Notes under the pieces: generated by a model
Database searches by the model: none
The model's input: the letters and a program-made list of their open reading frames with translations, nothing else
What the model was told of the DNA's origin: nothing
Shown: positions 1 through 64,000 of the stretch, piece by piece
How positions within the stretch are numbered: position 1 is the stretch's first letter
Layout of the letters: every line of letters begins with the position of its first letter
From: Phormidesmis sp.
GTDB lineage: Bacteria; Cyanobacteriota; Cyanobacteriia; Leptolyngbyales; Leptolyngbyaceae
DNA: 64,000 nucleotides
Assembly (NCBI GenBank): GCA_965248535.1
Contig: CBDFJR010000005.1
Location: forward strand, 1,280,001 to 1,344,000
Direction: 5' to 3'
Program-made: the position numbers and the translations under genes

Positions 1-2021
1 AGACCTCTACCGGAATCACTCAATCTAGCAGTTCAATCTTTCCAAACTTAACGTCTAGCTCGACCGCACCTTCGACCCAGGGAACGGGATTATCCGCTCA
101 ATATTTCAATAGTCAAGACTTTAAGAATCCGGTTTTGACTCGCACAGATGCCACCATAAATTTTGATTGGAGGCAGGGTTCACCCGATGGAGCGATCGCG
201 TCTGACCATTTTTCAGGGCGCTGGACTGGGCAGATCTTGCCGACTCAATCAGAAGCCTACACGTTCTACACCCGCTCAGATGATGGAGTCAGACTGTGGA
301 TCAATGGACAACTGCTGATCGATCACTGGACTCCGCACGCGGTTGCTGAAGACAGCGGTGTGATCAATCTGATTGCTGGACAGAAGGTGAGTGTTCAGCT
401 TGACTATTATGAGCAGGGCGGCGATGCCATGACTCAACTGCTGTGGTCTAGCCCCAGCCGAGTCAAAGAAGTGATTCCTCAAAGTCAGCTTTTCCCAAGC
501 GATCTGGCTGCTCGCAGTCAAGCGGTTAATTTCAGCAATGCTCTAGACTGGGGCACCTTGGGCACCAAAGAGGGGAGAGATAGCGTCAGTTCTACCAATC
601 GCAGCGATTATTATCGCTTTAGTGTAGACACCGCCAGTCACTTAAACTTGAATCTAAGTGGGCTAACGGCTAACGCTAATCTCAATGTGTTAGATAGCCA
701 GGGCAACGTGCTCAATGCTTCAGCCAATGATGGAACTATGTTAGAGACGATCGATGCACTGCTCAATGCAGGCACCTATTATCTTCAGGTGTATACGACC
801 GGAGATGTTCAGACTAATTATCTGCTGTCGGCGATCGGGCGATCGTTGACTGAGCAAGCCAAGAGCGCTGACTCATTTATAGACTCGATGGGCATTGTGA
901 CTCATTTGCGCTATACCGACACGAGCTATGGGCGCTATAGCGATGTGGTCGAACCCAGACTACGGGAGCTAGGCATTCGTCATGTTAGAGACGGGGGCAA
1001 CAATGATGGGATGTTTGAGAAACTCAATCGGCTGGCGAGTTTTGGGATTCGATCGACCCTCGTGATGGACCCTCGCGACGGCATTACTCCCGATAATGCG
1101 GTGGAGTTGCTCAAAAAAGTGTTGCCGTCGGTGACCGCGATCGAAGGCCCTAACGAGTGGGATGTCAACTCGACCTTGACCTATAAAGGCAAGTCGTTTC
1201 CTGATGGGGTAATTGATTATCAAACAGACTTATATAAGGCGGTGAAAGGCAACCCGGCGACGGCGTTTGTGTCGGTCTTGGCTCCTTCGCTGGCGTTTTC
1301 TGAAAACGGGTCTCGTCTGACCTCTTTAGAATCGGTGATCGATGGGGGCAATATGCACAGCTATGCGGGAGGCAACCAACCCGATCAGGATTTAGATACC
1401 AAGTGGATTCCCAACACGCAAAAAGTTTCGGGAACTCGCCCGATCGTGGCGACTGAGACCGGGTGGCACAATGCGGTCAACGACTCAAATGCTAGCCAAA
1501 AGGGAGTCTCAGAGGGCGTTTCTGCAAAATATGTGCCTCGACTGTTTTTAGACTATTTCAATCGCGGCGTGAAACGCACCTTTTTGTATGAACTAATGGA
1601 TGAACGAGCCAAGTCTGACATGGAGAACAACTTTGGGTTAATTAGAGCCGATGGCACTCCTAAGCCTGCATTTTATTCGCTAAAAAACCTGATTGGTTTG
1701 CTGCAAGATTCCCAGGGTGCGGCGGTTTCGGGTTCTCTCAGCTATTATTTGACGGGCAACACACAAAACCTGCGGCACACGCTGCTGCAAAAGAGCAACG
1801 GCGATCGTTACTTAGTGATGTGGCTAGAGGTCACTAGCACAGACGCGCCTGTCAGCCAAAAAGTCACCCTAAATTTGATCAGCCCGACTCAACAAGCGAC
1901 GACTTATTTGACCAATCGCTCGATCGATCCGGTGGGTCAATACACCGCCCCAACCCAAATTGCGTTAGAGGTTCCCGATTCGCCGTTAGTCATAAAATTG
2001 ACTCCAAAAGCGACGAGTTAG
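1..2021 (+). CDS. 5'-truncated modular protein: PA14 domain + PPC-like domain + clan GH-A glycoside hydrolase
   Basis: Frame is open from position 3 (..GTGLSAQYFNSQDFKNPVLTRTD..), so the start lies upstream of the window. PA14 motifs SDDGVRLWING and LDYYEQGG; PPC-like DYYRF..LNAGTYYLQV; GH-A glutamate motifs EGPNEWD and ATETGW. Confidence 0.8.
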   Translation, partial: TSTGITQSSSSIFPNLTSSSTAPSTQGTGLSAQYFNSQDFKNPVLTRTDATINFDWRQGSPDGAIASDHFSGRWTGQILPTQSEAYTFYTRSDDGVRLWINGQLLIDHWTPHAVAEDSGVINLIAGQKVSVQLDYYEQGGDAMTQLLWSSPSRVKEVIPQSQLFPSDLAARSQAVNFSNALDWGTLGTKEGRDSVSSTNRSDYYRFSVDTASHLNLNLSGLTANANLNVLDSQGNVLNASANDGTMLETIDALLNAGTYYLQVYTTGDVQTNYLLSAIGRSLTEQAKSADSFIDSMGIVTHLRYTDTSYGRYSDVVEPRLRELGIRHVRDGGNNDGMFEKLNRLASFGIRSTLVMDPRDGITPDNAVELLKKVLPSVTAIEGPNEWDVNSTLTYKGKSFPDGVIDYQTDLYKAVKGNPATAFVSVLAPSLAFSENGSRLTSLESVIDGGNMHSYAGGNQPDQDLDTKWIPNTQKVSGTRPIVATETGWHNAVNDSNASQKGVSEGVSAKYVPRLFLDYFNRGVKRTFLYELMDERAKSDMENNFGLIRADGTPKPAFYSLKNLIGLLQDSQGAAVSGSLSYYLTGNTQNLRHTLLQKSNGDRYLVMWLEVTSTDAPVSQKVTLNLISPTQQATTYLTNRSIDPVGQYTAPTQIALEVPDSPLVIKLTPKATS

Positions 2022-2051
2022 AATCCAAGATTCAAGTTCACGCGAAACGTA

Positions 2052-2085
2052 AGATCTCCGATTTCTCCTGAGAAGTCGGGGATCT
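2052..2085. repeat. Short palindromic intergenic repeat (cyanobacterial small dispersed repeat type)
   Basis: AGATCTCCGATTTCT-cctg-AGAAGTCGGGGATCT imperfect inverted repeat. Confidence 0.6.
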
Positions 2086-2115
2086 GAGTGAATCCCTCGA
2101 TAGATAAATTCTATA

Positions 2116-3189
2116 ATGACATTTCAACAAATTTTTAATGCTGCGCCTAACGTTGAAGCGAGTGCTCCCGGACGGGTTAATCTCTTGGGCGAACACACAG
2201 ACTATAACGATGGGTTTGTGCTGCCGACTGCGATTCCTCAAACGACGATCGTGCATCTCGGTTTTAGCCCCAACCATCAGCATCATTTTTATTCTCACGA
2301 GCTTGAAGAATTGGTCAGTTCAACGACGGCTGACCCGATTCCGTCAGGCTTTGGGAGCTATGCGATCGGGTGTCTTCGAGTTTTAGAGCAAGCTGGATAT
2401 TCGATTCCGCCGCTGAATGTTTATGTGAATTCTACAGTTCCGATCGGGTCTGGTTTGTCGAGCAGTGCCGCGCTAGAAGTGGCGTTTTTGAGAGGGATAC
2501 GATCGCTGCTCTCCCTCGATTTTGACGACATCCGCATCGCCCAACTGGCTCAACAAGCCGAAATTGACTATGCAGGGGTGCAGTGCGGCATTATGGATCA
2601 GATGGCCGCTAGTCTCGCAAATACTCAGCAATTGTTGTTTTTAGACACGCGGTTGCTCGATCGTGAGTTGCTGCCCTTTCCCGCAGGTGCAGAAGTGCTG
2701 GTGATTGACAGCGGCATTCCACGAACCCTGGCAGGAAGTGGCTATAATCAACGCCGCGCAGAATGCGAAGAAGCTGCCAGACGATTGGGAGTTAAAGCGC
2801 TGCGAGACATTAATAACACAACACAACTGGAAACGCTGCCTGAACTGCTAAAAAAACGAGCGCGACATGTCATCACTGAAAATAATCGCGTCTTAGAAGC
2901 TAAACAAGGCATCACAGCCGCCAGATTTGGAGACTTAATGAACGCCTCTCATGCAAGTCTGCGAGATGATTATCAAGTCTCGATCGCAGGTCTCGATCAA
3001 TTGGTCTCCATTCTGCAAGCAACGCCTGATGTGTTTGGAGCGCGACTCACTGGGGCGGGCTTTGGCGGGGCATGTGTGGCGCTGGTGACGCAAGGGACGG
3101 CAGGTACGATCGCGCAAACCGTGCTAGAGTCCTACCGTAAAGCAGGGTTCACAGGGCGGCTTCTCGTTCCCGAAACTCACAACATTTAG
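2116..3189 (+). CDS. galK: Galactokinase
   Basis: GRVNLLGEHTDYNDG, PIGSGLSSSAA, CGIMDQ and GARLTGAGFGG GHMP motifs. Confidence 0.95.
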   Translation: MTFQQIFNAAPNVEASAPGRVNLLGEHTDYNDGFVLPTAIPQTTIVHLGFSPNHQHHFYSHELEELVSSTTADPIPSGFGSYAIGCLRVLEQAGYSIPPLNVYVNSTVPIGSGLSSSAALEVAFLRGIRSLLSLDFDDIRIAQLAQQAEIDYAGVQCGIMDQMAASLANTQQLLFLDTRLLDRELLPFPAGAEVLVIDSGIPRTLAGSGYNQRRAECEEAARRLGVKALRDINNTTQLETLPELLKKRARHVITENNRVLEAKQGITAARFGDLMNASHASLRDDYQVSIAGLDQLVSILQATPDVFGARLTGAGFGGACVALVTQGTAGTIAQTVLESYRKAGFTGRLLVPETHNI

Positions 3190-3197
3190 AGGACACT

Positions 3198-3878
3198 ATG
3201 CGACTTGAGAAAGTAGTCCCGTGGGGACGATCGCTCTCGGAATATTGTCAAATGTTTGATCTCACGGCTGCTGATTTGGAGTCTAAAATTCTTGACTGTG
3301 GTGGCGGCCCGGCTAGCTTTAATGCTGAGATGACTCAGTTAAATAAGTCAGTAGTTTCGTGTGATCCGCTTTATCAGTTTTCGGTTGATGAGATTTCTCA
3401 ACGCATTGATCAAACTTATCCAATTGTGATTAAAACGACTGAAGTCAACCGTGATAACTTTGTGTGGACGACCATTCAATCTCCTGAGCAACTTGGACAG
3501 ATTCGCATGGCATCAATGCAACGTTTTTTAGAAGATTTCCCATTCGGACTACAACAACGACGTTATCTTTCAGCATCACTACCTACATTACCCTTCGATT
3601 CTCGCCAGTTTGATTTAGCGTTGTGCTCTCATTTCTTATTTTTATATTCTGATCAGTTATCGTTAGCGTTTCATCTCGCGTCGATCGTAGAAATGTGTCG
3701 AGTTGCTCCAGTTGTGAAAATCTTCCCGTTGCTCGTCAACATGACGGGAGAAACATCCCCCTTTTTAGAGCCTGTTATGCAGGAATTAACGGCACAAGGC
3801 TACTCGTTGAAGATCAAACAGGTGCCTTACGAATTTCAAAAAGGTGGCAATCAACTTTTGCAAGTCAGCGCAGAATGA
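3198..3878 (+). CDS. Class I SAM-dependent methyltransferase-like protein
   Basis: ILDCGGGPASF motif I; FDLALCSHFLFLY; RBS GAGGA upstream. Confidence 0.8.
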   Translation: MRLEKVVPWGRSLSEYCQMFDLTAADLESKILDCGGGPASFNAEMTQLNKSVVSCDPLYQFSVDEISQRIDQTYPIVIKTTEVNRDNFVWTTIQSPEQLGQIRMASMQRFLEDFPFGLQQRRYLSASLPTLPFDSRQFDLALCSHFLFLYSDQLSLAFHLASIVEMCRVAPVVKIFPLLVNMTGETSPFLEPVMQELTAQGYSLKIKQVPYEFQKGGNQLLQVSAE

Positions 3879-4786
3879 ATCATGGCTGGACGTATCGCGA
3901 ACGAATCGATAAACTAACGGAAAACTGCACAGTTTTAGATTACTACGCTCAACGCTATCTGCATTCCAGTCGTGCAGATTGGCAAACCCGAATTGCAACG
4001 GGTGAGATTTTATTAAATGGATTAACGACAACAGACGATAGAATTCTGAAACGCGGCGATCGCTTGAGCTATCACCGTCCGCCTTGGCAAGAGCCAGACG
4101 TGCCGCTCACCTTTCAAGTGATGATTGAAGACGCTGAGATTCTAGTGGTGTCTAAACCATCAGGCTTACCCGTTTTGCCCGGCGGCGGATTTTTAGAACA
4201 CACACTATTAGGACAACTTCAACAACGCTATCCCCACGAGACTCCGGTGCCGATTCACCGCTTAGGTCGGGGTACATCAGGGTTAGTGTTGTTAGCCCGA
4301 TCGCGCCATGCCCGTGCCTCTCTCAGTCAACAACTGCGATCGCAGCAGATGCAAAAAATCTATCGTACGCTGGTTAATGGAACTTTGATGCCCGATCGCT
4401 TTAGGGTGACGACCCCGATCGGCAAAATTCCCCATCCCGTTTTGGGCTATATTTACGCCGCCCACCCAGACGGATTGGTTGCCCAAAGTGACTGTCAAGT
4501 TCTGCGGCGGAATGCAGACACTACCCTGTTAGAGGTGAATATTCTTACAGGGCGACCGCATCAAATTCGGATTCATTTGGCAGCAGCAGGGTATCCATTA
4601 GTGGGCGACCCGCTGTATACGATCGGGGGCATTCCCAAAACATTCACGCCATCGGCAACGGGCGAGTTGCCTGTCCCAGGTGACTGTGGTTATCATCTGC
4701 ACGCGATGCAGTTGACTTTTAGCCATCCGATTACCCACGACTTAATGCAAGTCACATCGCCTCCACCAGACGGTCTTGATGGGTAA
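3875..4786 (+). CDS. RluA-family RNA pseudouridine synthase with S4-like N-terminus
   Basis: KPSGL, HRLGRGTSGL, TGRPHQIR and GDPLY motifs. Start moved to ATG 3875, which forms an ATGA overlap with the upstream stop. Confidence 0.85.
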   Translation: MNHGWTYRERIDKLTENCTVLDYYAQRYLHSSRADWQTRIATGEILLNGLTTTDDRILKRGDRLSYHRPPWQEPDVPLTFQVMIEDAEILVVSKPSGLPVLPGGGFLEHTLLGQLQQRYPHETPVPIHRLGRGTSGLVLLARSRHARASLSQQLRSQQMQKIYRTLVNGTLMPDRFRVTTPIGKIPHPVLGYIYAAHPDGLVAQSDCQVLRRNADTTLLEVNILTGRPHQIRIHLAAAGYPLVGDPLYTIGGIPKTFTPSATGELPVPGDCGYHLHAMQLTFSHPITHDLMQVTSPPPDGLDG

Positions 4787-4790
4787 TTTT

Positions 4791-4920
4791 CTAGGGGACT
4801 TTGAAAAGACTCGCGGTTTCAAAGTCCCCCAGCATGGGGGATTTAGGGGGCACAAGCAGACCCAACCGCAGCGAGTCTGAGAGTAGCTCATATCTAGAAT
4901 TTATTCATACAGGAGGTCTA
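4791..4920 (+). mobile_element. Left-truncated MITE-like element
   Basis: Core GGGACTTTGA..TCAAAGTCCCC..TGGGGGATTTAGGGGGCACAAGC shared with 5291-5468; right end ATTCATACAGGAGGTCTA (4903-4920). Confidence 0.65.
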
Positions 4921-4995
4921 ATTCTGTAGGCTGAGTTGAACCTTTGTGAAACCCAATGGGTTTTAAATTACACGATCCACTGAATTTAATGAGCG

Positions 4996-5151
4996 AAAAG
5001 ACAATTTGCTTTCTCATTTTGGCAATTTGCTGGCTCATTTCAGTAGTTTCTGCAAGCAAATGGACAATTTGCTTTCTCATTTTGTCCATTTGCATTCTCA
5101 TTTCAGTAGTTTCTGCAAGCAAAAAGACAATTTGCTTTCTCATTTCAGTAG
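4996..5151. repeat. 21-nt tandem array with 63-nt higher-order period
   Basis: Units such as AAAAGACAATTTGCTTTCTCA / TTTTGGCAATTTGCTGGCTCA / TTTCAGTAGTTTCTGCAAGCA; seven units plus a partial one. Confidence 0.85.
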
Positions 5152-5290
5152 ATCGCGCACTTGTAATAACCATTGCTGTAGGGCAAACGTGAGAAGTTGC
5201 CCCTCGATCGGGCAAGCGCAGAATGGAATTTTCTTGAGCAACCGATTTCATCAGATCTCCACCAGCAGGTTGAAACCAGGGAGCGAGCAC

Positions 5291-5468
5291 TAGACCTCCT
5301 GCACGAATCTAGGAACGCCCCCTATATCCCCCATGGCTGGGGGACTTTGAAATCAGAACTTGGCTCAAAATCCCCCGTTCTGGGGGATTTAGGGGGCACA
5401 AGCCGAACTCAACACAGCGCGAGATCAGAGCACTTTATCTCTAGAATTCTATTCATGCAGGAAGTCCA
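5291..5468 (+). mobile_element. MITE-like element (178 bp) with 18-bp imperfect terminal inverted repeats
   Basis: TAGACCTCCTGCACGAAT ... ATTCATGCAGGAAGTCCA (15/18 complementary); internal G/C-run palindromes; no transposase. Confidence 0.7.
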
Positions 5469-5524
5469 TTCTCTTAAAAGTAGTATATTGCTAGTAAACT
5501 GCTTAGTTTACATTGAGGGGAACC

Positions 5525-6226
5525 ATGCCACCAAACATGCAGATTGGCTTACTTGTCTTGGGAGGAGTGCTAGTTTTGATGCACCAAGTGGCATTGCTGG
5601 AGGCAACATTAAGATTTTTGGGGCTGAGGCAGCAGAAAAAGTTTCCAATCCTTTTTTACGATTCATCGCGCATTGCTGGAGGCAACATTAAGATTTTTGG
5701 GGCTGAGGCAGCAGAAAAAGTTTCCAATCCTTTTTTACGATTCATCGCGTTTGCTTTTGGGGCTGGTTTAATTTTTGTATCAGTTCATCCGCAGAACCCC
5801 ACTCCTGAAAACAAGATTTTTGTTGATCCTGGCTTGTCTTCACCTAACCCGATTCCAGGAGTTTCCATCAAAAAAAATAACTCGATTGAGGTGATTCCTG
5901 CAAGGGATTTTCAGTGGGCTTGTAAGGGAAATGCAACCATCAATGCCTATACCTGGGTGGGCCCGGGTGGCGACAGCAGTTTTAGAAGTGATGAAAGAAA
6001 CATGCTGCCGAGTGCTCCTTTTTGCTCACTGATTGGTCGCGTTGGCACAGGTGCCTGGCACTATCTTGGGGATAACAATACGTTTACTGCTGATAGTTCA
6101 GGAAGTCTTTATTTAACAGCTAACGATGTGACACCAGGAAATTGTCCGCTACCAAACAAACAAGAATGCTACTCGGATAATAAAGGAACTGCAAGCGCAA
6201 CCGTAACAGTCAACGTCAGGAATTAG
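5525..6226 (+). CDS. Membrane-anchored protein with C-terminal LecA/PA-IL-like lectin domain
   Basis: Hydrophobic segments IGLLVLGGVLVL and FIAFAFGAGLIFVSV; C-terminal PSAPFCSLIGRVG..F.A..SGSLYLTAND..YSDNKG pattern; GAGGGG RBS before ATG 5525. Confidence 0.6.
   Translation: MPPNMQIGLLVLGGVLVLMHQVALLEATLRFLGLRQQKKFPILFYDSSRIAGGNIKIFGAEAAEKVSNPFLRFIAFAFGAGLIFVSVHPQNPTPENKIFVDPGLSSPNPIPGVSIKKNNSIEVIPARDFQWACKGNATINAYTWVGPGGDSSFRSDERNMLPSAPFCSLIGRVGTGAWHYLGDNNTFTADSSGSLYLTANDVTPGNCPLPNKQECYSDNKGTASATVTVNVRN
5591..5748. repeat. Perfect 79-bp tandem duplication inside the lectin-like gene
   Basis: 5591-5669 is identical to 5670-5748 (GCATTGCTGGAGGC...ATTCATCGC). Confidence 0.95.
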
Positions 6227-6481
6227 TTAATTGTTACGGTGGGTATTGTGGGTATAGCTCAATAGCTTTGTTGGAGCAGACAACAGAGTTCATTGACGAT
6301 CGTTCAACAGCAACGTCAGTCTGCTTGTTGTCCTCAAGCTTTAAGAATCTTAAGTTTGAAGATTTACTTCAAAAGTGAACTTTGTATTGTCTTTGGGTAG
6401 AAAATTCTAGCAATAAGTCATGAGCGATTAATTCTCATTATTTATTGTTGAGGATGAATCTATCTTTTATGGTGAGGCCCT

Positions 6482-7252
6482 ATGAAACAAACTTCAAAAC
6501 AGCAAAAATTTTCGAGAAGGAGCCTCCTTCAGTTTGGTGCAGGAGTGGTTGGTACAGGTTCTCTCACAGCTTGGTTAGGAACGGGTGCCTTGGCTCAAAC
6601 AGTCAGATATCGGGCATCTCGCACCAGTCCAGACCAGCTAATCGCGGTTGATCCAGCCAGTGCTCGTGCTGAAAGTGGGTTGACTCCTGATCAAGCATTG
6701 GCAAAACTGATAGAAGGAAACCAGCGATTTGTTGCCAGAAAACGGCTCAATCCCCATCAAGATAGTGCCCGTATAACTGAAGTTGCCGCCGGACAAGCCC
6801 CCTTTGCTGCCATTTTAAGTTGTGCAGACTCACGAGTTGTGCCAGAAATTGCCTTTGACCAAGGGATTGGCGATCTCTTTGTAGTCCGGGTGGCGGGCAA
6901 CATTGCTATCACCGAAGACATTGCTAGTGAAGAGTATGCGGTGGGTGTATTAAAAGCCCCTCTGCTCGTGGTTTTAGGACATGAGCGATGTGGGGCAGTG
7001 GCTGCGGCGTTGAAGGGAGGCGAGTTGCCAGGTGTTATTGAGTCGCTTGTGTTTGCGATTCAACCAGCCATTAAAGCTTCAGAGGGAGAAGCGGGCGATC
7101 GCCTCACTAATGCAGTCAAAGCCAATGTGCGCTTACAAGTACAGCGACTACAAAAGTCTTCTGTTATTGCTTCAGCTTTACAACAAGGCAAGCTTAAGAT
7201 TGTTGGGGCCTATTATGATCTCGATACAGGTGCAATCAGTTTAGTCAGTTAG
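6482..7252 (+). CDS. Beta-class carbonic anhydrase with Tat signal peptide
   Basis: Zn-ligand motifs CADSR and HERCGA; GDLFVVRVAGN; SRRSLL twin-arginine signal followed by a hydrophobic stretch and ALA. Confidence 0.92.
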   Translation: MKQTSKQQKFSRRSLLQFGAGVVGTGSLTAWLGTGALAQTVRYRASRTSPDQLIAVDPASARAESGLTPDQALAKLIEGNQRFVARKRLNPHQDSARITEVAAGQAPFAAILSCADSRVVPEIAFDQGIGDLFVVRVAGNIAITEDIASEEYAVGVLKAPLLVVLGHERCGAVAAALKGGELPGVIESLVFAIQPAIKASEGEAGDRLTNAVKANVRLQVQRLQKSSVIASALQQGKLKIVGAYYDLDTGAISLVS

Positions 7253-7522
7253 CACTCCATTGCTATAAAAAACCTTGCTAATAAGTAGGGTTGTGAGCTA
7301 ATCATGCCCATCTACTTGATCGGTTGGAGATCTATTGTTCACTTTAGATGATCTGCGGCGGGTGATGGGCAAGCTCAAGGTGAATAGCAAGTAATTGTTG
7401 GCAACAAAGATTTGGGAATAACTTTCTCAAGTCGGCTTAGAGGATGTTTGAAAAGATGTGGTGAAGCCGACTGTTTGAGTCTCTTCGCTGAATTCTGACC
7501 TAAGCCAGTAGTTAGAATTTGT

Positions 7523-10500
7523 TTATACCGCGATCGCGACTCCCTCGATCGCTTCATCTGCCGTCTCATATAAATCACGCAACTGCGCCAACTTTTCTGG
7601 TTCGGGTTGCCAAAAGCCGCGACCGTTTGCTTCTAACATCCTACTAACGATGTTGCGGAAGGCTTCAGGGTTTGCCGATCGCAGTTTGTTCGCCATTTCT
7701 GAATCCAGTGCGTAAGTTTCGGCGGCTTGGTCATAAACCCAGGATTCTTGAAAATCGACGGTGCCGCCCCAGCCGATTAAAGCAGTCATGCGCTGAGAAA
7801 TCTCGTAAGCCCCACCAGAACCCTGATCTGCCATGGCTTCTGCCCATTTGGGGTTCAGCAGTTTTGTGCGATATTCTAGCCGCAGCAAATCGTCTAAATC
7901 GCGAGGGGTCGTGTCTTTTGAGAAACTTTCGACAAAACTCGCCTGCACTTTTTTGCCCTGCTGCTTTTCGGCGGCTCGTTTTAATCCGCCCGTGTTGGCA
8001 TAATATTCCTGAATGTCCGTCAAGCCGTATTCGACCGAATCGATTTCTTGAATGATCCGATCGGTGGTGTTTAGCAGCGATTCTAAGATCAGCGATCGGT
8101 CTTGTCCTTTATCGGTTCTGCCATAGCTAAATCCGTTGCGACTTTGCCAGGTTTGTGCCAACTCATCGCCCGATTCCCAGTTGCCAGCAACGACCCGATC
8201 GTTAACGAGAGAACCGTAGTCTCCAGATGGATTTGAGAATAGACGTGCTGAAGGATTTTCAACGCCTTGAGCAATGAGTGGTTTAACGTGTTTGCGAACA
8301 AAATTCTGATCGTCTGGTTCGTCAGCATCGGCAGCGCGCTGAAACAAATCGTCTAATAGCTCAATGATATTGACAAAGCTATCTCTAAAAATGCCTGAGA
8401 GATTGGCTAATACATCAATTCGGGGATGCCCAACTTCTGCTAGCGGTCTTAACTCATAGCGAACAATTCGCCCAGTGCCTTCTTTAACGGGTTCTGCACC
8501 GACTAGCTCTAACAAAATGCCGAGCGATTCGCCTTTGGTTTTAATCGCGTCTAAGCCCCACAGCATCACTGCCACAGTTTCGGGATAGGTGCCGTGCTGC
8601 TGCAAATGTTGCGTGAGAATTTGTTGGGCGATCGCTCTCCCTCGTTCATAGGCCGCAGGCGACGGCATCCGATAAGGGTCGAGGGCATGAATGTTTCGTC
8701 CGGTGGGCAAAACTTCTGCCCCGTCGCGCAGCAAATCGCCACCGGGAGCGGGCGGAATATACTCGCCATTCAGTCCTCGCAGTAAGTTAGTGAGTTCGTC
8801 GGTATTTTGAGCCAGCAGATCGCGAATTTTTGATGCTTCTTCAGTCTCCGCCGCGCCGTCGAAATAGGCGTTGAGATAACTGTCTAATTCTTCAGGGTTG
8901 GGCGGTTCACCAAGGACGTGTAACCCTGATGAAAATAGACGATTTTCGAGAATTTGCAGATAGTCGTAGAGAGTGATTAAGTAGCGATTAAATGCCTCGT
9001 TACTAAAAAGTTTAACGGTCTCGATCGTAACCCCCATGCCCATTTTTTGAGCGTCTATAAACGGACAATCTGCATCAAGTCCGGTGTCGCTAATCTTCTT
9101 GCAAATCACCTCTTTAAGAGCGTAATTTTTATCAGAATCTTCGCGATATTCAGCAATTAAATCGCGCAGGGTAACGAGTTCTTTATACAATCCCGCTCGA
9201 CCGTAGGGCGGAACATTGTGCGAGATCAAAACCCCATAGCCGCGCCGCTTGGCCAGAATTGATTCAGAGGGATTGTTGGCTGCATAAATGTAGAGATTGG
9301 GCAAATTTCCGAGCAAGACATCTGACCACGAATACCCCGTGTTGCCTAATGGAGAACCAGGGAGCCATTCAACCGTGCCGTGCATCCCAAAGTGAACGAT
9401 CGCGCTAGCCTGAAAGTCTTTTTGTAACCACTGATAAAAGGCCGCATATTGGGGATGAGGGGTGAGATCGCGATCGAACATTAATCGCATTGGGTCGCCC
9501 GAAATGCCCAACGGTGGCTGCACTCCAATCCACACGTTGCCAAACTGAACTCCGCCCCAAGTTAGGGCTTCACCCATTGTTTTGATGCCGCTTCCCGATA
9601 GCGATTTCCACTGTTTTTCAATGCGTGAAGTGAGGAGATAACCTAACCATTTTTCTAGAGTCCGAACGTTAATCGACTGGTGTGTAGAATCATCCGTTTG
9701 GAATTCACCGATCCATTCATCGGCTTGTTTCACTTGACGGATAATTTCTTCGCCATCTTGGGGCAACTCTCCGATCGTGTAGCCCTGATCTTTAAGCGCT
9801 TGCAGAAGTTTAAGCAGCGACTTTGGCACATTCAACAAAGCGGCAGTGCCGACGGCTCCATAGCCCGGTGGAAAGCCATATAAGATAATCGCGAGTTTAC
9901 GATCGCTGACCGATTTGCGCCGCAGATCGATCCATTTTTGCAGCCGTCCGGTGAGCCGTTTGACCCGTTCGGGAATCAGGTAAATCTTCTCTCCGACCAA
10001 ACCGCCTAGAGGAATGGTATCGATCGCACCATCTAACTCCGGTAGCGCATAAAGCACCACGCTTTGCAAACCGCCAATTCCCTGCCGCGTCCAAGAGTGA
10101 ATGTCTTGAATCAACAGTGGTGCCGCCACTAAATAAGGAATATTTTTAGCGCTGAGAATGCGTTTTGCCACTTCGGTTTGACGACCCGCTTCCATTGAGC
10201 CAGCCGGCCCCCCGACTAGTGGAAAGCCAATCGTAGAGACGATCGCATCCACCTTTGCCGCTTCACTAGACAGTGATTTTGTCTCTATAATGCCTTGCTG
10301 ACGTTGTGCTTGTTCATAGTCAGTCGTCATCAAATCGCGCACTGCTACATGACCCTCAACCCCGTTGATAAAAATCGGTAGCGGAATCAAATTTGCCTGC
10401 TCAAACTGTCGAATTAGTTGGGCAATATAAGGCTGTTTTGTAATAACGTGCTTTCGATAAAGCAAAATTCCTACTACGGGAAGATTTTTGGATTGACGAG

Positions 10501-11170
10501 TTTTATACCAACTCAAATATTGTTTAGGAGACTCAAAATAGCCCAAATAATCTGGGTGCAGCAATCCGATATTAGGAGTCTCGATCGGAGGCGCAATGTC
10601 TCCAACATCTAACCCTAAATACTTCTCTGCCAAAACCCAAAACAGAGCCGCTACATTTTCTGATCCTCCTGCATTCCAATAGCCATAAATAATCAGCCAG
10701 TTCCGCAGATCTTGCACCTTTTGACCGGGCAGAAATTTCAGTAATTTTGGACCAATTTTGAGAAAGCTAATATAGCCCGCCAGTTTATCTTCTTCTCGCC
10801 CATTGCCAAACTTATCGAGAATGAATTTAACAGGTTTTGGCATCCCCTTAGGCTTGTCTCCAATGGCAAACTTGCCGAGTTGGGTGAGGCTCATCAACTC
10901 TAACGCCGACTCAAACACTAACCGCATGGGGATTTGCTGCACTCGCTGCCGCAGCCACATCACCTGATCATAGTCAAACAGCAAACTTCCAAAAAACGCA
11001 TCCGCCCCTTGCAGCGCCGATTCAACTTGGGTGGGCTGAAGAGTGAGATCACGATCGCTAAACACCAAAATCTCTAAGTCTGGGCATCGCATCTGAGCTA
11101 CTTGAGCCGCCTGACGGTAAAGATCCGCATTAAAAGACTCAAACCCAGCGATTAAAACAATCCGTTTCAT
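7523..11170 (-). CDS. bchH: Magnesium chelatase subunit H homolog (short BchH-type paralog)
   Basis: CobN/Mg-chelatase motifs HFGMHGTVEWLPG, LPTGRNIHALDP, DLSGIFRD-like NLSGIFRD, RTKLLNPKW; 1215 aa. Confidence 0.88.
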   Translation of the reverse strand: MKRIVLIAGFESFNADLYRQAAQVAQMRCPDLEILVFSDRDLTLQPTQVESALQGADAFFGSLLFDYDQVMWLRQRVQQIPMRLVFESALELMSLTQLGKFAIGDKPKGMPKPVKFILDKFGNGREEDKLAGYISFLKIGPKLLKFLPGQKVQDLRNWLIIYGYWNAGGSENVAALFWVLAEKYLGLDVGDIAPPIETPNIGLLHPDYLGYFESPKQYLSWYKTRQSKNLPVVGILLYRKHVITKQPYIAQLIRQFEQANLIPLPIFINGVEGHVAVRDLMTTDYEQAQRQQGIIETKSLSSEAAKVDAIVSTIGFPLVGGPAGSMEAGRQTEVAKRILSAKNIPYLVAAPLLIQDIHSWTRQGIGGLQSVVLYALPELDGAIDTIPLGGLVGEKIYLIPERVKRLTGRLQKWIDLRRKSVSDRKLAIILYGFPPGYGAVGTAALLNVPKSLLKLLQALKDQGYTIGELPQDGEEIIRQVKQADEWIGEFQTDDSTHQSINVRTLEKWLGYLLTSRIEKQWKSLSGSGIKTMGEALTWGGVQFGNVWIGVQPPLGISGDPMRLMFDRDLTPHPQYAAFYQWLQKDFQASAIVHFGMHGTVEWLPGSPLGNTGYSWSDVLLGNLPNLYIYAANNPSESILAKRRGYGVLISHNVPPYGRAGLYKELVTLRDLIAEYREDSDKNYALKEVICKKISDTGLDADCPFIDAQKMGMGVTIETVKLFSNEAFNRYLITLYDYLQILENRLFSSGLHVLGEPPNPEELDSYLNAYFDGAAETEEASKIRDLLAQNTDELTNLLRGLNGEYIPPAPGGDLLRDGAEVLPTGRNIHALDPYRMPSPAAYERGRAIAQQILTQHLQQHGTYPETVAVMLWGLDAIKTKGESLGILLELVGAEPVKEGTGRIVRYELRPLAEVGHPRIDVLANLSGIFRDSFVNIIELLDDLFQRAADADEPDDQNFVRKHVKPLIAQGVENPSARLFSNPSGDYGSLVNDRVVAGNWESGDELAQTWQSRNGFSYGRTDKGQDRSLILESLLNTTDRIIQEIDSVEYGLTDIQEYYANTGGLKRAAEKQQGKKVQASFVESFSKDTTPRDLDDLLRLEYRTKLLNPKWAEAMADQGSGGAYEISQRMTALIGWGGTVDFQESWVYDQAAETYALDSEMANKLRSANPEAFRNIVSRMLEANGRGFWQPEPEKLAQLRDLYETADEAIEGVAIAV

Positions 11171-11278
11171 GCCCTAAGTGTCAAAAAGATCTGATGTCTC
11201 AATCTTAAAGCAGTCTCCCCTCAGAAAGGCACCTCTCATCAGCAGGAGGAGATCCAGACTTTGATCGGATCGAATTGA

Positions 11279-11307
11279 TTGACAGTTCATCTTAATTCTT
11301 TTATAGT
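11279..11307 (+). promoter_or_regulatory. Sigma70-type promoter of the parM-like operon
   Basis: TTGACA (11279-11284) - 17 nt - TATAGT (11302-11307); AAGGAG RBS before ATG 11392. Confidence 0.75.
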
Positions 11308-11319
11308 ACCTGTGTACTA
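11304..11319. promoter_or_regulatory. LexA box overlapping the -10 element
   Basis: TAGTAC-CTGT-GTACTA with perfectly palindromic arms; fits the cyanobacterial consensus RGTACNNNDGTWCB. Confidence 0.8.
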
Positions 11320-11391
11320 ACTGGGCAAATCTGAAGGCAATCGGGGACATATGATCGCAGCCCTTTCCGCATCAGTATAAAGGAGAAACCA

Positions 11392-12462
11392 ATGACCAGT
11401 GTAGAAACCAGACAGGCAAAGGCCAAAAAAGAAATGACGATCGCCACGCCAGATCTTCCTGCAATAGAATCGCCCGTTCGCTCTGCGCCAACCCGATCGC
11501 TGGCTCTCGATGGGGGAAACTATGATCTCAAGTTTTGGGATGGCACCGGAATTCCTAAAGCGATTCGCTCGATTCGATTTCAGGTTCCCCAGGGTCGTGA
11601 TCCCGTCCGTTATTCCGATAGTTCTCCGCTCGTAGAGTTGCCTGACGGCACGCGCTATCACTTTGGCACCCAGGCTTATAAATATCGCAGACAGCAGCAA
11701 ACCGTGGTCGAAAATAAGGTTGACCTGGCCCGGCTGCATCTCTATGCCTGTTTAGAAGCAGACCGATCGGTTGAAGATCTCTGCCAGTTTCATCTTCAGC
11801 TTCACGTCTCAACCCCCGAACCTGCTAAAAGTCAGGAGTCGTTGAGGTCACAACTGATGGGCGTGCATGAGTTTAAGCGCAACGGCATTCCGTTTAGGGT
11901 GACGGTCGATCAGGTTGAGGTTGAGCGAGAAGGGTTGGGTTCCTATCGCTACGCGCAGCGGCTAGGGCTGATCGCCGAAAGTGGCTATACGATCGTGGTC
12001 GATATTGGCGGCGGCACCTGGATCACTCGCTTAATGGATGCCGAAGGAGACGTGATTGACGAAAACGTGATGGATCGCGGCGGCGCTTATGAACTAGCAA
12101 CAGCCATCAGTTTTGATAAGCGCTTGACCAATGTGTTATCCACCACTGCCGACCCCGCGATCGTCATGGATGGGTTTAAAACAGGACACAACTACGCCGA
12201 TACAGGGCTATCGTGGTCGCTCTGGCTTGACGACTATCTTGACCCCTGGTTTAAAGGCATCTTTCAGACGATCAAAGCGCAATACACCCCTTATATGGCC
12301 AGGGTGACGCGGTTTTTGGTAACTGGCGGAAGCTCTCATCTGATCGCCGAACGGCTGGCGGGGCGCAAGTTATTTGCGGTCATGCCCGAACCTCAGTTTG
12401 CCAACGTTCGCGGTCTATTTCCCATTAACGAAGGATTGCAGCTATGTATGACAACAAAGTGA
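11392..12462 (+). CDS. ParM/StbA-family actin-like ATPase
   Basis: Actin-fold motifs: phosphate-1 LALDGGNYDLK, connect-1 EREGLG, phosphate-2 VVDIGGGT, adenosine LVTGGSS, connect-2 PQFANVRG. Confidence 0.88.
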   Translation: MTSVETRQAKAKKEMTIATPDLPAIESPVRSAPTRSLALDGGNYDLKFWDGTGIPKAIRSIRFQVPQGRDPVRYSDSSPLVELPDGTRYHFGTQAYKYRRQQQTVVENKVDLARLHLYACLEADRSVEDLCQFHLQLHVSTPEPAKSQESLRSQLMGVHEFKRNGIPFRVTVDQVEVEREGLGSYRYAQRLGLIAESGYTIVVDIGGGTWITRLMDAEGDVIDENVMDRGGAYELATAISFDKRLTNVLSTTADPAIVMDGFKTGHNYADTGLSWSLWLDDYLDPWFKGIFQTIKAQYTPYMARVTRFLVTGGSSHLIAERLAGRKLFAVMPEPQFANVRGLFPINEGLQLCMTTK

Positions 12463-12686
12463 GACTCAGCGAAGATGTGCTAGAAAAGGCAGAAATGATT
12501 GCCTCAGAATGGGGTTTGAAGAATGCACGAGCCGCGATCGAGGCCGTTTTTCGCAAATATGCCGACGATTATTTGTATGGACGAACCCAGTTTGGTGGTG
12601 GAGATACGATCGTGCCCTTTAGACAGGTGAATTCGTCTAGCGATTGTGATGCATTAGACGAGTTAGACGAGTTGTTAGGGCTTTAA
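12444..12686 (+). CDS. Small ParR-like partner protein (putative ribbon-helix-helix N-terminus, acidic C-terminal helix)
   Basis: Overlaps the ATPase gene by 19 nt, with AAGGA upstream; beta-alpha-alpha-like KVRLSEDVLEKAEMIASEWGLKNARAAIEAVFRKY; tail ALDELDELLGL. Confidence 0.65.
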   Translation: MYDNKVRLSEDVLEKAEMIASEWGLKNARAAIEAVFRKYADDYLYGRTQFGGGDTIVPFRQVNSSSDCDALDELDELLGL

Positions 12687-12801
12687 CCTCGTGGATTAAA
12701 TCAGATCACTGGCACAGGCAATGGGCATGGCATGGCTCTGCCCTAGCGCGGAGGGTTCCTGCCATCGCCCCTGTTTCTTGATTTGTTTGCTGAAGATGAG
12801 G

Positions 12802-13533
12802 TTATGTGTCTTGAGATAGCTCATCCCACAGAGAAGTGGTTTGGCGCAAGCTGAGGTGATTTCCGTTGCCCAAAATTAGGTGATCTAAAAGCGGAATGTC
12901 TAAAAACTTTGCTCCTGTTAGCAGTTGGCGAGTCAGGGCAAGGTCTTCAGGGCTGGGTTCGACATTGCCAGAGGGGTGATTGTGGGCGATGATCACGCGA
13001 GTTGCTCCCTGACGGAGCACTTCTCTAAAAATGTCGCGGGGATGGGCAAGGGTTTCTGTCGCCGTGCCGATCGTGATAATTTGCGTCCCGATCAGACGGT
13101 GTTTTGTGTCGAGCAGCAGCACGGCAAATCGCTCCTGGTTTTGCCACATGAGATCATTACTCAACGCTGCCGCCGCCACTGCGGGGTCATCAATCACCGT
13201 TTTTTCGGGCGGTCGAGATTGATAGACGCGCTTGCCAAGCTCGATCGCTGCCAAAATCGTAGTGGCCTTTGCCGGGCCAACCCCCGAAATCTTGATCAAT
13301 TGTTGAATGCTGACCTCTCGCAAAACGCCGAGGGGATCGCGCTGATGCTGGCTCAATTCTTGCAGCATGAATTGCCCTAACCCAACGGCCGAAAGCTTTC
13401 CGGCTCCCTGCCCGGTGCCCAGTAAGATCGCAATTAACTCTGCTGTAGAGAGAATCTTGGCACCCTGGGCCATCAACCGTTCGCGGGGTCGCTCGCTCAT
13501 CGGCAAATCGGCGATTCTCAGGCTGTAGGTCAT
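12802..13533 (-). CDS. radC: RadC-family JAB-domain protein
   Basis: ERPRERL, GVGPAKA Hh[20 protein letters not shown] and LLDHLI motifs. Confidence 0.95.
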
Positions 13534-13821
13534 GATTAGACTCAGAAACTATTTCGTTAGGAATAGATTGAGTAATCCCTGAGGGGAGGGTGAGAGCGAC
13601 ACAAACTGTTAGCGGAGCGAGCGTAAAGACCCGATCGCTCAAGTTTGGGACATGAGCGATCGGCACTTGAGTTTAGCGCCCAAACCCCTAGAGCCAAGCA
13701 CCGAGAGTATTTCAGTGATTCGTATTTGAAAACTGCAAGCAAGGAATGCTCTCCAAGAAAAGAGTTCCACAACCCCATATCGCAGAGAGAAGAATCGCCG
13801 ATCCGTTAGAAGTAGGAATTG

Positions 13822-14445
13822 TTAAAGCGTGCCATAGCCTCGCCAAACGCCCACCAAAACGCCCTGCACATCTACTTGGGCCGCCGCAACTTCGGTGACA
13901 GGGTAGAGGTCTCGATTGGAGTTTCCGGGTTGCAAGATCACCTTGCTGCCTTTTCTTTGAAAATATTTCAGCGTCGTTTTTCCTTCGACTCGTGCGGCAA
14001 CGATCGCGTTGTTTTTCAAAATCTTGGGGTCGGGCACTGGCTGCATGATCACGACATCGCCGTCATCGATCAGCGCATCGATCATGCTGTGCCCCCGTAC
14101 TTTTAAGGCAAAATGCTGGGGCTTGAGCAGCAGGCTAGAGAGATCGAGGTGCTCAACTTCAGTGTCAGAAAAGTTTTCTACGAGGCTGGTTGCGGCGATC
14201 GCGCCTAAAATTGGCACTCCTTTGGGTTCGGGGTGCAGCAGTCGAATGGTGCGGGCCTGCCCTTCTGTCCAGATGATATAGCCTTTATTTCGCAGGTGTT
14301 CTAAGCGGCTCTGCACGGGGGCGGGAGACTTAAGATTCATCGCGGCCATCATCTGCCGAATCGAGGGAGAATGCTGATGTTGATGAATATAGTCGGCTAA
14401 CCAGTCATAGAGTTGTCGCTGCGGGTCGGTGAGAGATTCCAGCAT
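13822..14445 (-). CDS. lexA: LexA repressor (Ala-Gly cleavage site replaced by Ala-Thr)
   Basis: Winged-helix SPSIRQMM..SPAPVQSRLEHL; S24 peptidase GHSMI and TLK; cleavage region reads GAIAATSL. Confidence 0.92.
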   Translation of the reverse strand: MLESLTDPQRQLYDWLADYIHQHQHSPSIRQMMAAMNLKSPAPVQSRLEHLRNKGYIIWTEGQARTIRLLHPEPKGVPILGAIAATSLVENFSDTEVEHLDLSSLLLKPQHFALKVRGHSMIDALIDDGDVVIMQPVPDPKILKNNAIVAARVEGKTTLKYFQRKGSKVILQPGNSNRDLYPVTEVAAAQVDVQGVLVGVWRGYGTL

Positions 14446-14470
14446 AAGTAGTACAAATGAGAAAAGATTT

Positions 14471-14544
14471 TAGAACATTTGTATCACGTATTAGTACAAT
14501 CGTCTAGGGGTTTAAACAAAAGATTTTTTAGAACAGTTGTATCG
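14471..14544. promoter_or_regulatory. Two degenerate LexA boxes upstream of lexA (putative autoregulation)
   Basis: TAGAACATTTGTATCA (14471-14486) and TAGAACAGTTGTATCG (14529-14544), plus TAGTAC half-sites at 14449 and 14492. Confidence 0.55.
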
Positions 14545-14654
14545 TTCACTTTAACGGTTAGGTAGCAATCTAAATCAAGATTGCGATCGTTCTTAATGCA
14601 GTTCGTTTGCGATAATGGGTGGGTTGATAAACCGCTGTTTTGATTCGGTGACTT

Positions 14655-15575
14655 ATGACTGCTGCTGCAACCACCCCTCGTCTCGCCTCTCGCGTTGTAA
14701 ATCGCATTCTGGCGATCAAGCCTTTGTTTAATCTGGCAAAATATCAGGCGCGTCAGATGATGATTAAGCGGGCAGCGTCGATCGGGGTGCAGTGGGTTCA
14801 AGAAGCTGAGAGGCTACGATCGCGCGATTGGACAGCCGGATTTAATCAAGTCAACAATCCCAATTTGGTCTATCCCGATTATTATTTGCGTCCCTTTCAC
14901 GCCTACAACGAGGGCAACTTGGGCTGGCAGCCTGCTAGCGAAGTTGAAGTGGCTGCTTACTCAGTTCATGCCAGAATCTGGAAAGATGCCGGAGCCGAAG
15001 GCGATGCCCGACTGCGCCAGAGCTATCACGATCATTTAAAAGGTCAACTGCCCAGCCTACCTAACGACATTGTGGACTTAGGCTGTAGCGTTGGCATGAG
15101 CACCTTTGCGCTCCAAAAGACGTTTCCTAATGCCAAGATGACGGGAGTCGATTTATCGCCTTATTTTCTGGCGGTGGCCGACTATCAAACTCAACGTTTA
15201 CACTCACAGAATCCGCCGACTTGGGTTCATGCTGCTGCCGAATCAACAGGTTTACCCTCCGCCGCGTTTGACTTAGTGTCTGCTTGTTTGATGTTTCATG
15301 AACTGCCTCGAACGGCGGCGATCGCGATCTTGCAAGAAGCCAAACGACTGCTGCGACCCGGCGGGCACTTAGCGATTATGGATATGAATCCTAAGTCAGA
15401 AATCTATGCCAAGATGCCGCCCTATATTCTGACGCTGCTCAAAAGCACTGAGCCGTATATAGATGATTACTTCTCGTTTGATCTTGAGGGCGCGATCGCC
15501 CAGTCAGGCTTTACTCACCCTACCGTGACCTGCAACACGCCACGCCACCGCACGATCGTGGCTCAGGTTAAATAG
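14655..15575 (+). CDS. Class I SAM-dependent methyltransferase (UbiE-like fold)
   Basis: IVDLGCSVG, GVDLSP, FHELP and RLLRPGG motifs. Confidence 0.85.
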   Translation: MTAAATTPRLASRVVNRILAIKPLFNLAKYQARQMMIKRAASIGVQWVQEAERLRSRDWTAGFNQVNNPNLVYPDYYLRPFHAYNEGNLGWQPASEVEVAAYSVHARIWKDAGAEGDARLRQSYHDHLKGQLPSLPNDIVDLGCSVGMSTFALQKTFPNAKMTGVDLSPYFLAVADYQTQRLHSQNPPTWVHAAAESTGLPSAAFDLVSACLMFHELPRTAAIAILQEAKRLLRPGGHLAIMDMNPKSEIYAKMPPYILTLLKSTEPYIDDYFSFDLEGAIAQSGFTHPTVTCNTPRHRTIVAQVK

Positions 15576-15724
15576 CCGATCGCCCAATCTATTTCGCATT
15601 AACAGGGGTCTCGATCGCGCCCAAACTCAGAGTCTTAATCTAATCTTCCAAGCTAGATTCAGGGGATCAAGCTATTTTGGGGGTAATCATAGCCCCAGCG
15701 AATATAGAGTTGGCAGAGAATCTT

Positions 15725-17236
15725 ATGGCACAAAGTTTTGGCGTAATTGGTCTTGCGGTGATGGGCGAAAACCTAGCGCTGAACGTTGAGCGGAATGGTT
15801 TCCCCGTTTCTGTCTATAACCGCTCCCGTGAAAAGACTGACGCATTTATGGAGCAACGAGCACAAGGCAAAAATGTCGTTGCAACCTATACGATCGAAGA
15901 GTTTGTCGCGTCTTTAGAACGTCCGCGTAAAATTTTGATCATGGTCAAAGCGGGTGCCCCAGTGGATGCCGTGATCGACCAACTCACCCCCCTCCTTGAT
16001 GAAGGCGACATCATGATCGATGGTGGCAACTCGCTGTTTAGCGACACCGCCCGCCGCGCTCACGCCCTTGAAGCCGCAAAGTTCACATTCATTGGCATGG
16101 GGGTGAGTGGCGGCGAAGAAGGCGCGCTCAACGGCCCCAGCTTGATGCCCGGAGGCACTAAACAGGCTTATGACTATCTAGAGCCGATTTTGACTAAAAT
16201 CGCGGCTCAGGTCGACGATGGCGCTTGTGTGACCTATATCGGCCCAGGTGGGGCAGGTCATTATGTCAAGATGGTGCACAACGGCATTGAATATGGCGAT
16301 ATGCAGTTGATTGCCGAAGCCTATGATCTGCTTAAAAGCGTCATTGGATTGAACCACGAAGAGTTACACGAGGTCTTTACCCAGTGGAACACGACGGACG
16401 AACTCAATTCTTATCTGATTGAGATCACGGCTGATATCTTTAAGCGGATTGATCCTGACACGGGGCTGCCGATCGTCGAGCTAATCTTAGATGCCGCCGG
16501 GCAAAAAGGCACCGGACGCTGGACGGTGGTTGACTCGCTCGAACAGGGCGTTGCGATTCCGACGATCATTGCTGCGATCACGGCTCGCATTATGTCTTCT
16601 TATAAGACCGAGCGAACGGAAGCGTCTCATGTGTTAACGGGGCCGAGCGCTCAGTTTAGCGGCGACAAGAAAGCCTTTATTGACATGGTGCGCGATGCTC
16701 TCTATTGCTCCAAAATGTGCTCTTATGCTCAGGGCATGGCGCTGTTGAGCGCGGCTTCTAAGACCTATAGCTATGACCTAAACTTGAGTGAGTGTTCTCG
16801 CATCTGGAAGGGTGGCTGCATCATTCGGGCTAGGTTTTTAGACAAAATCAAGAAGGCCTTCAACGAAAACCCCAATCTGCCCAACCTGCTGTTAGCACCT
16901 GAGTTTAAGCAGACGATTCTCGACAAACAAGAAGCTTGGCGAGAGGTGATCGCCCAAGCCGCTAAGATGGGCATTGCTGTTCCGGCGTTTAGTGCCTCAC
17001 TGGATTATTTTGACAGCTATCGGCGCGATCGCTTGCCTCAAAATCTCACCCAGGCCCAGCGCGACTATTTCGGTGCTCACACCTATCTGCGAACCGACAA
17101 AGAAGGCGTTTTTCACACTGACTGGAGTGATATCTCGTCAGCCAATGTGTCTACTCCTCGCAAGTTGACGGCAGATGAGCCAGCCGCTAAGGTCGAAGAT
17201 GTGCAAATCAAAGAAGTGAAGTCTAAAGCGAGTTGA
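15725..17236 (+). CDS. gnd: 6-phosphogluconate dehydrogenase (decarboxylating)
   Basis: [36 protein letters not shown]; start placed at ATG 15725. Confidence 0.97.
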
Positions 17237-17263
17237 GCTTTGGGCTTAACAACTTCATAGCCA

Positions 17264-17437
17264 AACGTGAATTCGACGAGTTTTTTCGCTTCGTTCTCAG
17301 CAACTTCTGTCCCCCAAGTCCCCCACGAGTGAGGGACTTTGAGCCAAGACTTCTACGTCAAAGTTCCCCAAAATGGGGGATTCAGGGGGCTTTCGAGATT
17401 CATAATCGGAGCGAGCTACCTCTGTCGAACTGAGGTT
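17264..17437 (+). mobile_element. MITE-like element sharing its core with the 4.8/5.3-kb copies but with different ends
   Basis: Ends AACGTGAATTCGAC ... GTCGAACTGAGGTT (11/14 complementary); core GGGACTTTGA..TCAAAGTTCCCC..TGGGGGATTCAGGGGGC. Confidence 0.6.
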
Positions 17438-17460
17438 AACCAAACATTTCTCACAAGACT

Positions 17461-17488
17461 AGGGCGCTGTAAATCGCGCCCTTTTTTG
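17461..17488 (+). terminator. Probable intrinsic terminator downstream of gnd
   Basis: AGGGCGC-loop-GCGCCCT followed by a T-run. Confidence 0.6.
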
Positions 17489-17539
17489 TCGCTTTTTGGC
17501 TAAATTTGCCCTCATCTTCAGCAATGCCGCTTTTTGTTG

Positions 17540-18310
17540 CTACACAGAATGGTGACTTCGAGTTTTGAGGGCAGAGCGCTGAAGCGCGATCGGGGTGGCG
17601 ATCGCCTGCCCCTGACCTTCAGGAAGGCTACGAACTTGATCGAGCGCCTGTAAACCTTCAAGAACGGCATCTCGGACGATCGTGTCTTCTTCTCGACTCA
17701 GCATCACGCGCAGATAATCTGTCAACTGGCGTTTTTGAACGCGATCGCGCTGTTGCTCAATCATCTCAGTCATTCGCCGCACCGCAATCAGTCGCTTGAG
17801 CGGATCGCCATCGGTCAGGTCAGCTAAAACCTGGTCAAAGCGATGAGCAGGGCGATTTTCTGAGCGGTTGGCAGCTTGCCAGATCAAAAGCCCCAAGGCG
17901 GCGATCGTGGCCGCCTGCTGTAAAATCATTCCGGTTGCAATCCAAGGGCTGCCGACTTCAGCCCACAGAGCGGCCGCTAGATAAATGCCAAACGTGGCCG
18001 CGCTGCCACTGGCAACGGCTAACAAAAAGGGCTGATTCCAGCCTTGCAAACCTTTGTGTAGGTCTGACCAAGGCGCTTTCCAGTGGCCGTCTTGCATCAG
18101 GTAAACCAGCATCATCACCGCCACTCCAGCCCCCGTTGCCAGCACGAGACGACCATTCCAAAACAGCAGCCCGATCGTGCCTCCGGTCACTAACAGCCAT
18201 CCGCCAGGGACTGACCACCGACGCAAATTGAAGGGACGATCGCGATCGACAAGGGGCGAGTTTTGCACGAGATTGACCAGATTTCGCCACTGAGATGAAG
18301 TCTGTGCCAC
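17540..18310 (-). CDS. Hypothetical membrane protein with C-terminal HEAT/armadillo-like helices
   Basis: About four hydrophobic segments, then LTDGDPLKRLIAV..EEDTIVRDAVLEGL. Confidence 0.65.
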   Translation of the reverse strand: MAQTSSQWRNLVNLVQNSPLVDRDRPFNLRRWSVPGGWLLVTGGTIGLLFWNGRLVLATGAGVAVMMLVYLMQDGHWKAPWSDLHKGLQGWNQPFLLAVASGSAATFGIYLAAALWAEVGSPWIATGMILQQAATIAALGLLIWQAANRSENRPAHRFDQVLADLTDGDPLKRLIAVRRMTEMIEQQRDRVQKRQLTDYLRVMLSREEDTIVRDAVLEGLQALDQVRSLPEGQGQAIATPIALQRSALKTRSHHSV

Positions 18311-18385
18311 GGTTCTAACCTGTTGACTTAAAAGGCTCCGCTAACACAATAGCTGGTTAACTCGTGAAAGAATTAGCAATTTTAA

Positions 18386-19663
18386 TTAAGTTGGGTCATA
18401 AATCGAACCCATAAACAAAATTTCACCCGTTTTGTTATCTCGAATCGCACAGAAAAAGGGACGATCGACAATCATCACAAACGGCGCGACTTCCTGCTGA
18501 ATAGACGTAGCGCGAATGCCCACCGAGGTCACGGCGGCGGCTTCGGTGCCTTCTTCATTCACATCGATAAAGGTTTTGTGTTTGACTGCATCAATGCGCG
18601 TCGAAGTCGTGCTCAGGTCAGAAAAATCTGCCTTTGATGGGTCGAAAGCCACGCCCATTCCCAAGCCTGAAAGGGAATTTTTAAGGTCAATTTCATAATC
18701 CATCTTGAAGCGGGGCAGTTGAATCGAGCCTTCGCGCTTGCTGAAGGTTTTCATCCAGGTTTGCCAATTTTCGGCCGTCAGCGTCTTTTGAAACTCTGCA
18801 AGACTGGAGGTTGACTTGGGCAAGAAGACATACAGACTGGTGCGCCCCTTACCGTAAGGGAGGCTGACCGCTTGAAACTGCGGAGTTTCGGCATAGCGAT
18901 AGTCGCCTTTTTGAGCCATCATCGGGTGCTGTTTTTGACGACCGTTTGCCAGAGTAAAGGTTTGATCGGTGGTTTGGCTCTTGTCAAATTCAGTCATCCA
19001 CTTGCCTTTGAAATAGATGGCGTTGATCAAAACCATGACTTGACTGGCATCCAGACGATCGACGATTTCGCGAATTTTGCCCTGAGTATTTTTCTTTACC
19101 CAGTCGTTGATCTGCCCCGGTGCTGTGGGGTCGGCAAAATCGAGAGACGTGACCTCGGCCGCATAAAATTTTTGATTGCGCTGGATAAATTCGGGCTTAA
19201 AGTCTACGCCCTTTCTAGCCCAAAGCGAGTTAGCGATCGTCAACTTCACGTTTGGGTCATTGCTTTCGAGCAGAGTTTTGAGCGTGGCATTAGCCTGATT
19301 GATCTCTAAAAGGCTCATGCCCTGCATTTCTAAAGCTCTAGCCATCGCTTGCTGAGTGTCGCCCCCCGCCCCGTTGTAGGTCATGGAGAGCGCGATCGCG
19401 ACGCTCATAGGCGACACAAACACGTTCTTTTTGCCATCTTGCTTGAGAATTTCGGAAAACAGCTTGAAGCTAAAGCGCGTGTTGGCCTCGATCAGTTTGG
19501 GATTGACCACTAGTTTAGAGTGAGCCGCGATCGGGCTTGAGGATGAGTTAATCGGTCTGGGAGTGCGGTTTGAGCCTGCCGCCGTTGAGCAACTGACCGA
19601 GGTGAGGGTGACGATCGCGGCCAAAACAGCGACTCCGATTCGGGTCATTAAAAGGTTGCTCAT
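18386..19663 (-). CDS. Serpin (serine protease inhibitor), probable lipoprotein
   Basis: NVFVSPMS, NAIYFKGKW, hinge EEGTEAAAVT, DRPFF..ILFMG; signal peptide ending in TSVSC. Confidence 0.93.
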   Translation of the reverse strand: MSNLLMTRIGVAVLAAIVTLTSVSCSTAAGSNRTPRPINSSSSPIAAHSKLVVNPKLIEANTRFSFKLFSEILKQDGKKNVFVSPMSVAIALSMTYNGAGGDTQQAMARALEMQGMSLLEINQANATLKTLLESNDPNVKLTIANSLWARKGVDFKPEFIQRNQKFYAAEVTSLDFADPTAPGQINDWVKKNTQGKIREIVDRLDASQVMVLINAIYFKGKWMTEFDKSQTTDQTFTLANGRQKQHPMMAQKGDYRYAETPQFQAVSLPYGKGRTSLYVFLPKSTSSLAEFQKTLTAENWQTWMKTFSKREGSIQLPRFKMDYEIDLKNSLSGLGMGVAFDPSKADFSDLSTTSTRIDAVKHKTFIDVNEEGTEAAAVTSVGIRATSIQQEVAPFVMIVDRPFFCAIRDNKTGEILFMGSIYDPT

Positions 19664-19735
19664 CGGGATTTTGTGGTTACAAGTTGTCTCTACCTTTCGC
19701 TACGGTAGTGGATGAATGATTTCCGGGCAGGCTGG

Positions 19736-21421
19736 TTACAATTTTGGCGACGCGGGCACCGTCCACCAAGCCAACGCATAGGGCTGAGTCGGCTGATTGA
19801 CGCGCTGACGAAACACAACCCGAATTTTATAGCGTCCGGTAACCGGAATCGGCTGAAAAATGTGTTCAACGCTGTCTAAGTTGCTGATCGACGAGGCAAC
19901 ACTCTGACGAATGTCTTGATCTTCGGCGTGCATCAGGTAAAGGTCGAGATTATTTAGCCCCCGATCGCTAAATCCTTCTCCTAAGTCAAACTGACGGTTT
20001 TGATTGCGATCGTTCAACTCCACCAGTCGATCCCACGCCAGGGTTAGCGCGACATAGCTGCCCTGCTGCAACGGGTTTGCCAACACATAATCCTGAAATG
20101 AGGCTTTTCCTAAATCGAGGGTTTCATAATTCCACCCGATCGCGGGCACGGGGTTTTCGGGCTTCCACTCGCCAGGGCTAAACTGCTGATAAGCCCGAAA
20201 CGCATTTAACTGACCTGCCCCCATTTGAATGTTGAGCGGCACTTGCGGATTTTTGTAAGCATCTGACTCTAGCCAGGTTTGATTATTTTTTTCTAATATC
20301 GTGCGCGTCATGCCCAAAAATTGACCGTTGCCGCTGTCTTTAATTTTGTCGGCGGAATTGATCATTACGGCTTTCATCACCTCGTGGTGGCGGGCATCTA
20401 ACCCCCACGGCAGTTTGCAGCCTGCGCCGCGTTTGCAGCTAGCCCGCAGTTGACGATCGCCAAACTCTTGCAACAGAGCGACTGTTGCAGTGACGTGAGG
20501 GGCAGCAAAACTGGTGCCGATCGAGGTCGTTAACTTGCCTTCTAAATTGGCGACCGAGACTTTATTGCCGGGTGCCACGAGGGAGATGCCGCGCCGTCCT
20601 CCGAGATTTGTTTCAACGCCATCGTTGCGTTTGAGAATGCGAGGAGACACGTCACCGATATTAGAAAAATCAACTTTGGCATAAACGCCCTTTAATCGTG
20701 TGGTGAATGCAATATTCATGCCGTTGTAATTGTCAGTCGGAATGGGAATGCCGCCTTTACCCTGATTGCCTGCCACTACATAGACGACATCATGCACCCG
20801 CGCCGACCAGTCGATACACAGCGTCAGCAGCGCGTTGCCGTCTAGTTTGGCTCCCGATCGTGGGTCTTGCTGAAGGGCTTCACCAAAGCTGAAGTTAATC
20901 GCTCGCACATCGCCGCCATTTTGCATTGCCAAATATTCAGCAGCCAGACACTCTTCGGGCTGCCCACCCTGATGAGGAATGGCCGCCGCCGAAGCATAGA
21001 GTCGGGCATTGGGGGCAACGCCTTTAATTGCTTTGCTGTTGCCGATGAGAATGCTGGCCACTTGAGCCGCGTGAGTATCCAGATGGGTGTTGCCCTTGGC
21101 AGGTTGATCGCGAAAAAATGCGCGCCCGATCGTCACCACTTGATTCCGGTTTGCCACCTTATCTAAACCGCTTTGGGGAGGTCGCCCGATCTCGACTTGC
21201 CCGATCGCGATCTTGCGTCCCGTCAAGTTATAGGGTGGCCTTTGTAGTTTTAGAGCATCAATGCCATCTTGGGCGATCGAAGACTCTTCTAGAGATGCGC
21301 CTTTTACGCCTCCGGCTAGGGTTGCCCAAGCCAAAACTCCACAGACCAACCACCGTTTATGAATCCGCCGCACTGCAATCTGCTCCCGATTGGCCACGTT
21401 TATCTTCGCTTGACCCTTCAA
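19736..21421 (-). CDS. S8 subtilisin-like serine peptidase, secreted
   Basis: DTHAAQVAS (His), VAGN oxyanion Asn, GTSFAAPHV (Ser); N-terminal signal-like segment; start uncertain. Confidence 0.85.
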   Translation of the reverse strand: MKGQAKINVANREQIAVRRIHKRWLVCGVLAWATLAGGVKGASLEESSIAQDGIDALKLQRPPYNLTGRKIAIGQVEIGRPPQSGLDKVANRNQVVTIGRAFFRDQPAKGNTHLDTHAAQVASILIGNSKAIKGVAPNARLYASAAAIPHQGGQPEECLAAEYLAMQNGGDVRAINFSFGEALQQDPRSGAKLDGNALLTLCIDWSARVHDVVYVVAGNQGKGGIPIPTDNYNGMNIAFTTRLKGVYAKVDFSNIGDVSPRILKRNDGVETNLGGRRGISLVAPGNKVSVANLEGKLTTSIGTSFAAPHVTATVALLQEFGDRQLRASCKRGAGCKLPWGLDARHHEVMKAVMINSADKIKDSGNGQFLGMTRTILEKNNQTWLESDAYKNPQVPLNIQMGAGQLNAFRAYQQFSPGEWKPENPVPAIGWNYETLDLGKASFQDYVLANPLQQGSYVALTLAWDRLVELNDRNQNRQFDLGEGFSDRGLNNLDLYLMHAEDQDIRQSVASSISNLDSVEHIFQPIPVTGRYKIRVVFRQRVNQPTQPYALAWWTVPASPKL

Positions 21422-21538
21422 AAAGCTCAGAATTTATCATCAAAGCTTTACAAAGTTTCCTTGAGGAGATGAGAGAAAATATTCACAATTTGTTAAACTG
21501 GACACAAATTTAAGCATTCTCAACGAGTAGAAGCCACT

Positions 21539-22243
21539 ATGACAACGCCATCCCAGAAGTCGATCGTCATTGCTCCATCAATTTTGTCTGCTGACTTTAG
21601 CCGCCTCGGAGACGAAATTCGGGCTGTCGATGCAGCCGGGGCTGACTGGATTCACATTGACGTGATGGATGGTCGCTTTGTCCCTAATATTACGATCGGG
21701 CCTTTGATTGTCGAAGCAATTCGCCCCGTCACCACCAAGCCTCTAGATGTCCACCTGATGATCGTGGAGCCAGAGAAATATGTTGAAGATTTTGCCAAAG
21801 CGGGCGCTGATCACATCTACGTTCACGCTGAATATAGTGCGTCTGCTCATGTGCACCGCACCTTGGGGCAGATCAAAGAGTTGGGCAAAAAAGCGGGCGT
21901 GGTGTTGAATCCTGGTAGCCCTTTAGAGTTAATTGAGTATGCGCTCGACCTGTGCGACTTGGTGCTAATCATGAGCGTCAACCCTGGTTTTGGCGGTCAG
22001 AGTTTCATTCCTGGCGTGTTGCCAAAAATTCGCAAGCTGCGCCAGATGTGCGATGAGCGCGGTCTTGACCCCTGGATCGAGGTGGATGGTGGCTTAAAGG
22101 CAAACAACACCTGGCAGGTGATCGAGGCGGGTGCGAATGCGATCGTGGCTGGGTCTGCGGTTTTTAATGCTCCCGACTATGCGAAAGCGATCGCAGATAT
22201 CCGCAACAGCAAGCGCCCATCTCCTGAGCTTGCAGCCGTCTAA
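21539..22243 (+). CDS. rpe: Ribulose-phosphate 3-epimerase
   Basis: [27 protein letters not shown] and IEVDGG motifs. Confidence 0.97.
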
Positions 22244-22262
22244 TTTCTAGTCACTCAAAGAG

Positions 22263-22302
22263 AAAGGGGAGACGATCGGGCTACGATCGTCTCCCCTTTT
22301 TT
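22263..22302. terminator. Intrinsic terminator between convergent genes, possibly bidirectional
   Basis: AAAGGGGAGACGATCG-ggcta-CGATCGTCTCCCCTTTTTT. Confidence 0.8.
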
Positions 22303-22332
22303 GATCAATACACCAAAGCGGTAGGTAAAAAA

Positions 22333-22689
22333 CTAGTCTTCGATCACTTCGCGGATGCGGCGCTCTAAACGATCGAGATCCAGTCCACCCTCATCACGAG
22401 AAAACCGCCGAACCGATTTATTCACCTGCTGCAAATCATTAAACAAGTCGCGCAAAATCTCCTGCTGCTGCCGTGATTGAGTCACCTCACGCGGCTCTTG
22501 AACCAGATCGCGCACGATCGAGTCTTCTGCCCGTGACGCAATAATCGGATCGGGCTGCCCCTCTAACTGCACAAACGTGCGACGACCTGGGCCGCGATCT
22601 TCCTCGATCGGCACAACAGCCGTCACCTGGTCAGAGCGCACATACTTCCCAAACCCCAGATGCACCAACACTGACGATTGAATTCTCAT
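22333..22689 (-). CDS. Hypothetical protein with RemA/DUF370-like N-terminus
   Basis: LVHLGFGKYVRSDQVTAVVP..GRRT pattern; AAGGAAG RBS; coiled-coil C-terminus. Confidence 0.6.
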   Translation of the reverse strand: MRIQSSVLVHLGFGKYVRSDQVTAVVPIEEDRGPGRRTFVQLEGQPDPIIASRAEDSIVRDLVQEPREVTQSRQQQEILRDLFNDLQQVNKSVRRFSRDEGGLDLDRLERRIREVIED

Positions 22690-22802
22690 TGGCTCTTCCT
22701 TGACTCTTATATCCCCATTATCGCGGGTTTAATAGTAGCTGTGAGCCAGTTCCTGAGCGGTTTTCACGACATTTTTAGGACGGATTTCTTTTGCCCCTTT
22801 GG

Positions 22803-23714
22803 CTACCCGGCCGATCGTCGAGCAGGTGTTTTCAACAGCTTATTTACCATTGCTGGAATGTCAGATGGGCGATCGGCCACCGGAATCTTAGCGCGCCTAA
22901 ACGCATCAACCTTGCTCGTTGCAGTGCCGACATCTGAACCAAAATCAGCAATCTGTGAATCGATAATCGCGCCTGCGTGACCCATGCGTCTGCCTTTGGG
23001 AGCGCTGCGCCCAGCAATGTAGGCAATCACAGGCTTATCGATCGCCTCAGCAATATAGTGGGCGGCCGCCTCTTCACTGTCTCCCCCAATCTCACCCACC
23101 AGCACAATCACCTCCGTGCGATCGTCCTCATCTAGAATTTGTAGCCACTGCGGAAACGAAGACCCCACGATCGTGTCGCCGCCAATACTGACCCCGATCG
23201 ATTGACCCAGACCCGCTTGAGTCAACGTCCACGCCACCTCATAGGTTAGGGTGCCACTGCGACTAATCAGCCCCACCGAGCCAGGCATATAGAGATCAGG
23301 TGGGTGAATGCCCATCAAAATCTGACTCGGCACAATAATTCCAGGACTGTTTGGCCCGACAATCAACGTCTCGGTCGCCTCAGCCTTGCGAATCAGATGC
23401 ACCATGTCGAGGGGAGGAATGCCCTGACTGACCAAAATCACCTGCCGAATGCCTGCGGCGATCGCTTCTAGCGCAGCGTCTAGAGCCGCGTAGGGCGGAG
23501 TGCAGATCACGGCTGCATCAACCGGGCCCACGACGGGGATCGCCTGCTCTAACATATCAAAAACGGCGATGCCCTTGAGAGCTTGCCCCCCAAAACCAGG
23601 GCTGATGCCAGCCACGACGTGCGTTCCATAGGTTTTCATCAACGGCGCACAGGTTTTCCCCAAAGGCTCCATGATGCCTTGCACGATGACTTTGCTAGCT
23701 GGGGTAAAAATCAT
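22803..23714 (-). CDS. sucD: Succinyl-CoA ligase alpha subunit
   Basis: GPNSPG, SRSGTLTYE, GEIGG and MGHAGA (phospho-His). Confidence 0.92.
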   Translation of the reverse strand: MIFTPASKVIVQGIMEPLGKTCAPLMKTYGTHVVAGISPGFGGQALKGIAVFDMLEQAIPVVGPVDAAVICTPPYAALDAALEAIAAGIRQVILVSQGIPPLDMVHLIRKAEATETLIVGPNSPGIIVPSQILMGIHPPDLYMPGSVGLISRSGTLTYEVAWTLTQAGLGQSIGVSIGGDTIVGSSFPQWLQILDEDDRTEVIVLVGEIGGDSEEAAAHYIAEAIDKPVIAYIAGRSAPKGRRMGHAGAIIDSQIADFGSDVGTATSKVDAFRRAKIPVADRPSDIPAMVNKLLKTPARRSAG

Positions 23715-24075
23715 AGGATTTAGAGGTAGTTGCTCAAAGAGAAACCCGATCGAGAATAAAGCAGGGAAAACAGGTGGGGCGACCTGAAAGGACTATAAAC
23801 GTTCTGTCTAGGAGTCGCAAGACGGTCAGATCTGAGCGCTTGAGGCTGAAGTGTCAGAGTTTCTAAGGGTTTGCGTAGAAGAATTTTCACCCCTTGCCGA
23901 ACTGTCAGAGGACTTGATAGTGATTGGTAGCATACACGATACAGAATTATAGTTCTGCTGAGTTAGCTACAATAGGGGGTGTCTCACCAGATCCCTTATT
24001 CACCACTTCAAATTAGAGAATAAGTTCCGTGGAAACACGGGTGAAACTGTAAGTTAACAAACCATTAAGTTTTAG

Positions 24076-25320
24076 TTAAGTCAGCTTCTTAGTCTGCTTG
24101 GTGAGGCTGACAACCTTTGAAACGGCTAGATCTAAGTCATCGATCACAAGGGCTTGCGTGGTTGCCAACCGCTCTTTGGCTTCAGTCAATCGAGAGCCGA
24201 CTAATCTAACCACTAGTTGAGGCGTGCGGGCGACTCGACTCACCATCACTTCTTCTCTGGCTTCGCTAATGCTGCGGACGTTGCGGCTCTGACGTTGAAA
24301 AAACTGCGCGATCGAGTCTGCAATCTGATCGCAGGGCACCGTCCCCGTGACTAGATTAATCAGCACTCCTCTAACTTGCCGACTTTGGGCGATCGCTTCT
24401 AATCCATCTTCTAACCGCTCACACATAGTTTCAGGGAGCCAATCGTAGTGAGTCTCGCTACCAATGTTTAAAAAATTGGCAGGTTTGCCGCCTGCTTGAG
24501 TGACGAGATCCATCGTTGCCATCGTCAACCCAGCGCCGTTGCAGAGAATGCCAATTTGCCCATCGGGGTCGAGGGTCGAGGTGAGTTCGGGGGGACGGTC
24601 AGAGGTCGATTGTCGCCCAGCCTCATCAAGAGCACGCAGCGGATCGCGGGGCAGTGTAGCTTTGGGGTCGAGGGCCGCCAGAGCAGGGTGCCGAGCCAGC
24701 GCATCATCATTGACCGTGATTTTGCCATCTAGGGCCATGACTTCTCCGGTGGGGCTAACACCGAGGGGGTTGATCTCCACTAGGTCTAAGTCGTTGTCAA
24801 GGAATAGTCGATACATTTTTTCAACGATCGCGCTGACTGAATTGATCAGCGACCCTTCTAGCCCCATCTTCACCATTAATCGACGGGCATAAAACGGTGA
24901 AAATTCTTGATCGACCGTGACGTGCTTCATTTCGGCGATCGCCGCTTGCACATCAATTCCACCTTTGAGAGACCCCAACAGCACCGGGCGACGAATGGAT
25001 CGGTTCAAAATCACCGCCAAATAGAGTTCTTGCTGAACGTCGTATTTTGCTTCTGCCAGCAGCGCCTTGGGATATTCTCCGACGATGGGTAAATTAAAGA
25101 TGGTTTGTGCCGCCGCCACCGCATCGATCGTGTTTTCGACAAATCTAATGCCGCCTGCCCGTCCTCGCCCGCCCATATAGACTTGAGACTTGAGCACGAT
25201 CGGGTAAGGCAACTCTAACCCCTTAAGATCTCTAGGGCGATCGATGCGCTGCGACGGCAGCACCGGAATGCCCATTTCCCGAAAAAGCTCTTTAGCTTGA
25301 TATTCCAGTAAGTCCATCAC
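24076..25320 (-). CDS. sucC: Succinyl-CoA ligase beta subunit
   Basis: LLEYQAKELF, GGRGRAGG, VEINPL and NGAGLTMATMD motifs. Confidence 0.92.
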   Translation of the reverse strand: MMDLLEYQAKELFREMGIPVLPSQRIDRPRDLKGLELPYPIVLKSQVYMGGRGRAGGIRFVENTIDAVAAAQTIFNLPIVGEYPKALLAEAKYDVQQELYLAVILNRSIRRPVLLGSLKGGIDVQAAIAEMKHVTVDQEFSPFYARRLMVKMGLEGSLINSVSAIVEKMYRLFLDNDLDLVEINPLGVSPTGEVMALDGKITVNDDALARHPALAALDPKATLPRDPLRALDEAGRQSTSDRPPELTSTLDPDGQIGILCNGAGLTMATMDLVTQAGGKPANFLNIGSETHYDWLPETMCERLEDGLEAIAQSRQVRGVLINLVTGTVPCDQIADSIAQFFQRQSRNVRSISEAREEVMVSRVARTPQLVVRLVGSRLTEAKERLATTQALVIDDLDLAVSKVVSLTKQTKKLT

Positions 25321-25337
25321 GATGTTTAAAAAGGGGG

Positions 25338-26264
25338 TCAGGGGTCAAGTTTCTCACTCTTTTTTCGGCTTTGCCAGTCTTTGGCGACTAAATCAATGCC
25401 ATAAAATCGCTGCCAAAACTGATCTACCAGACGGGTGGGCAAAACTTTGGTCATCATGAACAGCAAAAAGTCACCACTGGTGGCTGCGACATAGCGAGGG
25501 CGTGGGTGGCGGGCAGTCATGGCTTTGAGAATGACGATCGCCACTTGTTCAGAAGTCCAAGCGCGGCGGCTGGTGAGCGCTTCTAAATCTTCTAGCTTTT
25601 TAAAGGCGACTCGATAGGGGGAATGGTCGGGATCAGCGATCGTGCGTTCAACCTCTCGATCGACGACCTCAAAAAACTCGGTGCTGACGGGCCCCGGCTC
25701 AATCACACTGACGCGAATGTTAAACGGAGCCAACTCTCGCCGCAGAGAATCGCTGACCGCTTCGAGCGCAAACTTAGAGGCGCTATAGAGACCCCCAAAC
25801 GGGAAGGCAATTTTGCCCGCGAGGGAACTGACGTTGATAATTTTGCCGCCGCCCTGATCGCGCATGGCTGGAATCAGGGCTTGAATCAACGCGATCGCCC
25901 CTAGCACATTTACCTGCATCTGCCGCTGAACGGCATCGGGGGGAATTAGCTCGATCGGGCCCATCTGCCCATAGCCTGCGTTGTTGACTAAAATATCGAC
26001 TCGCCCAAAGCGATCGAGGGCCGTTTTTGCCAGAGCTTGCACCTGCTCAATCTGGGTCAGGTCAGTAGGCACGGCGATCACCTCTGCGCCTGCTTTGCTG
26101 CACTGTTCGGCGATGCGAGTCAGTTTTTCGACACTGCGGGCCGCCAACACTAACCCAATGCCAGGGTAACGCTGGGCTAAAACCTGGGCTAGACCTGCTC
26201 CGATGCCAGCAGAGGCTCCTGTGATTAAAACAACTTGCTCGGCTAGAGGAGAGGATTGCGGCAT
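25338..26264 (-). CDS. Short-chain dehydrogenase/reductase
   Basis: TGASAGIG, NNAG, YSASK; start uncertain (26264 or 26285). Confidence 0.9.
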   Translation of the reverse strand: MPQSSPLAEQVVLITGASAGIGAGLAQVLAQRYPGIGLVLAARSVEKLTRIAEQCSKAGAEVIAVPTDLTQIEQVQALAKTALDRFGRVDILVNNAGYGQMGPIELIPPDAVQRQMQVNVLGAIALIQALIPAMRDQGGGKIINVSSLAGKIAFPFGGLYSASKFALEAVSDSLRRELAPFNIRVSVIEPGPVSTEFFEVVDREVERTIADPDHSPYRVAFKKLEDLEALTSRRAWTSEQVAIVILKAMTARHPRPRYVAATSGDFLLFMMTKVLPTRLVDQFWQRFYGIDLVAKDWQSRKKSEKLDP

Positions 26265-26360
26265 AGCTCCAATTTCGATCGGCATCTCTCAGCTAATTAT
26301 CCCATTAATGACAGATCTCGATCGCCAATCACAAACCCCGACCGATTCAAGAGTTTGAAG

Positions 26361-26388
26361 TGAACCCTTTTGATCGCTACCCAGTCTA
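26361..26388 (+). promoter_or_regulatory. Putative ECF-type autoregulatory promoter
   Basis: GAACCC (26362-26367) - 16 nt - GTCTA (26384-26388) upstream of an ECF sigma gene. Confidence 0.55.
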
Positions 26389-26430
26389 AGAAGCTATAAC
26401 GTATCAATCCAGTGAAGGAATGATTCACAG

Positions 26431-27024
26431 GTGTTAGTGGCCCCGATCGATGTGATAGCAAATGGCTCGTTGAATAGTCAGTTTGAAGAGTCGGATCAAG
26501 ATCTCGTGCGACGATGCCTCAAGGGAGACTCCCCCAGCTTTCGTCGGCTTTATCAACGGCATCAGAGTCGCGTCAGAGCCATTCTCTACCAACTCTGTGA
26601 TCCCACGGCTCTCGATGATTTAGTGCAGGAGGTGTTTCTACGAGCGTGGAAAGGGTTACCCAAATTTCGGCAAACTGCCCAATTTTCGACCTGGCTCTAT
26701 CGCATTGCCTGGAACGTTGCCTCCGATCAGCGGCAGATTGCAGCTAAGGGGCGCACTCGTCTTGAAGCCTTGACTCACCAGGCTCCGACTCAGCAAGACG
26801 CACCTGATCTGATGCAGTTACACTATCAAGACTTGGTGCAGCGAGGGCTTAAACATTTAAGCTTTGACCACCGCAGCATTCTCGTGCTGCACGATTTAGA
26901 AAGTGTTCCTCAAAAGGAAATTGCTGAAATTTTAGAGATTCCGGTGGGCACGGTGAAATCTCGTTTGTTCCACGCCCGTGCCGCAATGCGACAATTTCTC
27001 TATCAAGAGGGAGTCCAGCTATGA
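26431..27024 (+). CDS. ECF (group 4) RNA polymerase sigma factor
   Basis: Region 2 DDLVQEVFLRAW..FSTWLYRIAWN; region 4 EIAEILEIPVGTVKSRL. Confidence 0.93.
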   Translation: MLVAPIDVIANGSLNSQFEESDQDLVRRCLKGDSPSFRRLYQRHQSRVRAILYQLCDPTALDDLVQEVFLRAWKGLPKFRQTAQFSTWLYRIAWNVASDQRQIAAKGRTRLEALTHQAPTQQDAPDLMQLHYQDLVQRGLKHLSFDHRSILVLHDLESVPQKEIAEILEIPVGTVKSRLFHARAAMRQFLYQEGVQL

Positions 27025-27347
27025 GTTTATTACCTGACGACGATCGGGATTTAGTCGATTTTTTGCGACAGCACCGATCGCCCGTGCCACCACCCGCCAT
27101 CGGACTCGATCGCGAGATTATGCGCCAGATTTCAGCCCCCATCGATCGAGATCGCTGGAAAAATTGGCTGGCTGCCCCGGCTCTGGCGGCCAGTTTAGTG
27201 ACGGCAGTTCTCAGCTATCGAGCGTGGGTGCCGCCTCAGCCCAGCGCCGCAGAAACGGCAACCCTAGAAGCCTTTATTGAGAGCAATTGGCACAGCACCA
27301 CCTACGACAATTCCGACCTTGAATGGGTCTCCACCAATGATGAATAA
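27021..27347 (+). CDS. Putative single-pass membrane anti-sigma factor
   Basis: ATGA overlap with the sigma gene; one transmembrane segment WLAAPALAASLVTAVL. Confidence 0.6.
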   Translation: MSLLPDDDRDLVDFLRQHRSPVPPPAIGLDREIMRQISAPIDRDRWKNWLAAPALAASLVTAVLSYRAWVPPQPSAAETATLEAFIESNWHSTTYDNSDLEWVSTNDE

Positions 27348-27864
27348 TCATCCTGCTCACGCTTTGCTTAGATTGTTGACCCGTCGGCGAGTCGGGGCGA
27401 TCGTGGCCCTGCTCATTGTTCTAGGGGGCGCGATCGCTCTTCGGGGAAGCTATCAGGCAGAGGCGACCCTAGAGCCGTCTTTGGTGGCGACCGATCCCGT
27501 CGCTCAAGAGTCTTCACTCCCGTCAAAGCGCGGACTGGGTTGGCTGAGAGATCTCAATCTCAAGCCCGATCAGATGCGAAAAATTCAGGCGATTCGTCGT
27601 CAGTCTAGAGATCAGATTAACCGTCAGCGCCAAGAGATTCAGCAGTCTCAGCAAGATCTGCGATCGCTGCTAGCGAGTGATGCCTCGGCTGATCAGGTTC
27701 GAGAAAAATATCGTCAAGTGCAGCGCGGGCGTGACCAGTTAGCCGACGCGCAGTTCAATAGCCTTTTAGAAATGCGGCAGGTGTTAAACCCCACCCAACG
27801 CCGAACCTTTGCAGATCGAATGCAGCCCCGCAAAGAGGTTAATGGTAGAACGCCGCGATCGTAA
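27337..27864 (+). CDS. Spy/CpxP-family (LTxxQ) periplasmic chaperone
   Basis: Signal or anchor RRRVGAIVALL; LNLKPDQ and VLNPTQR motifs flanking a coiled coil. Confidence 0.8.
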   Translation: MMNNHPAHALLRLLTRRRVGAIVALLIVLGGAIALRGSYQAEATLEPSLVATDPVAQESSLPSKRGLGWLRDLNLKPDQMRKIQAIRRQSRDQINRQRQEIQQSQQDLRSLLASDASADQVREKYRQVQRGRDQLADAQFNSLLEMRQVLNPTQRRTFADRMQPRKEVNGRTPRS

Positions 27865-28030
27865 GCGCCGCAATCATGGGGATCACGATCGGAATGGCTA
27901 CCAACAGCGCCCGTCCGTCTAATCGCATCGGTTGACCGTCAGATCTCAGCAGAAAGATCAAGGCTCCAACGCCCATCGCTACCCAGATGCCGCCAAAAAT
28001 AAAGAAGACTGTGTAGGCTGCACTACCCAT
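27839..28030 (-). CDS. Small two-TM membrane protein (63 aa)
   Basis: MGSAAYTVFFIFGGIW.. two hydrophobic helices; start placed at ATG 28030. Confidence 0.6.
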   Translation of the reverse strand: MGSAAYTVFFIFGGIWVAMGVGALIFLLRSDGQPMRLDGRALLVAIPIVIPMIAALTIAAFYH

Positions 28031-28090
28031 TTTTGATGCCTGGTTAATGATTAAATCATGCGATGCAGTGCGGGAGGATTTTCTCAACCG

Positions 28091-28723
28091 ATGACGGTCT
28101 ACATTTATCTACACGGTTTTGCATCAAGTCCACGATCGCGCAAAGCTCAAGAATTGCACGATCGCTTCGCTGCCCTCAATCTAACGCTCCACACCCCCGA
28201 TCTGAATCAAGATGACTTTACTCATCTGACGCTGACTCGCCAGATTCAACAAGTTGGCGCAGGATTTGGGCCGGGTCAGCCTGTCGTGCTCATTGGCTCA
28301 AGTCTCGGCGGGCTAACGGCTGCCTGGGTTGCAGAACAGTGTCTTCAAGTCGAGCGGATAGTTTTGCTAGCGCCTGCCTTTGAGTTTCTCACCCACTGGT
28401 TGCCTAAACTCGGCAATCAACGGTTACGAGCATGGCAGTCTGGAGACCCGCTAATGGTCTATCACTATGGAGCAGAGCGGTTATTGCCTCTAAGTTATGA
28501 GTTTGTAAGGGACTGCGATCGCTACCGTTCATCAACGCTTTTGCAACGACCGATTCCGACTCTGATCCTGCACGGCATTTATGATGACGTGATCCCTGTT
28601 CAGGCAAGTCGCAATTATGCTCAGTCGCGACCCTGGGTAGAGTTAGTTGAGCTGGATAGCGATCACGCTTTGGCAGACGTGAGTTCGGCAATTTGGGGAT
28701 CAATTACTCAGTTTTTATTTTGA
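28091..28723 (+). CDS. YqiA/YcfP-family alpha/beta hydrolase (esterase)
   Basis: YLHGFASSP, GSSLGG nucleophile elbow, HGIYDDVI, SDH. Confidence 0.9.
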   Translation: MTVYIYLHGFASSPRSRKAQELHDRFAALNLTLHTPDLNQDDFTHLTLTRQIQQVGAGFGPGQPVVLIGSSLGGLTAAWVAEQCLQVERIVLLAPAFEFLTHWLPKLGNQRLRAWQSGDPLMVYHYGAERLLPLSYEFVRDCDRYRSSTLLQRPIPTLILHGIYDDVIPVQASRNYAQSRPWVELVELDSDHALADVSSAIWGSITQFLF

Positions 28724-29122
28724 CCGAAATGCTCAAACAATTTGGGGGCACGCCGCCCCAGATGGGTATAAACGACTCTCGCAAACGCAAATTTTTATGA
28801 ATAATTACCTGCTTTCGTCTGATTTTCTCAGGTTCAAGCTATTACAGAAGGGTCACCGATGACTTTAGAAGAATCAAACTTGCGCTCAAAAAAATATTTG
28901 CTAATATCTTAACCACTACCTTGACCTAGACATCTTCTAAAAGCATGGTTTGTTGAGATTAAGCAGTCGCATAATCATCTATCTTGCAAGTGATTAGTTC
29001 AGAGCTTAAGTCAAGTATGTTTGAGCTAACAAGAAATTCACCGTTAGCGTCTGTTCTGAATCCGATCGCTGGTTGATCAAACCAGTTTCCCCGCCCCGAC
29101 TATCGTTCCCAAGGAATTTATT

Positions 29123-29578
29123 ATGGTAGAGCCTGAATTAAAACAAGTGGAATACGCCACCAGTGACGCATCTAGCCTCCTGGTTGAGCCGACCAGCCCC
29201 AACCTTTCGATCGATCAAGCAGGCACTTTGGCTCCGATGGCGACCAGCAGCGAAGGCAGCGAGCAATGGCGAGAAATCGGTGAAAAAGCCTACGCCTTTT
29301 TAGCCCTGCTGCCCGAATATTTAGGCCGGTTTTTCTCTGAATATCGCAAGCCACTCGTGACACTAGGCTTGATTTTTGGCTCGATCGTGTCAGTAAAACT
29401 CACCCTGGCTCTGTTGGGTGCGATCAACGATGTGCCCCTGCTCCAGCCCACGTTTGAGCTAGTGGGGCTGATCTACACCATTTGGTTTGTCTATCGCTAT
29501 TTGCTCAAGGCTTCTAACCGCCAAGAGTTAGGTCAAGAGGTCAACAAGCTCAAGTCTCAAGTGGTTGGCAAACCATAA
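29123..29578 (+). CDS. curT: CURT1/CAAD-domain thylakoid curvature protein
   Basis: CAAD signature AINDVPLLQPTFELVGLIYTIWFVYRYLLKASNRQEL. Confidence 0.85.
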   Translation: MVEPELKQVEYATSDASSLLVEPTSPNLSIDQAGTLAPMATSSEGSEQWREIGEKAYAFLALLPEYLGRFFSEYRKPLVTLGLIFGSIVSVKLTLALLGAINDVPLLQPTFELVGLIYTIWFVYRYLLKASNRQELGQEVNKLKSQVVGKP

Positions 29579-29597
29579 GATTGGTTGGTTTAGCCAC

Positions 29598-29639
29598 ACT
29601 GCCCAAGGGGGTTTAGATAACCGCTTGGGCAGTCTTTTT
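29598..29639 (+). terminator. Probable intrinsic terminator after curT
   Basis: ACTGCCCAAG...CTTGGGCAGT followed by CTTTTT. Confidence 0.7.
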
Positions 29640-29810
29640 AACGGATATTATGTTGCCTGAGATACATAAACCTTGAGCGTTTCTATAGTTCCCATTAAAG
29701 GAAACCCGGTTCTTGAAATGCCTTCCTAAGATAGAAGCAAGGGCACTTAGACCTTCGTACTCTACATACAGGTCTAAGGGAGACCTTAAAACCAGGGAGG
29801 AATCAGACGA

Positions 29811-30872
29811 ATGGTCGAAGCTTATCAACCCCTTGAGCGCGATTACGCTCTCGATCGTGACTGCAAAACTCTCTCCCGTCATGTTTTAGAGCAGCTACAT
29901 AGCTTTTCTGCCGATGCCCAAGACCTGAGCGCGCTGATGAATCGCATCGGTCTAGCTGGAAAGCTGATCGCTCGGCGATTGAGTCGGGCCGGCTTGATGG
30001 AAGGGGTCTTGGGGTTCACAGGTGAGGTGAATGTGCAGGGCGAGTCGGTCAAAAAGATGGATATCTACGCCAATGAGGTGTTTATCTCTGTGTTTAAGCA
30101 AAGCGGCTTGGTTTGCCGTCTAGCCTCCGAAGAGATGGAAGACCCTTACTACATTCCTGAAAACTGCCCCTCTGGGCGCTATACCTTGCTCTATGACCCG
30201 ATCGATGGGTCGTCTAATGTCGATATCAACATCAACGTTGGCTCTATTTTCTCAATTCGTCAGCAAGAAGGCGATGATAGCGACGGCACAGCGCAGGATT
30301 TGTTGCAAGATGGACACAAACAAATCGCCGCAGGCTATATTCTCTACGGGCCGAGCACCATGCTGGTCTATTCGATCGGGCGCGGCGTTCATGCGTTTAC
30401 CCTTGATCCCAGCTTAGGCGAATTTATTCTCTCCAACGAAAACATTCAAACACCAACCCACGGGCCGGTCTATAGCGTCAACGAGGGCAACTTCTGGCAA
30501 TGGGATGAGCCGCTGCGAGACTATATTCGCTATGTGCATCGTCATGAAGGCTACACCGCCCGCTATGGGGGCGCTATGGTGGGTGACTTTCATCGAATTT
30601 TGTTTCAGGGAGGCGTGTTTCTCTATCCCGGCACGGTCAAAAAGCCCGAAGGAAAGCTGCGATTGCTCTATGAGTCAGCGCCCATGGCGTTTTTGATTGA
30701 GCAAGCTGGCGGACGCGCTAGCACGGGCACCCAAGACATTCTAGATGTGATTCCAGACAAGCTTCACGCTCGCACCCCGCTGGTGATTGGCAGCACCGAA
30801 GATGTGACTCTGGTTGAGTCGTTTATCCAAGAGTGTGCCAGAGAGCGAGAAGAGTTGATGGCCAAGCGCTAG
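29811..30872 (+). CDS. fbp: Class 1 fructose-1,6-bisphosphatase
   Basis: [13 protein letters not shown] and GKLRLLYE motifs. Confidence 0.96.
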
Positions 30873-30940
30873 AGATGTTAGACGGTTAAGCTGATTTCGC
30901 CTCAAGCCTCAAAATTATTCACGTTAGGAGTACCTCTCAA

Positions 30941-32092
30941 ATGACCACAGCAAATCATCTGTTAGAAATCAAAGACTACGGTCAAAGCATCTGGATGGAT
31001 AATTTGAATCGTGATTTGATTCAGTCGGGCGAACTGAAGCGCATGATCGAGACCGAAGGGCTGCGAGGCATCACCTCAAACCCAGCGATTTTTGAGAAGG
31101 CGATCGTGGGCAACAAAATCTACGACGAAGATATCGAAGCGGGGATCAGAGCCGGAAAATCGCTGATGGATATCTACGAATCCCTAGTGTTTAAGGATAT
31201 CCGCGACGCGTGTGACATCTTTTTGCCCGTCTATGAAGAGTCGGACGGGCTGGATGGCTACATCAGCATTGAGGTGCCGCCGACGATCGCCGACAATACT
31301 GAATCCACCATTTCAGAAGCGCGTCGCTACTACAAAGAGATCGGTCGTCCCAACGTGATGATCAAAATTCCCGGCACGCCCGAAGGGTTGCCTGCGGTTG
31401 AGCAAGTGATCGCAGATGGCATCAACGTTAATGTGACGCTGCTGTTCTCTGTGCAAAGCTATATCAACACGGCCTGGGCCTACGTCCGGGGTCTAGAGGC
31501 GCGAGTCGCCAAGGGCGAAGACATCAGCAAAATTGCCTCGGTCGCCAGTTTCTTCTTGAGCCGGATTGACAGCAACATCGACGATCGCATTGATGCCATT
31601 CTCGCCAAAGGCGTAGATCAGCTCCCCCAAGAAGCCAAGCTGAGAGCCATTAAAGGCAAAGTCGCGATCGCCAATGCCAAAGTTGCCTATCAAGAATATA
31701 AAAAGGTGATTGAGCACGATCGTTGGTTAGCGCTGAAAGAAAAAGGTGCAAACGTGCAGCGACTATTGTGGGCCAGCACAGGCACCAAAAACCCCGACTA
31801 TAGCGATGTCATGTATGTCGATGAATTGGTTGGCCCTGATACAGTCAATACGTTGCCACCTGCTACGATCAAAGCCTGTGAAGACCACTGCAACGCTGCT
31901 AGCCGCATCGAAACGGACGTTGATGAAGCCTATAACTTGATCAACAGCCTCAAAGATCCCGATGTGGATATCAACCTGTCTGAAGTCATGAACGAACTGC
32001 TCGTGGACGGGATCGATAAATTTATCAAGCCCTTTGAGTCTCTGATGAGTTCGCTTCAAGAAAAGGTCGATCGGTTGGCAACCGTTCAATAA
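30941..32092 (+). CDS. tal: Transaldolase
   Basis: GITSNPAIF, VMIKIPGT, NVTLLFS and RLLWASTG motifs. Confidence 0.96.
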   Translation: MTTANHLLEIKDYGQSIWMDNLNRDLIQSGELKRMIETEGLRGITSNPAIFEKAIVGNKIYDEDIEAGIRAGKSLMDIYESLVFKDIRDACDIFLPVYEESDGLDGYISIEVPPTIADNTESTISEARRYYKEIGRPNVMIKIPGTPEGLPAVEQVIADGINVNVTLLFSVQSYINTAWAYVRGLEARVAKGEDISKIASVASFFLSRIDSNIDDRIDAILAKGVDQLPQEAKLRAIKGKVAIANAKVAYQEYKKVIEHDRWLALKEKGANVQRLLWASTGTKNPDYSDVMYVDELVGPDTVNTLPPATIKACEDHCNAASRIETDVDEAYNLINSLKDPDVDINLSEVMNELLVDGIDKFIKPFESLMSSLQEKVDRLATVQ

Positions 32093-32175
32093 AGCCCTCA
32101 GGGTAAAGGGTGCCTACTCACTGCGCTCTTTACCCTCCCGCTGATCTTTTTTTATTCTTTATTTTTGCCCCATTT

Positions 32176-33705
32176 ATGGTTACTTTGCTCGAAAATCCGC
32201 TCCGCGTTGGGCTACAGCAGCAGCGAATGCCCGAACCCAATATTGTTGTGTTTTTCGGCGCGTCTGGAGACTTGACTAAACGCAAACTCGTCCCGGCGCT
32301 CTATCACCTAAAACGAGAGCGGCGACTGCCTCCAGAGTTGACGATCGTGGGCGTAGCTCGTCGCCCTTGGAGCGATGACTACTTTCGTGAGCAGATGCGC
32401 GAAGGGGTCGAGCAGTTTTCAGATGGGGTGGAGTCAGAAGCCGCCTGGGAAGATTTTGCCAAGGGTCTATTCTACTGCCCTGGCGATATCGACGATCCTG
32501 AAAGCTATCAAACGTTGAAGACCCGGCTTGCGGAGCTAGATGAGAAACGCGGCACCAGAGGCAATCGGGTCTTTTATCTGGCCGTCGCCCCTAACTTCTT
32601 TCCAGAAGCGATTCGCCAACTGGGAGCCTCTGAGATGCTCAAAGATTCCCAGAAGACTCGCCTAGTGATTGAAAAACCCTTTGGCCGCGATCTCCGCTCG
32701 GCTCAACAACTCAACCGAGTGGTCAATCAGGTCTGCAAAGAAGAGCAGGTCTACCGCATTGACCATTACCTGGGCAAAGAAACCGTTCAAAACCTGATGG
32801 TGTTTCGGTTTGCTAACGCCATCTTTGAGCCGCTGTGGAATCGTCAATTTGTCGATCACGTTCAAATCACCGTCGCTGAAACTGTCGGGGTCGAAGATCG
32901 TGCGGGCTATTACGAGTCTGCGGGGGCCCTGCGCGACATGGTGCAAAATCACCTGATGCAGCTATTTTGTCTAACGGCAATGGAGCCGCCTAACGCCCTA
33001 GACGCTGACAGCATTCGCACCGAAAAGGTAAAGGTGATTCAGGCGACTCACCTAGCCGATGTCAATCACTTAGAATATTCGGCAATTCGGGGTCAATATT
33101 CAGCCGGGTGGATGAAGGGCAAACAGGTTCCCGGCTATCGCACCGAGCCAGGCGTTAATCCCGACTCGACCACGCCCACTTATGTCGCCATGAAGTTTAT
33201 GGTCGATAACTGGCGGTGGCAGGGGGTTCCGTTCTATCTGCGAACGGGCAAACGGTTGCCTAAAAAAGTGTCAGAAATTTCGATTCAGTTCCGCGAAGTG
33301 CCCTATCTGATCTTTCAGTCAGCGGCCCAGCAGACCAATGCTAATGTGCTGACGATGCGAATTCAGCCCAATGAGGGCATTGCGATGCGATTTGAGGTCA
33401 AAATGCCGGGGGCAGATCTGCGATCGCGCTCCGTCGAAATGGACTTCAGCTATGGCACCTCGTTTGGTGTGACAGGGGGCGAGGCCTACGATCGGCTCTT
33501 GCTAGACTGCATGATGGGCGACCAAACGCTCTTCACCCGCTCTGACGAAGTAGAAGCCGCATGGCGAGTCGTCACCCCTGCCCTCAACGTTTGGGAATCT
33601 CCTACCGATCCCGCTACAATCCCTCAATATGAAGCAGGCACCTGGGAACCCTCAGAAGCTGAACTGCTGATCAACCGCGACGGCCGCCGCTGGCGAAGAC
33701 TCTAA
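32176..33705 (+). CDS. zwf: Glucose-6-phosphate dehydrogenase
   Basis: GASGDL, EKPFG and RIDHYLGKE motifs; start placed at ATG 32176. Confidence 0.97.
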
Positions 33706-33741
33706 CGATTTTAGAAAATCTAACCTCTCCTACTTCTCTCT

Positions 33742-35121
33742 ATGGCTACCCAATCTCCTTTTCTTGTTCCTCTGCAATCGTTGCAAGCGCCCAAAGACGT
33801 TTCTCTCAGCGAAATTGAGGCAGAACTTGCCAAAATTTGGCAGAGCTACAGTGTCGCTAGTGATGACGGCACCACGCTTGCCGCTACAAGGGCTGCCACC
33901 TTTACGCTGGTGGTTTATGAGCCAGAAGAAACTCAGCAACTGCTGGCAGCCCTGGGGTTTTATACCGGCCCGGTCGATGGCATCGGCGGGCCTCGCACCG
34001 AAGCGGCCATTCGAGCGGCTGAGTCGAGCTTAGGTCTCAAACCCGATGGCAAAGCGAGTCCGGCGCTGCTAGCAAAACTTCGGGAATCCCTAGCTAAGAA
34101 GAGCAACTCAGTCGCCGACGGTGAGGCAACCCGATCGTCAACCTATGCCTTAGACGCAGCCGGGGCTGGGATCGCAGACGCGATCGCCACTCAAAATCCC
34201 TGTCGCATCATCTCCCTGTTTCCCGTGGCCGGAGAAGATGAAGGTGTCACGGCTCAAGTGTCTGCCTATTGCCCCATCAATAAGCAGAGCCGCAACTCCC
34301 TAGTGTGTGGCGAATACATCATGCTCAAGGGAACGGAAAGCGCCTTAGAGCGGGTGTCTAGCATGGTCTCCTCCCTAGTCATGGGCGAGTTGCCCAGCAT
34401 TCTCTGGTGGAAAGCCACGCCTAGCACCGATCAAGAACTGTTCGATCGGTTGTCTAAAACTTGCACCGCTGTCGCCGTAGACTCTAGCCACTTCATGACC
34501 GATCCCGAAGGCGATCTGCTCAAAGTAGCCAATCTGATTCAAAAACAAGTGCAGGTAGCTGACCTCAACTGGCGACGACTCGCTGCCTGGCAAGAATTAA
34601 CTGCCGAGGCGTTTGATCCCCCAGAGCGCAGAGCCGCCATTCGGGAAGTCGATCGCGTTGTGATTGACTATGAAAAAGGTAACTCGACCCAGGCGCTGAT
34701 GTTTTTGGGTTGGCTGGCAAGTCGGCTCAACTGGGAGCCAGTTTCACGATCGAAAGAAGATGACATCTATGAACTTCAGCGCATTCACCTAACGGCGGCT
34801 GACGGACGGGCGATCGAGGTTGAGCTTGCTGCCATTCCGACGGCTGACACGGGTGAAGTCACGGGCGATCTGGTGAGCCTTAAACTCACGTCTACTAACC
34901 TCAACGCCGACTGCTGCACGGTTCTCTGTTCTGAGACGACGGGCTGTATGCGAATGGAGGCGGGCGGTGGTGCCCAATCGTGCCGCATTAATCAGGTGAC
35001 TCCGCTGGATGACCAAAAAGCTGAAACGCTTTTGGGTGAGCAGCTTCAGCGTCTAGGTCAAGATGTGCTGTTTGAGGAAAGTTTAGCGGTAACAGCAAAA
35101 ATATTGGCGATCGCTGCCTAA
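33742..35121 (+). CDS. opcA: G6PDH assembly/allosteric protein OpcA (with peptidoglycan-binding-like insert)
   Basis: Follows zwf; NPCRII, DLNWRRL..WQEL; insert GFYTGPVDGIGGPRT. Confidence 0.93.
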   Translation: MATQSPFLVPLQSLQAPKDVSLSEIEAELAKIWQSYSVASDDGTTLAATRAATFTLVVYEPEETQQLLAALGFYTGPVDGIGGPRTEAAIRAAESSLGLKPDGKASPALLAKLRESLAKKSNSVADGEATRSSTYALDAAGAGIADAIATQNPCRIISLFPVAGEDEGVTAQVSAYCPINKQSRNSLVCGEYIMLKGTESALERVSSMVSSLVMGELPSILWWKATPSTDQELFDRLSKTCTAVAVDSSHFMTDPEGDLLKVANLIQKQVQVADLNWRRLAAWQELTAEAFDPPERRAAIREVDRVVIDYEKGNSTQALMFLGWLASRLNWEPVSRSKEDDIYELQRIHLTAADGRAIEVELAAIPTADTGEVTGDLVSLKLTSTNLNADCCTVLCSETTGCMRMEAGGGAQSCRINQVTPLDDQKAETLLGEQLQRLGQDVLFEESLAVTAKILAIAA

Positions 35122-35190
35122 GTTTCTCTAGAGATTCTAACGTTGAGAGACGTTACTCTGTGCATTCTCAACGTTAGTCTTTAAATACTC

Positions 35191-36165
35191 ATGGAGCACT
35201 CAAGCCTCTCCATCTACCCCAAATTCAACGAGCCTATGGTCGGGTCGGTCGAGCAAATTTCGCAGCAGCTTGTTGCCCTAGACCAGCAGGTGGCTGATAT
35301 GGGCGAAAGATTGCATCAAACTTATGTCAGCTATCTGACGACGCTGGGTCAAGCCGTTCGACAGCAGTTGATCTTGTCGTGCTATCAGGTCTGCACTGAG
35401 AGCTATCCCCAGCAGTTTTTGCAGTTGTCTCTCGGTCAGCGCCAGCGGTTTCAGCAGTCAGTCAGAGATTTGGCTAGTCAGAGTCAAGCAGAGCTATTGG
35501 CGCAACTTCAGCCCGTCGGATTTGACAGCACAGCCTCGATCGACGAGTCTGATGATGAAGAGTCTGATGAGGAAGAGGAAGACTCTGACGCAGCGCTTGA
35601 TGCTTCAGATCGAGAGATAGACAGCGCTCTAGAGAGCCATCAAAACGAACTCGAATTTCTCCTGTCTGCTCCGTCCTTGAGCAAGCCTACCCAGCCCCTG
35701 ACCCCACTAGACGCTTTGGTGCGGTGGCAAGAAATCTTAGAGACTGCGATCGCCAAAAAACTCCAGACCACCTCTCACGCGGCCAACCTGCTGTTGCAGC
35801 AGTCAGAAATTTTGCCCAAACGTTTGCCAGAGCCAGTCTTAAAGGCGGCTGCTAACGCCGGGGGCGATGACCCGATCGCAGGCAATGCCAATCTCCTCAA
35901 CTTGCTGGTTGAAGCCACCGACGAACTAGGGCTAGGGCCAGGTCGATCTAAAAAATCAGGTTCATCACTGTTGCATCTCGTGGCGATTCAGCTACGCTTG
36001 TCTGAGATTGAGTTTAACGACTCAACCGCGATGGTGTGGCGCAACAAACTGCGCGATCTCAAGAAACAGCTTCAGACGTTGGGGCGAGACTATCAAAAAA
36101 AGCACCAAGAACGAGCGATCGCCCAAGCCCAAGATGCGTGGCGATCGACGTGGACAAACGACTAA
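35191..36165 (+). CDS. Hypothetical coiled-coil protein with an acidic tract
   Basis: 324-aa ORF containing DESDDEESDEEEED; start may be 35236. Confidence 0.7.
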   Translation: MEHSSLSIYPKFNEPMVGSVEQISQQLVALDQQVADMGERLHQTYVSYLTTLGQAVRQQLILSCYQVCTESYPQQFLQLSLGQRQRFQQSVRDLASQSQAELLAQLQPVGFDSTASIDESDDEESDEEEEDSDAALDASDREIDSALESHQNELEFLLSAPSLSKPTQPLTPLDALVRWQEILETAIAKKLQTTSHAANLLLQQSEILPKRLPEPVLKAAANAGGDDPIAGNANLLNLLVEATDELGLGPGRSKKSGSSLLHLVAIQLRLSEIEFNDSTAMVWRNKLRDLKKQLQTLGRDYQKKHQERAIAQAQDAWRSTWTND

Positions 36166-36245
36166 CCCTCGTTTCTTTCTCAAGAGACTGATCAAAGTCC
36201 TCGCTCCCTGCCTATGCTGAAGAAGAATAGAGAAAGGAAATCTGC

Positions 36246-37163
36246 ATGGTGTCTAGTCAGGGGATCAAAATCGCGGTTGTTGGAGACATTCATGATCTGT
36301 GGGATCACGAAGATGAGGCAGCACTCAACGCATTAGGCGTTGACTTAGTTCTGCTGGTGGGAGACTTTGGCAACGAATCGGTAGAGGTGGTGCGATCAAT
36401 TGCTCAGATGACGTTGCCTAAAGCGGCAATTTTGGGCAACCACGATGCCTGGTATAACGCCACCGACTGGGGCATTCAACAATGTCCCTACGATCGCACC
36501 CAAGAAGACCGGGTGCAGCAGCAGATCGATCTGCTGGGCGACGCAAATGTGGGCTATGGCAAGCTTGATTTACCAGAGTTTCACCTCAGTGTGGTGGGCA
36601 GTCGCCCCTTTAGCTGGGGTGGGTCAGTCTGGAAAAACAATCGATTCTATCGCACTCGCTGCGGGGTGAAAAACTTCTCAGACTCGATCGATCACATCGC
36701 GGCGGCGGCTGAGGCGGCAGCTTATGAAACCGTGATTTTCGTCGGACATAACGGGCCGACTGGGTTAGGCGACCTGCCCGAAGACCCCTGTGGCAAAGAT
36801 TGGCAGCCCATTGGGGGCGATCACGGCGATCCTGACTTTGAACAAGCGATCGCTAAAACTCGATTGTTGGGCAAATCGATTCCCCTCGTCACGTTTGGGC
36901 ATATGCACCACACGTTGCGCCACACTAAACAGCAGCTTCGTCGCGCTATTCACACCAGTTCAGACGGGACGGTTTATTTAAATGCGGCTCGCGTGCCTCG
37001 GATAGTGCAGAATGAAGGCGATCGCTTGAGAAATTTTTCTTTAGTCACCCTGCAATTTGGCAGCGTGTCGGAAGCTTCTCTGGTCTGGGTCAATCAAGCC
37101 TTTAAAATTGTCTCAGAGACGGTGCTCTATAGGGCTGAATCGATCGCCGAATCGCTGGCCTAG
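36246..37163 (+). CDS. Metallophosphoesterase (DevT/TIGR04168-like)
   Basis: GDIH, GDFGNE, GNHD and GHMHH motifs. Confidence 0.88.
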   Translation: MVSSQGIKIAVVGDIHDLWDHEDEAALNALGVDLVLLVGDFGNESVEVVRSIAQMTLPKAAILGNHDAWYNATDWGIQQCPYDRTQEDRVQQQIDLLGDANVGYGKLDLPEFHLSVVGSRPFSWGGSVWKNNRFYRTRCGVKNFSDSIDHIAAAAEAAAYETVIFVGHNGPTGLGDLPEDPCGKDWQPIGGDHGDPDFEQAIAKTRLLGKSIPLVTFGHMHHTLRHTKQQLRRAIHTSSDGTVYLNAARVPRIVQNEGDRLRNFSLVTLQFGSVSEASLVWVNQAFKIVSETVLYRAESIAESLA

Positions 37164-37891
37164 AGCGTGTCAAACAAAACCGTCGTCATGTAGCGCTCTG
37201 CCCACGCTTCCCCAAACGCTTTTTCTAAGACGCGGCGGGTTTTATCGTTTTGCTGCTGGCGATCGCAATAGTAGCGCTGTCTAGCTAAGATTTCTGCCTC
37301 GCGCTCTGGCGTGGGTTGAGTCGCGATCGCCCGTTGACAGTGCAAGTCTAAATAGCTCTCGACTCGCGCTAAGAAGGCTGTCTCTTCTGCCTCATTGCTC
37401 GGACGCACAAACAGACAAAACCCGGAAAAAATATCGCCCCATTCTGGAAGCTCACGGCGCTGACTAAACGTCAGGTCGGGCAACCCCGATAAAGCGGTCT
37501 GATAGGCAGTGGGTAGAGTACGATCGTGGCTAGTGGGCGAGAGATCAGCGATTGCCATGCCGATTTGACTGCGACCGCTCACTAGGTCTACCCCAAACAT
37601 TGGTAGGGCATAGTCCGATCGGGGAAACATAACGCAGTGCAGAATGTCTAGCATTGTCCCCACTTTGGCCAGTTCTATGTGAAGTTTGCGAAATTGAGGA
37701 GTCTGATAACAACGATTTTCAATAATCAGCTTTTCCTCGTCCATTCGCCCTTCGACATAGCCCAGATCATCTGGCAAATAGTAGGGCGAAAGATCTAAAT
37801 AACGGTGCCAAACTGCCTCTATTTTATCGGCTAACCTGCGAATTAATGGGTGTTGCTGCTCACGCAAAGAAGAGGTTGAGAGAGGAACCAT
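37160..37891 (-). CDS. pcyA: Phycocyanobilin:ferredoxin oxidoreductase
   Basis: FRKLHIELA, ILHCVMFP, FGVDLV and QQQNDKTRRVLEKAFG motifs. Confidence 0.95.
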   Translation of the reverse strand: MVPLSTSSLREQQHPLIRRLADKIEAVWHRYLDLSPYYLPDDLGYVEGRMDEEKLIIENRCYQTPQFRKLHIELAKVGTMLDILHCVMFPRSDYALPMFGVDLVSGRSQIGMAIADLSPTSHDRTLPTAYQTALSGLPDLTFSQRRELPEWGDIFSGFCLFVRPSNEAEETAFLARVESYLDLHCQRAIATQPTPEREAEILARQRYYCDRQQQNDKTRRVLEKAFGEAWAERYMTTVLFDTL

Positions 37892-37990
37892 AGTGAAAGC
37901 AAAGACAACGTTTTGAGACCTTCTTAAAGGATATCAGCTTGCTGCGAGCGATCGGGCAACGTTACAAACCCTGTAAAACTTACCGAGACT

Positions 37991-38791
37991 ATGGCTGGAC
38001 AGATATTGGGCGATCGCTATGAGATAGAAGGAGAGTTAGGGCGGCAAGCGGGACGATGGACGCTATTAGCGCGAGATCTCAACACTCAAGAACAGGTCGT
38101 GATCAAGCTGCTGTGTCCCGAAGAAGATCTGCGATCGAGCGATCTGAAACTATTTGAGCGCGAGGCCGAAACCCTCAAAGCCCTCTCTCACCCCTGTGTG
38201 CCCCAATATCTGGGCTATTTTGAGCATCGATTGCCTGTGGGCAGAGCGCTAGCGCTGGTGCAAAGCTACGTGCCCGGAAAGTCTCTAGATGAATGTATCA
38301 GAATCGGGCGCACCTTCACTGAAGAAGAGGCCAAGCAAATTGCAAAATCGCTGCTCTACATTCTCATCTATCTACATGGACGGCAGCAGCCAACGGTGCA
38401 TCGTGATATCAAGCCCAGCAACATTGTGCTGGCGCAGCGTCGCACTCATCTCGTTAATTTTGGCTCAGTGAAGATGCTGCTGAGTTCCGATCGCTCGACC
38501 TTTACCCTGATGGAGGCTCACGACTATATGCCGCCAGAGCAATATGCGGGTCGGGCGTTGACTGTTTCTGACCTCTATAGTCTCGGCGCAACTCTGATTG
38601 CCATTATCACAGGCAAATCTCCGTCTCAGTTGCCGCGTAAGGGCACTAAATTAGACTTTCAGCAAATCGTTGACTTGAGTCCGGCGTTTGCCGATTGGTT
38701 GAGTTGGCTGACTGAGACCAGTCTCGATCGTCGCCTGCAATCTGCCAAGCAATCCCTGCAAGTCTTAGAGTCAGGGCAAAGAAGAGCCTAA
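37991..38791 (+). CDS. Hanks-type Ser/Thr kinase domain protein (DFG replaced by NFG)
   Basis: VVIK, FEREA, HRDIKPSN, YMPPEQ and SDLYSLG motifs; LVNFGS at the DFG position. Confidence 0.85.
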   Translation: MAGQILGDRYEIEGELGRQAGRWTLLARDLNTQEQVVIKLLCPEEDLRSSDLKLFEREAETLKALSHPCVPQYLGYFEHRLPVGRALALVQSYVPGKSLDECIRIGRTFTEEEAKQIAKSLLYILIYLHGRQQPTVHRDIKPSNIVLAQRRTHLVNFGSVKMLLSSDRSTFTLMEAHDYMPPEQYAGRALTVSDLYSLGATLIAIITGKSPSQLPRKGTKLDFQQIVDLSPAFADWLSWLTETSLDRRLQSAKQSLQVLESGQRRA

Positions 38792-38864
38792 CCAGGCAAC
38801 CAACGACGCAAAAGACCCGATCAGATTGACGTTAAAATGGGTGTTTCATTGAGAGGCAACCCTC

Positions 38865-39938
38865 ATGGCGAGATTGAAAGTCGGGCTGTTATTTGGCGGA
38901 TGTTCGGGAGAGCATGAGGTGTCAATTGCGTCAGCACGGGCGATCGCTCAGGCCCTTAAACTGGATGCGAATGCTGATCGCTACGACGTGTTGCCGTTCT
39001 ACATTCAAAAAGATGGCTATTGGCAAGCGGGCGATCTGGCTCAACAGGTTTTAGAGGAGGGCACAGCAGTCGCCTCGGCAGACAGCCATCAAACGCGCTG
39101 GCAGTTTCCGACCGAGGTCAGCCAAGTTGAGGTCTGGTTTCCGGTGTTGCACGGCCCCCATGGTGAAGACGGCACTGTGCAGGGGCTGCTTAAGCTGATG
39201 CAGGTGCCATTTGTGGGTTCAGATGTGCTGGCATCGGCGGTGGGCATGGATAAGATCGCGATGAAAACGGCTTATGCCCAGGCGGGCTTGCCCCAGGTGA
39301 ACTATTTGGCCGTGACCCGATCGCAAATCTCCTCAAATCCCAGCACTTTTTCCCAGCTTGGTGAGCAGATTGAGGCAGAGTTGGGCTATCCCTGTTTTGT
39401 CAAACCTGCCAATTTAGGATCATCGGTCGGCATCTCAAAAGTGCGAAATCTGGCCCAGTTAGAAGCCGCGTTGCACAATGCTGCTAGCTACGATCGTCGC
39501 GTCATTGTTGAAGCGGGCGTGATTGCCAGAGAAGTCGAGTGTGCGGTTCTCGGCAATGATCAGCCTCAAGCTTCGGCGGTTGGTGAAATCACCTTTGAAA
39601 GCGACTTTTACGATTATGAAACCAAATACACCGCAGGGCAGGCAGCGCTGACTATCCCGGCAGATCTGCCAGAGTCCGTTACGGCCCAGATTCAGGAGAT
39701 GGCGATTCAGGCATTTGTAGCGATCGACGGGGCCGGACTCGGACGAGTCGATTTCTTCTATGTTGAATCGACTGGAGACATCTTCATCAACGAAATCAAC
39801 ACCTTCCCAGGGTTCACCGCCACGAGTATGTATCCTCAGCTTTGGGCCGCCACAGGCGTTCCCTTCTCAACGTTGGTCGATCGCCTGATCCAGTTTGCGC
39901 TAGAGCGCCACGACAGCCCGCGTCAACAACCCGTTTAG
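38865..39938 (+). CDS. ddl: D-alanine--D-alanine ligase
   Basis: [24 protein letters not shown] and NEINTFPG motifs. Confidence 0.96.
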
Positions 39939-40495
39939 GCTAGATCGGTCTGCCCGACGCGCTCCCACCAGCGATTGAGGGGAAAGTAGACAACAGGTGC
40001 CCATAAACTGCTGAGAATAGCTGAACTCAGGGCAACAAACTGGTGATAAGTCCAGATTTCGAGCAGCGATCGTCCCCCTTGCAGGCTGTATTGAATCGCC
40101 ATCACCGTCTCAGCTAGCACCGCCATCCCAAACACGATCAGCGCTACTGAGATGAAATCTTCTTCAATGTAGCGCTGCTTTTGCAGTCGAGCCGTCAAAG
40201 CCCCAATCAGCACCAAGCTCACCGCATGGGTCGGAAACGGAGAGGTCATGCCGTCTTGCAGCAAACCCAAGACCAACCCTGCCATCGCCCCTTGAAACAT
40301 TGTCCGTTTGACGCTCCAAGCGACGACCCAAATCAGTAGCCAGTTGGGGCCGATGCCTGCCAACTCCATGCCGGGTAAGCGCGTTGGTAAAATCATTAGG
40401 CAGAGCAGCACCGAAAGGGCATTTACGCCCCAGTTGACGAGGGGGCGCGAAATTGGGTGGCGATCGAACAGATCCTCTAACGCTGAAGTATTCAT
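39935..40495 (-). CDS. mreD: Rod shape-determining protein MreD
   Basis: Polytopic membrane protein with GLLQD, downstream of mreC. Confidence 0.9.
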
Positions 40496-41307
40496 GGAGT
40501 TGCTTCTGGAGAAGGCGTTGCAGCCGGAGTTGGGGCAGCGGGGGCCGTCAGTCGGGGGTCGCCCAAGTTAGCAGAATTAGGATAGATGGTTGCCCACTCT
40601 AAGTAGTTAATGGGGGCAGATAGCTCGATCACGGCTTCGGGTGCCGGACTTTTGTTGAGATCGACTGACTCAATGCGCCCGATCGGGATGCCCGCCGGAA
40701 ATAATTGGCTAAATGATGACGTAGACACTACATCGCCTCGACGCACATCGGGAACCTTCTCAAAAAACTCCATCACGGCTCGGTTGGCTGACTTGCCGCG
40801 CATAAACCCCATGTAGCGACTGCGGCTGATCGTCACACCGACGCGACTGCTAGGATCACTCAACAACAGCACCTGACTTGTATGAGACGTGACATTGCTA
40901 ACGCGGCCCACCAGCCCACCCGGACTGAGCACGATCGACCCGACCCGAATGCCATCTTGACTGCCCCGACCCAAAATCACCTGCTGCCACCAGTGGTCAG
41001 CGCTGCGACCAATCACCGAGGCTGCCACCCCCGGAGTCTTTTTAGCTGAAACAAACCCTAGAAGCTCTTCTAGGCGCTGATTGCGGCTTTCTAGCTCGAT
41101 CAGACGCTGCTGAAGTTCTTGCGCTTGGGCGTTGGCTAGTCGATCTGGTTGGGTAGGGTTGCTGTGAAATGGGCGCGTGACCAGTTGATAGGTTTCTAGA
41201 AGCACCCCTCCTTGAGTCTGGCGGACGAAGAGAGCCATCCCTAAAGCCACACCAGCCAAGGTGGCCTGAATTCCATAGCGTTCCCACCAGCGTTGCAGTG
41301 CGTACAT
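40492..41307 (-). CDS. mreC: Rod shape-determining protein MreC
   Basis: TM + coiled coil + GLVGRV, GDVVSTS..FPAGIPIGRI. Confidence 0.93.
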   Translation of the reverse strand: MYALQRWWERYGIQATLAGVALGMALFVRQTQGGVLLETYQLVTRPFHSNPTQPDRLANAQAQELQQRLIELESRNQRLEELLGFVSAKKTPGVAASVIGRSADHWWQQVILGRGSQDGIRVGSIVLSPGGLVGRVSNVTSHTSQVLLLSDPSSRVGVTISRSRYMGFMRGKSANRAVMEFFEKVPDVRRGDVVSTSSFSQLFPAGIPIGRIESVDLNKSPAPEAVIELSAPINYLEWATIYPNSANLGDPRLTAPAAPTPAATPSPEATP

Positions 41308-41424
41308 TCAACCTCGTATGTTGGCTGGTCAACTTTACAAGAGTATACCGTTTCAGTTCCAGCGTTCAGATCGTTTTTCGCAACTTATATCTCAGCATCA
41401 GGAAATAAATTGCGAAAAACTTGT

Positions 41425-42462
41425 CTAGCGAGAGGGGCGAGTGCTAAAGACACGCTCTAGCTGCTTGAAGTTTTCTAAGACTCGCCCAGTGCCTAAAACG
41501 ACGCAGCTTAGCGGGTCAGCCGCCACATGAACCACAATGCCTGTTTCGTGACTGATCAGCGTGTCGATGCCTTTAAGAAGTGCGCCACCTCCTGCCAGCA
41601 TGATACCGCGATCGATAATATCGGCTGCTAGCTCAGGCGGGGTGCGTTCCAAAGTCCGTTTGACGGCATCGACGATCACAGACAGTGGCTCTGACATGCT
41701 CTCGCGAATTTCAGGACTCTTGATCGTGACGGTGCGGGGGAGACCTGAGAGCAGGTGGAGTCCTCGAACTTCCATCGTCGCTTCATCATCTTGTGTGGGA
41801 TAGGCAGACCCGATCGAGATCTTAATCTCTTCAGCAGTTCGTTCACCCACTACCAGGTTGTGAACTTTTTTCATGTAGTGGATGATCGACTCACTCAGTT
41901 CGTCTCCGGCCACCCGCACTGACTCACTGAGGACGGTTCCTTGCAAACTGAGGACGGCGACCTCGGTCGTGCCGCCACCAATGTCAATGATCATGTTTCC
42001 AGTCGGTTCGGCCACGGGTAAGCCGGCCCCGATCGCTGCCGCTACGGGTTCATCAATTAAGTAGACCTCTCGTGCCCCAGCTTGAGAAGCCGCTTCCATC
42101 ACAGCGCGCCGCTCTACCCCAGTCACCCCACTGGGAATGCCAATTACAACGCGGGGAGAAACCAGCGTTTTTCCTTCGTGCACCCGTGTGATGAAGTGCT
42201 TGAGCATTAATTCTGCGGTATCAAAGTCGGCGATCACGCCGTCGCGTAAGGGGCGGAGTGCGACAACATTTCCAGGGGTGCGCCCCAGCATTCTTTTTGC
42301 ATCTTCGCCGACCGCCAAGGGGATTTTTTCGTTTTGATCCATCGCGACGACGGAAGGCTCTTGTAGAACAATGCCTTTACCTGACACGTAGACGAGAGTG
42401 TTGGCGGTGCCCAGGTCTATACCCATGTCCCGGGATAAGGAGAAGCGACTGAAAAGACCCAC
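41425..42462 (-). CDS. mreB: Rod shape-determining actin MreB
   Basis: [17 protein letters not shown] and LAGGGALL motifs. Confidence 0.97.
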
Positions 42463-42809
42463 TGGTTTCTATGCCTCAGATTTGCGCGATGAGTACGATC
42501 GAGTGAGGTGCAACCAAGCACCAACAGTTATCGATGTGAATTTTATTACAGTTTCTATCCTGAGTCTAGTCAGGCTGCCTAAAATCATCGATAAACTGTC
42601 TTTTTCGTGGAAGCGAGATCGCTTAGAAGCTGAGATTCAAACTGATCTCATCATAGAGGCAAAACCCCGATTAAAATGGATGGTCTTTTAATTAGAAACT
42701 GGGATTGATTTAAAAAGTTAGATCAGACTTTTGTTTACCTCATGATTCTTGTTATGAACAAAGAGCGTTAGTTAAGGTTGCTTTGAGAATCAATTAAAGC
42801 TAAAATTTA

Positions 42810-42823
42810 AGTACAAATGTATT
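42810..42823. promoter_or_regulatory. LexA box upstream of ssb
   Basis: AGTACAAATGTATT (one mismatch to consensus) just 3' of TTGCTT-N17-TAAAAT. Confidence 0.65.
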
Positions 42824-42901
42824 GATAGATCGATACATTGACTCCGCTAAAGGAAGAATCTTCCTCTAAGATAAAGACATTTGACAGGTGAGCAAAGCAC
42901 T

Positions 42902-43270
42902 ATGAGCCTCAACGTGGTAACTCTGGTTGGGCGTGTGGGCGGTGACCCAGACGTGAAATATTTTGAGTCGGGCAGCGTTAAATGTCGGCTGACGCTAGCA
43001 GTCAACCGTCAATCTAAAAACAATGATCAGCCCGATTGGTTCAATCTAGAACTTTGGGGCAAGCAAGCCGACGTTGCGGCTAACTACGTTCGCAAAGGTA
43101 GCTTAATCGGGGTCAAAGGCTCTCTAAAATTTGATAGCTGGAAAGATCGAAACACAGGAGTCGATCGTACCTCGCCTGTGGTGCTGGTCGATCGACTGCA
43201 ACTGCTAGGGTCAAAGCGTGATTCTGAAGGCGGTGGGGCAGAATCTCCAGGCTACACCGATGACTTTTAA
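42902..43270 (+). CDS. ssb: Single-stranded DNA-binding protein
   Basis: LNVVTLVGRVGGDP, YVRKGSLI, acidic tail ending DDF. Confidence 0.94.
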   Translation: MSLNVVTLVGRVGGDPDVKYFESGSVKCRLTLAVNRQSKNNDQPDWFNLELWGKQADVAANYVRKGSLIGVKGSLKFDSWKDRNTGVDRTSPVVLVDRLQLLGSKRDSEGGGAESPGYTDDF

Positions 43271-43296
43271 GACTGGGTTTAGAGGACTGTCAACCC

Positions 43297-44040
43297 TCAG
43301 TAGCTGATCTGTAGAGTTACTGACCCCTCGACCCGCTGTTCGCCCCCAATGACAGGGGTCGGGGCTTGCGAGGCGGCTAACTTATTAAAGCGTGACGCAT
43401 CGGCAATCATGGGAGGCGGAGCAGATGCCCCGTTGATCTGAATGCTGACGATCTCTTTGCGAGTCAGACTGAGGGCACCAAACACGGCATCTGCTTGGCT
43501 TTGTGCGTCTTGGGTCGCTTTACGCAGGGCCAGTTTTTGAGCGACAGCGATCGCGTCATCACTAGCCACAAAACTCACGCCATCAATGCGACTGGCCCCA
43601 GCTTTGACGGCTTCATCTAGCAGGGTGCCTGCTTTCTCAGTCGGCACTCTAAAACTGACGCTATTAGAGGCACTATAGCCGTCGAGCTTTTGGACGTTGT
43701 TGTCATAGCGGTAGACCGGGTTGAGATTAATCCCAGTGGTCTCTAGCTTTTCGACCTTGCGAGCTTTGAGCAGCGTCACTACGGCATTCGATCGCCGAGC
43801 CACCGCTTCTTGCACGTCATTAGCCGTTTTGCCTTGGGCATCGACTCCTAACCGCACTTGGGTGAGGGTCGTTGCAATCTCTTCGACCCCGTGCCCCGTG
43901 ACGGTGAGGGTTTTTAACATTTTTTCTTGAGCAAAAACAGGACTGGCGAGCGATAAACTCATGAATCCTAAAGCGATCGGCAGTCGCTTGATCTGACTCC
44001 AAGCAAAAGCAGAACTGGTGGTTGAACGGATTATCGTCAT
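43297..44040 (-). CDS. SIMPL (DUF541) periplasmic protein
   Basis: LTVTGHG, AGASRIDGVSF, PVIGGEQRV; signal peptide; start uncertain. Confidence 0.85.
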   Translation of the reverse strand: MTIIRSTTSSAFAWSQIKRLPIALGFMSLSLASPVFAQEKMLKTLTVTGHGVEEIATTLTQVRLGVDAQGKTANDVQEAVARRSNAVVTLLKARKVEKLETTGINLNPVYRYDNNVQKLDGYSASNSVSFRVPTEKAGTLLDEAVKAGASRIDGVSFVASDDAIAVAQKLALRKATQDAQSQADAVFGALSLTRKEIVSIQINGASAPPPMIADASRFNKLAASQAPTPVIGGEQRVEGSVTLQISY

Positions 44041-44286
44041 TAGTTGAATCACTCCTCACTGAGAGCCACTGACATTGCTGCTGTGGTGGATGCTCTCAGT
44101 GTGTCATTGTTCAAGAACGATCGCTGCATTGGTTACATTTTTTGCAACTTAAACCCTAGAGGCTTGTATCATTTTTGACTCGCTTTAGCCATCCATGCCG
44201 AACGACACATTGCCATTTTTAATCAAAGGTGAGCGTAATAAAATGTTAGCTCAATTTTGACCTCTATCCTGAATAGGAGATTCCCA

Positions 44287-44916
44287 ATGTTGCCTCGCTT
44301 ACCGTTCTATTTCCTAACAGGATGTTTGACATTTATATCGATGATCTCAACCACCGTTCCGAGTTCTGCTCAACTTTTTAATAGTCCTGTCGATCGTCTA
44401 TCAGCTAACGATCGCGCTGCCTTGAGAAGCGGACAGACGTTGGTGACGGGGGAAAAAGGAAACTATGTCGCCAAGGTGTTAGTTAAAAGCTCTCAAGATG
44501 CTGCCTGGAACGTCTTAACAGACTATGGCAGTCTCTCAAAGTTTGTGCCTAATGTAGTCTCTAGTAAAGTGCTGGAGTCAAACGGCAACCGCAAGGTGAT
44601 TGAGCAAGTAGATGCGCGGCAGATCTTTTTAATCAACGTGCGATCGCGCATCCGCTCTTCAATTACCGAGACTGCTAAGAGTCGGATTGATTTTCAGCAG
44701 GTGGATGGTGATCTGCAAAAACTGCAAGGCTATTGGACTGTAGAACCCATTGCTGCTTTTTCAGGGGCAAAAGCCGATCAGGTGCTGATCACTCACGTCG
44801 TGGACGCACAGCCCAAACCTGGAACCCCAAAAGACATTTTTTATAACCTGTTTAAAGATTCTTTAGGGCAAACTCTCAAGGCGATTAGCCAAGAAGTCGT
44901 GCGGCGATCGCGGTAG
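44287..44916 (+). CDS. SRPBCC/polyketide-cyclase-like protein with signal peptide
   Basis: AWNVLTDYGSLSKFVPNV, FQQVDGDL..GYW. Confidence 0.85.
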   Translation: MLPRLPFYFLTGCLTFISMISTTVPSSAQLFNSPVDRLSANDRAALRSGQTLVTGEKGNYVAKVLVKSSQDAAWNVLTDYGSLSKFVPNVVSSKVLESNGNRKVIEQVDARQIFLINVRSRIRSSITETAKSRIDFQQVDGDLQKLQGYWTVEPIAAFSGAKADQVLITHVVDAQPKPGTPKDIFYNLFKDSLGQTLKAISQEVVRRSR

Positions 44917-45346
44917 GCTTTTTGAGCACCTGGGGCAATTTTCATCAGGCTACAGTGTCGGCAACAATCAGTCGGACTGTAGCCTAAATTTTGCTATCTA
45001 GGGTTAAGAATTTGTTGGAAATGGGTATAGATCAGGTAGCAAGACTAGACAGCCTCTGATAATAAGTTAATAGGAGCCATGTGCCTAAAGATGCACGAAA
45101 ACCAGTCTAAGCTCACGGAGCTAATTTAAAGGATTCTAGAACCCTCTGTAAAGTTAGCCCCGGTTTCCGGAGAGTTGGAGAATCATAACGATCTCACTAT
45201 AGGAGGGTTCCTAGCGCATCTCCTCCGATTTTAGGCATCCACTGCGCGGCCTTTCAGCGCTTTGCGAAACCCACAAATCTGCAACGAAACCAGCCTACTT
45301 TTCAGATCTCCCAAGTTTTTCTGCTCAACTTGAACGAGTCGCAATA

Positions 45347-46486
45347 GTGGATACCCATCAAGTCTTTCAACTCATCGATCGCATCCTACCTTTTGAAGCC
45401 TGTCTTTATCATCAAATTTTGCCTTTGTCCCTTAAAGACCAGTGTCTTCATCTGGGCATGGTGACCTTAGAAGATGCCGCTGCTCTTGACTATGTGCGGC
45501 GAATTCTCAGGTTTATGAACTATTCACTGGTGCCCCAAACCCTGACTTCAGACGCTCACTCCACCACTCTTTCAGCTTATCTCCATTATGTGGGCACTCA
45601 ATCGGTGGCTCCTAACTCAGACGGGTTGGTGGCTCAACCACTCGGAGGGGCTAAAAATCTTGACTCATTAGCAGAAACCAGTCCGGTTGCTGATCACGGT
45701 TCTTCTGAGATCGGGGATCTCACCGCTTTTTCTGGCGATCGGGCCCGTCCGATCCAGGAGGCAAACGCCACCCTAATCATAGACAGCCCTGATGAGATCG
45801 AAGATCCGCCCAGTGTTCTTCTACGCGCCACCCTTGTTTTACCCTCAGAGCCGCCTCAGCAGGCTAAACGATCGTTTCCTGGAAACGCTTTGCCCACGTT
45901 AGAAGCTAGCACTGAGTATTTAAACAGTCCCCTAGATCATCTAGCTGCTTTACCGCCTGCCCAACTTTTGCAAGAATTGCTGGGGCGAATTTTTACGGAT
46001 GGCATTGGACGACTCTATCTTGAGCGCCGACCGACTACCGGAACCATCTTGTGGAGTCGCAACGGGGTTTTGCAATCGGTGTTAAGTGATTTGCCTCTGT
46101 CTAGCTTTCAGGGGGTGATTGATGAGCTAAAGCAACTCACCCACTTGCCTCTAACGCCAGTGCAGCAGCCCAAGCAGGTTGAGATTGAGCGGCTTTGTCA
46201 CCACAATCGGCTATTGCTGAGGCTGCGAGTGATGCCGAGTGCTCATGGCGAAGAAGCCACCTTGCAGATTTTGCGAGGAGCCGCCCTCAAGTTTTATCAG
46301 CAGCAGCAGATTGCCAACCTGAGCCGCGACGCGCTCAATATTGCTCAAGGTCTGCAACAAAAAATGCGTGAGATTCACGATCGCACTCTTGCCAATGCTC
46401 AACTCCCGCCTGATCAGGCTAATCTGACTCAAATCTTGCAGATTGTAGAGCAGCAGATCAAAGCTCTCAATGAGACGACTGATTAG
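45347..46486 (+). CDS. PilB/GspE N-terminal-like protein lacking the ATPase domain
   Basis: LPFEACLYHQILPL..LHLGMV (T2SSE_N-like) and LRLRVMPSAHGEEATLQIL; no Walker A motif. Confidence 0.6.
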   Translation: MDTHQVFQLIDRILPFEACLYHQILPLSLKDQCLHLGMVTLEDAAALDYVRRILRFMNYSLVPQTLTSDAHSTTLSAYLHYVGTQSVAPNSDGLVAQPLGGAKNLDSLAETSPVADHGSSEIGDLTAFSGDRARPIQEANATLIIDSPDEIEDPPSVLLRATLVLPSEPPQQAKRSFPGNALPTLEASTEYLNSPLDHLAALPPAQLLQELLGRIFTDGIGRLYLERRPTTGTILWSRNGVLQSVLSDLPLSSFQGVIDELKQLTHLPLTPVQQPKQVEIERLCHHNRLLLRLRVMPSAHGEEATLQILRGAALKFYQQQQIANLSRDALNIAQGLQQKMREIHDRTLANAQLPPDQANLTQILQIVEQQIKALNETTD

Positions 46487-47542
46487 CTAGAGGCCTGCGG
46501 TGACGGGCTGCCAGCGTCCCAAGGGGTTGCCGATGATGGCGAGTTCTTGCATGAGTTGGTCAAAGCGATCGGGCGTTAACGATTGCGGGCCGTCTGACAG
46601 CGCTTTTTTAGGGTTGGGATGAACTTCGATCATGAGGGAGTCGGTGCCTGCGGCGATCGCGGCCATGGCCATCGCGGGCACATATTCTGCCCGCCCTGTG
46701 CCGTGGCTGGGGTCGATCATGATCGGCAGGTGAGTCAAAGAGCGCAGCACTGGGATCGCAGCCAGATCGAGCGTGTTGCGGGCATAGTCACGATCGAAGG
46801 TGCGAATCCCCCGTTCGCAGAGAATAACATTGGGGTTTCCGGCGGCCAAAACATATTCAGCCGCCATCAGCCAGTCTTCGATCGTGGCTGCCATGCCGCG
46901 CTTTAGCAACACGGGCTTATCTTGCGCGCCCACTTTCTTCAACAGAGAAAAGTTTTGCATATTGCGGGCACCGATTTGAATCACGTCTGCCACCTCTGCC
47001 AGAGGCTTTAAGTCGGCTGCATCCATCAGTTCAGTCACGATCCCTAGTCCAGTCACGGCTCGTGCGGCAGCTAACAGATCTAGAGCACTCTCGCCGTGGC
47101 CCTGAAAAGCGTAGGGTGAGGTGCGAGGCTTAAAAGCGCCGCCTCTTAAAAACTTCGCTCCGGCTGCTTTGACCCGTTGAGCCGTCTCGATAATCATCGC
47201 CTCGTTTTCGACCGAGCAGGGGCCCGCCACAACGACCAGCGGATGGTTTTCGCCAAAATGGACTATTCCATTAGGGGTCGGAACGCTGACAGTGCTGGCT
47301 TCACCCTGACGATATTGGCGACTGGCGCGTTTAAAGGGTTGCTCGACGCGCAGAACTTGCTCAACCCAAGGGCTAATTTCTTGAAGCTGTAAAGGGTCTA
47401 GATCAACGGTATCGCCGACTAAACCGAGCACAACTTTATGTTTGCCGATAATCTTTTCGGGGGTCAACCCCCATGTTGTTAGCTCATCGGTGACGCGGGT
47501 CAGTTCGACTTCCGGGGTGCCGATTTTCATAACCACAATCAT
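46487..47542 (-). CDS. aroF: DAHP synthase (type I-beta)
   Basis: AGPCSVE, KPRTSPY, IGARNMQN and DPSHGTG motifs. Confidence 0.95.
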   Translation of the reverse strand: MIVVMKIGTPEVELTRVTDELTTWGLTPEKIIGKHKVVLGLVGDTVDLDPLQLQEISPWVEQVLRVEQPFKRASRQYRQGEASTVSVPTPNGIVHFGENHPLVVVAGPCSVENEAMIIETAQRVKAAGAKFLRGGAFKPRTSPYAFQGHGESALDLLAAARAVTGLGIVTELMDAADLKPLAEVADVIQIGARNMQNFSLLKKVGAQDKPVLLKRGMAATIEDWLMAAEYVLAAGNPNVILCERGIRTFDRDYARNTLDLAAIPVLRSLTHLPIMIDPSHGTGRAEYVPAMAMAAIAAGTDSLMIEVHPNPKKALSDGPQSLTPDRFDQLMQELAIIGNPLGRWQPVTAGL

Positions 47543-47660
47543 GAGAGAGCCTCTGCTAGGTTGGAGATGGGCAATAGGGTCTATTGTGCGATCGCCCGCC
47601 TCAAAAAGCTATTAAGAAACTTTTTAATCAGAGACTCAACCTCATGAGGGGTCGATGACC

Positions 47661-48215
47661 TTACTCGCGCAGTTCTTTCTTTTGTCGGGCTGACTTCCAG
47701 GCATCGGTTAACCGCTTGAAGTTGAGATTAAATTCTTCTAGGCCGACGCGGGTGCCGACTCGTTCTTCATCCCAAGATGCAGAGATTAAACCATAGGACA
47801 GTCCTAGCACTCCTAGTCCCAAAAAGCCCATGCTCACCAGCACGACCGCTACGTTGGGCAGTTTGATTCCAGCTTTGACCAAAAGCAAATAGCTGGCGAT
47901 AAACGTCAGCATCCCCAGCGCGCTAGGAATGCCGCAGAAAAACGCCATGCGGCGAGCCATGCGCTTGCTGACCACTTCGGGAATGGTGCCTGAATCTCTC
48001 GACGATCGCGGACTCTTTTTAGCGGCTTTGCGATCGCTAGTCGGCTCTCTTTTCTCAAGTTTAGACGGCGCAAGAATGGGCTGCTTTTCGCGCTTGGGTT
48101 TTTTGGTGCTTTTTTCTACCGCAGGGTTGGGATCGGGCTTTGCCGATTTTTTCTTCTGGGTAGGCTCAAAGGGTAAGCGGTCTGGTGGTTTGGGGTTTTT
48201 AGGGTCAGACGACAT
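47661..48215 (-). CDS. pam68: PSII assembly factor PAM68 family
   Basis: IPEVVSKRMARR, two TMs, SASWD; adjacent to rpsO. Confidence 0.88.
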   Translation of the reverse strand: MSSDPKNPKPPDRLPFEPTQKKKSAKPDPNPAVEKSTKKPKREKQPILAPSKLEKREPTSDRKAAKKSPRSSRDSGTIPEVVSKRMARRMAFFCGIPSALGMLTFIASYLLLVKAGIKLPNVAVVLVSMGFLGLGVLGLSYGLISASWDEERVGTRVGLEEFNLNFKRLTDAWKSARQKKELRE

Positions 48216-48230
48216 CGGCTAAAACGCTCC

Positions 48231-48500
48231 TTAACCCCGGATGCCAAGACGAGTAATCAGGGCCCGATAGCGCTCTTGGCTGCCTTTGTTGATGTAGGCC
48301 AGCAAGCGCTTGCGTTGACCAATCATTTTTAGCAAGCCCATGCGTGAAGCGTGGTCTTTTTTGTTGGTTCTTAAGTGAAGGCTGAGTTTGTTGATGCGAT
48401 CGGTCAGCATCGCAACCTGCACTTCTGATGACCCGGTATCGGTTTCGTGAATTTGATAATCGGTGATAATTTCTTGTTTACGCTGTTGCAGCAGAGCCAT
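48231..48500 (-). CDS. rpsO: 30S ribosomal protein S15
   Basis: [23 protein letters not shown]; 89 aa. Confidence 0.98.
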
Positions 48501-48644
48501 GAGATAAATTTTTCCGTTATTGAGGGTGGATGTGCAGTCTCATATATTATCACAAGGAAATTCGTTGGAGATGACAGACTTTGTGAACGGCGATCGCGTT
48601 GATAGGCAAGATGGCGGCGAGTCAAAGAATGCAAGGGGTCAGGT

Positions 48645-50816
48645 GTGAGGCGACTAGCGGTTTTTATCAGTTTGATGATTGGGTTGATCGGCGTGATTGG
48701 GTTTCCTGATATCGCGATCGCGCAACCCGAACGCACTCCTCTCACGTTAGAGCTTTTGCAAGAACGGCTGCGATCGCCCGTGCCCCGTGAAGGCACTCGA
48801 ATTCTCGACTTGCGGCGCACCACGATCGACCTACGCCCTGAAAATGCCGACTTCCGCGATCAGTTCTACAGTCTGGTGCAGGCGCAGTTACAGCGTCCGG
48901 GGTTGCCGTTGGGACTAGATCTGAGCTATTCGCTGATTGAGGGAGATTTGGCGATCGCCAAACTGGGGTTGCGGGCCCCTCTCTATGGAGAGTCGCTGTC
49001 TCCCATCTTCACGCCCACTGAGAAAGCCCAATTGCAGCGCGATCGTCGTCGGCTGTCGCGATTGAGCACGCTGTCACGATCGCTCTTAATCACGTCTAAA
49101 GAATCATCGCAAGCGCCTTCTGCCCAAATCACGGTGTTTCGCGGCCCGATTAAACTCGTGCAGACCCGCGTCACGGGCTTTGCAGACTTCACCAACACGT
49201 TTTTTCTCAATCGCCTAGAGGCTCCAGGGGCACAGTTTCCGGCGGGGGCAGATTGGTCACAGACCCGATTTAGTTTGCCTGTGAGCTTTACAAACGCCAA
49301 CTTTGGGCGAGAAGCGCTGTTTCGCAACAATATTTTTTTTGGCAAAGCAGACTTTAATCAGGCGCAGTTTCGCGGCGAGGTCAATTTTCAGAGCAGCGAG
49401 TTTCAGGCGACGGCAAACTTTAATCAGGCAGTCTTTTATCAATCGGCCAACTTTGGGCGGGTGCAGTGGCAGGGCAACGCCGATTTTGCCCAGACGCGCT
49501 GGCGAGAGCAAACGCTATTCACCAAAGACAAATTTAGTCAGTTATTTTTTCTGACGGATGCCACGTTTGAGCAATCGGTGATTTTCCGCGAAGCTCAATT
49601 TAATCGCGCTGTTAATCTGCGCGGAGCCACGATTCTCGATCGCGCTGATTTTAGCTATTGCTCTTTCTCAAAGGGGGCTTATCTCAACGTCGCCGGATTG
49701 CGATTTGACTCTGACAAAGCTAAGATTTTGGGCGATCCGGGGCAGATCGGCAAGGCGATCTCGGTGCCGACTTTGCAGGGCAATGAGAATCTGCTGCGGG
49801 AATTAGTGCGAAACTTTCGGCGACTGGAACAGATTTCTGACGCAAATCAAATCGATTACACGGCCCAGCGCCTGCGATCGCAACTGCTTTTGCAACGGCT
49901 ATTGGGCACCAATTTAAACACCGCCAAGCTACCTCAGTTGATCACAATCGGATTTGATGCGCGTCAGGCAGCGGCGATCGTGCAGCAGCGAGAAAAACAG
50001 CCCTTTCGCAATCCAACCGAGCTACTCACGGTGGCGGCGGTTGATTTAGAAACCTACATCAGAGTCCGCGATCGCGTGATCACGGTCGAGCCACTGTCGC
50101 CGATTTTGAATGGGCTAGATCACCTAAGCCTTGCGTTTAACTGGGTGGCTCTGAGCCTACTGCTGTTGTTAAGCCGCAACGGAACGAGCTTTTGGCTGAC
50201 CTTCGGGGTCGGACTGGTGACGATCGCCTATTTCAGCCTTTTGTTTTGGGGGGTTGATCGCTGGCGCAGACGCTATCCCAAACCGATCTTACCAACCTGG
50301 CGAGAGTTTGCTTGGGTCAGCAGTTTTGCCACAGTTCTCAATCTGGGGGGACTGTTGGCGGTGTTTCGCAACGGCGATCGCCCGTGGATGACCTTGGCGT
50401 GTTTGGCGATCGTCATGGTGCCCATTCCGCTGATCCTGATCGGACTGCTGATTCGGCAGGGTCGCTATCACCCATTATTAGACGCTAGCTATTTTGTTGA
50501 AGAAGGCACCCTGCGCCAGTTGCGAATCTTGATCGGACGGTTGCCAATTATTCCGCGAGAACCCGTGTTTCGCGATCGCTATCTGCCCATCTTGTGGGAT
50601 CGGCGGTGGAGTTGGCTCAACTATTTCGACTTCAGCTTTAACAACTTTTTGCGCTTTGGCTTTAACGATATTCGGCTGCGAGATCAGCATCTCCCTAACT
50701 TAGTGACTGGGCTTGTTTGGTATCAATGGAGTTTGGGTACGCTCTACATTGCCTTGCTGCTGTGGACACTTTCGCGCACGATTCCGGGTCTAAATTTACT
50801 GATTTACTTTAAGTAA
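48645..50816 (+). CDS. Pentapeptide-repeat membrane protein with helix-hairpin-helix module
   Basis: Signal peptide; A(D/N)FxxAxF repeats; NLNTAKLPQL..AAAIVQQRE..PFRNPTELL; several C-terminal TMs. Confidence 0.8.
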   Translation: MRRLAVFISLMIGLIGVIGFPDIAIAQPERTPLTLELLQERLRSPVPREGTRILDLRRTTIDLRPENADFRDQFYSLVQAQLQRPGLPLGLDLSYSLIEGDLAIAKLGLRAPLYGESLSPIFTPTEKAQLQRDRRRLSRLSTLSRSLLITSKESSQAPSAQITVFRGPIKLVQTRVTGFADFTNTFFLNRLEAPGAQFPAGADWSQTRFSLPVSFTNANFGREALFRNNIFFGKADFNQAQFRGEVNFQSSEFQATANFNQAVFYQSANFGRVQWQGNADFAQTRWREQTLFTKDKFSQLFFLTDATFEQSVIFREAQFNRAVNLRGATILDRADFSYCSFSKGAYLNVAGLRFDSDKAKILGDPGQIGKAISVPTLQGNENLLRELVRNFRRLEQISDANQIDYTAQRLRSQLLLQRLLGTNLNTAKLPQLITIGFDARQAAAIVQQREKQPFRNPTELLTVAAVDLETYIRVRDRVITVEPLSPILNGLDHLSLAFNWVALSLLLLLSRNGTSFWLTFGVGLVTIAYFSLLFWGVDRWRRRYPKPILPTWREFAWVSSFATVLNLGGLLAVFRNGDRPWMTLACLAIVMVPIPLILIGLLIRQGRYHPLLDASYFVEEGTLRQLRILIGRLPIIPREPVFRDRYLPILWDRRWSWLNYFDFSFNNFLRFGFNDIRLRDQHLPNLVTGLVWYQWSLGTLYIALLLWTLSRTIPGLNLLIYFK

Positions 50817-51080
50817 AATTTATAGCTCGCAACTGAGGCTCAATGGCTCTTAATGTCGAAAAATGACTCATCGTTCTCAAAATCAGCTAAATTCACAGAA
50901 TATTGTCCAGTTTTTGCAGATAATCTGAGGAATTGTTGTTAATACTGTTTGCCAGAAGGCTTGATTTATCTAGAGAAGTGAGCCAATAAAAAGCCAGCCA
51001 AATTTGATTTTCTGCCTACAATAAAAGCTCAAATTTAATTGATTTTCGTCAAATATCTTTAGTCCACGATCGATTGGTGT

Positions 51081-52589
51081 GTGTTGAGGAAGCCTGTGAA
51101 AAGCTCGAAGAAGCGACCCGTCTCTCAAAAGTCAGTTCCTGCGTCATCTGCTCAACCTAAACGAGCCGTTTCTAAACCCAAACCTTCAGCCCAGCCCAAA
51201 GGCAAAAAACTGCTCTGGCTGATGTTTTGTCTAACAGGGGTCGCCATGCTTTCGGCAACGGCAGGGGCATTACTTGCGGTTTCTCTCGCAAGCACCCCGC
51301 TCATGCAGCGCCAACTTAGCCCCGCTCAAGCCTCTGTGTTTGGCAAAGGCGGCATCTCAAGCCGAGGCAGCTTGAAACTCCCCGAACTGACGCGCCCCGT
51401 CAACATCTTGGTTTTGGGAGCCAAGGTGCTAACGACAGATTTGCAAAATCCCCCTGAAAACCTCAAAAATCTTCGCTATCAGGCGCTGGTCAACTCCTTT
51501 GATGGGTTGACCGATGTGATGCTGCTGCTGCGGTTTAACCCTGACACTAAAAAGCTGACGGTTCTCTCAGTGCCCAGAGATACGCGAACTTATATCCCCG
51601 ATCGCGGCATTCACAAAATTAACGAAGCCAATTTATATGGGGGTCCAGCGCTGAGTGCAAAGACGGTAAGTCAGTTGCTGGGCGGGGTGGGGGTCGATCG
51701 CTATGTCACCATCAACGTGCAGGGGGTGCAAGCGCTGATCGATGCCCTAGGCGGCGTGACGGTTTTTGTGCCCAAAGACATGAAATATAAAGACGACAGT
51801 CAACATCTTTATGTCAATCTCAAAGCAGGACGGCAACACCTCAACGGCGATCAAACCCTGCAACTGCTGCGCTTCCGCTATGACGAAAATGGCGATATTG
51901 GGCGAATTCAGCGCCAGCAAACCGTGATGCGCGCTCTGATGGAGCAGGCCCTTAACCCCACCACGGTGACTCAGATTCCTAAGCTGCTCTCGATTATTCA
52001 GTCTCACATCGACACTAATCTAACGGTCGAAGAACTGGTTGCCCTGACGGGCTTTGCCTCGCAGGTAAATCGATCGAACACTCAAATGCTGATGGTTCCG
52101 GGTGAGTTTAGCGCTCCGGGTGAATATGACGCGAGCTATTGGCTGCCTCACCCGGCTGATATTCAGAAGTTAGTCGGTCAACATCTCGATTTTGGCACCA
52201 CAGCATTGACCGAAGATCAGCCCGCGACACTGAGGGTTGCGATTCAAAACAGCATTCCTCAAGAGCGAGGGGTGCAGTCGGTGCTCACCACCTTGAGAGG
52301 AGCCGGATTTAACAATGTCTATCAAGACAAACCCTGGACAGAGCCATTGAGCATCACGCGCATTGTCGCCCAGCAAGGTGACGTGATTGGGGCTGAGGCG
52401 GTGCGGCGATCGCTAGGGTTTGGCGAAGTCAGAATCGAGGCCACGGGAAGCCTTGACTCAGATGTGACCATTCAAATCGGCAAAGATGCCCTTCAGCCGC
52501 CTAAAAAGCTGCTGCGTCCGGGGCTAAAAGATCCCGCTGAGGGTCGAGGTGAGCCACGATCGCTCACCAACCCTGCCAACAAAGGCTAG
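51081..52589 (+). CDS. LCP (LytR-CpsA-Psr) family protein with LytR_C domain
   Basis: TM; TDVMLL, SVPRDT, KINEAN, RFRYD..GDIGRIQRQQ; start may be GTG 51096. Confidence 0.92.
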   Translation: MLRKPVKSSKKRPVSQKSVPASSAQPKRAVSKPKPSAQPKGKKLLWLMFCLTGVAMLSATAGALLAVSLASTPLMQRQLSPAQASVFGKGGISSRGSLKLPELTRPVNILVLGAKVLTTDLQNPPENLKNLRYQALVNSFDGLTDVMLLLRFNPDTKKLTVLSVPRDTRTYIPDRGIHKINEANLYGGPALSAKTVSQLLGGVGVDRYVTINVQGVQALIDALGGVTVFVPKDMKYKDDSQHLYVNLKAGRQHLNGDQTLQLLRFRYDENGDIGRIQRQQTVMRALMEQALNPTTVTQIPKLLSIIQSHIDTNLTVEELVALTGFASQVNRSNTQMLMVPGEFSAPGEYDASYWLPHPADIQKLVGQHLDFGTTALTEDQPATLRVAIQNSIPQERGVQSVLTTLRGAGFNNVYQDKPWTEPLSITRIVAQQGDVIGAEAVRRSLGFGEVRIEATGSLDSDVTIQIGKDALQPPKKLLRPGLKDPAEGRGEPRSLTNPANKG

Positions 52590-52610
52590 AGCGTTGTGAT
52601 CTGATGAGCG

Positions 52611-52907
52611 TCAAAACTCTTCGTCAGTCAGCGTTTCAATCAACAGATCGACTTGTCGCTGACGTTGAGCTAAAAAGGTTTCGCACTGTCTCAAATGCTT
52701 GACGGCGGTCGAAAATTGCTCAAAGACATCGGCCAGATCTAACTCACCCGACTCAATGCGCGCCAAGATCGACTCAACTTGAGCTACTGTTTCCTCATAG
52801 TTCCAGTCGGTTTGGAGCGCGTGACTCGATCGGGTTGCCGCGATTGAGTCTTCATCCGCTTCGATTTGCTTAGAATAGGCTGCATTTGAGCCAGGGGGAA
52901 TAGTCAT
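52611..52907 (-). CDS. xseB: Exodeoxyribonuclease VII small subunit
   Basis: [27 protein letters not shown]; follows xseA. Confidence 0.88.
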
Positions 52908-52955
52908 GCAGCGCCCCAAAGTGACGGTGAATTCTGACTCTTTTATTTATAGTCT

Positions 52956-54209
52956 TTATTGCTCAAAGCTGGGTGAAGCGATCGTGACTTTGGTGACCTT
53001 GACGGTGAGGTGACCCTGCCCTAACTGAATCGATAGATCCTCCCCCAGAGAGACTTCTAGCGCCGATCGCGCAATGCTGCCGTTAATCTGACGCACCACT
53101 GCATAGCCGCGTTGAAGCACAGCTTGCGGGTCAAGGGTTGTTAACTTTTCTTGTAAAAGCTGATGGTGTTGAGTTGCCTCTTGAAAGGGGCGCAGGGTCG
53201 ATTGAATCAAACGCTGCCTCAGCCAAGACACTACCTGAGCTTCTTGTTTGATCTGACGATCGAGCTTGAGGCGTTTGACCCGATCGCGCAGACTTTGGAG
53301 GCGATCGCGCTCGACTTCTAAATACTGAGTCACCGCTTGATTTAGGGACTGAAATCGATCCTGATGCTCAGTGTGCAGATGCGCCAGAAAAGGGATCGCT
53401 TGCTCGGCCGCGGCAGTCGGGGTATGGGCACACACATCAGCAGCTAGGTCTGCCAGTGACTCATCGCGCTGATGCCCAATGCCCGCAATGACCGGAATCG
53501 AGCAATTTGCTACCGCCCGCACCACCAATTCGTCATTAAAACAGGCCATATCTTCGATCGCACCGCCACCCCGTGATAGAATTAGTACATCCGCTCTACG
53601 ATCTCGTTCGACTCTGGCGATCGCGGCTACGATCGACGCGGGAGCCTGATCTCCCTGCACTAGTGCCGGAGAAAACAGCACCCGCAACCCTGGATAGCGC
53701 CGCTTGAGAGTGCGTTGGATGTCTCCCCAAGCTGCGGCTTGAGGCGAGGTAACCACCGCCACCGTCTGCGGATGCACCGGGAGAGGACGCTTTCTCTCTA
53801 GGTCAAAGAGTCCTTCTCGCTCTAAGCGGTTTCGCAACTGCCGATAGCGCAGAGCTAAGAGTCCTTCTCCTTCTGGGAGCGCCTGCCAGACAATCAACTG
53901 GTAATTGCCCCGTTGAGGATGGACGTGCACCCGACCCAGCAAAATCAACTGCTCTCCCTGGGCTGGCAGCGTGGCCAATTTGTCGAGTTGGCTATTCCAC
54001 ACGACGCAGCTAATTGAGGCTTTAGCATCGGGGTCTTGCAGCGTAAAAAACAACCCGCTGCGATATCGTGACGCGCTAGAGACTTCCCCTCTCACCCAAA
54101 CTTGACGCAGTTGATCATCTTGCTCAAGCAGCAGTTGAATATAGGCGGTTAACCCCCCCACCGACAGGGCGGAATCTGGGACGATCGGGCCGGGCACATT
54201 AAAGGACAT
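52956..54209 (-). CDS. xseA: Exodeoxyribonuclease VII large subunit
   Basis: WVRGEVS, RGGGAIED..FNDE, GIGHQRD and TPTAAAE motifs. Confidence 0.95.
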   Translation of the reverse strand: MSFNVPGPIVPDSALSVGGLTAYIQLLLEQDDQLRQVWVRGEVSSASRYRSGLFFTLQDPDAKASISCVVWNSQLDKLATLPAQGEQLILLGRVHVHPQRGNYQLIVWQALPEGEGLLALRYRQLRNRLEREGLFDLERKRPLPVHPQTVAVVTSPQAAAWGDIQRTLKRRYPGLRVLFSPALVQGDQAPASIVAAIARVERDRRADVLILSRGGGAIEDMACFNDELVVRAVANCSIPVIAGIGHQRDESLADLAADVCAHTPTAAAEQAIPFLAHLHTEHQDRFQSLNQAVTQYLEVERDRLQSLRDRVKRLKLDRQIKQEAQVVSWLRQRLIQSTLRPFQEATQHHQLLQEKLTTLDPQAVLQRGYAVVRQINGSIARSALEVSLGEDLSIQLGQGHLTVKVTKVTIASPSFEQ

Positions 54210-54362
54210 CACAGGTAACCTGGAGAAAGCAGCATCAAACTCTCGATCGATTTCCACTGAAATTTCTAACTCTCATGCTACAAGGTTAATCACGAGTCGC
54301 CATCTTAGACTCTCGACCCCCGCTGAATTTATCTCTCCAACCCTTTCTTTTTTGAGGCGCTA

Positions 54363-55448
54363 ATGGCTAGCAGTAAAACAACCGAAAGTTCCGATAAGCA
54401 AAAAGCCCTGACGATGGTGCTCACCCAGATCGAGCGCAACTTTGGGAAAGGCAGCATTATGCGTCTGGGGGATGCCACCCGGATGAAGGTTGAAACCATT
54501 CCGAGTGGCGCTCTAACGCTAGACTTGGCGCTGGGGGGAGGGTTGCCAAAGGGTCGAGTGATTGAGATCTATGGCCCCGAAAGTTCGGGTAAGACGACGG
54601 TGGCGCTGCACGCGGTTGCCGAAGTGCAAAAAACCGGGGGAACGGCCGCCTATATTGATGCCGAGCACGCCCTTGACCCCAAATATGCGGCGGCTTTGGG
54701 CGTGGATATTGCCAATCTGCTGATCTCTCAGCCTGACACTGGGGAAGCCGCTCTAGAGATTGTGGATCAATTGGTGCGATCGACCGCCGTAGATATCGTG
54801 GTCATCGACTCCGTAGCGGCTCTGGTGCCTCGCGCTGAAATTGAGGGCGAAATGGGCGATTCTCACATGGGTTTGCAAGCTCGGTTGATGAGTCAAGCTC
54901 TGCGAAAAATCACCGGAAACATTGGCAAATCTGGCTGCACAGTGGTCTTTATCAACCAGTTGCGCCAAAAGATCGGCGTGACCTACGGCAGCCCCGAAAC
55001 CACCACGGGCGGGCAGGCGTTGAAATATTATGCCTCGGTGCGTCTGGATATTCGCCGCATTCAAACCCTGAAGCGGGGCAACGAAGAATATGGCAACCGT
55101 GCCAAGGTAAAAGTTGCCAAAAACAAGATTGCTCCCCCGTTCCGCATTGCTGAGTTTGACATCATTTTTGGCAAGGGCATCTCTACGATCGGGTGTCTGG
55201 TTGACCTAGCCGAAGAGACGGGCGTAATCGTTCGCAAGGGTGCCTGGTATAGCTATAACGGCGATAACATCAGTCAAGGACGCGACAATGCAGTCAAATA
55301 CATGGAAGAGAAGCCCGATATCGCCAAAGAAGTTGAAAAACTGGTGCGCGAGAAGCTCGAAATGGGGGCCGTGGTTTCGGCTAACTCGGTGGGAGTGGCT
55401 GACCCAGATGACGAAGAAGACGAAGAGTTTGTAGAAGCCGAAGCGTAA
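54363..55448 (+). CDS. recA: Recombinase A
   Basis: [17 protein letters not shown] and [11 protein letters not shown] motifs. Confidence 0.99.
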
Positions 55449-55466
55449 GGTTTAAGGCTCAATCTC

Positions 55467-55494
55467 AGAGGGTAGACATTTGGACTACCCTTTT
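55467..55494 (+). terminator. Probable intrinsic terminator after recA
   Basis: AGGGTAG-loop-CTACCCT followed by TTT. Confidence 0.55.
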
Positions 55495-55641
55495 GATGAT
55501 TTGGACTCGATCGGGCGATTCAGCCTCTTAGGACTTAGACGATCGACTATCTGCACCATCAGAAACCTCTTCTATCGCGACTATGCCGATCTCTGTCCAC
55601 TTCCCTACAATGGGGAGAGAGTCCTTCTGCTGCTTTGACGT

Positions 55642-56847
55642 ATGCCTCAACAACCTGCCCGTATTTGTATTCTTGGTGGCGGATTTGGTGGTCTCTACAC
55701 TGCGTTGAGATTGGGCCAATTGCCTTGGACAAAGGCAGAAAAACCAGAAATTGTGCTGGTTGATCAGCGCGATCGCTTCGTCTTTGCTCCCTTGCTCTAT
55801 GAACTGGTTACGGGCGAGTTGCAAAGCTGGGAAGTGGCACCGCCCTACGCAGAATTGCTCGAAAACACAGGCATTCGCTTCTGCCAAAAAGAAGTTGCTC
55901 ACATTGATATTGAGTCTAAGCAAGTCCGGCTTCAAGACGGTGAAGCCTTGACCTACGATCGGCTAGTCTTAGCGATGGGTGGCGAGACTCCGCTCGATTT
56001 GGTGCCCGGTGCGGCAGATCACGCGTTGCCCTTTCGCACGATCGCAGATGCCTATCGACTCGAAGAACGGCTGCGGCAGCTAGAAGCATCAGACGGCGAC
56101 AAGATTCGGATTGCGATCGTGGGCGCAGGCTATAGCGGGGTCGAGTTGGCCTGTAAACTAGCGGATCGGTTAGGCGATCGGTTGCGACTGCGATTGGTTG
56201 AGCAGACCGATCAAATTCTGCGGTCGTCTCCAGCCCACAATCGCGAAGCGGCTGATAAAGCCCTGCAATCACGGGGCGTTTGGCTAGATTTAGAGACGAC
56301 CGTAGAAGCGATCGCCGCCGACGCAATCTCTCTGAGCTACAAGGGTGCTAGCGACACGATTCCCGTTGACCTGGTGCTGTGGACGGTGGGCACTCGCGTC
56401 AATCAGGTGGTGCGAGACTTGCCGCTTAAGCAAAACCAGCGTGGGCAACTGCTGACCACGCCCACGCTGCAAGTGGTTGACTCTCCAAACGTGTTTGCCC
56501 TGGGTGATTTGGCAGATTGCAAAGATGCGGATGGTCAACAGGTTCCCCCCACGGCTCAGGCGGCGTTTCAACAGTCTGATTATGCAGGCTGGAATATTTG
56601 GGCATCGCTCACCCATCGCCCGCTCTTGCCGTTTCGCTATCAGCATTTGGGCGAGATGATGACCCTAGGTGAAAACAATGCAACCATGACGGGCATGGGC
56701 TTTCAGCTAGACGGGACGCTTGCTCACATTGTGCGACGGCTCGCTTATTTAAATCGGATGCCTACGCTAAAACATCAGATTCGAGTCGGGTTAAATTGGG
56801 TGATGAAGCCGATCGCTGACACTCTAGCAGGCACCCACGATCGTTAA
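55642..56847 (+). CDS. ndbB: Type II NAD(P)H dehydrogenase (NdbB/NDC1-like)
   Basis: GGGFGGLY, FAPLLYE, GAGYSGVELA, FALGD and PPTAQAAFQQ motifs. Confidence 0.8.
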   Translation: MPQQPARICILGGGFGGLYTALRLGQLPWTKAEKPEIVLVDQRDRFVFAPLLYELVTGELQSWEVAPPYAELLENTGIRFCQKEVAHIDIESKQVRLQDGEALTYDRLVLAMGGETPLDLVPGAADHALPFRTIADAYRLEERLRQLEASDGDKIRIAIVGAGYSGVELACKLADRLGDRLRLRLVEQTDQILRSSPAHNREAADKALQSRGVWLDLETTVEAIAADAISLSYKGASDTIPVDLVLWTVGTRVNQVVRDLPLKQNQRGQLLTTPTLQVVDSPNVFALGDLADCKDADGQQVPPTAQAAFQQSDYAGWNIWASLTHRPLLPFRYQHLGEMMTLGENNATMTGMGFQLDGTLAHIVRRLAYLNRMPTLKHQIRVGLNWVMKPIADTLAGTHDR

Positions 56848-56919
56848 CAGATTCAGTGATTCCAGTCATTGCTAATGTCATCTCTTTTGCGTTCACCGCC
56901 CTGATCTCCAAAAGTTTCT

Positions 56920-57570
56920 ATGAATCGCCCTGCGCTAATTTTTTTTGATGCTGTTGGGACGCTGTTTGGCGTGCGTGGCAGCGTTGGCGAAGTCTATAGT
57001 CAAATAGCTCGTGATTATGGAGTTTATGTTTCGATTGAGGTTTTAAATCAAGCCTTTTATCAACGCTTTAAGGCGGCGAGTTCTCCTGCATTTCCAGGGC
57101 ATTCTCTAAGGGAAATTCCCGATTTAGAGTTTCGCTGGTGGAAGGCGATCGCCGAGCAAACCTTTGCTCAGATCGGGGTGCTGCATGAGTTTTCCGATTT
57201 TTCTGCATTTTTTGCCGACCTCTATCAGCATTTTGCCACCGCCGAACCCTGGGTGCTCTATGCAGACGTGATGCCAACGTTGACGCGGTTGCGCGATCGC
57301 CACATCACCCTAGGCGTTTTGTCTAACTTCGATTCTCGGCTTTACTCGGTTCTCAACGCGCTGGATCTAATGAGTTTTTTTAGCTCGGTGACGATCTCAA
57401 CCGAAGTCGGAGCCGCTAAACCCAATCCGCAAATTTTTGCCCACGCGATCGCCAAACACGACTATCCGGCTCACCAGATCTGGCACGTTGGCGATAGTTT
57501 TGAAGAAGACTTTAAAGCCGCCCAAAGCGCAGGGTTGAGAGGAATCTGGCTCGATCGCGCCTCGACGTAA
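56920..57570 (+). CDS. HAD-superfamily hydrolase
   Basis: FDAVGTL, SNFD, KPNP and HVGDS..D motifs. Confidence 0.92.
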   Translation: MNRPALIFFDAVGTLFGVRGSVGEVYSQIARDYGVYVSIEVLNQAFYQRFKAASSPAFPGHSLREIPDLEFRWWKAIAEQTFAQIGVLHEFSDFSAFFADLYQHFATAEPWVLYADVMPTLTRLRDRHITLGVLSNFDSRLYSVLNALDLMSFFSSVTISTEVGAAKPNPQIFAHAIAKHDYPAHQIWHVGDSFEEDFKAAQSAGLRGIWLDRAST

Positions 57571-57597
57571 GGATAATTTGGCATTCCGGTCTAATAT

Positions 57598-57611
57598 AGT
57601 ACCCAAGTACC
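57598..57611. promoter_or_regulatory. LexA box upstream of nurA
   Basis: AGTACCCAAGTACC fits RGTACNNNDGTWCB and overlaps a TATAGT -10-like hexamer (57595-57600). Confidence 0.7.
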
Positions 57612-57628
57612 AAAATTATCCTGTCACT

Positions 57629-58804
57629 ATGCCGATTAAGCCGTCTCAAATCTTGAGCTTGCTGCAAGAAAAGCGCGATGATTTTATGAGCTATGACAAA
57701 ACCGCGCTGCAAGAGCTTCAGCAATATAGAGCGGCGTTGGCGAAGATGTCGCAGCAGTCATCAGAGACGCTGCTTGAGACCCTAAGCGGCATGAAAGACT
57801 GCGGAGCCTCGCCCTTAGAGCCGTTGGGAAAATTTTCTGATTGGGTGATTCCGTCTCAGCTAGCCTGGCAAAACCGAGAACAGAGTTTGGATTGGGTGCG
57901 CGATCGCATCACCGGAATTTCTACGTTTGCGGTCGATGGCTCTCAAATTTACCCTAGCAAAGATATCTCGGTGCCCGTGGCGCTGGTGCAAATCGGGTGG
58001 TATGAAAATTTTCACTTGCCCTCTGGGGTTTATGAAAAAGACATTGATTTAGATGTGATGACCCCCCACGATCTGCGGGTAGGACGGGGCGATCTCGCCG
58101 ATCGTAAGGTCAATCTCCGCCGTTTTGAGATGGAGACCGATCGCCTGATTCAATACATGGAAGAGCGATCGGGCTGTGAGACCTGTCTCGCTTTTTTTGA
58201 TGGCTCGTTAGTGGTCACCTTTGCAGAAGCATTCGACGAAGAAACTCGAAATTTTTATGTCAAATGTATGGGCAAACTCCTGCAAGCTAGCGAGCATTAT
58301 CGAGTCCCGTTAGTGGGCTATATCGACACGTCTACGGCCCACGATTTGACCGAAATGCTGCGTCGTCTGGGCAATCTGCCGGAGACAAAATCGATTCACG
58401 ATGCTCAACTTCTCAACCGCACCCAAAATCATGCGATGGAATGGGGCGATCGCACGCCTCTTTTTCGCTGCCAGAGATCGGGCATTCTCGATCACTACGG
58501 CGATCAGGGCGACAAAATTGCGTTTACCTATCTCAAAACCAACAAAGACAGTTACCCCGTGCGGCTAGAAATGCCCACATGGATTTATCAAGCAGGCTGG
58601 CACGATCGCATCATCGACTGGGTGCGGGCCGAAGTCGTGATCGGCAGCGGCTATCCCTATGTGATCGAGACCGCAGACCAGGTTGCCGTGTTAAAAAACG
58701 ACGATCGCCAAGTCTTCTATCGACTGCTGCAAGATTGGGCCGATCAAGAAGATTTGAAGCTGCGCCTATCGCGCAAGATGGTGAGCAAAGCCCGACGACG
58801 ATAG
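57629..58804 (+). CDS. nurA: NurA-family double-strand-break repair nuclease
   Basis: FAVDGSQ, FFDGSL, RLEMP and GYPYVIETAD motifs; start placed at ATG 57629. Confidence 0.85.
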   Translation: MPIKPSQILSLLQEKRDDFMSYDKTALQELQQYRAALAKMSQQSSETLLETLSGMKDCGASPLEPLGKFSDWVIPSQLAWQNREQSLDWVRDRITGISTFAVDGSQIYPSKDISVPVALVQIGWYENFHLPSGVYEKDIDLDVMTPHDLRVGRGDLADRKVNLRRFEMETDRLIQYMEERSGCETCLAFFDGSLVVTFAEAFDEETRNFYVKCMGKLLQASEHYRVPLVGYIDTSTAHDLTEMLRRLGNLPETKSIHDAQLLNRTQNHAMEWGDRTPLFRCQRSGILDHYGDQGDKIAFTYLKTNKDSYPVRLEMPTWIYQAGWHDRIIDWVRAEVVIGSGYPYVIETADQVAVLKNDDRQVFYRLLQDWADQEDLKLRLSRKMVSKARRR

Positions 58805-58831
58805 GCTTTTGACCAATATTCAAACTAAGAA

Positions 58832-60244
58832 TTAACTCAAGTCAGCATCGGAACGAGGTTGATAAACGTAGAAACTGGCGATCAGCGCGATCGTCAGCCA
58901 CCACAGCGTGTTGACCGCCGGACGGTAGAGCACCGTATCGACGAACCCATGCCCCAACATCGCGGCTAGCGCACCAATAATGCCCATCAGCCAAAACCCA
59001 TCCCGATCGTCGAGTTGCCTCAGTCGCTTGAGTTGCACAAACCCTTGATTAAACGTCACCAGCAGCAGCCACAAAAACGCAAACAGACCCATAAATCCCG
59101 TCTCAACCGTCACCTCTAGCAGCACAGAGTAGGCACTCAAAGCACTAAATCGCGCTCGCTGATAAAGCGGATAAATTTTCTTAAACGGCGGATCACCGGG
59201 GCCAATGCCCAACACTGGGTAGTCTTGAATCATTTGCACCACCGAAGTCCAGACATTGAGCCGAAAGTTATTGCTGCTGTCGCCCCGTCCGGCAAAAATG
59301 CTGCTGACGCGATAGCGCAACTGCGGGATCAAAACGACCGCGAGAATAAACAGTCCGGCCGCCGTTCCTAGGGCGATCGGAAGGGCCCAAATCCTCCAAA
59401 AGCGCGGCAGTGCGACACTCCACCAGTACAACATCAAAATTAGCAGCGTCACCAGCAGCGCGACTAAGCCAATCCAGCCGCCGCGACTGCTGGTGTAATA
59501 GAGACACATAAAATTGGCGATCGTCATCGTGAGCGCCAAGAGCTTAGGCACCCAGCCCCGCCAGGCAAAGATCGCGGCCACACTCAGCGCGATCGCGGGC
59601 AGCAGATAGCCTGCTAAGAGATTGGGGTTGCCCAAAAAGCTATAAACCCTCACCGCTTGGGCATTGGGAGACTCTGGATCGACCCAGGTCGCCAGCGCCT
59701 CTGCGCCAAAAAACTTTTGGTGAATGCCATAGACGCTCATCAACAGCGCCCCATGCAGATAGAGCGAAATTAACCACGATCGCAGCCGTGGCGATCGCAA
59801 CACCCTAGCCGCCAACGCAAACAGCAGCACATAGAGGGTGAGCTTACTCCAGCCCGTAAACGCTAGCTTCTTGACCGGAGACATCGCCGCCGCGATCGTC
59901 GCCACCCCCCAATAGAGCGACACCATTAAATGAATGGGCGTAAACCCCGACCCCACAGCCGCCTGTTGCTCTGAGTCAAAGCCGCGATCATCAGAAACCG
60001 TCAGCAGGGCCCAATAGCAGCCGCAGGCAAAGAGCAGCAAGCCTGCCAAATCACTGGAGACAAACGGAGTCAACCCAAAAACCAGGCTGAGAAGGGCCGC
60101 TCCGATCAAGTCTGCCCACTGCATGAGCACACTGCGCTTCCGCCATGCCTGCAACGGCCCGACCAGTCGGTGTAGATAGCTAGCGCTGCGCCACCGATAG
60201 AGCGGCAGCGCTGAGAGGGTGACCTGTTGCCAAACCGAGTTCAT
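58832..60244 (-). CDS. ictB: IctB-family / O-antigen ligase-like membrane protein
   Basis: RVYSFLGNPNLLAGY, SRGGW, DSSNNFR and LSAYS motifs. Confidence 0.9.
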   Translation of the reverse strand: MNSVWQQVTLSALPLYRWRSASYLHRLVGPLQAWRKRSVLMQWADLIGAALLSLVFGLTPFVSSDLAGLLLFACGCYWALLTVSDDRGFDSEQQAAVGSGFTPIHLMVSLYWGVATIAAAMSPVKKLAFTGWSKLTLYVLLFALAARVLRSPRLRSWLISLYLHGALLMSVYGIHQKFFGAEALATWVDPESPNAQAVRVYSFLGNPNLLAGYLLPAIALSVAAIFAWRGWVPKLLALTMTIANFMCLYYTSSRGGWIGLVALLVTLLILMLYWWSVALPRFWRIWALPIALGTAAGLFILAVVLIPQLRYRVSSIFAGRGDSSNNFRLNVWTSVVQMIQDYPVLGIGPGDPPFKKIYPLYQRARFSALSAYSVLLEVTVETGFMGLFAFLWLLLVTFNQGFVQLKRLRQLDDRDGFWLMGIIGALAAMLGHGFVDTVLYRPAVNTLWWLTIALIASFYVYQPRSDADLS

Positions 60245-60337
60245 AAGCGAGTCCCAAGCCTTAGAGAATAATAGCCAAGCTGCCTCAGGCTATGGTCAAT
60301 TATCCTCAAAAACGGATCGCTGGCAAGGGGTATTGAC

Positions 60338-61762
60338 TTATTGGTTGACTGCGCTCAACCGAGGCAACATCACTACATAGCGGTGTCCCGGCTCTGAGCC
60401 ACCCTGAATGAGAATCTTTCCACTGTGCATTTCCGCCAGTTGACGGCTTAATAAGATTCCCAAGTTTCTACGCAGCACTTCTGCCTCGATCGTGTCTGAG
60501 ACCGACTCATCATCAGTGACCACCGCCGTTGAGATCAGATTATAAGCCGATAGCCCAGCGCCATTTGGATAATCGTCATAGTCTAGACCCATCAGCGCCG
60601 CCGACCCCGCAGGCTGGGGCGCATAGATTTCTGAGTAGCCAAGCTCTTCGCCAAAGCAGGGATGAGATGACCAAACCGTTAACTTCAGCCCGCTGCCTTT
60701 GTGAGAGACATGAAGACGAATCAGACTGCCAGCATTAGAGGCTTGAATCACGCTAAACATCAGGTGATAAAGCATCTGCCGAATCTTTTCTTTGTCCAGC
60801 ATCCAGATGCGGTTGCCCGGCTCGACGGAAAGCCTAATCGTTTGCTCTCGACGGTAAGCTGCTTGTTCTAGGGTGCCGATCGCCTGCTGACAAAGCATCT
60901 CAATATCAACTGACGAAAGATTAAGCGACTGAGCGCTATCGGCCATTTGCGAGAGTTCTAAGATCTCTTTCACCAGAGAGAGCAGATATTGCCCACTGTG
61001 ATGAATGATGTCTAAGTATTCTTTCTGTTTAGCGGTGAGCGGCCCGTAGATTTCGCGATTTAAAACGCTGGCCATGCCCATGACTGAGGTGAGAGGAGTC
61101 CGCAGTTCTTGAGTCAACTGGGCGAGTAGCTCAAACTTGATGGAAGGGGGGGCGGCGATCGGGGGCTGAGGGGCGATCGCGGCGGCTGACTTGAGGCTGA
61201 GTGACTGCTTGCTTAGATAAGTGCGCTCATAGTCACTCATGCTCAGACGAGCCGTCAGCGCTAAAAATTCTCGATCTTTGACTGTGAAAACTCGCGGCAC
61301 CAGATCCATAACGGCTAGCGACCCAATACACTCTCCGCTAGAGGTGAGGAGGGGCGCACCCATGTAAGCCCGAATTCCGTAGTGTTGAGCGAGGGTGCTA
61401 TTGGCAAATGCCTGATAATTGAGGGTGTCATCAATGGTCAATATCTGATGGCTGTCTACAACATGGACGCAAAACGACTCGTCACGGGGCATCTGACGAG
61501 ACTGTGCCAAATCATTCATCAAGCCTAGCCGTGCCAGCCCTATGGCCGACTTAAACCACTGACGCTCTGGCTTCATTAAGCCTAAGATGCCGATCGGAGC
61601 CTCTAAAAAATGGGCAGCAGTCTGAGTTGCCTCCTCAAAAATTGGAACGCTGTCTGTCTCAAGCAAGCCCAACGCGGTCAATCTTGATAAACGCTGCTGC
61701 TCGCGTGCCGCCACCGTCAAACCATCTAAGCGACAAAAAAGTCTGCTTTCAGGGATTCCCAT
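60338..61762 (-). CDS. GAF-domain histidine-kinase-like protein lacking the phospho-acceptor His
   Basis: GAF (SFCVHVV, IRAYMGAPL); H-box reads TQELRTPL; degenerate HATPase boxes. Confidence 0.82.
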   Translation of the reverse strand: MGIPESRLFCRLDGLTVAAREQQRLSRLTALGLLETDSVPIFEEATQTAAHFLEAPIGILGLMKPERQWFKSAIGLARLGLMNDLAQSRQMPRDESFCVHVVDSHQILTIDDTLNYQAFANSTLAQHYGIRAYMGAPLLTSSGECIGSLAVMDLVPRVFTVKDREFLALTARLSMSDYERTYLSKQSLSLKSAAAIAPQPPIAAPPSIKFELLAQLTQELRTPLTSVMGMASVLNREIYGPLTAKQKEYLDIIHHSGQYLLSLVKEILELSQMADSAQSLNLSSVDIEMLCQQAIGTLEQAAYRREQTIRLSVEPGNRIWMLDKEKIRQMLYHLMFSVIQASNAGSLIRLHVSHKGSGLKLTVWSSHPCFGEELGYSEIYAPQPAGSAALMGLDYDDYPNGAGLSAYNLISTAVVTDDESVSDTIEAEVLRRNLGILLSRQLAEMHSGKILIQGGSEPGHRYVVMLPRLSAVNQ

Positions 61763-61972
61763 TCCAACCCCAACCCCTATAAATGAATCCGTGAGATTAT
61801 GTAATTGAGGAGACTTCTCTATAGACAGTCTTCATCTATACCAAGACTGCCCTGGCTTCATGCTATGTGAACCTCTGTATGCAAGGGAGATTACTGAAGT
61901 TTGGGGTTGAAAGCCTGATGTGACCGGAGAGATCACTGACGATGGAGATTTTTTAGACACAGAGAGCGATCG

Positions 61973-62722
61973 CTATTCAAACCAAGCGGGGTGATCGAGC
62001 AGAGCCGCAATCACCCGCACCCCCCGTAGCTGATTTGATAGGGGCAAATGCCCTCGCGGAGCGCTGAGGCTCCAAGTAAACTCGTGGGGATAGCGAGTCC
62101 AATTGTTGCCTGACTTCCAGCCGATTTTTTCCCACAGCTTGTCCCAGTTTTTGCCGACACTTAGCCAGATCTCACGCTGCACCGAAAACCCAAATCGCCC
62201 GCCAGAATGGGCTAGCCAGAGGGCGTTGATCGTCTGCAAATCTACGGATGAAAGGCTTTCGATTTCTGTGAAATAGATCCACTTACGCTGCACCGCCGCC
62301 GACCCAGCAAGCTCACACAGCTTTTGAATGGTTAACTTATCGGCTGCCTCAAACTCTTGCTTTGCCAAAAGTTGCTGAAGGGGGGCATAGTCGAGGCTGT
62401 GCTGCGATCGCAGGGGCACCGTCCCGGTTGGAAAGTGCTGTTGAAGAAAGTCAACCACTTGCGGCGCGTGGGTGTTAAACAGAGCCTGATAGACGGCTGC
62501 TTCAACCACTTTAATAGGCGTTTTGCTGGTTCGTCCGTGATCTAAGTGGGGCTGGCGCTCTAGTAAAAACTCCATCAAGACCGCTAGACCTGCGTCTCCG
62601 ACGGCAATCAACTCGTCAATGATCTGTAGCTGGATTTTTTCTGGCTCCGATCGCAGTTTATATTGCCAGGTGGCGATGCTGGCAGGAATGTTGGGGGCCG
62701 AAGCGGTATCTAGGTTAGTCAT
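61973..62722 (-). CDS. gun4: GUN4 porphyrin-binding Mg-chelatase activator
   Basis: DYAPLQQLL..FEAAD, LWLAHSGGRFGFSVQ and APRGHLP..NQLRG motifs. Confidence 0.9.
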   Translation of the reverse strand: MTNLDTASAPNIPASIATWQYKLRSEPEKIQLQIIDELIAVGDAGLAVLMEFLLERQPHLDHGRTSKTPIKVVEAAVYQALFNTHAPQVVDFLQQHFPTGTVPLRSQHSLDYAPLQQLLAKQEFEAADKLTIQKLCELAGSAAVQRKWIYFTEIESLSSVDLQTINALWLAHSGGRFGFSVQREIWLSVGKNWDKLWEKIGWKSGNNWTRYPHEFTWSLSAPRGHLPLSNQLRGVRVIAALLDHPAWFE

Positions 62723-62756
62723 GAAACGATTTATTCCAGATTGCGGCAGGGAAGGG

Positions 62757-63251
62757 CTAAGAATTTAAGATGCGGCGAATGATGGCACTCGTCGAACTGG
62801 GGACTTCGATTTGAATTAGTTTGATGTGCCCCCCATAAGCGTGAACGATCGACGCTTCAGGCAACGCTTCAATCTTATAGTCTCCCCCCTTAGCATAGAT
62901 CTCTGGCTGGAGCGCTTCAACTAGTTGAGCCGCCGTTGGCTCAGAAAATAGCACCACTCCATCGACTGACCTGACGGCAGCTAGCACTTCTGCCCGCTGC
63001 GCAGCGGGCACGATCGGTCTAGGGGGTGCTCCGTCAGGCTGAGGCTTGATGGTTTGCACCGAGCGATCGCTGTTTAGCCCCACCACGAGCGATCGTCCGA
63101 GCAATTTTGCAGCGCGTAGATAGCGAACGTGCCCGGCGTGCAGCAGATCAAAACAGCCGTTTGTGAACACGAGCGGCCGCCACAAGTGGGGATCGCTAGC
63201 GATCGCGTGTTTGAGTTCGCTTAGACTATAGATACCAGACCGATGATCCAT
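62757..63251 (-). CDS. RfaE2/HldC-like cytidylyl/adenylyltransferase
   Basis: FTNGCFDLLHAGH, GLNSD, KGGDY and STS motifs. Confidence 0.88.
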   Translation of the reverse strand: MDHRSGIYSLSELKHAIASDPHLWRPLVFTNGCFDLLHAGHVRYLRAAKLLGRSLVVGLNSDRSVQTIKPQPDGAPPRPIVPAAQRAEVLAAVRSVDGVVLFSEPTAAQLVEALQPEIYAKGGDYKIEALPEASIVHAYGGHIKLIQIEVPSSTSAIIRRILNS

Positions 63252-63264
63252 TTGACTCTATCCC

Positions 63265-63942
63265 TTAGTTCTCAGCGATTTCTTGAGAAGAGGGCGCTGC
63301 GATCGGGAGACGATAGCCCTGCTCAAACGCAAACCTGACCAGTTGCGATCGGTTCTCTAACTGAAGTTTGCTGAGAATATTACTCAAATGAGTTTGCACG
63401 GTGCGGGGGCTAACAAACAAGTGATCCCCGATTTGCTTGTTGGTGTAGCCTTGGATCACTTCCCAAAAAACCTTTTCTTCGGCAGGCGTTAACGGCAGGG
63501 GTGTGGGGGCAGGCGTGGGGGCAGGCGCTGTCTTAGACTGCTGCATTAAGCGCACCATCTCGGAGTGCATTCGGCGCGATCGCTCTAGCTGGGCCTCGAT
63601 CTTTGCCAGCAGTTCTTTCGGCTCAAAGGGCTTAATTAGATAGTCATCTGCCCCGATCGAATGCCCCTGAACCCGATCTTCAATATCGCTTTTGCTCGAC
63701 AAGAAAATAAACGGCACGAGTTGCCCCGATCGGGTGGCTCTCAGCCGCCGACAGAATTCATACCCGTCCATTTCAGGCATCAGCACATCAGACACGATCA
63801 GATCGGCGGGATCTTTCTCAAAAATCTTGAAGGCTTCTACTCCTGATGCGGCATCTTGAACCTGATATCTCCGTTTTTCTAAATATCGGGTGAGGGCTGT
63901 CCGTAGGGTTGTGTCATCGTCAACTACAAGAATTTTCTTCAT
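63265..63942 (-). CDS. NarL/LuxR-family response regulator
   Basis: Receiver VVDDD..SDVLMP..KPF; HTH LTPAE..TNKQIG..VSPRTVQTH. Confidence 0.93.
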   Translation of the reverse strand: MKKILVVDDDTTLRTALTRYLEKRRYQVQDAASGVEAFKIFEKDPADLIVSDVLMPEMDGYEFCRRLRATRSGQLVPFIFLSSKSDIEDRVQGHSIGADDYLIKPFEPKELLAKIEAQLERSRRMHSEMVRLMQQSKTAPAPTPAPTPLPLTPAEEKVFWEVIQGYTNKQIGDHLFVSPRTVQTHLSNILSKLQLENRSQLVRFAFEQGYRLPIAAPSSQEIAEN

Positions 63943-64000
63943 TCACGTCTCCAGGCACTCCATCAACCCGCCCAAAGCAGCTAAGGGCGATCGTCAGCAA

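Follow-up and report, generated by a model that had tools for sequence, protein, structure and literature searches.

A chromosomal ParM-type actin-like operon with a LexA-type operator in Leptolyngbyaceae cyanobacteria

Layout of the locus and its two proteins

The window (the whole stretch of DNA analysed, 64,000 nucleotides) comes from a Phormidesmis sp. genome whose nearest named relative is Phormidesmis priestleyi. It contains a two-gene operon encoding an actin-like protein (ALP) and a small, co-translated partner, hereafter the adaptor (Table 1), whose ORFs share 19 nt according to their coordinates. The first-pass annotation had described a 356-aa actin-like protein overlapping an 80-aa partner gene, a LexA-box promoter, a separate mreBCD in the window and no mobile-element or replication genes nearby. 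All of this held: the ORFs are as described and the larger one contains the motif LALDGGNYDLKFW, the promoter TTGACA-17-TATAGT carries the palindrome AGTACCTGTGTACT over its -10 element, and mreBCD is present and intact. Pfam scans of 59 window ORFs detected no family of integrases, transposases, replication initiators or conjugation proteins, and an Rfam scan of 10900-13000 matched no family, with a single chance-level hit.

Table 1. Features of the operon and its surroundings (positions in the window)
Feature	Position	Strand	Remark
CobN/Mg-chelatase H-type gene	7523-11170	-	flank of operon
Sigma-70-type promoter TTGACA-17 nt-TATAGT	11279..11307	+	11/12 consensus bases
Palindromic LexA-type operator AGTACCTGTGTACT	11305..11318	.	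overlaps last 3 bases of -10 and expected transcription start
Leader motif pair TGGGCAA + GGGGACA	11322-11328, 11343-11349 (11322..11349)	+	21 nt apart
Shine-Dalgarno AAGGAG	11380..11385	+	read from sequence; 6 nt 5' of ATG
ALP gene, 356 aa	11392..12462	+	ORF list; ParM/Alp superfamily
Adaptor gene, 80 aa	12444..12686	+	ORF list; directly 3' in most related loci
Adaptor C-terminal helix, residues 69-78	12648-12677		
radC	12802-13533	-	flank of operon
lexA	13822-14445	-	flank of operon
mreBCD	39938-42462	-	intact; same window as ALP operon

The adaptor gene lies immediately 3' of the ALP gene in 69 of 72 related loci, and the remaining three loci end before it. The radC-lexA flanks, to which attention had also been drawn, fared less well: both genes are present in the window, but radC adjoins the operon in only 11/72 related loci (12/73 counting the window) and lexA in 0/72, so that the lexA neighbourhood seen here is a coincidence. 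Besides the adaptor, the most frequent neighbour family occurs in 14/73 loci, and the neighbourhood is not conserved. Recurrent neighbours are ordinary or housekeeping genes that differ among loci, with no mobile-element genes among them; gene neighbourhood was dropped as a functional clue. CGATCG (HIP1-core) sites had been taken as a sign of long residence, a proposal we reject, since the seven sites in the operon (5.4/kb) are close to the genome mean (4.46/kb), and the full GCGATCGC is found 0 times in the operon against 1.02/kb genome-wide. Ice metatranscriptomes, four runs of one study, contained small shares of the stretch (0.04-0.06). Three of these runs yielded 14 short contig pieces, mostly 90-99% identical and spanning 30-144 nt of the stretch, which covered parts of the upstream neighbour, of the ALP gene and of its overlap with the adaptor gene. 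As these pieces come from relatives, give no start or strand and may reflect DNA carry-over, they were rejected as evidence for expression or regulation.

The nucleotide-binding motifs of ALP (D40/G42/N43, E180/G181, D204/G206-G208/T209 and G312/G313) are invariant in 39 aligned orthologs. The AlphaFold model (pLDDT 75.7) matched pSK41 ParM, Ta0583, CorM, Alp7A, R1 ParM and Alp12 with Foldseek E values of 3e-17 to 1e-13. The Pfam family ALP_N (PF17989) scored 23.6 bits on the window ALP, under its gathering score of 26.3, and was matched by 39/39 orthologs at E<=0.01 (best 4.6e-9). The model and the motif residues indicate that ALP has a ParM/Alp-type actin fold, in which the adenosine motif and both phosphate motifs (phosphate-1 and phosphate-2) are present. 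Before the first strand, residues 1-33 form a basic, disordered N-terminal tail with the conserved start MTxxTRQxRxxKE (pLDDT <50 at residues 1-19 and 25-30). The tail is about 20 residues long in most orthologs and is missing both from the ParM of the plasmid relative pMIC7113.05 and from the nearest cluster representatives, 35-46% identical, whose alignments begin at query residue ~34.

In the adaptor, a disordered linker of variable sequence leads from a ribbon-helix-helix (RHH)-like domain (residues 1-49) to a conserved acidic helix at the C-terminus, CDALDELDELLGL (residues 68-80), the model giving the order strand-helix-helix-linker-helix. Nearly all of the 68 sequences start with MYDNK[VI]RLS, which runs directly into the RHH strand; by inspection and in the model, this leaves no room for a CorR-type amphipathic helix of 10 residues. 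Likeness to CopG was weak (E 1.2; Foldseek E >2), the model matched no PDB structure at E<=0.001, and Pfam gave no family and only scattered weak matches. A profile search against PDB sequences returned Lon protease matches alone, which were judged spurious. When the ALP-adaptor complex was predicted from our own alignments, it scored 0.58 against 0.00 for the best of 3 controls, with at least 71% of contacts agreeing between runs and a partner pLDDT of at least 62. The mark used is reached by 116/157 solved complexes and 2/215 mismatched pairs; at scores up to 0.60, it is reached by 18 of the 157 solved complexes and by both passing mismatches. Because a complex of ParM with a ParR peptide has already been solved (4a62), the pass may reflect likeness to that structure. 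The prediction thus lends weak support to binding of the adaptor to ALP.

Conservation of the operon and of its promoter region

ALP orthologs (65-96% identity) were found in 58/61 sampled Leptolyngbyaceae genomes, one per genome, single-contig genomes included. The locus lies on the complete chromosomes CP166621, CP170648 and NZ_CP120836; plasmid carriage, expected of type II partition systems, is therefore not seen in closed genomes. All named hosts are filamentous. The few neighbouring lineages that also enter our interpretation are thin filamentous cyanobacteria. In three unsaturated pairs, dN/dS was 0.039-0.067 for ALP and 0.038-0.19 for the adaptor. Taken together, these data describe a chromosomal pair present once per genome and passed on vertically, with ALP under strong purifying selection.

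The nearest outside relative is the ParM of Allocoleopsis plasmid pMIC7113.05, 46.8% identical to ALP and sister to the ALP family in the tree (SH-aLRT 99). CorM orthologs occur in 2/61 of the sampled Leptolyngbyaceae genomes, and no ortholog-level match to ALP was found in 45 sampled genomes of a family (f7) that holds CorM-bearing genomes. BLASTP between ALP and a CorM ortholog gave E=0.019 over 44 aa, and the two fall in separate tree clades. The CorM structure 9RMI, which was among the sequences searched, was not matched by ALP with phmmer or a profile at E<=10; the reference itself was checked, since the sister ORF of the CorM ortholog used matches 9RMI at 7.5e-224. The ALP-adaptor pair is distinct from CorMR. 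The first-pass annotation had proposed a domesticated chromosomal ParMR-type module of a clade other than CorM, and named plasmid-borne and patchy homologs, an unconserved LexA box or placement within the CorM clade as outcomes that would speak against it. None of these was observed, and the presence of the module in 58/61 family genomes, the strong purifying selection and the separate clades bear the proposal out.

The operator AGTACCTGTGTACT exactly fits RGTACNNNDGTWCB, and its half-sites are identical to those of the cyanobacterial LexA consensus AGTACWNWTGTACT given in the accessible part of PMC3091678. It is the sole perfect AGTACN4GTACT in the window. Genome-wide (5.03 Mb) there are five, against 4.7 expected from base composition, all outside long ORFs. 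Among 68 ortholog upstream regions, the half-sites matched at 10/10 bases in 32, 9/10 in 29 and 8/10 in 7, whereas 271 control windows gave 10/10 in 0, 9/10 in 2 and 8/10 in 14; at least 9/10 bases are therefore kept in 61/68 regions versus 2/271 controls. A TTGnnW-N16-18-TAn promoter lies directly 5' of the box in 54/68 regions, and 34 different operator spacers occur across the 68. The promoter-operator architecture is thus conserved across orthologs while the spacer drifts. Downstream of the box, GGGGAC is found within 60 nt in 48/67 loci (21 with the motif at +3/4 and 27 with it at +20-24), whereas 0.6% of 10,765 control windows contain it. This GGGGACA leader motif is single or doubled at ~21 nt, and the pair in the window is a candidate adaptor-binding (parC-like) site or 5' leader element. 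A repeat finder detected no parC-like iteron array upstream or downstream of the operon.

Proposed LexA control and possible roles

The LexA DNA-binding domain is almost the same in this genome and in five Nostocaceae-type genomes, where lexA is preceded by AGTACTAATGTTCT-type boxes at around -42. Related boxes with varying spacers lie 5' of ssb in 6/6 genomes of the genus, and lexA genes of the family have GATACAANTGTTCT upstream, usually twice; the motif is therefore not private to the ALP operon. At the position of the Ala-Gly cleavage site, LexA reads AIAATS in 29/30 family lexA orthologs, IAAGG in the five Nostocaceae-type genomes and AAHS in the second LexA paralog of this genome; both the Ser (GHSM) and the Lys (TLKYF) are present. 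Since the Ala-Gly self-cleavage site is lacking, LexA control need not mean DNA-damage induction, and AIAATS and AAHS in the two paralogs make a classical RecA-triggered derepression doubtful. The accessible parts of PMC3091678 and PMC5101192 describe a Synechocystis LexA in which this site is likewise missing and of which repair genes are not targets. Downstream of the remaining four perfect palindromes of the present genome, and of its strict-pattern intergenic sites, lie genes for a GST, a DUF2721 protein, SepF along with an HtrA-like protease, a kinase, a PIN protein and HTH proteins. No classical repair gene stands behind a strict box match in this genome, and the 130 nt upstream of recA contain no LexA box; a classical SOS regulon was thus not recovered from box matches, and wiring of the operon into an SOS or stress response is at most possible.

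We favour, with a probability of roughly 0.6, the reading that the operon is a LexA-gated module derived from a ParMR-like type II plasmid partition system, fixed on the chromosome in Leptolyngbyaceae and a few neighbouring lineages, and independent of CorMR. A plasmid origin is proposed because the closest sequence outside the family, and its sister in the tree, is the ParM of a plasmid. LexA dimers on the operator would hold the strong promoter off or low, and a drop in LexA occupancy would allow both proteins to be made. ALP would then polymerise, with the C-terminal helix of the adaptor docking on it as ParR does on ParM, while the DNA-binding domain of the adaptor would tether filament ends to DNA, possibly at the GGGGACA leader motifs. 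Such a system may be a conditional, not a constitutive, means of moving or positioning DNA (chromosome copies). More broadly, the function may lie in DNA positioning, repair or shape.

The palindrome could instead be the adaptor's own operator, mediating autorepression as with ParR and parC of R1, so that the operon would be a self-regulated chromosomal partition-type module not under LexA. The site overlaps the promoter, as does parC in R1, where ParR binds. The N-domain of the adaptor is RHH-like, and its closest, although weak, match CopG recognises a pseudo-symmetric element in the promoter of its own gene. At the promoter of the pMIC7113.05 relative stands another inverted repeat, showing that such modules carry operators of their own, and no classical SOS gene lies behind the other perfect sites of this genome. 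We nevertheless consider this reading rather unlikely: the half-sites are exactly those of a cyanobacterial LexA consensus derived independently (available part of PMC3091678), the recognition domain of LexA is conserved between this genome and others that have the same box type at lexA, and within the genus ssb and lexA are preceded by similar boxes whose spacers drift. Moreover, the second conserved element, GGGGACA, is available as an adaptor site.

Somewhat less probable again is that the pair is a functional counterpart of CorMR, a cortical, membrane-associated shape cytoskeleton in a lineage without CorMR, with LexA control as a side feature. The complementary distribution (CorM in 2/61 family genomes, ALP in 58/61 and no ALP ortholog in the 45 f7 genomes) agrees with it, as do the disordered N-terminal tail common to ALP and CorM, unlike plasmid ParMs, and the filamentous habit of all named hosts. 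Yet a sequence relationship was not detectable (E=0.019 over 44 aa; 9RMI unmatched), the clades are separate in the tree, and the adaptor, with 80 aa against 159-179 aa, has no amphipathic N-terminal helix. An intact mreBCD in the window and a LexA-repressed consensus promoter, odd for a shape system, also argue against a shape role. Finally, a partition module left over from an integrated plasmid or prophage, decaying or selfish and devoid of host function, would account for plasmid ParMs as nearest relatives and for the unconserved neighbourhood, and an SOS-linked actin-like pair is known from a prophage (AlpAC of CGP3, accessible part of PMC4446434). It is very improbable given a single copy in 58/61 genomes of a whole family, an ALP dN/dS of ~0.04-0.07, the absence of mobile-element genes from the window and from the recurrent neighbours, and an internal stop in one of 58 copies (G425).

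Within the favoured reading of a LexA-gated, plasmid-derived module, we tentatively suggest, as a rather long shot, that a ParM-type motor with a DNA adaptor serves as an 'emergency spindle' used conditionally, with an evolutionary origin separate from that of CorMR, the constitutive shape system. Polyploid filamentous hosts would release the strong promoter only under a particular stress, and chromosome copies would be pushed apart, gathered or repositioned, to aid, for instance, recombinational repair or partition following a division arrest. The operon also offers a concrete, testable candidate LexA target in a group of cyanobacteria whose LexA has no settled role.

Comparison with known systems

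ParMRC of plasmids R1/R100 has the same gene order, an ALP followed by a small adaptor (RHH in R1/R100, RHH-like here), an ALP-binding C-terminal adaptor helix, which is expected here too, and likewise a DNA element at the promoter. It is plasmid-borne whereas this operon is chromosomal, its promoter carries parC iterons whereas ours has a LexA-like site and no iteron centromere was found, and its ParM is ~14% identical to ALP structurally, with no phmmer match. Closer is the ParM/StbA pair of Allocoleopsis franciscana PCC 7113 plasmid pMIC7113.05 (NC_019741.1), which shares the gene order and whose partner has a similar acidic C-terminus (..NALDALLSA). This pair is plasmid-borne, its ParM lacks the N-terminal tail, its promoter has a different inverted repeat and no LexA box, and its partner of 109 aa has an N-domain unrelated in sequence to the 80-aa adaptor.

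AlpC/AlpA of Corynebacterium glutamicum prophage CGP3 also combines an actin-like protein with an adaptor that binds DNA, and the two are turned on as early genes after mitomycin C, in an SOS-linked setting; the pair is prophage-encoded, serves phage DNA replication, and has its AlpA encoded upstream and binding 24 alpS repeats (accessible part of PMC4446434). Its likeness to our pair is by description only, and direct LexA control is not reported in that part of the article. The operator over the ALP promoter matches the box consensus published for the cyanobacterial LexA regulon (accessible parts of PMC3091678 and PMC5101192), and the words ParM and actin have 0 occurrences in the accessible part of PMC3091678. 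Our search, with subscription journals and the CorMR supplements outside its reach, found no paper linking cyanobacterial ParM or actin-like proteins to LexA, and a consensus promoter under a LexA operator was not reported for any ParMR system in the literature searched.

Chromosomal ParMR systems were thought rare until CorMR, which is repurposed for cell shape. CorMR of Anabaena/Nostocales and Oscillatoriales (10.1101/2025.06.27.661541; PDB 9RMI) is likewise a chromosomal, vertical ParMR derivative in filamentous cyanobacteria. CorM shares a disordered N-terminal tail with ALP (section 5 and Fig. S1C legend of the preprint), CorR joins an RHH-type domain to a linker and a C-terminal ALP-binding helix, an order also predicted for the adaptor, and CorMR too has no parC-like iteron array, none having been found at our operon. 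The two differ in host lineage, here Leptolyngbyaceae, and in sequence (17% identity in structural alignment). CorR, at 159-179 aa, has an N-terminal amphipathic membrane helix, whereas the adaptor is about half that size and, by inspection and in the model, lacks one. The LexA-type operator over the promoter is a feature of our operon, and LexA or SOS occurs 0 times in the main text of the preprint. A single vertically transmitted chromosomal ParMR incorporation in cyanobacteria was inferred there (10.1101/2025.06.27.661541), and the ALP family may already be among the 'yellow' or 'salmon' clades of its supplements. The operon described here would be a second domestication of plasmid actin-like machinery in filamentous cyanobacteria, separate from CorMR. 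With its DNA-binding-type adaptor without a membrane helix and its disordered ALP tail, probably acquired independently, the family is a natural comparison to CorMR for the features that convert a plasmid motor into a host system.

The gene pair and its predicted products

We recovered the two overlapping ORFs, the promoter and the LexA-type palindrome described by the first-pass annotation (table below). The first ORF encodes a divergent actin-like protein (ALP): Pfam ALP_N was matched at E 6.5e-5 with 23.6 bits, below the gathering score of 26.3 bits, and the NCBIfam search gave a faint match to ParM and nothing else. The ALP_N match was found in all 39 aligned orthologs, among which the nucleotide-binding motifs were invariant. 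The AlphaFold model (pLDDT 75.7), disordered over residues 1-33, matched pSK41 ParM, Ta0583, C. botulinum ParM, CorM, Alp7A, R1 ParM and Alp12 with E values of 3e-17 to 1e-13, at only 12-18% identity in all cases.

For the partner, called here the adaptor, no Pfam or NCBIfam family was found. In the model, a short strand is followed by helices 10-23 and 28-49, which a disordered linker connects to a C-terminal helix (69-78); this predicted layout is like the ribbon-helix-helix plus tail of ParR-type adaptors. The fold name has only a weak CopG likeness behind it (phmmer E 1.2; Foldseek E >2, with 35-38 columns superposed at rmsd 1.3-1.4 Å). The 68 orthologs compared keep the N-domain and the final 13 residues (CEALxELDDLLGL), while their linkers differ in length and sequence. 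Complex prediction with custom alignments scored 0.58 for ALP with its adaptor, whereas none of three controls exceeded 0.00; at least 71% of contacts agreed between runs, and partner pLDDT was at least 62. Of 157 solved complexes, 116 pass the mark used, as do 2 of 215 mismatches; passing scores up to 0.60 comprise just 18 of the 157 complexes and both of those mismatches. The structure of a ParM-ParR peptide complex is known, so the result may stem from resemblance to it, and the prediction lends weak support to ALP-adaptor binding.

Features of the window and, where C2 or C5 is given, of the host genome
Feature	Position	Strand	Remark
Promoter TTGACA-17-TATAGT	11279-11307		11/12 consensus positions
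Palindrome AGTACCTGTGTACT	11305-11318		first three bases common to the -10 hexamer
GGGGACA leader motif	11322-11349		single or doubled at ~21 nt, also in orthologous leaders
ALP ORF, 356 aa	11392-12462	+	ORF reading of the window
Adaptor ORF, 80 aa	12444-12686	+	overlaps ALP ORF; ORF reading of the window
lexA	13822-14445	-	
Interval next to lexA	14446-14660		
Bacterial serpin (425 aa) adjoining subtilase (561 aa)	18389-21421	-	
LexA-like box AGTACAAATGTATT	42810-42823		~70 nt upstream of ssb (42881-43267), divergent from mreB
Strict LexA-pattern site AGTACTTTTGTTCT	C2:988678		between divergent SepF (cell division) and HtrA-like protease genes
Second actin-like locus	C2:2386838-2388400		L117 1486-3032
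GGTACAAAGGTTCC, three times at 126-nt spacing	C5:1174579-1174844		inside a 199-aa minus-strand ORF
Second LexA paralog	C5:1186921-1187574		50% identical

A LexA-type operator and the SOS question

The palindrome conforms to RGTACNNNDGTWCB and shares the half-sites of AGTACWNWTGTACT, which the available text of PMC3091678 derives as the cyanobacterial LexA-box consensus. The perfect form AGTACN4GTACT occurs once in the window, at this operator, and five times in the genome (close to the 4.7 expected by composition), always outside long ORFs. We scored the best site in promoter context in 68 ALP upstream regions (67 loci and the window; five further loci had no upstream sequence). The half-sites matched at 10/10 bases in 32 regions, 9/10 in 29 and 8/10 in seven, whereas the same loci yielded 271 control windows, of which none, two and 14, respectively, reached those scores. 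The 4-nt spacers took 34 different forms, and the information profile peaked at TTGACA, TATAGTAC and GTACTAA with a flat spacer.

The operator motif is not confined to the ALP operon. AGTAC-N4-GTATT, with drifting spacers, lies ~70 nt before ssb in 6/6 genomes of the genus (altered forms were seen in some other genera), and GATACAANTGTTCT is conserved upstream of lexA, usually twice. The DNA-binding domain of the host LexA is almost identical to that in five Nostocaceae-type genomes, whose lexA genes have boxes of the AGTACTAATGTTCT type near -42. At the ALP operon, GGGGAC(A) occurs no more than 60 nt past the box in 48 of 67 loci, compared with 0.6% of control windows. The motif either immediately follows the box or comes ~21 nt later, a TGGG remnant marking the first of these positions. 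The search for an iteron array was negative.

The cleavage site of this LexA reads AIAATS in 29 of 30 family orthologs, replacing Ala-Gly, with the catalytic dyad Ser and Lys retained; Nostocaceae-type genomes have IAAGG. The second LexA paralog has AAHS there; TTGACA...TAGAGTAGTAC lies in its promoter along with a TAGAGT/ACTCTA inverted repeat. Many family genomes hold 2-4 LexA-like genes. Synechocystis LexA is described as non-cleavable and non-SOS in the available text of PMC3091678 and PMC5101192. In the host genome, other box-bearing intergenic regions precede genes for a GST, a DUF2721 protein, SepF and the HtrA-like protease, a kinase, a PIN protein and HTH regulators, and no box was found in the 130 nt before recA. 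The three GGTACAAAGGTTCC copies form a tandem repeat within an ORF and fit the LexA pattern by chance. Given the altered cleavage sites, the Synechocystis precedent, the box-bearing neighbours and the box-less recA, the sequences point to "LexA-controlled" as better supported for the ALP operon than "DNA-damage-induced".

Distribution, neighbourhood and plasmid relatives

Of 61 genomes sampled from the host's order, all in one GTDB family, 58 had a single ALP ortholog each (65-96% identity), single-contig genomes included; the three others are 99, 99 and 94% complete. Among named relatives, Phormidesmis priestleyi is closest to the host (96% identity). In a public protein collection, 275 clusters matched at E<=0.001; the best 120 were 67-93% identical and the named ones were thin filamentous cyanobacteria. 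Named records with ALP included three complete chromosomes. Phylum-wide, ortholog-level matches occurred in five of 401 genomes, in three families only, and the family to which the CorM-bearing genomes belong (45 genomes) gave 11 genomes with weak matches only (<=32% identity) and 34 with none. In three pairs with unsaturated dS, dN/dS was 0.039-0.067 for ALP and 0.038-0.19 for the adaptor. Because of this distribution, the complete chromosomes and the low dN/dS, the homologs are not the mostly plasmid-borne, patchy set that the first-pass annotation had considered.

Its argument from the radC-lexA neighbourhood falls: among 72 related loci, lexA was beside the pair in none, radC in 11 and the chelatase and methyltransferase genes in none, and ALP and lexA were on different contigs in other genomes of the genus. 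Besides the adaptor, these loci had no conserved neighbour; recurrent ones were ordinary genes such as rplI-dnaB, and the window itself is a housekeeping context including mreBCD, ssb and recA. The appeal to HIP1 sites had to be dropped as well.

Among 72,556 plasmid records, 69 matched ALP, each from a filamentous cyanobacterium and less than 60% identical; phage records gave no match. The best, at 46.8% identity, was the ParM/StbA protein encoded on Allocoleopsis plasmid pMIC7113.05. Unlike chromosomal ALP it is without the N-terminal tail; its partner, of 109 aa, has an acidic end similar to that of the adaptor, and its promoter carries a different inverted repeat instead of a LexA box. In 1.84 billion cluster representatives, 257 matched at E<=0.001 and 41 at E<=1e-30, no more. 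Short fragments aside, the nearest were 33-46% identical, of 310-362 aa, and mostly aligned from query residue ~34, hence tailless; the ten examined represent clusters of 1-4 members, the few named being cyanobacteria. Together with the plasmid matches, this indicates a tight, well separated chromosomal family whose relatives look like plasmid ParMs.

Readings of the pair and comparison with CorMR

We favour, at roughly 0.6, a conditionally expressed machine in which ALP would form the filament and its partner the DNA adaptor, a function inferred from these data. Half-site conservation, the ssb and lexA boxes and the LexA DNA-binding domain speak for LexA rather than the adaptor as the putative binder of the palindrome, with GGGGAC(A) as a candidate adaptor site or leader element; autoregulation by the adaptor at the palindrome itself seems unlikely. 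A shape role like that of CorMR, the chromosomal ParMR-derived system of cyanobacteria, is a little less probable still, the two pairs sharing a chromosomal setting and differing in sequence as detailed below. That the pair is a functionless remnant is very improbable beside its dN/dS values and its near-universal presence in the family, three genomes being the exception.

In five Nostocaceae-type genomes, we found CorMR as chromosomal ALPs of 381-400 aa with a long disordered N-terminus, each followed by a 159-179-aa protein starting MFQWSKKVVK; one of these ALPs matched CorM (PDB 9RMI) over its full length (E 7.5e-224). CorM orthologs turned up in only 2 of 61 family genomes, as CorM-like genes (G426 C372:13183-14208 and G453 C21:21288-22313; 60-64% identity to Nostocaceae-type CorM) in assemblies of 410 and 510 contigs, where contamination and a real gene are inseparable. 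In two genomes of one Nostocaceae-type genus, corM lies ~10 kb from lexA (G206 C1:2142468 / 2153438; G260 C1:3095071 / 3105576), probably by coincidence; a long distance separates the two genes in three further genomes of the family.

At the host's second actin-like locus the ALP is broken into two overlapping ORFs of 253 and 144 aa, perhaps by a frameshift, and a 146-aa partner ending DDMLGSLDDAMG comes next. The locus gives the closest CorM match in the genome (25% identity, E 5e-11), and its adaptor resembles, by eye, the one in a chromosomal pair of a Nostocaceae-type genome (L111/L114). The ALPs of L111/L114 cluster with CorM in the tree described below, from which the second ALP of the host is absent.

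The available text of the CorMR preprint (10.1101/2025.06.27.661541) describes the system as confined to Nostocales and Oscillatoriales, and its authors infer that chromosomal incorporation happened once and was passed on vertically; NCBI taxonomy places Phormidesmis in Leptolyngbyales. Window ALP matched Nostocaceae-type CorM by BLASTP at E=0.019 over 44 residues, 9RMI was reached neither by phmmer nor by a 39-sequence profile at E<=10, and sequence comparison found nothing in common between the two adaptors. A tree of 46 ALPs, built quickly by maximum likelihood with SH-aLRT support only, many long branches and deeper nodes not separated, placed the ALP family with the Allocoleopsis plasmid ParM (99) and CorM with another cyanobacterial type (96). 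The proposal stands that this ParMR-type pair, distinct from CorMR, was domesticated and lies under a LexA-type operator that is conserved (at least 9/10 half-site bases in 61 of 68 regions).
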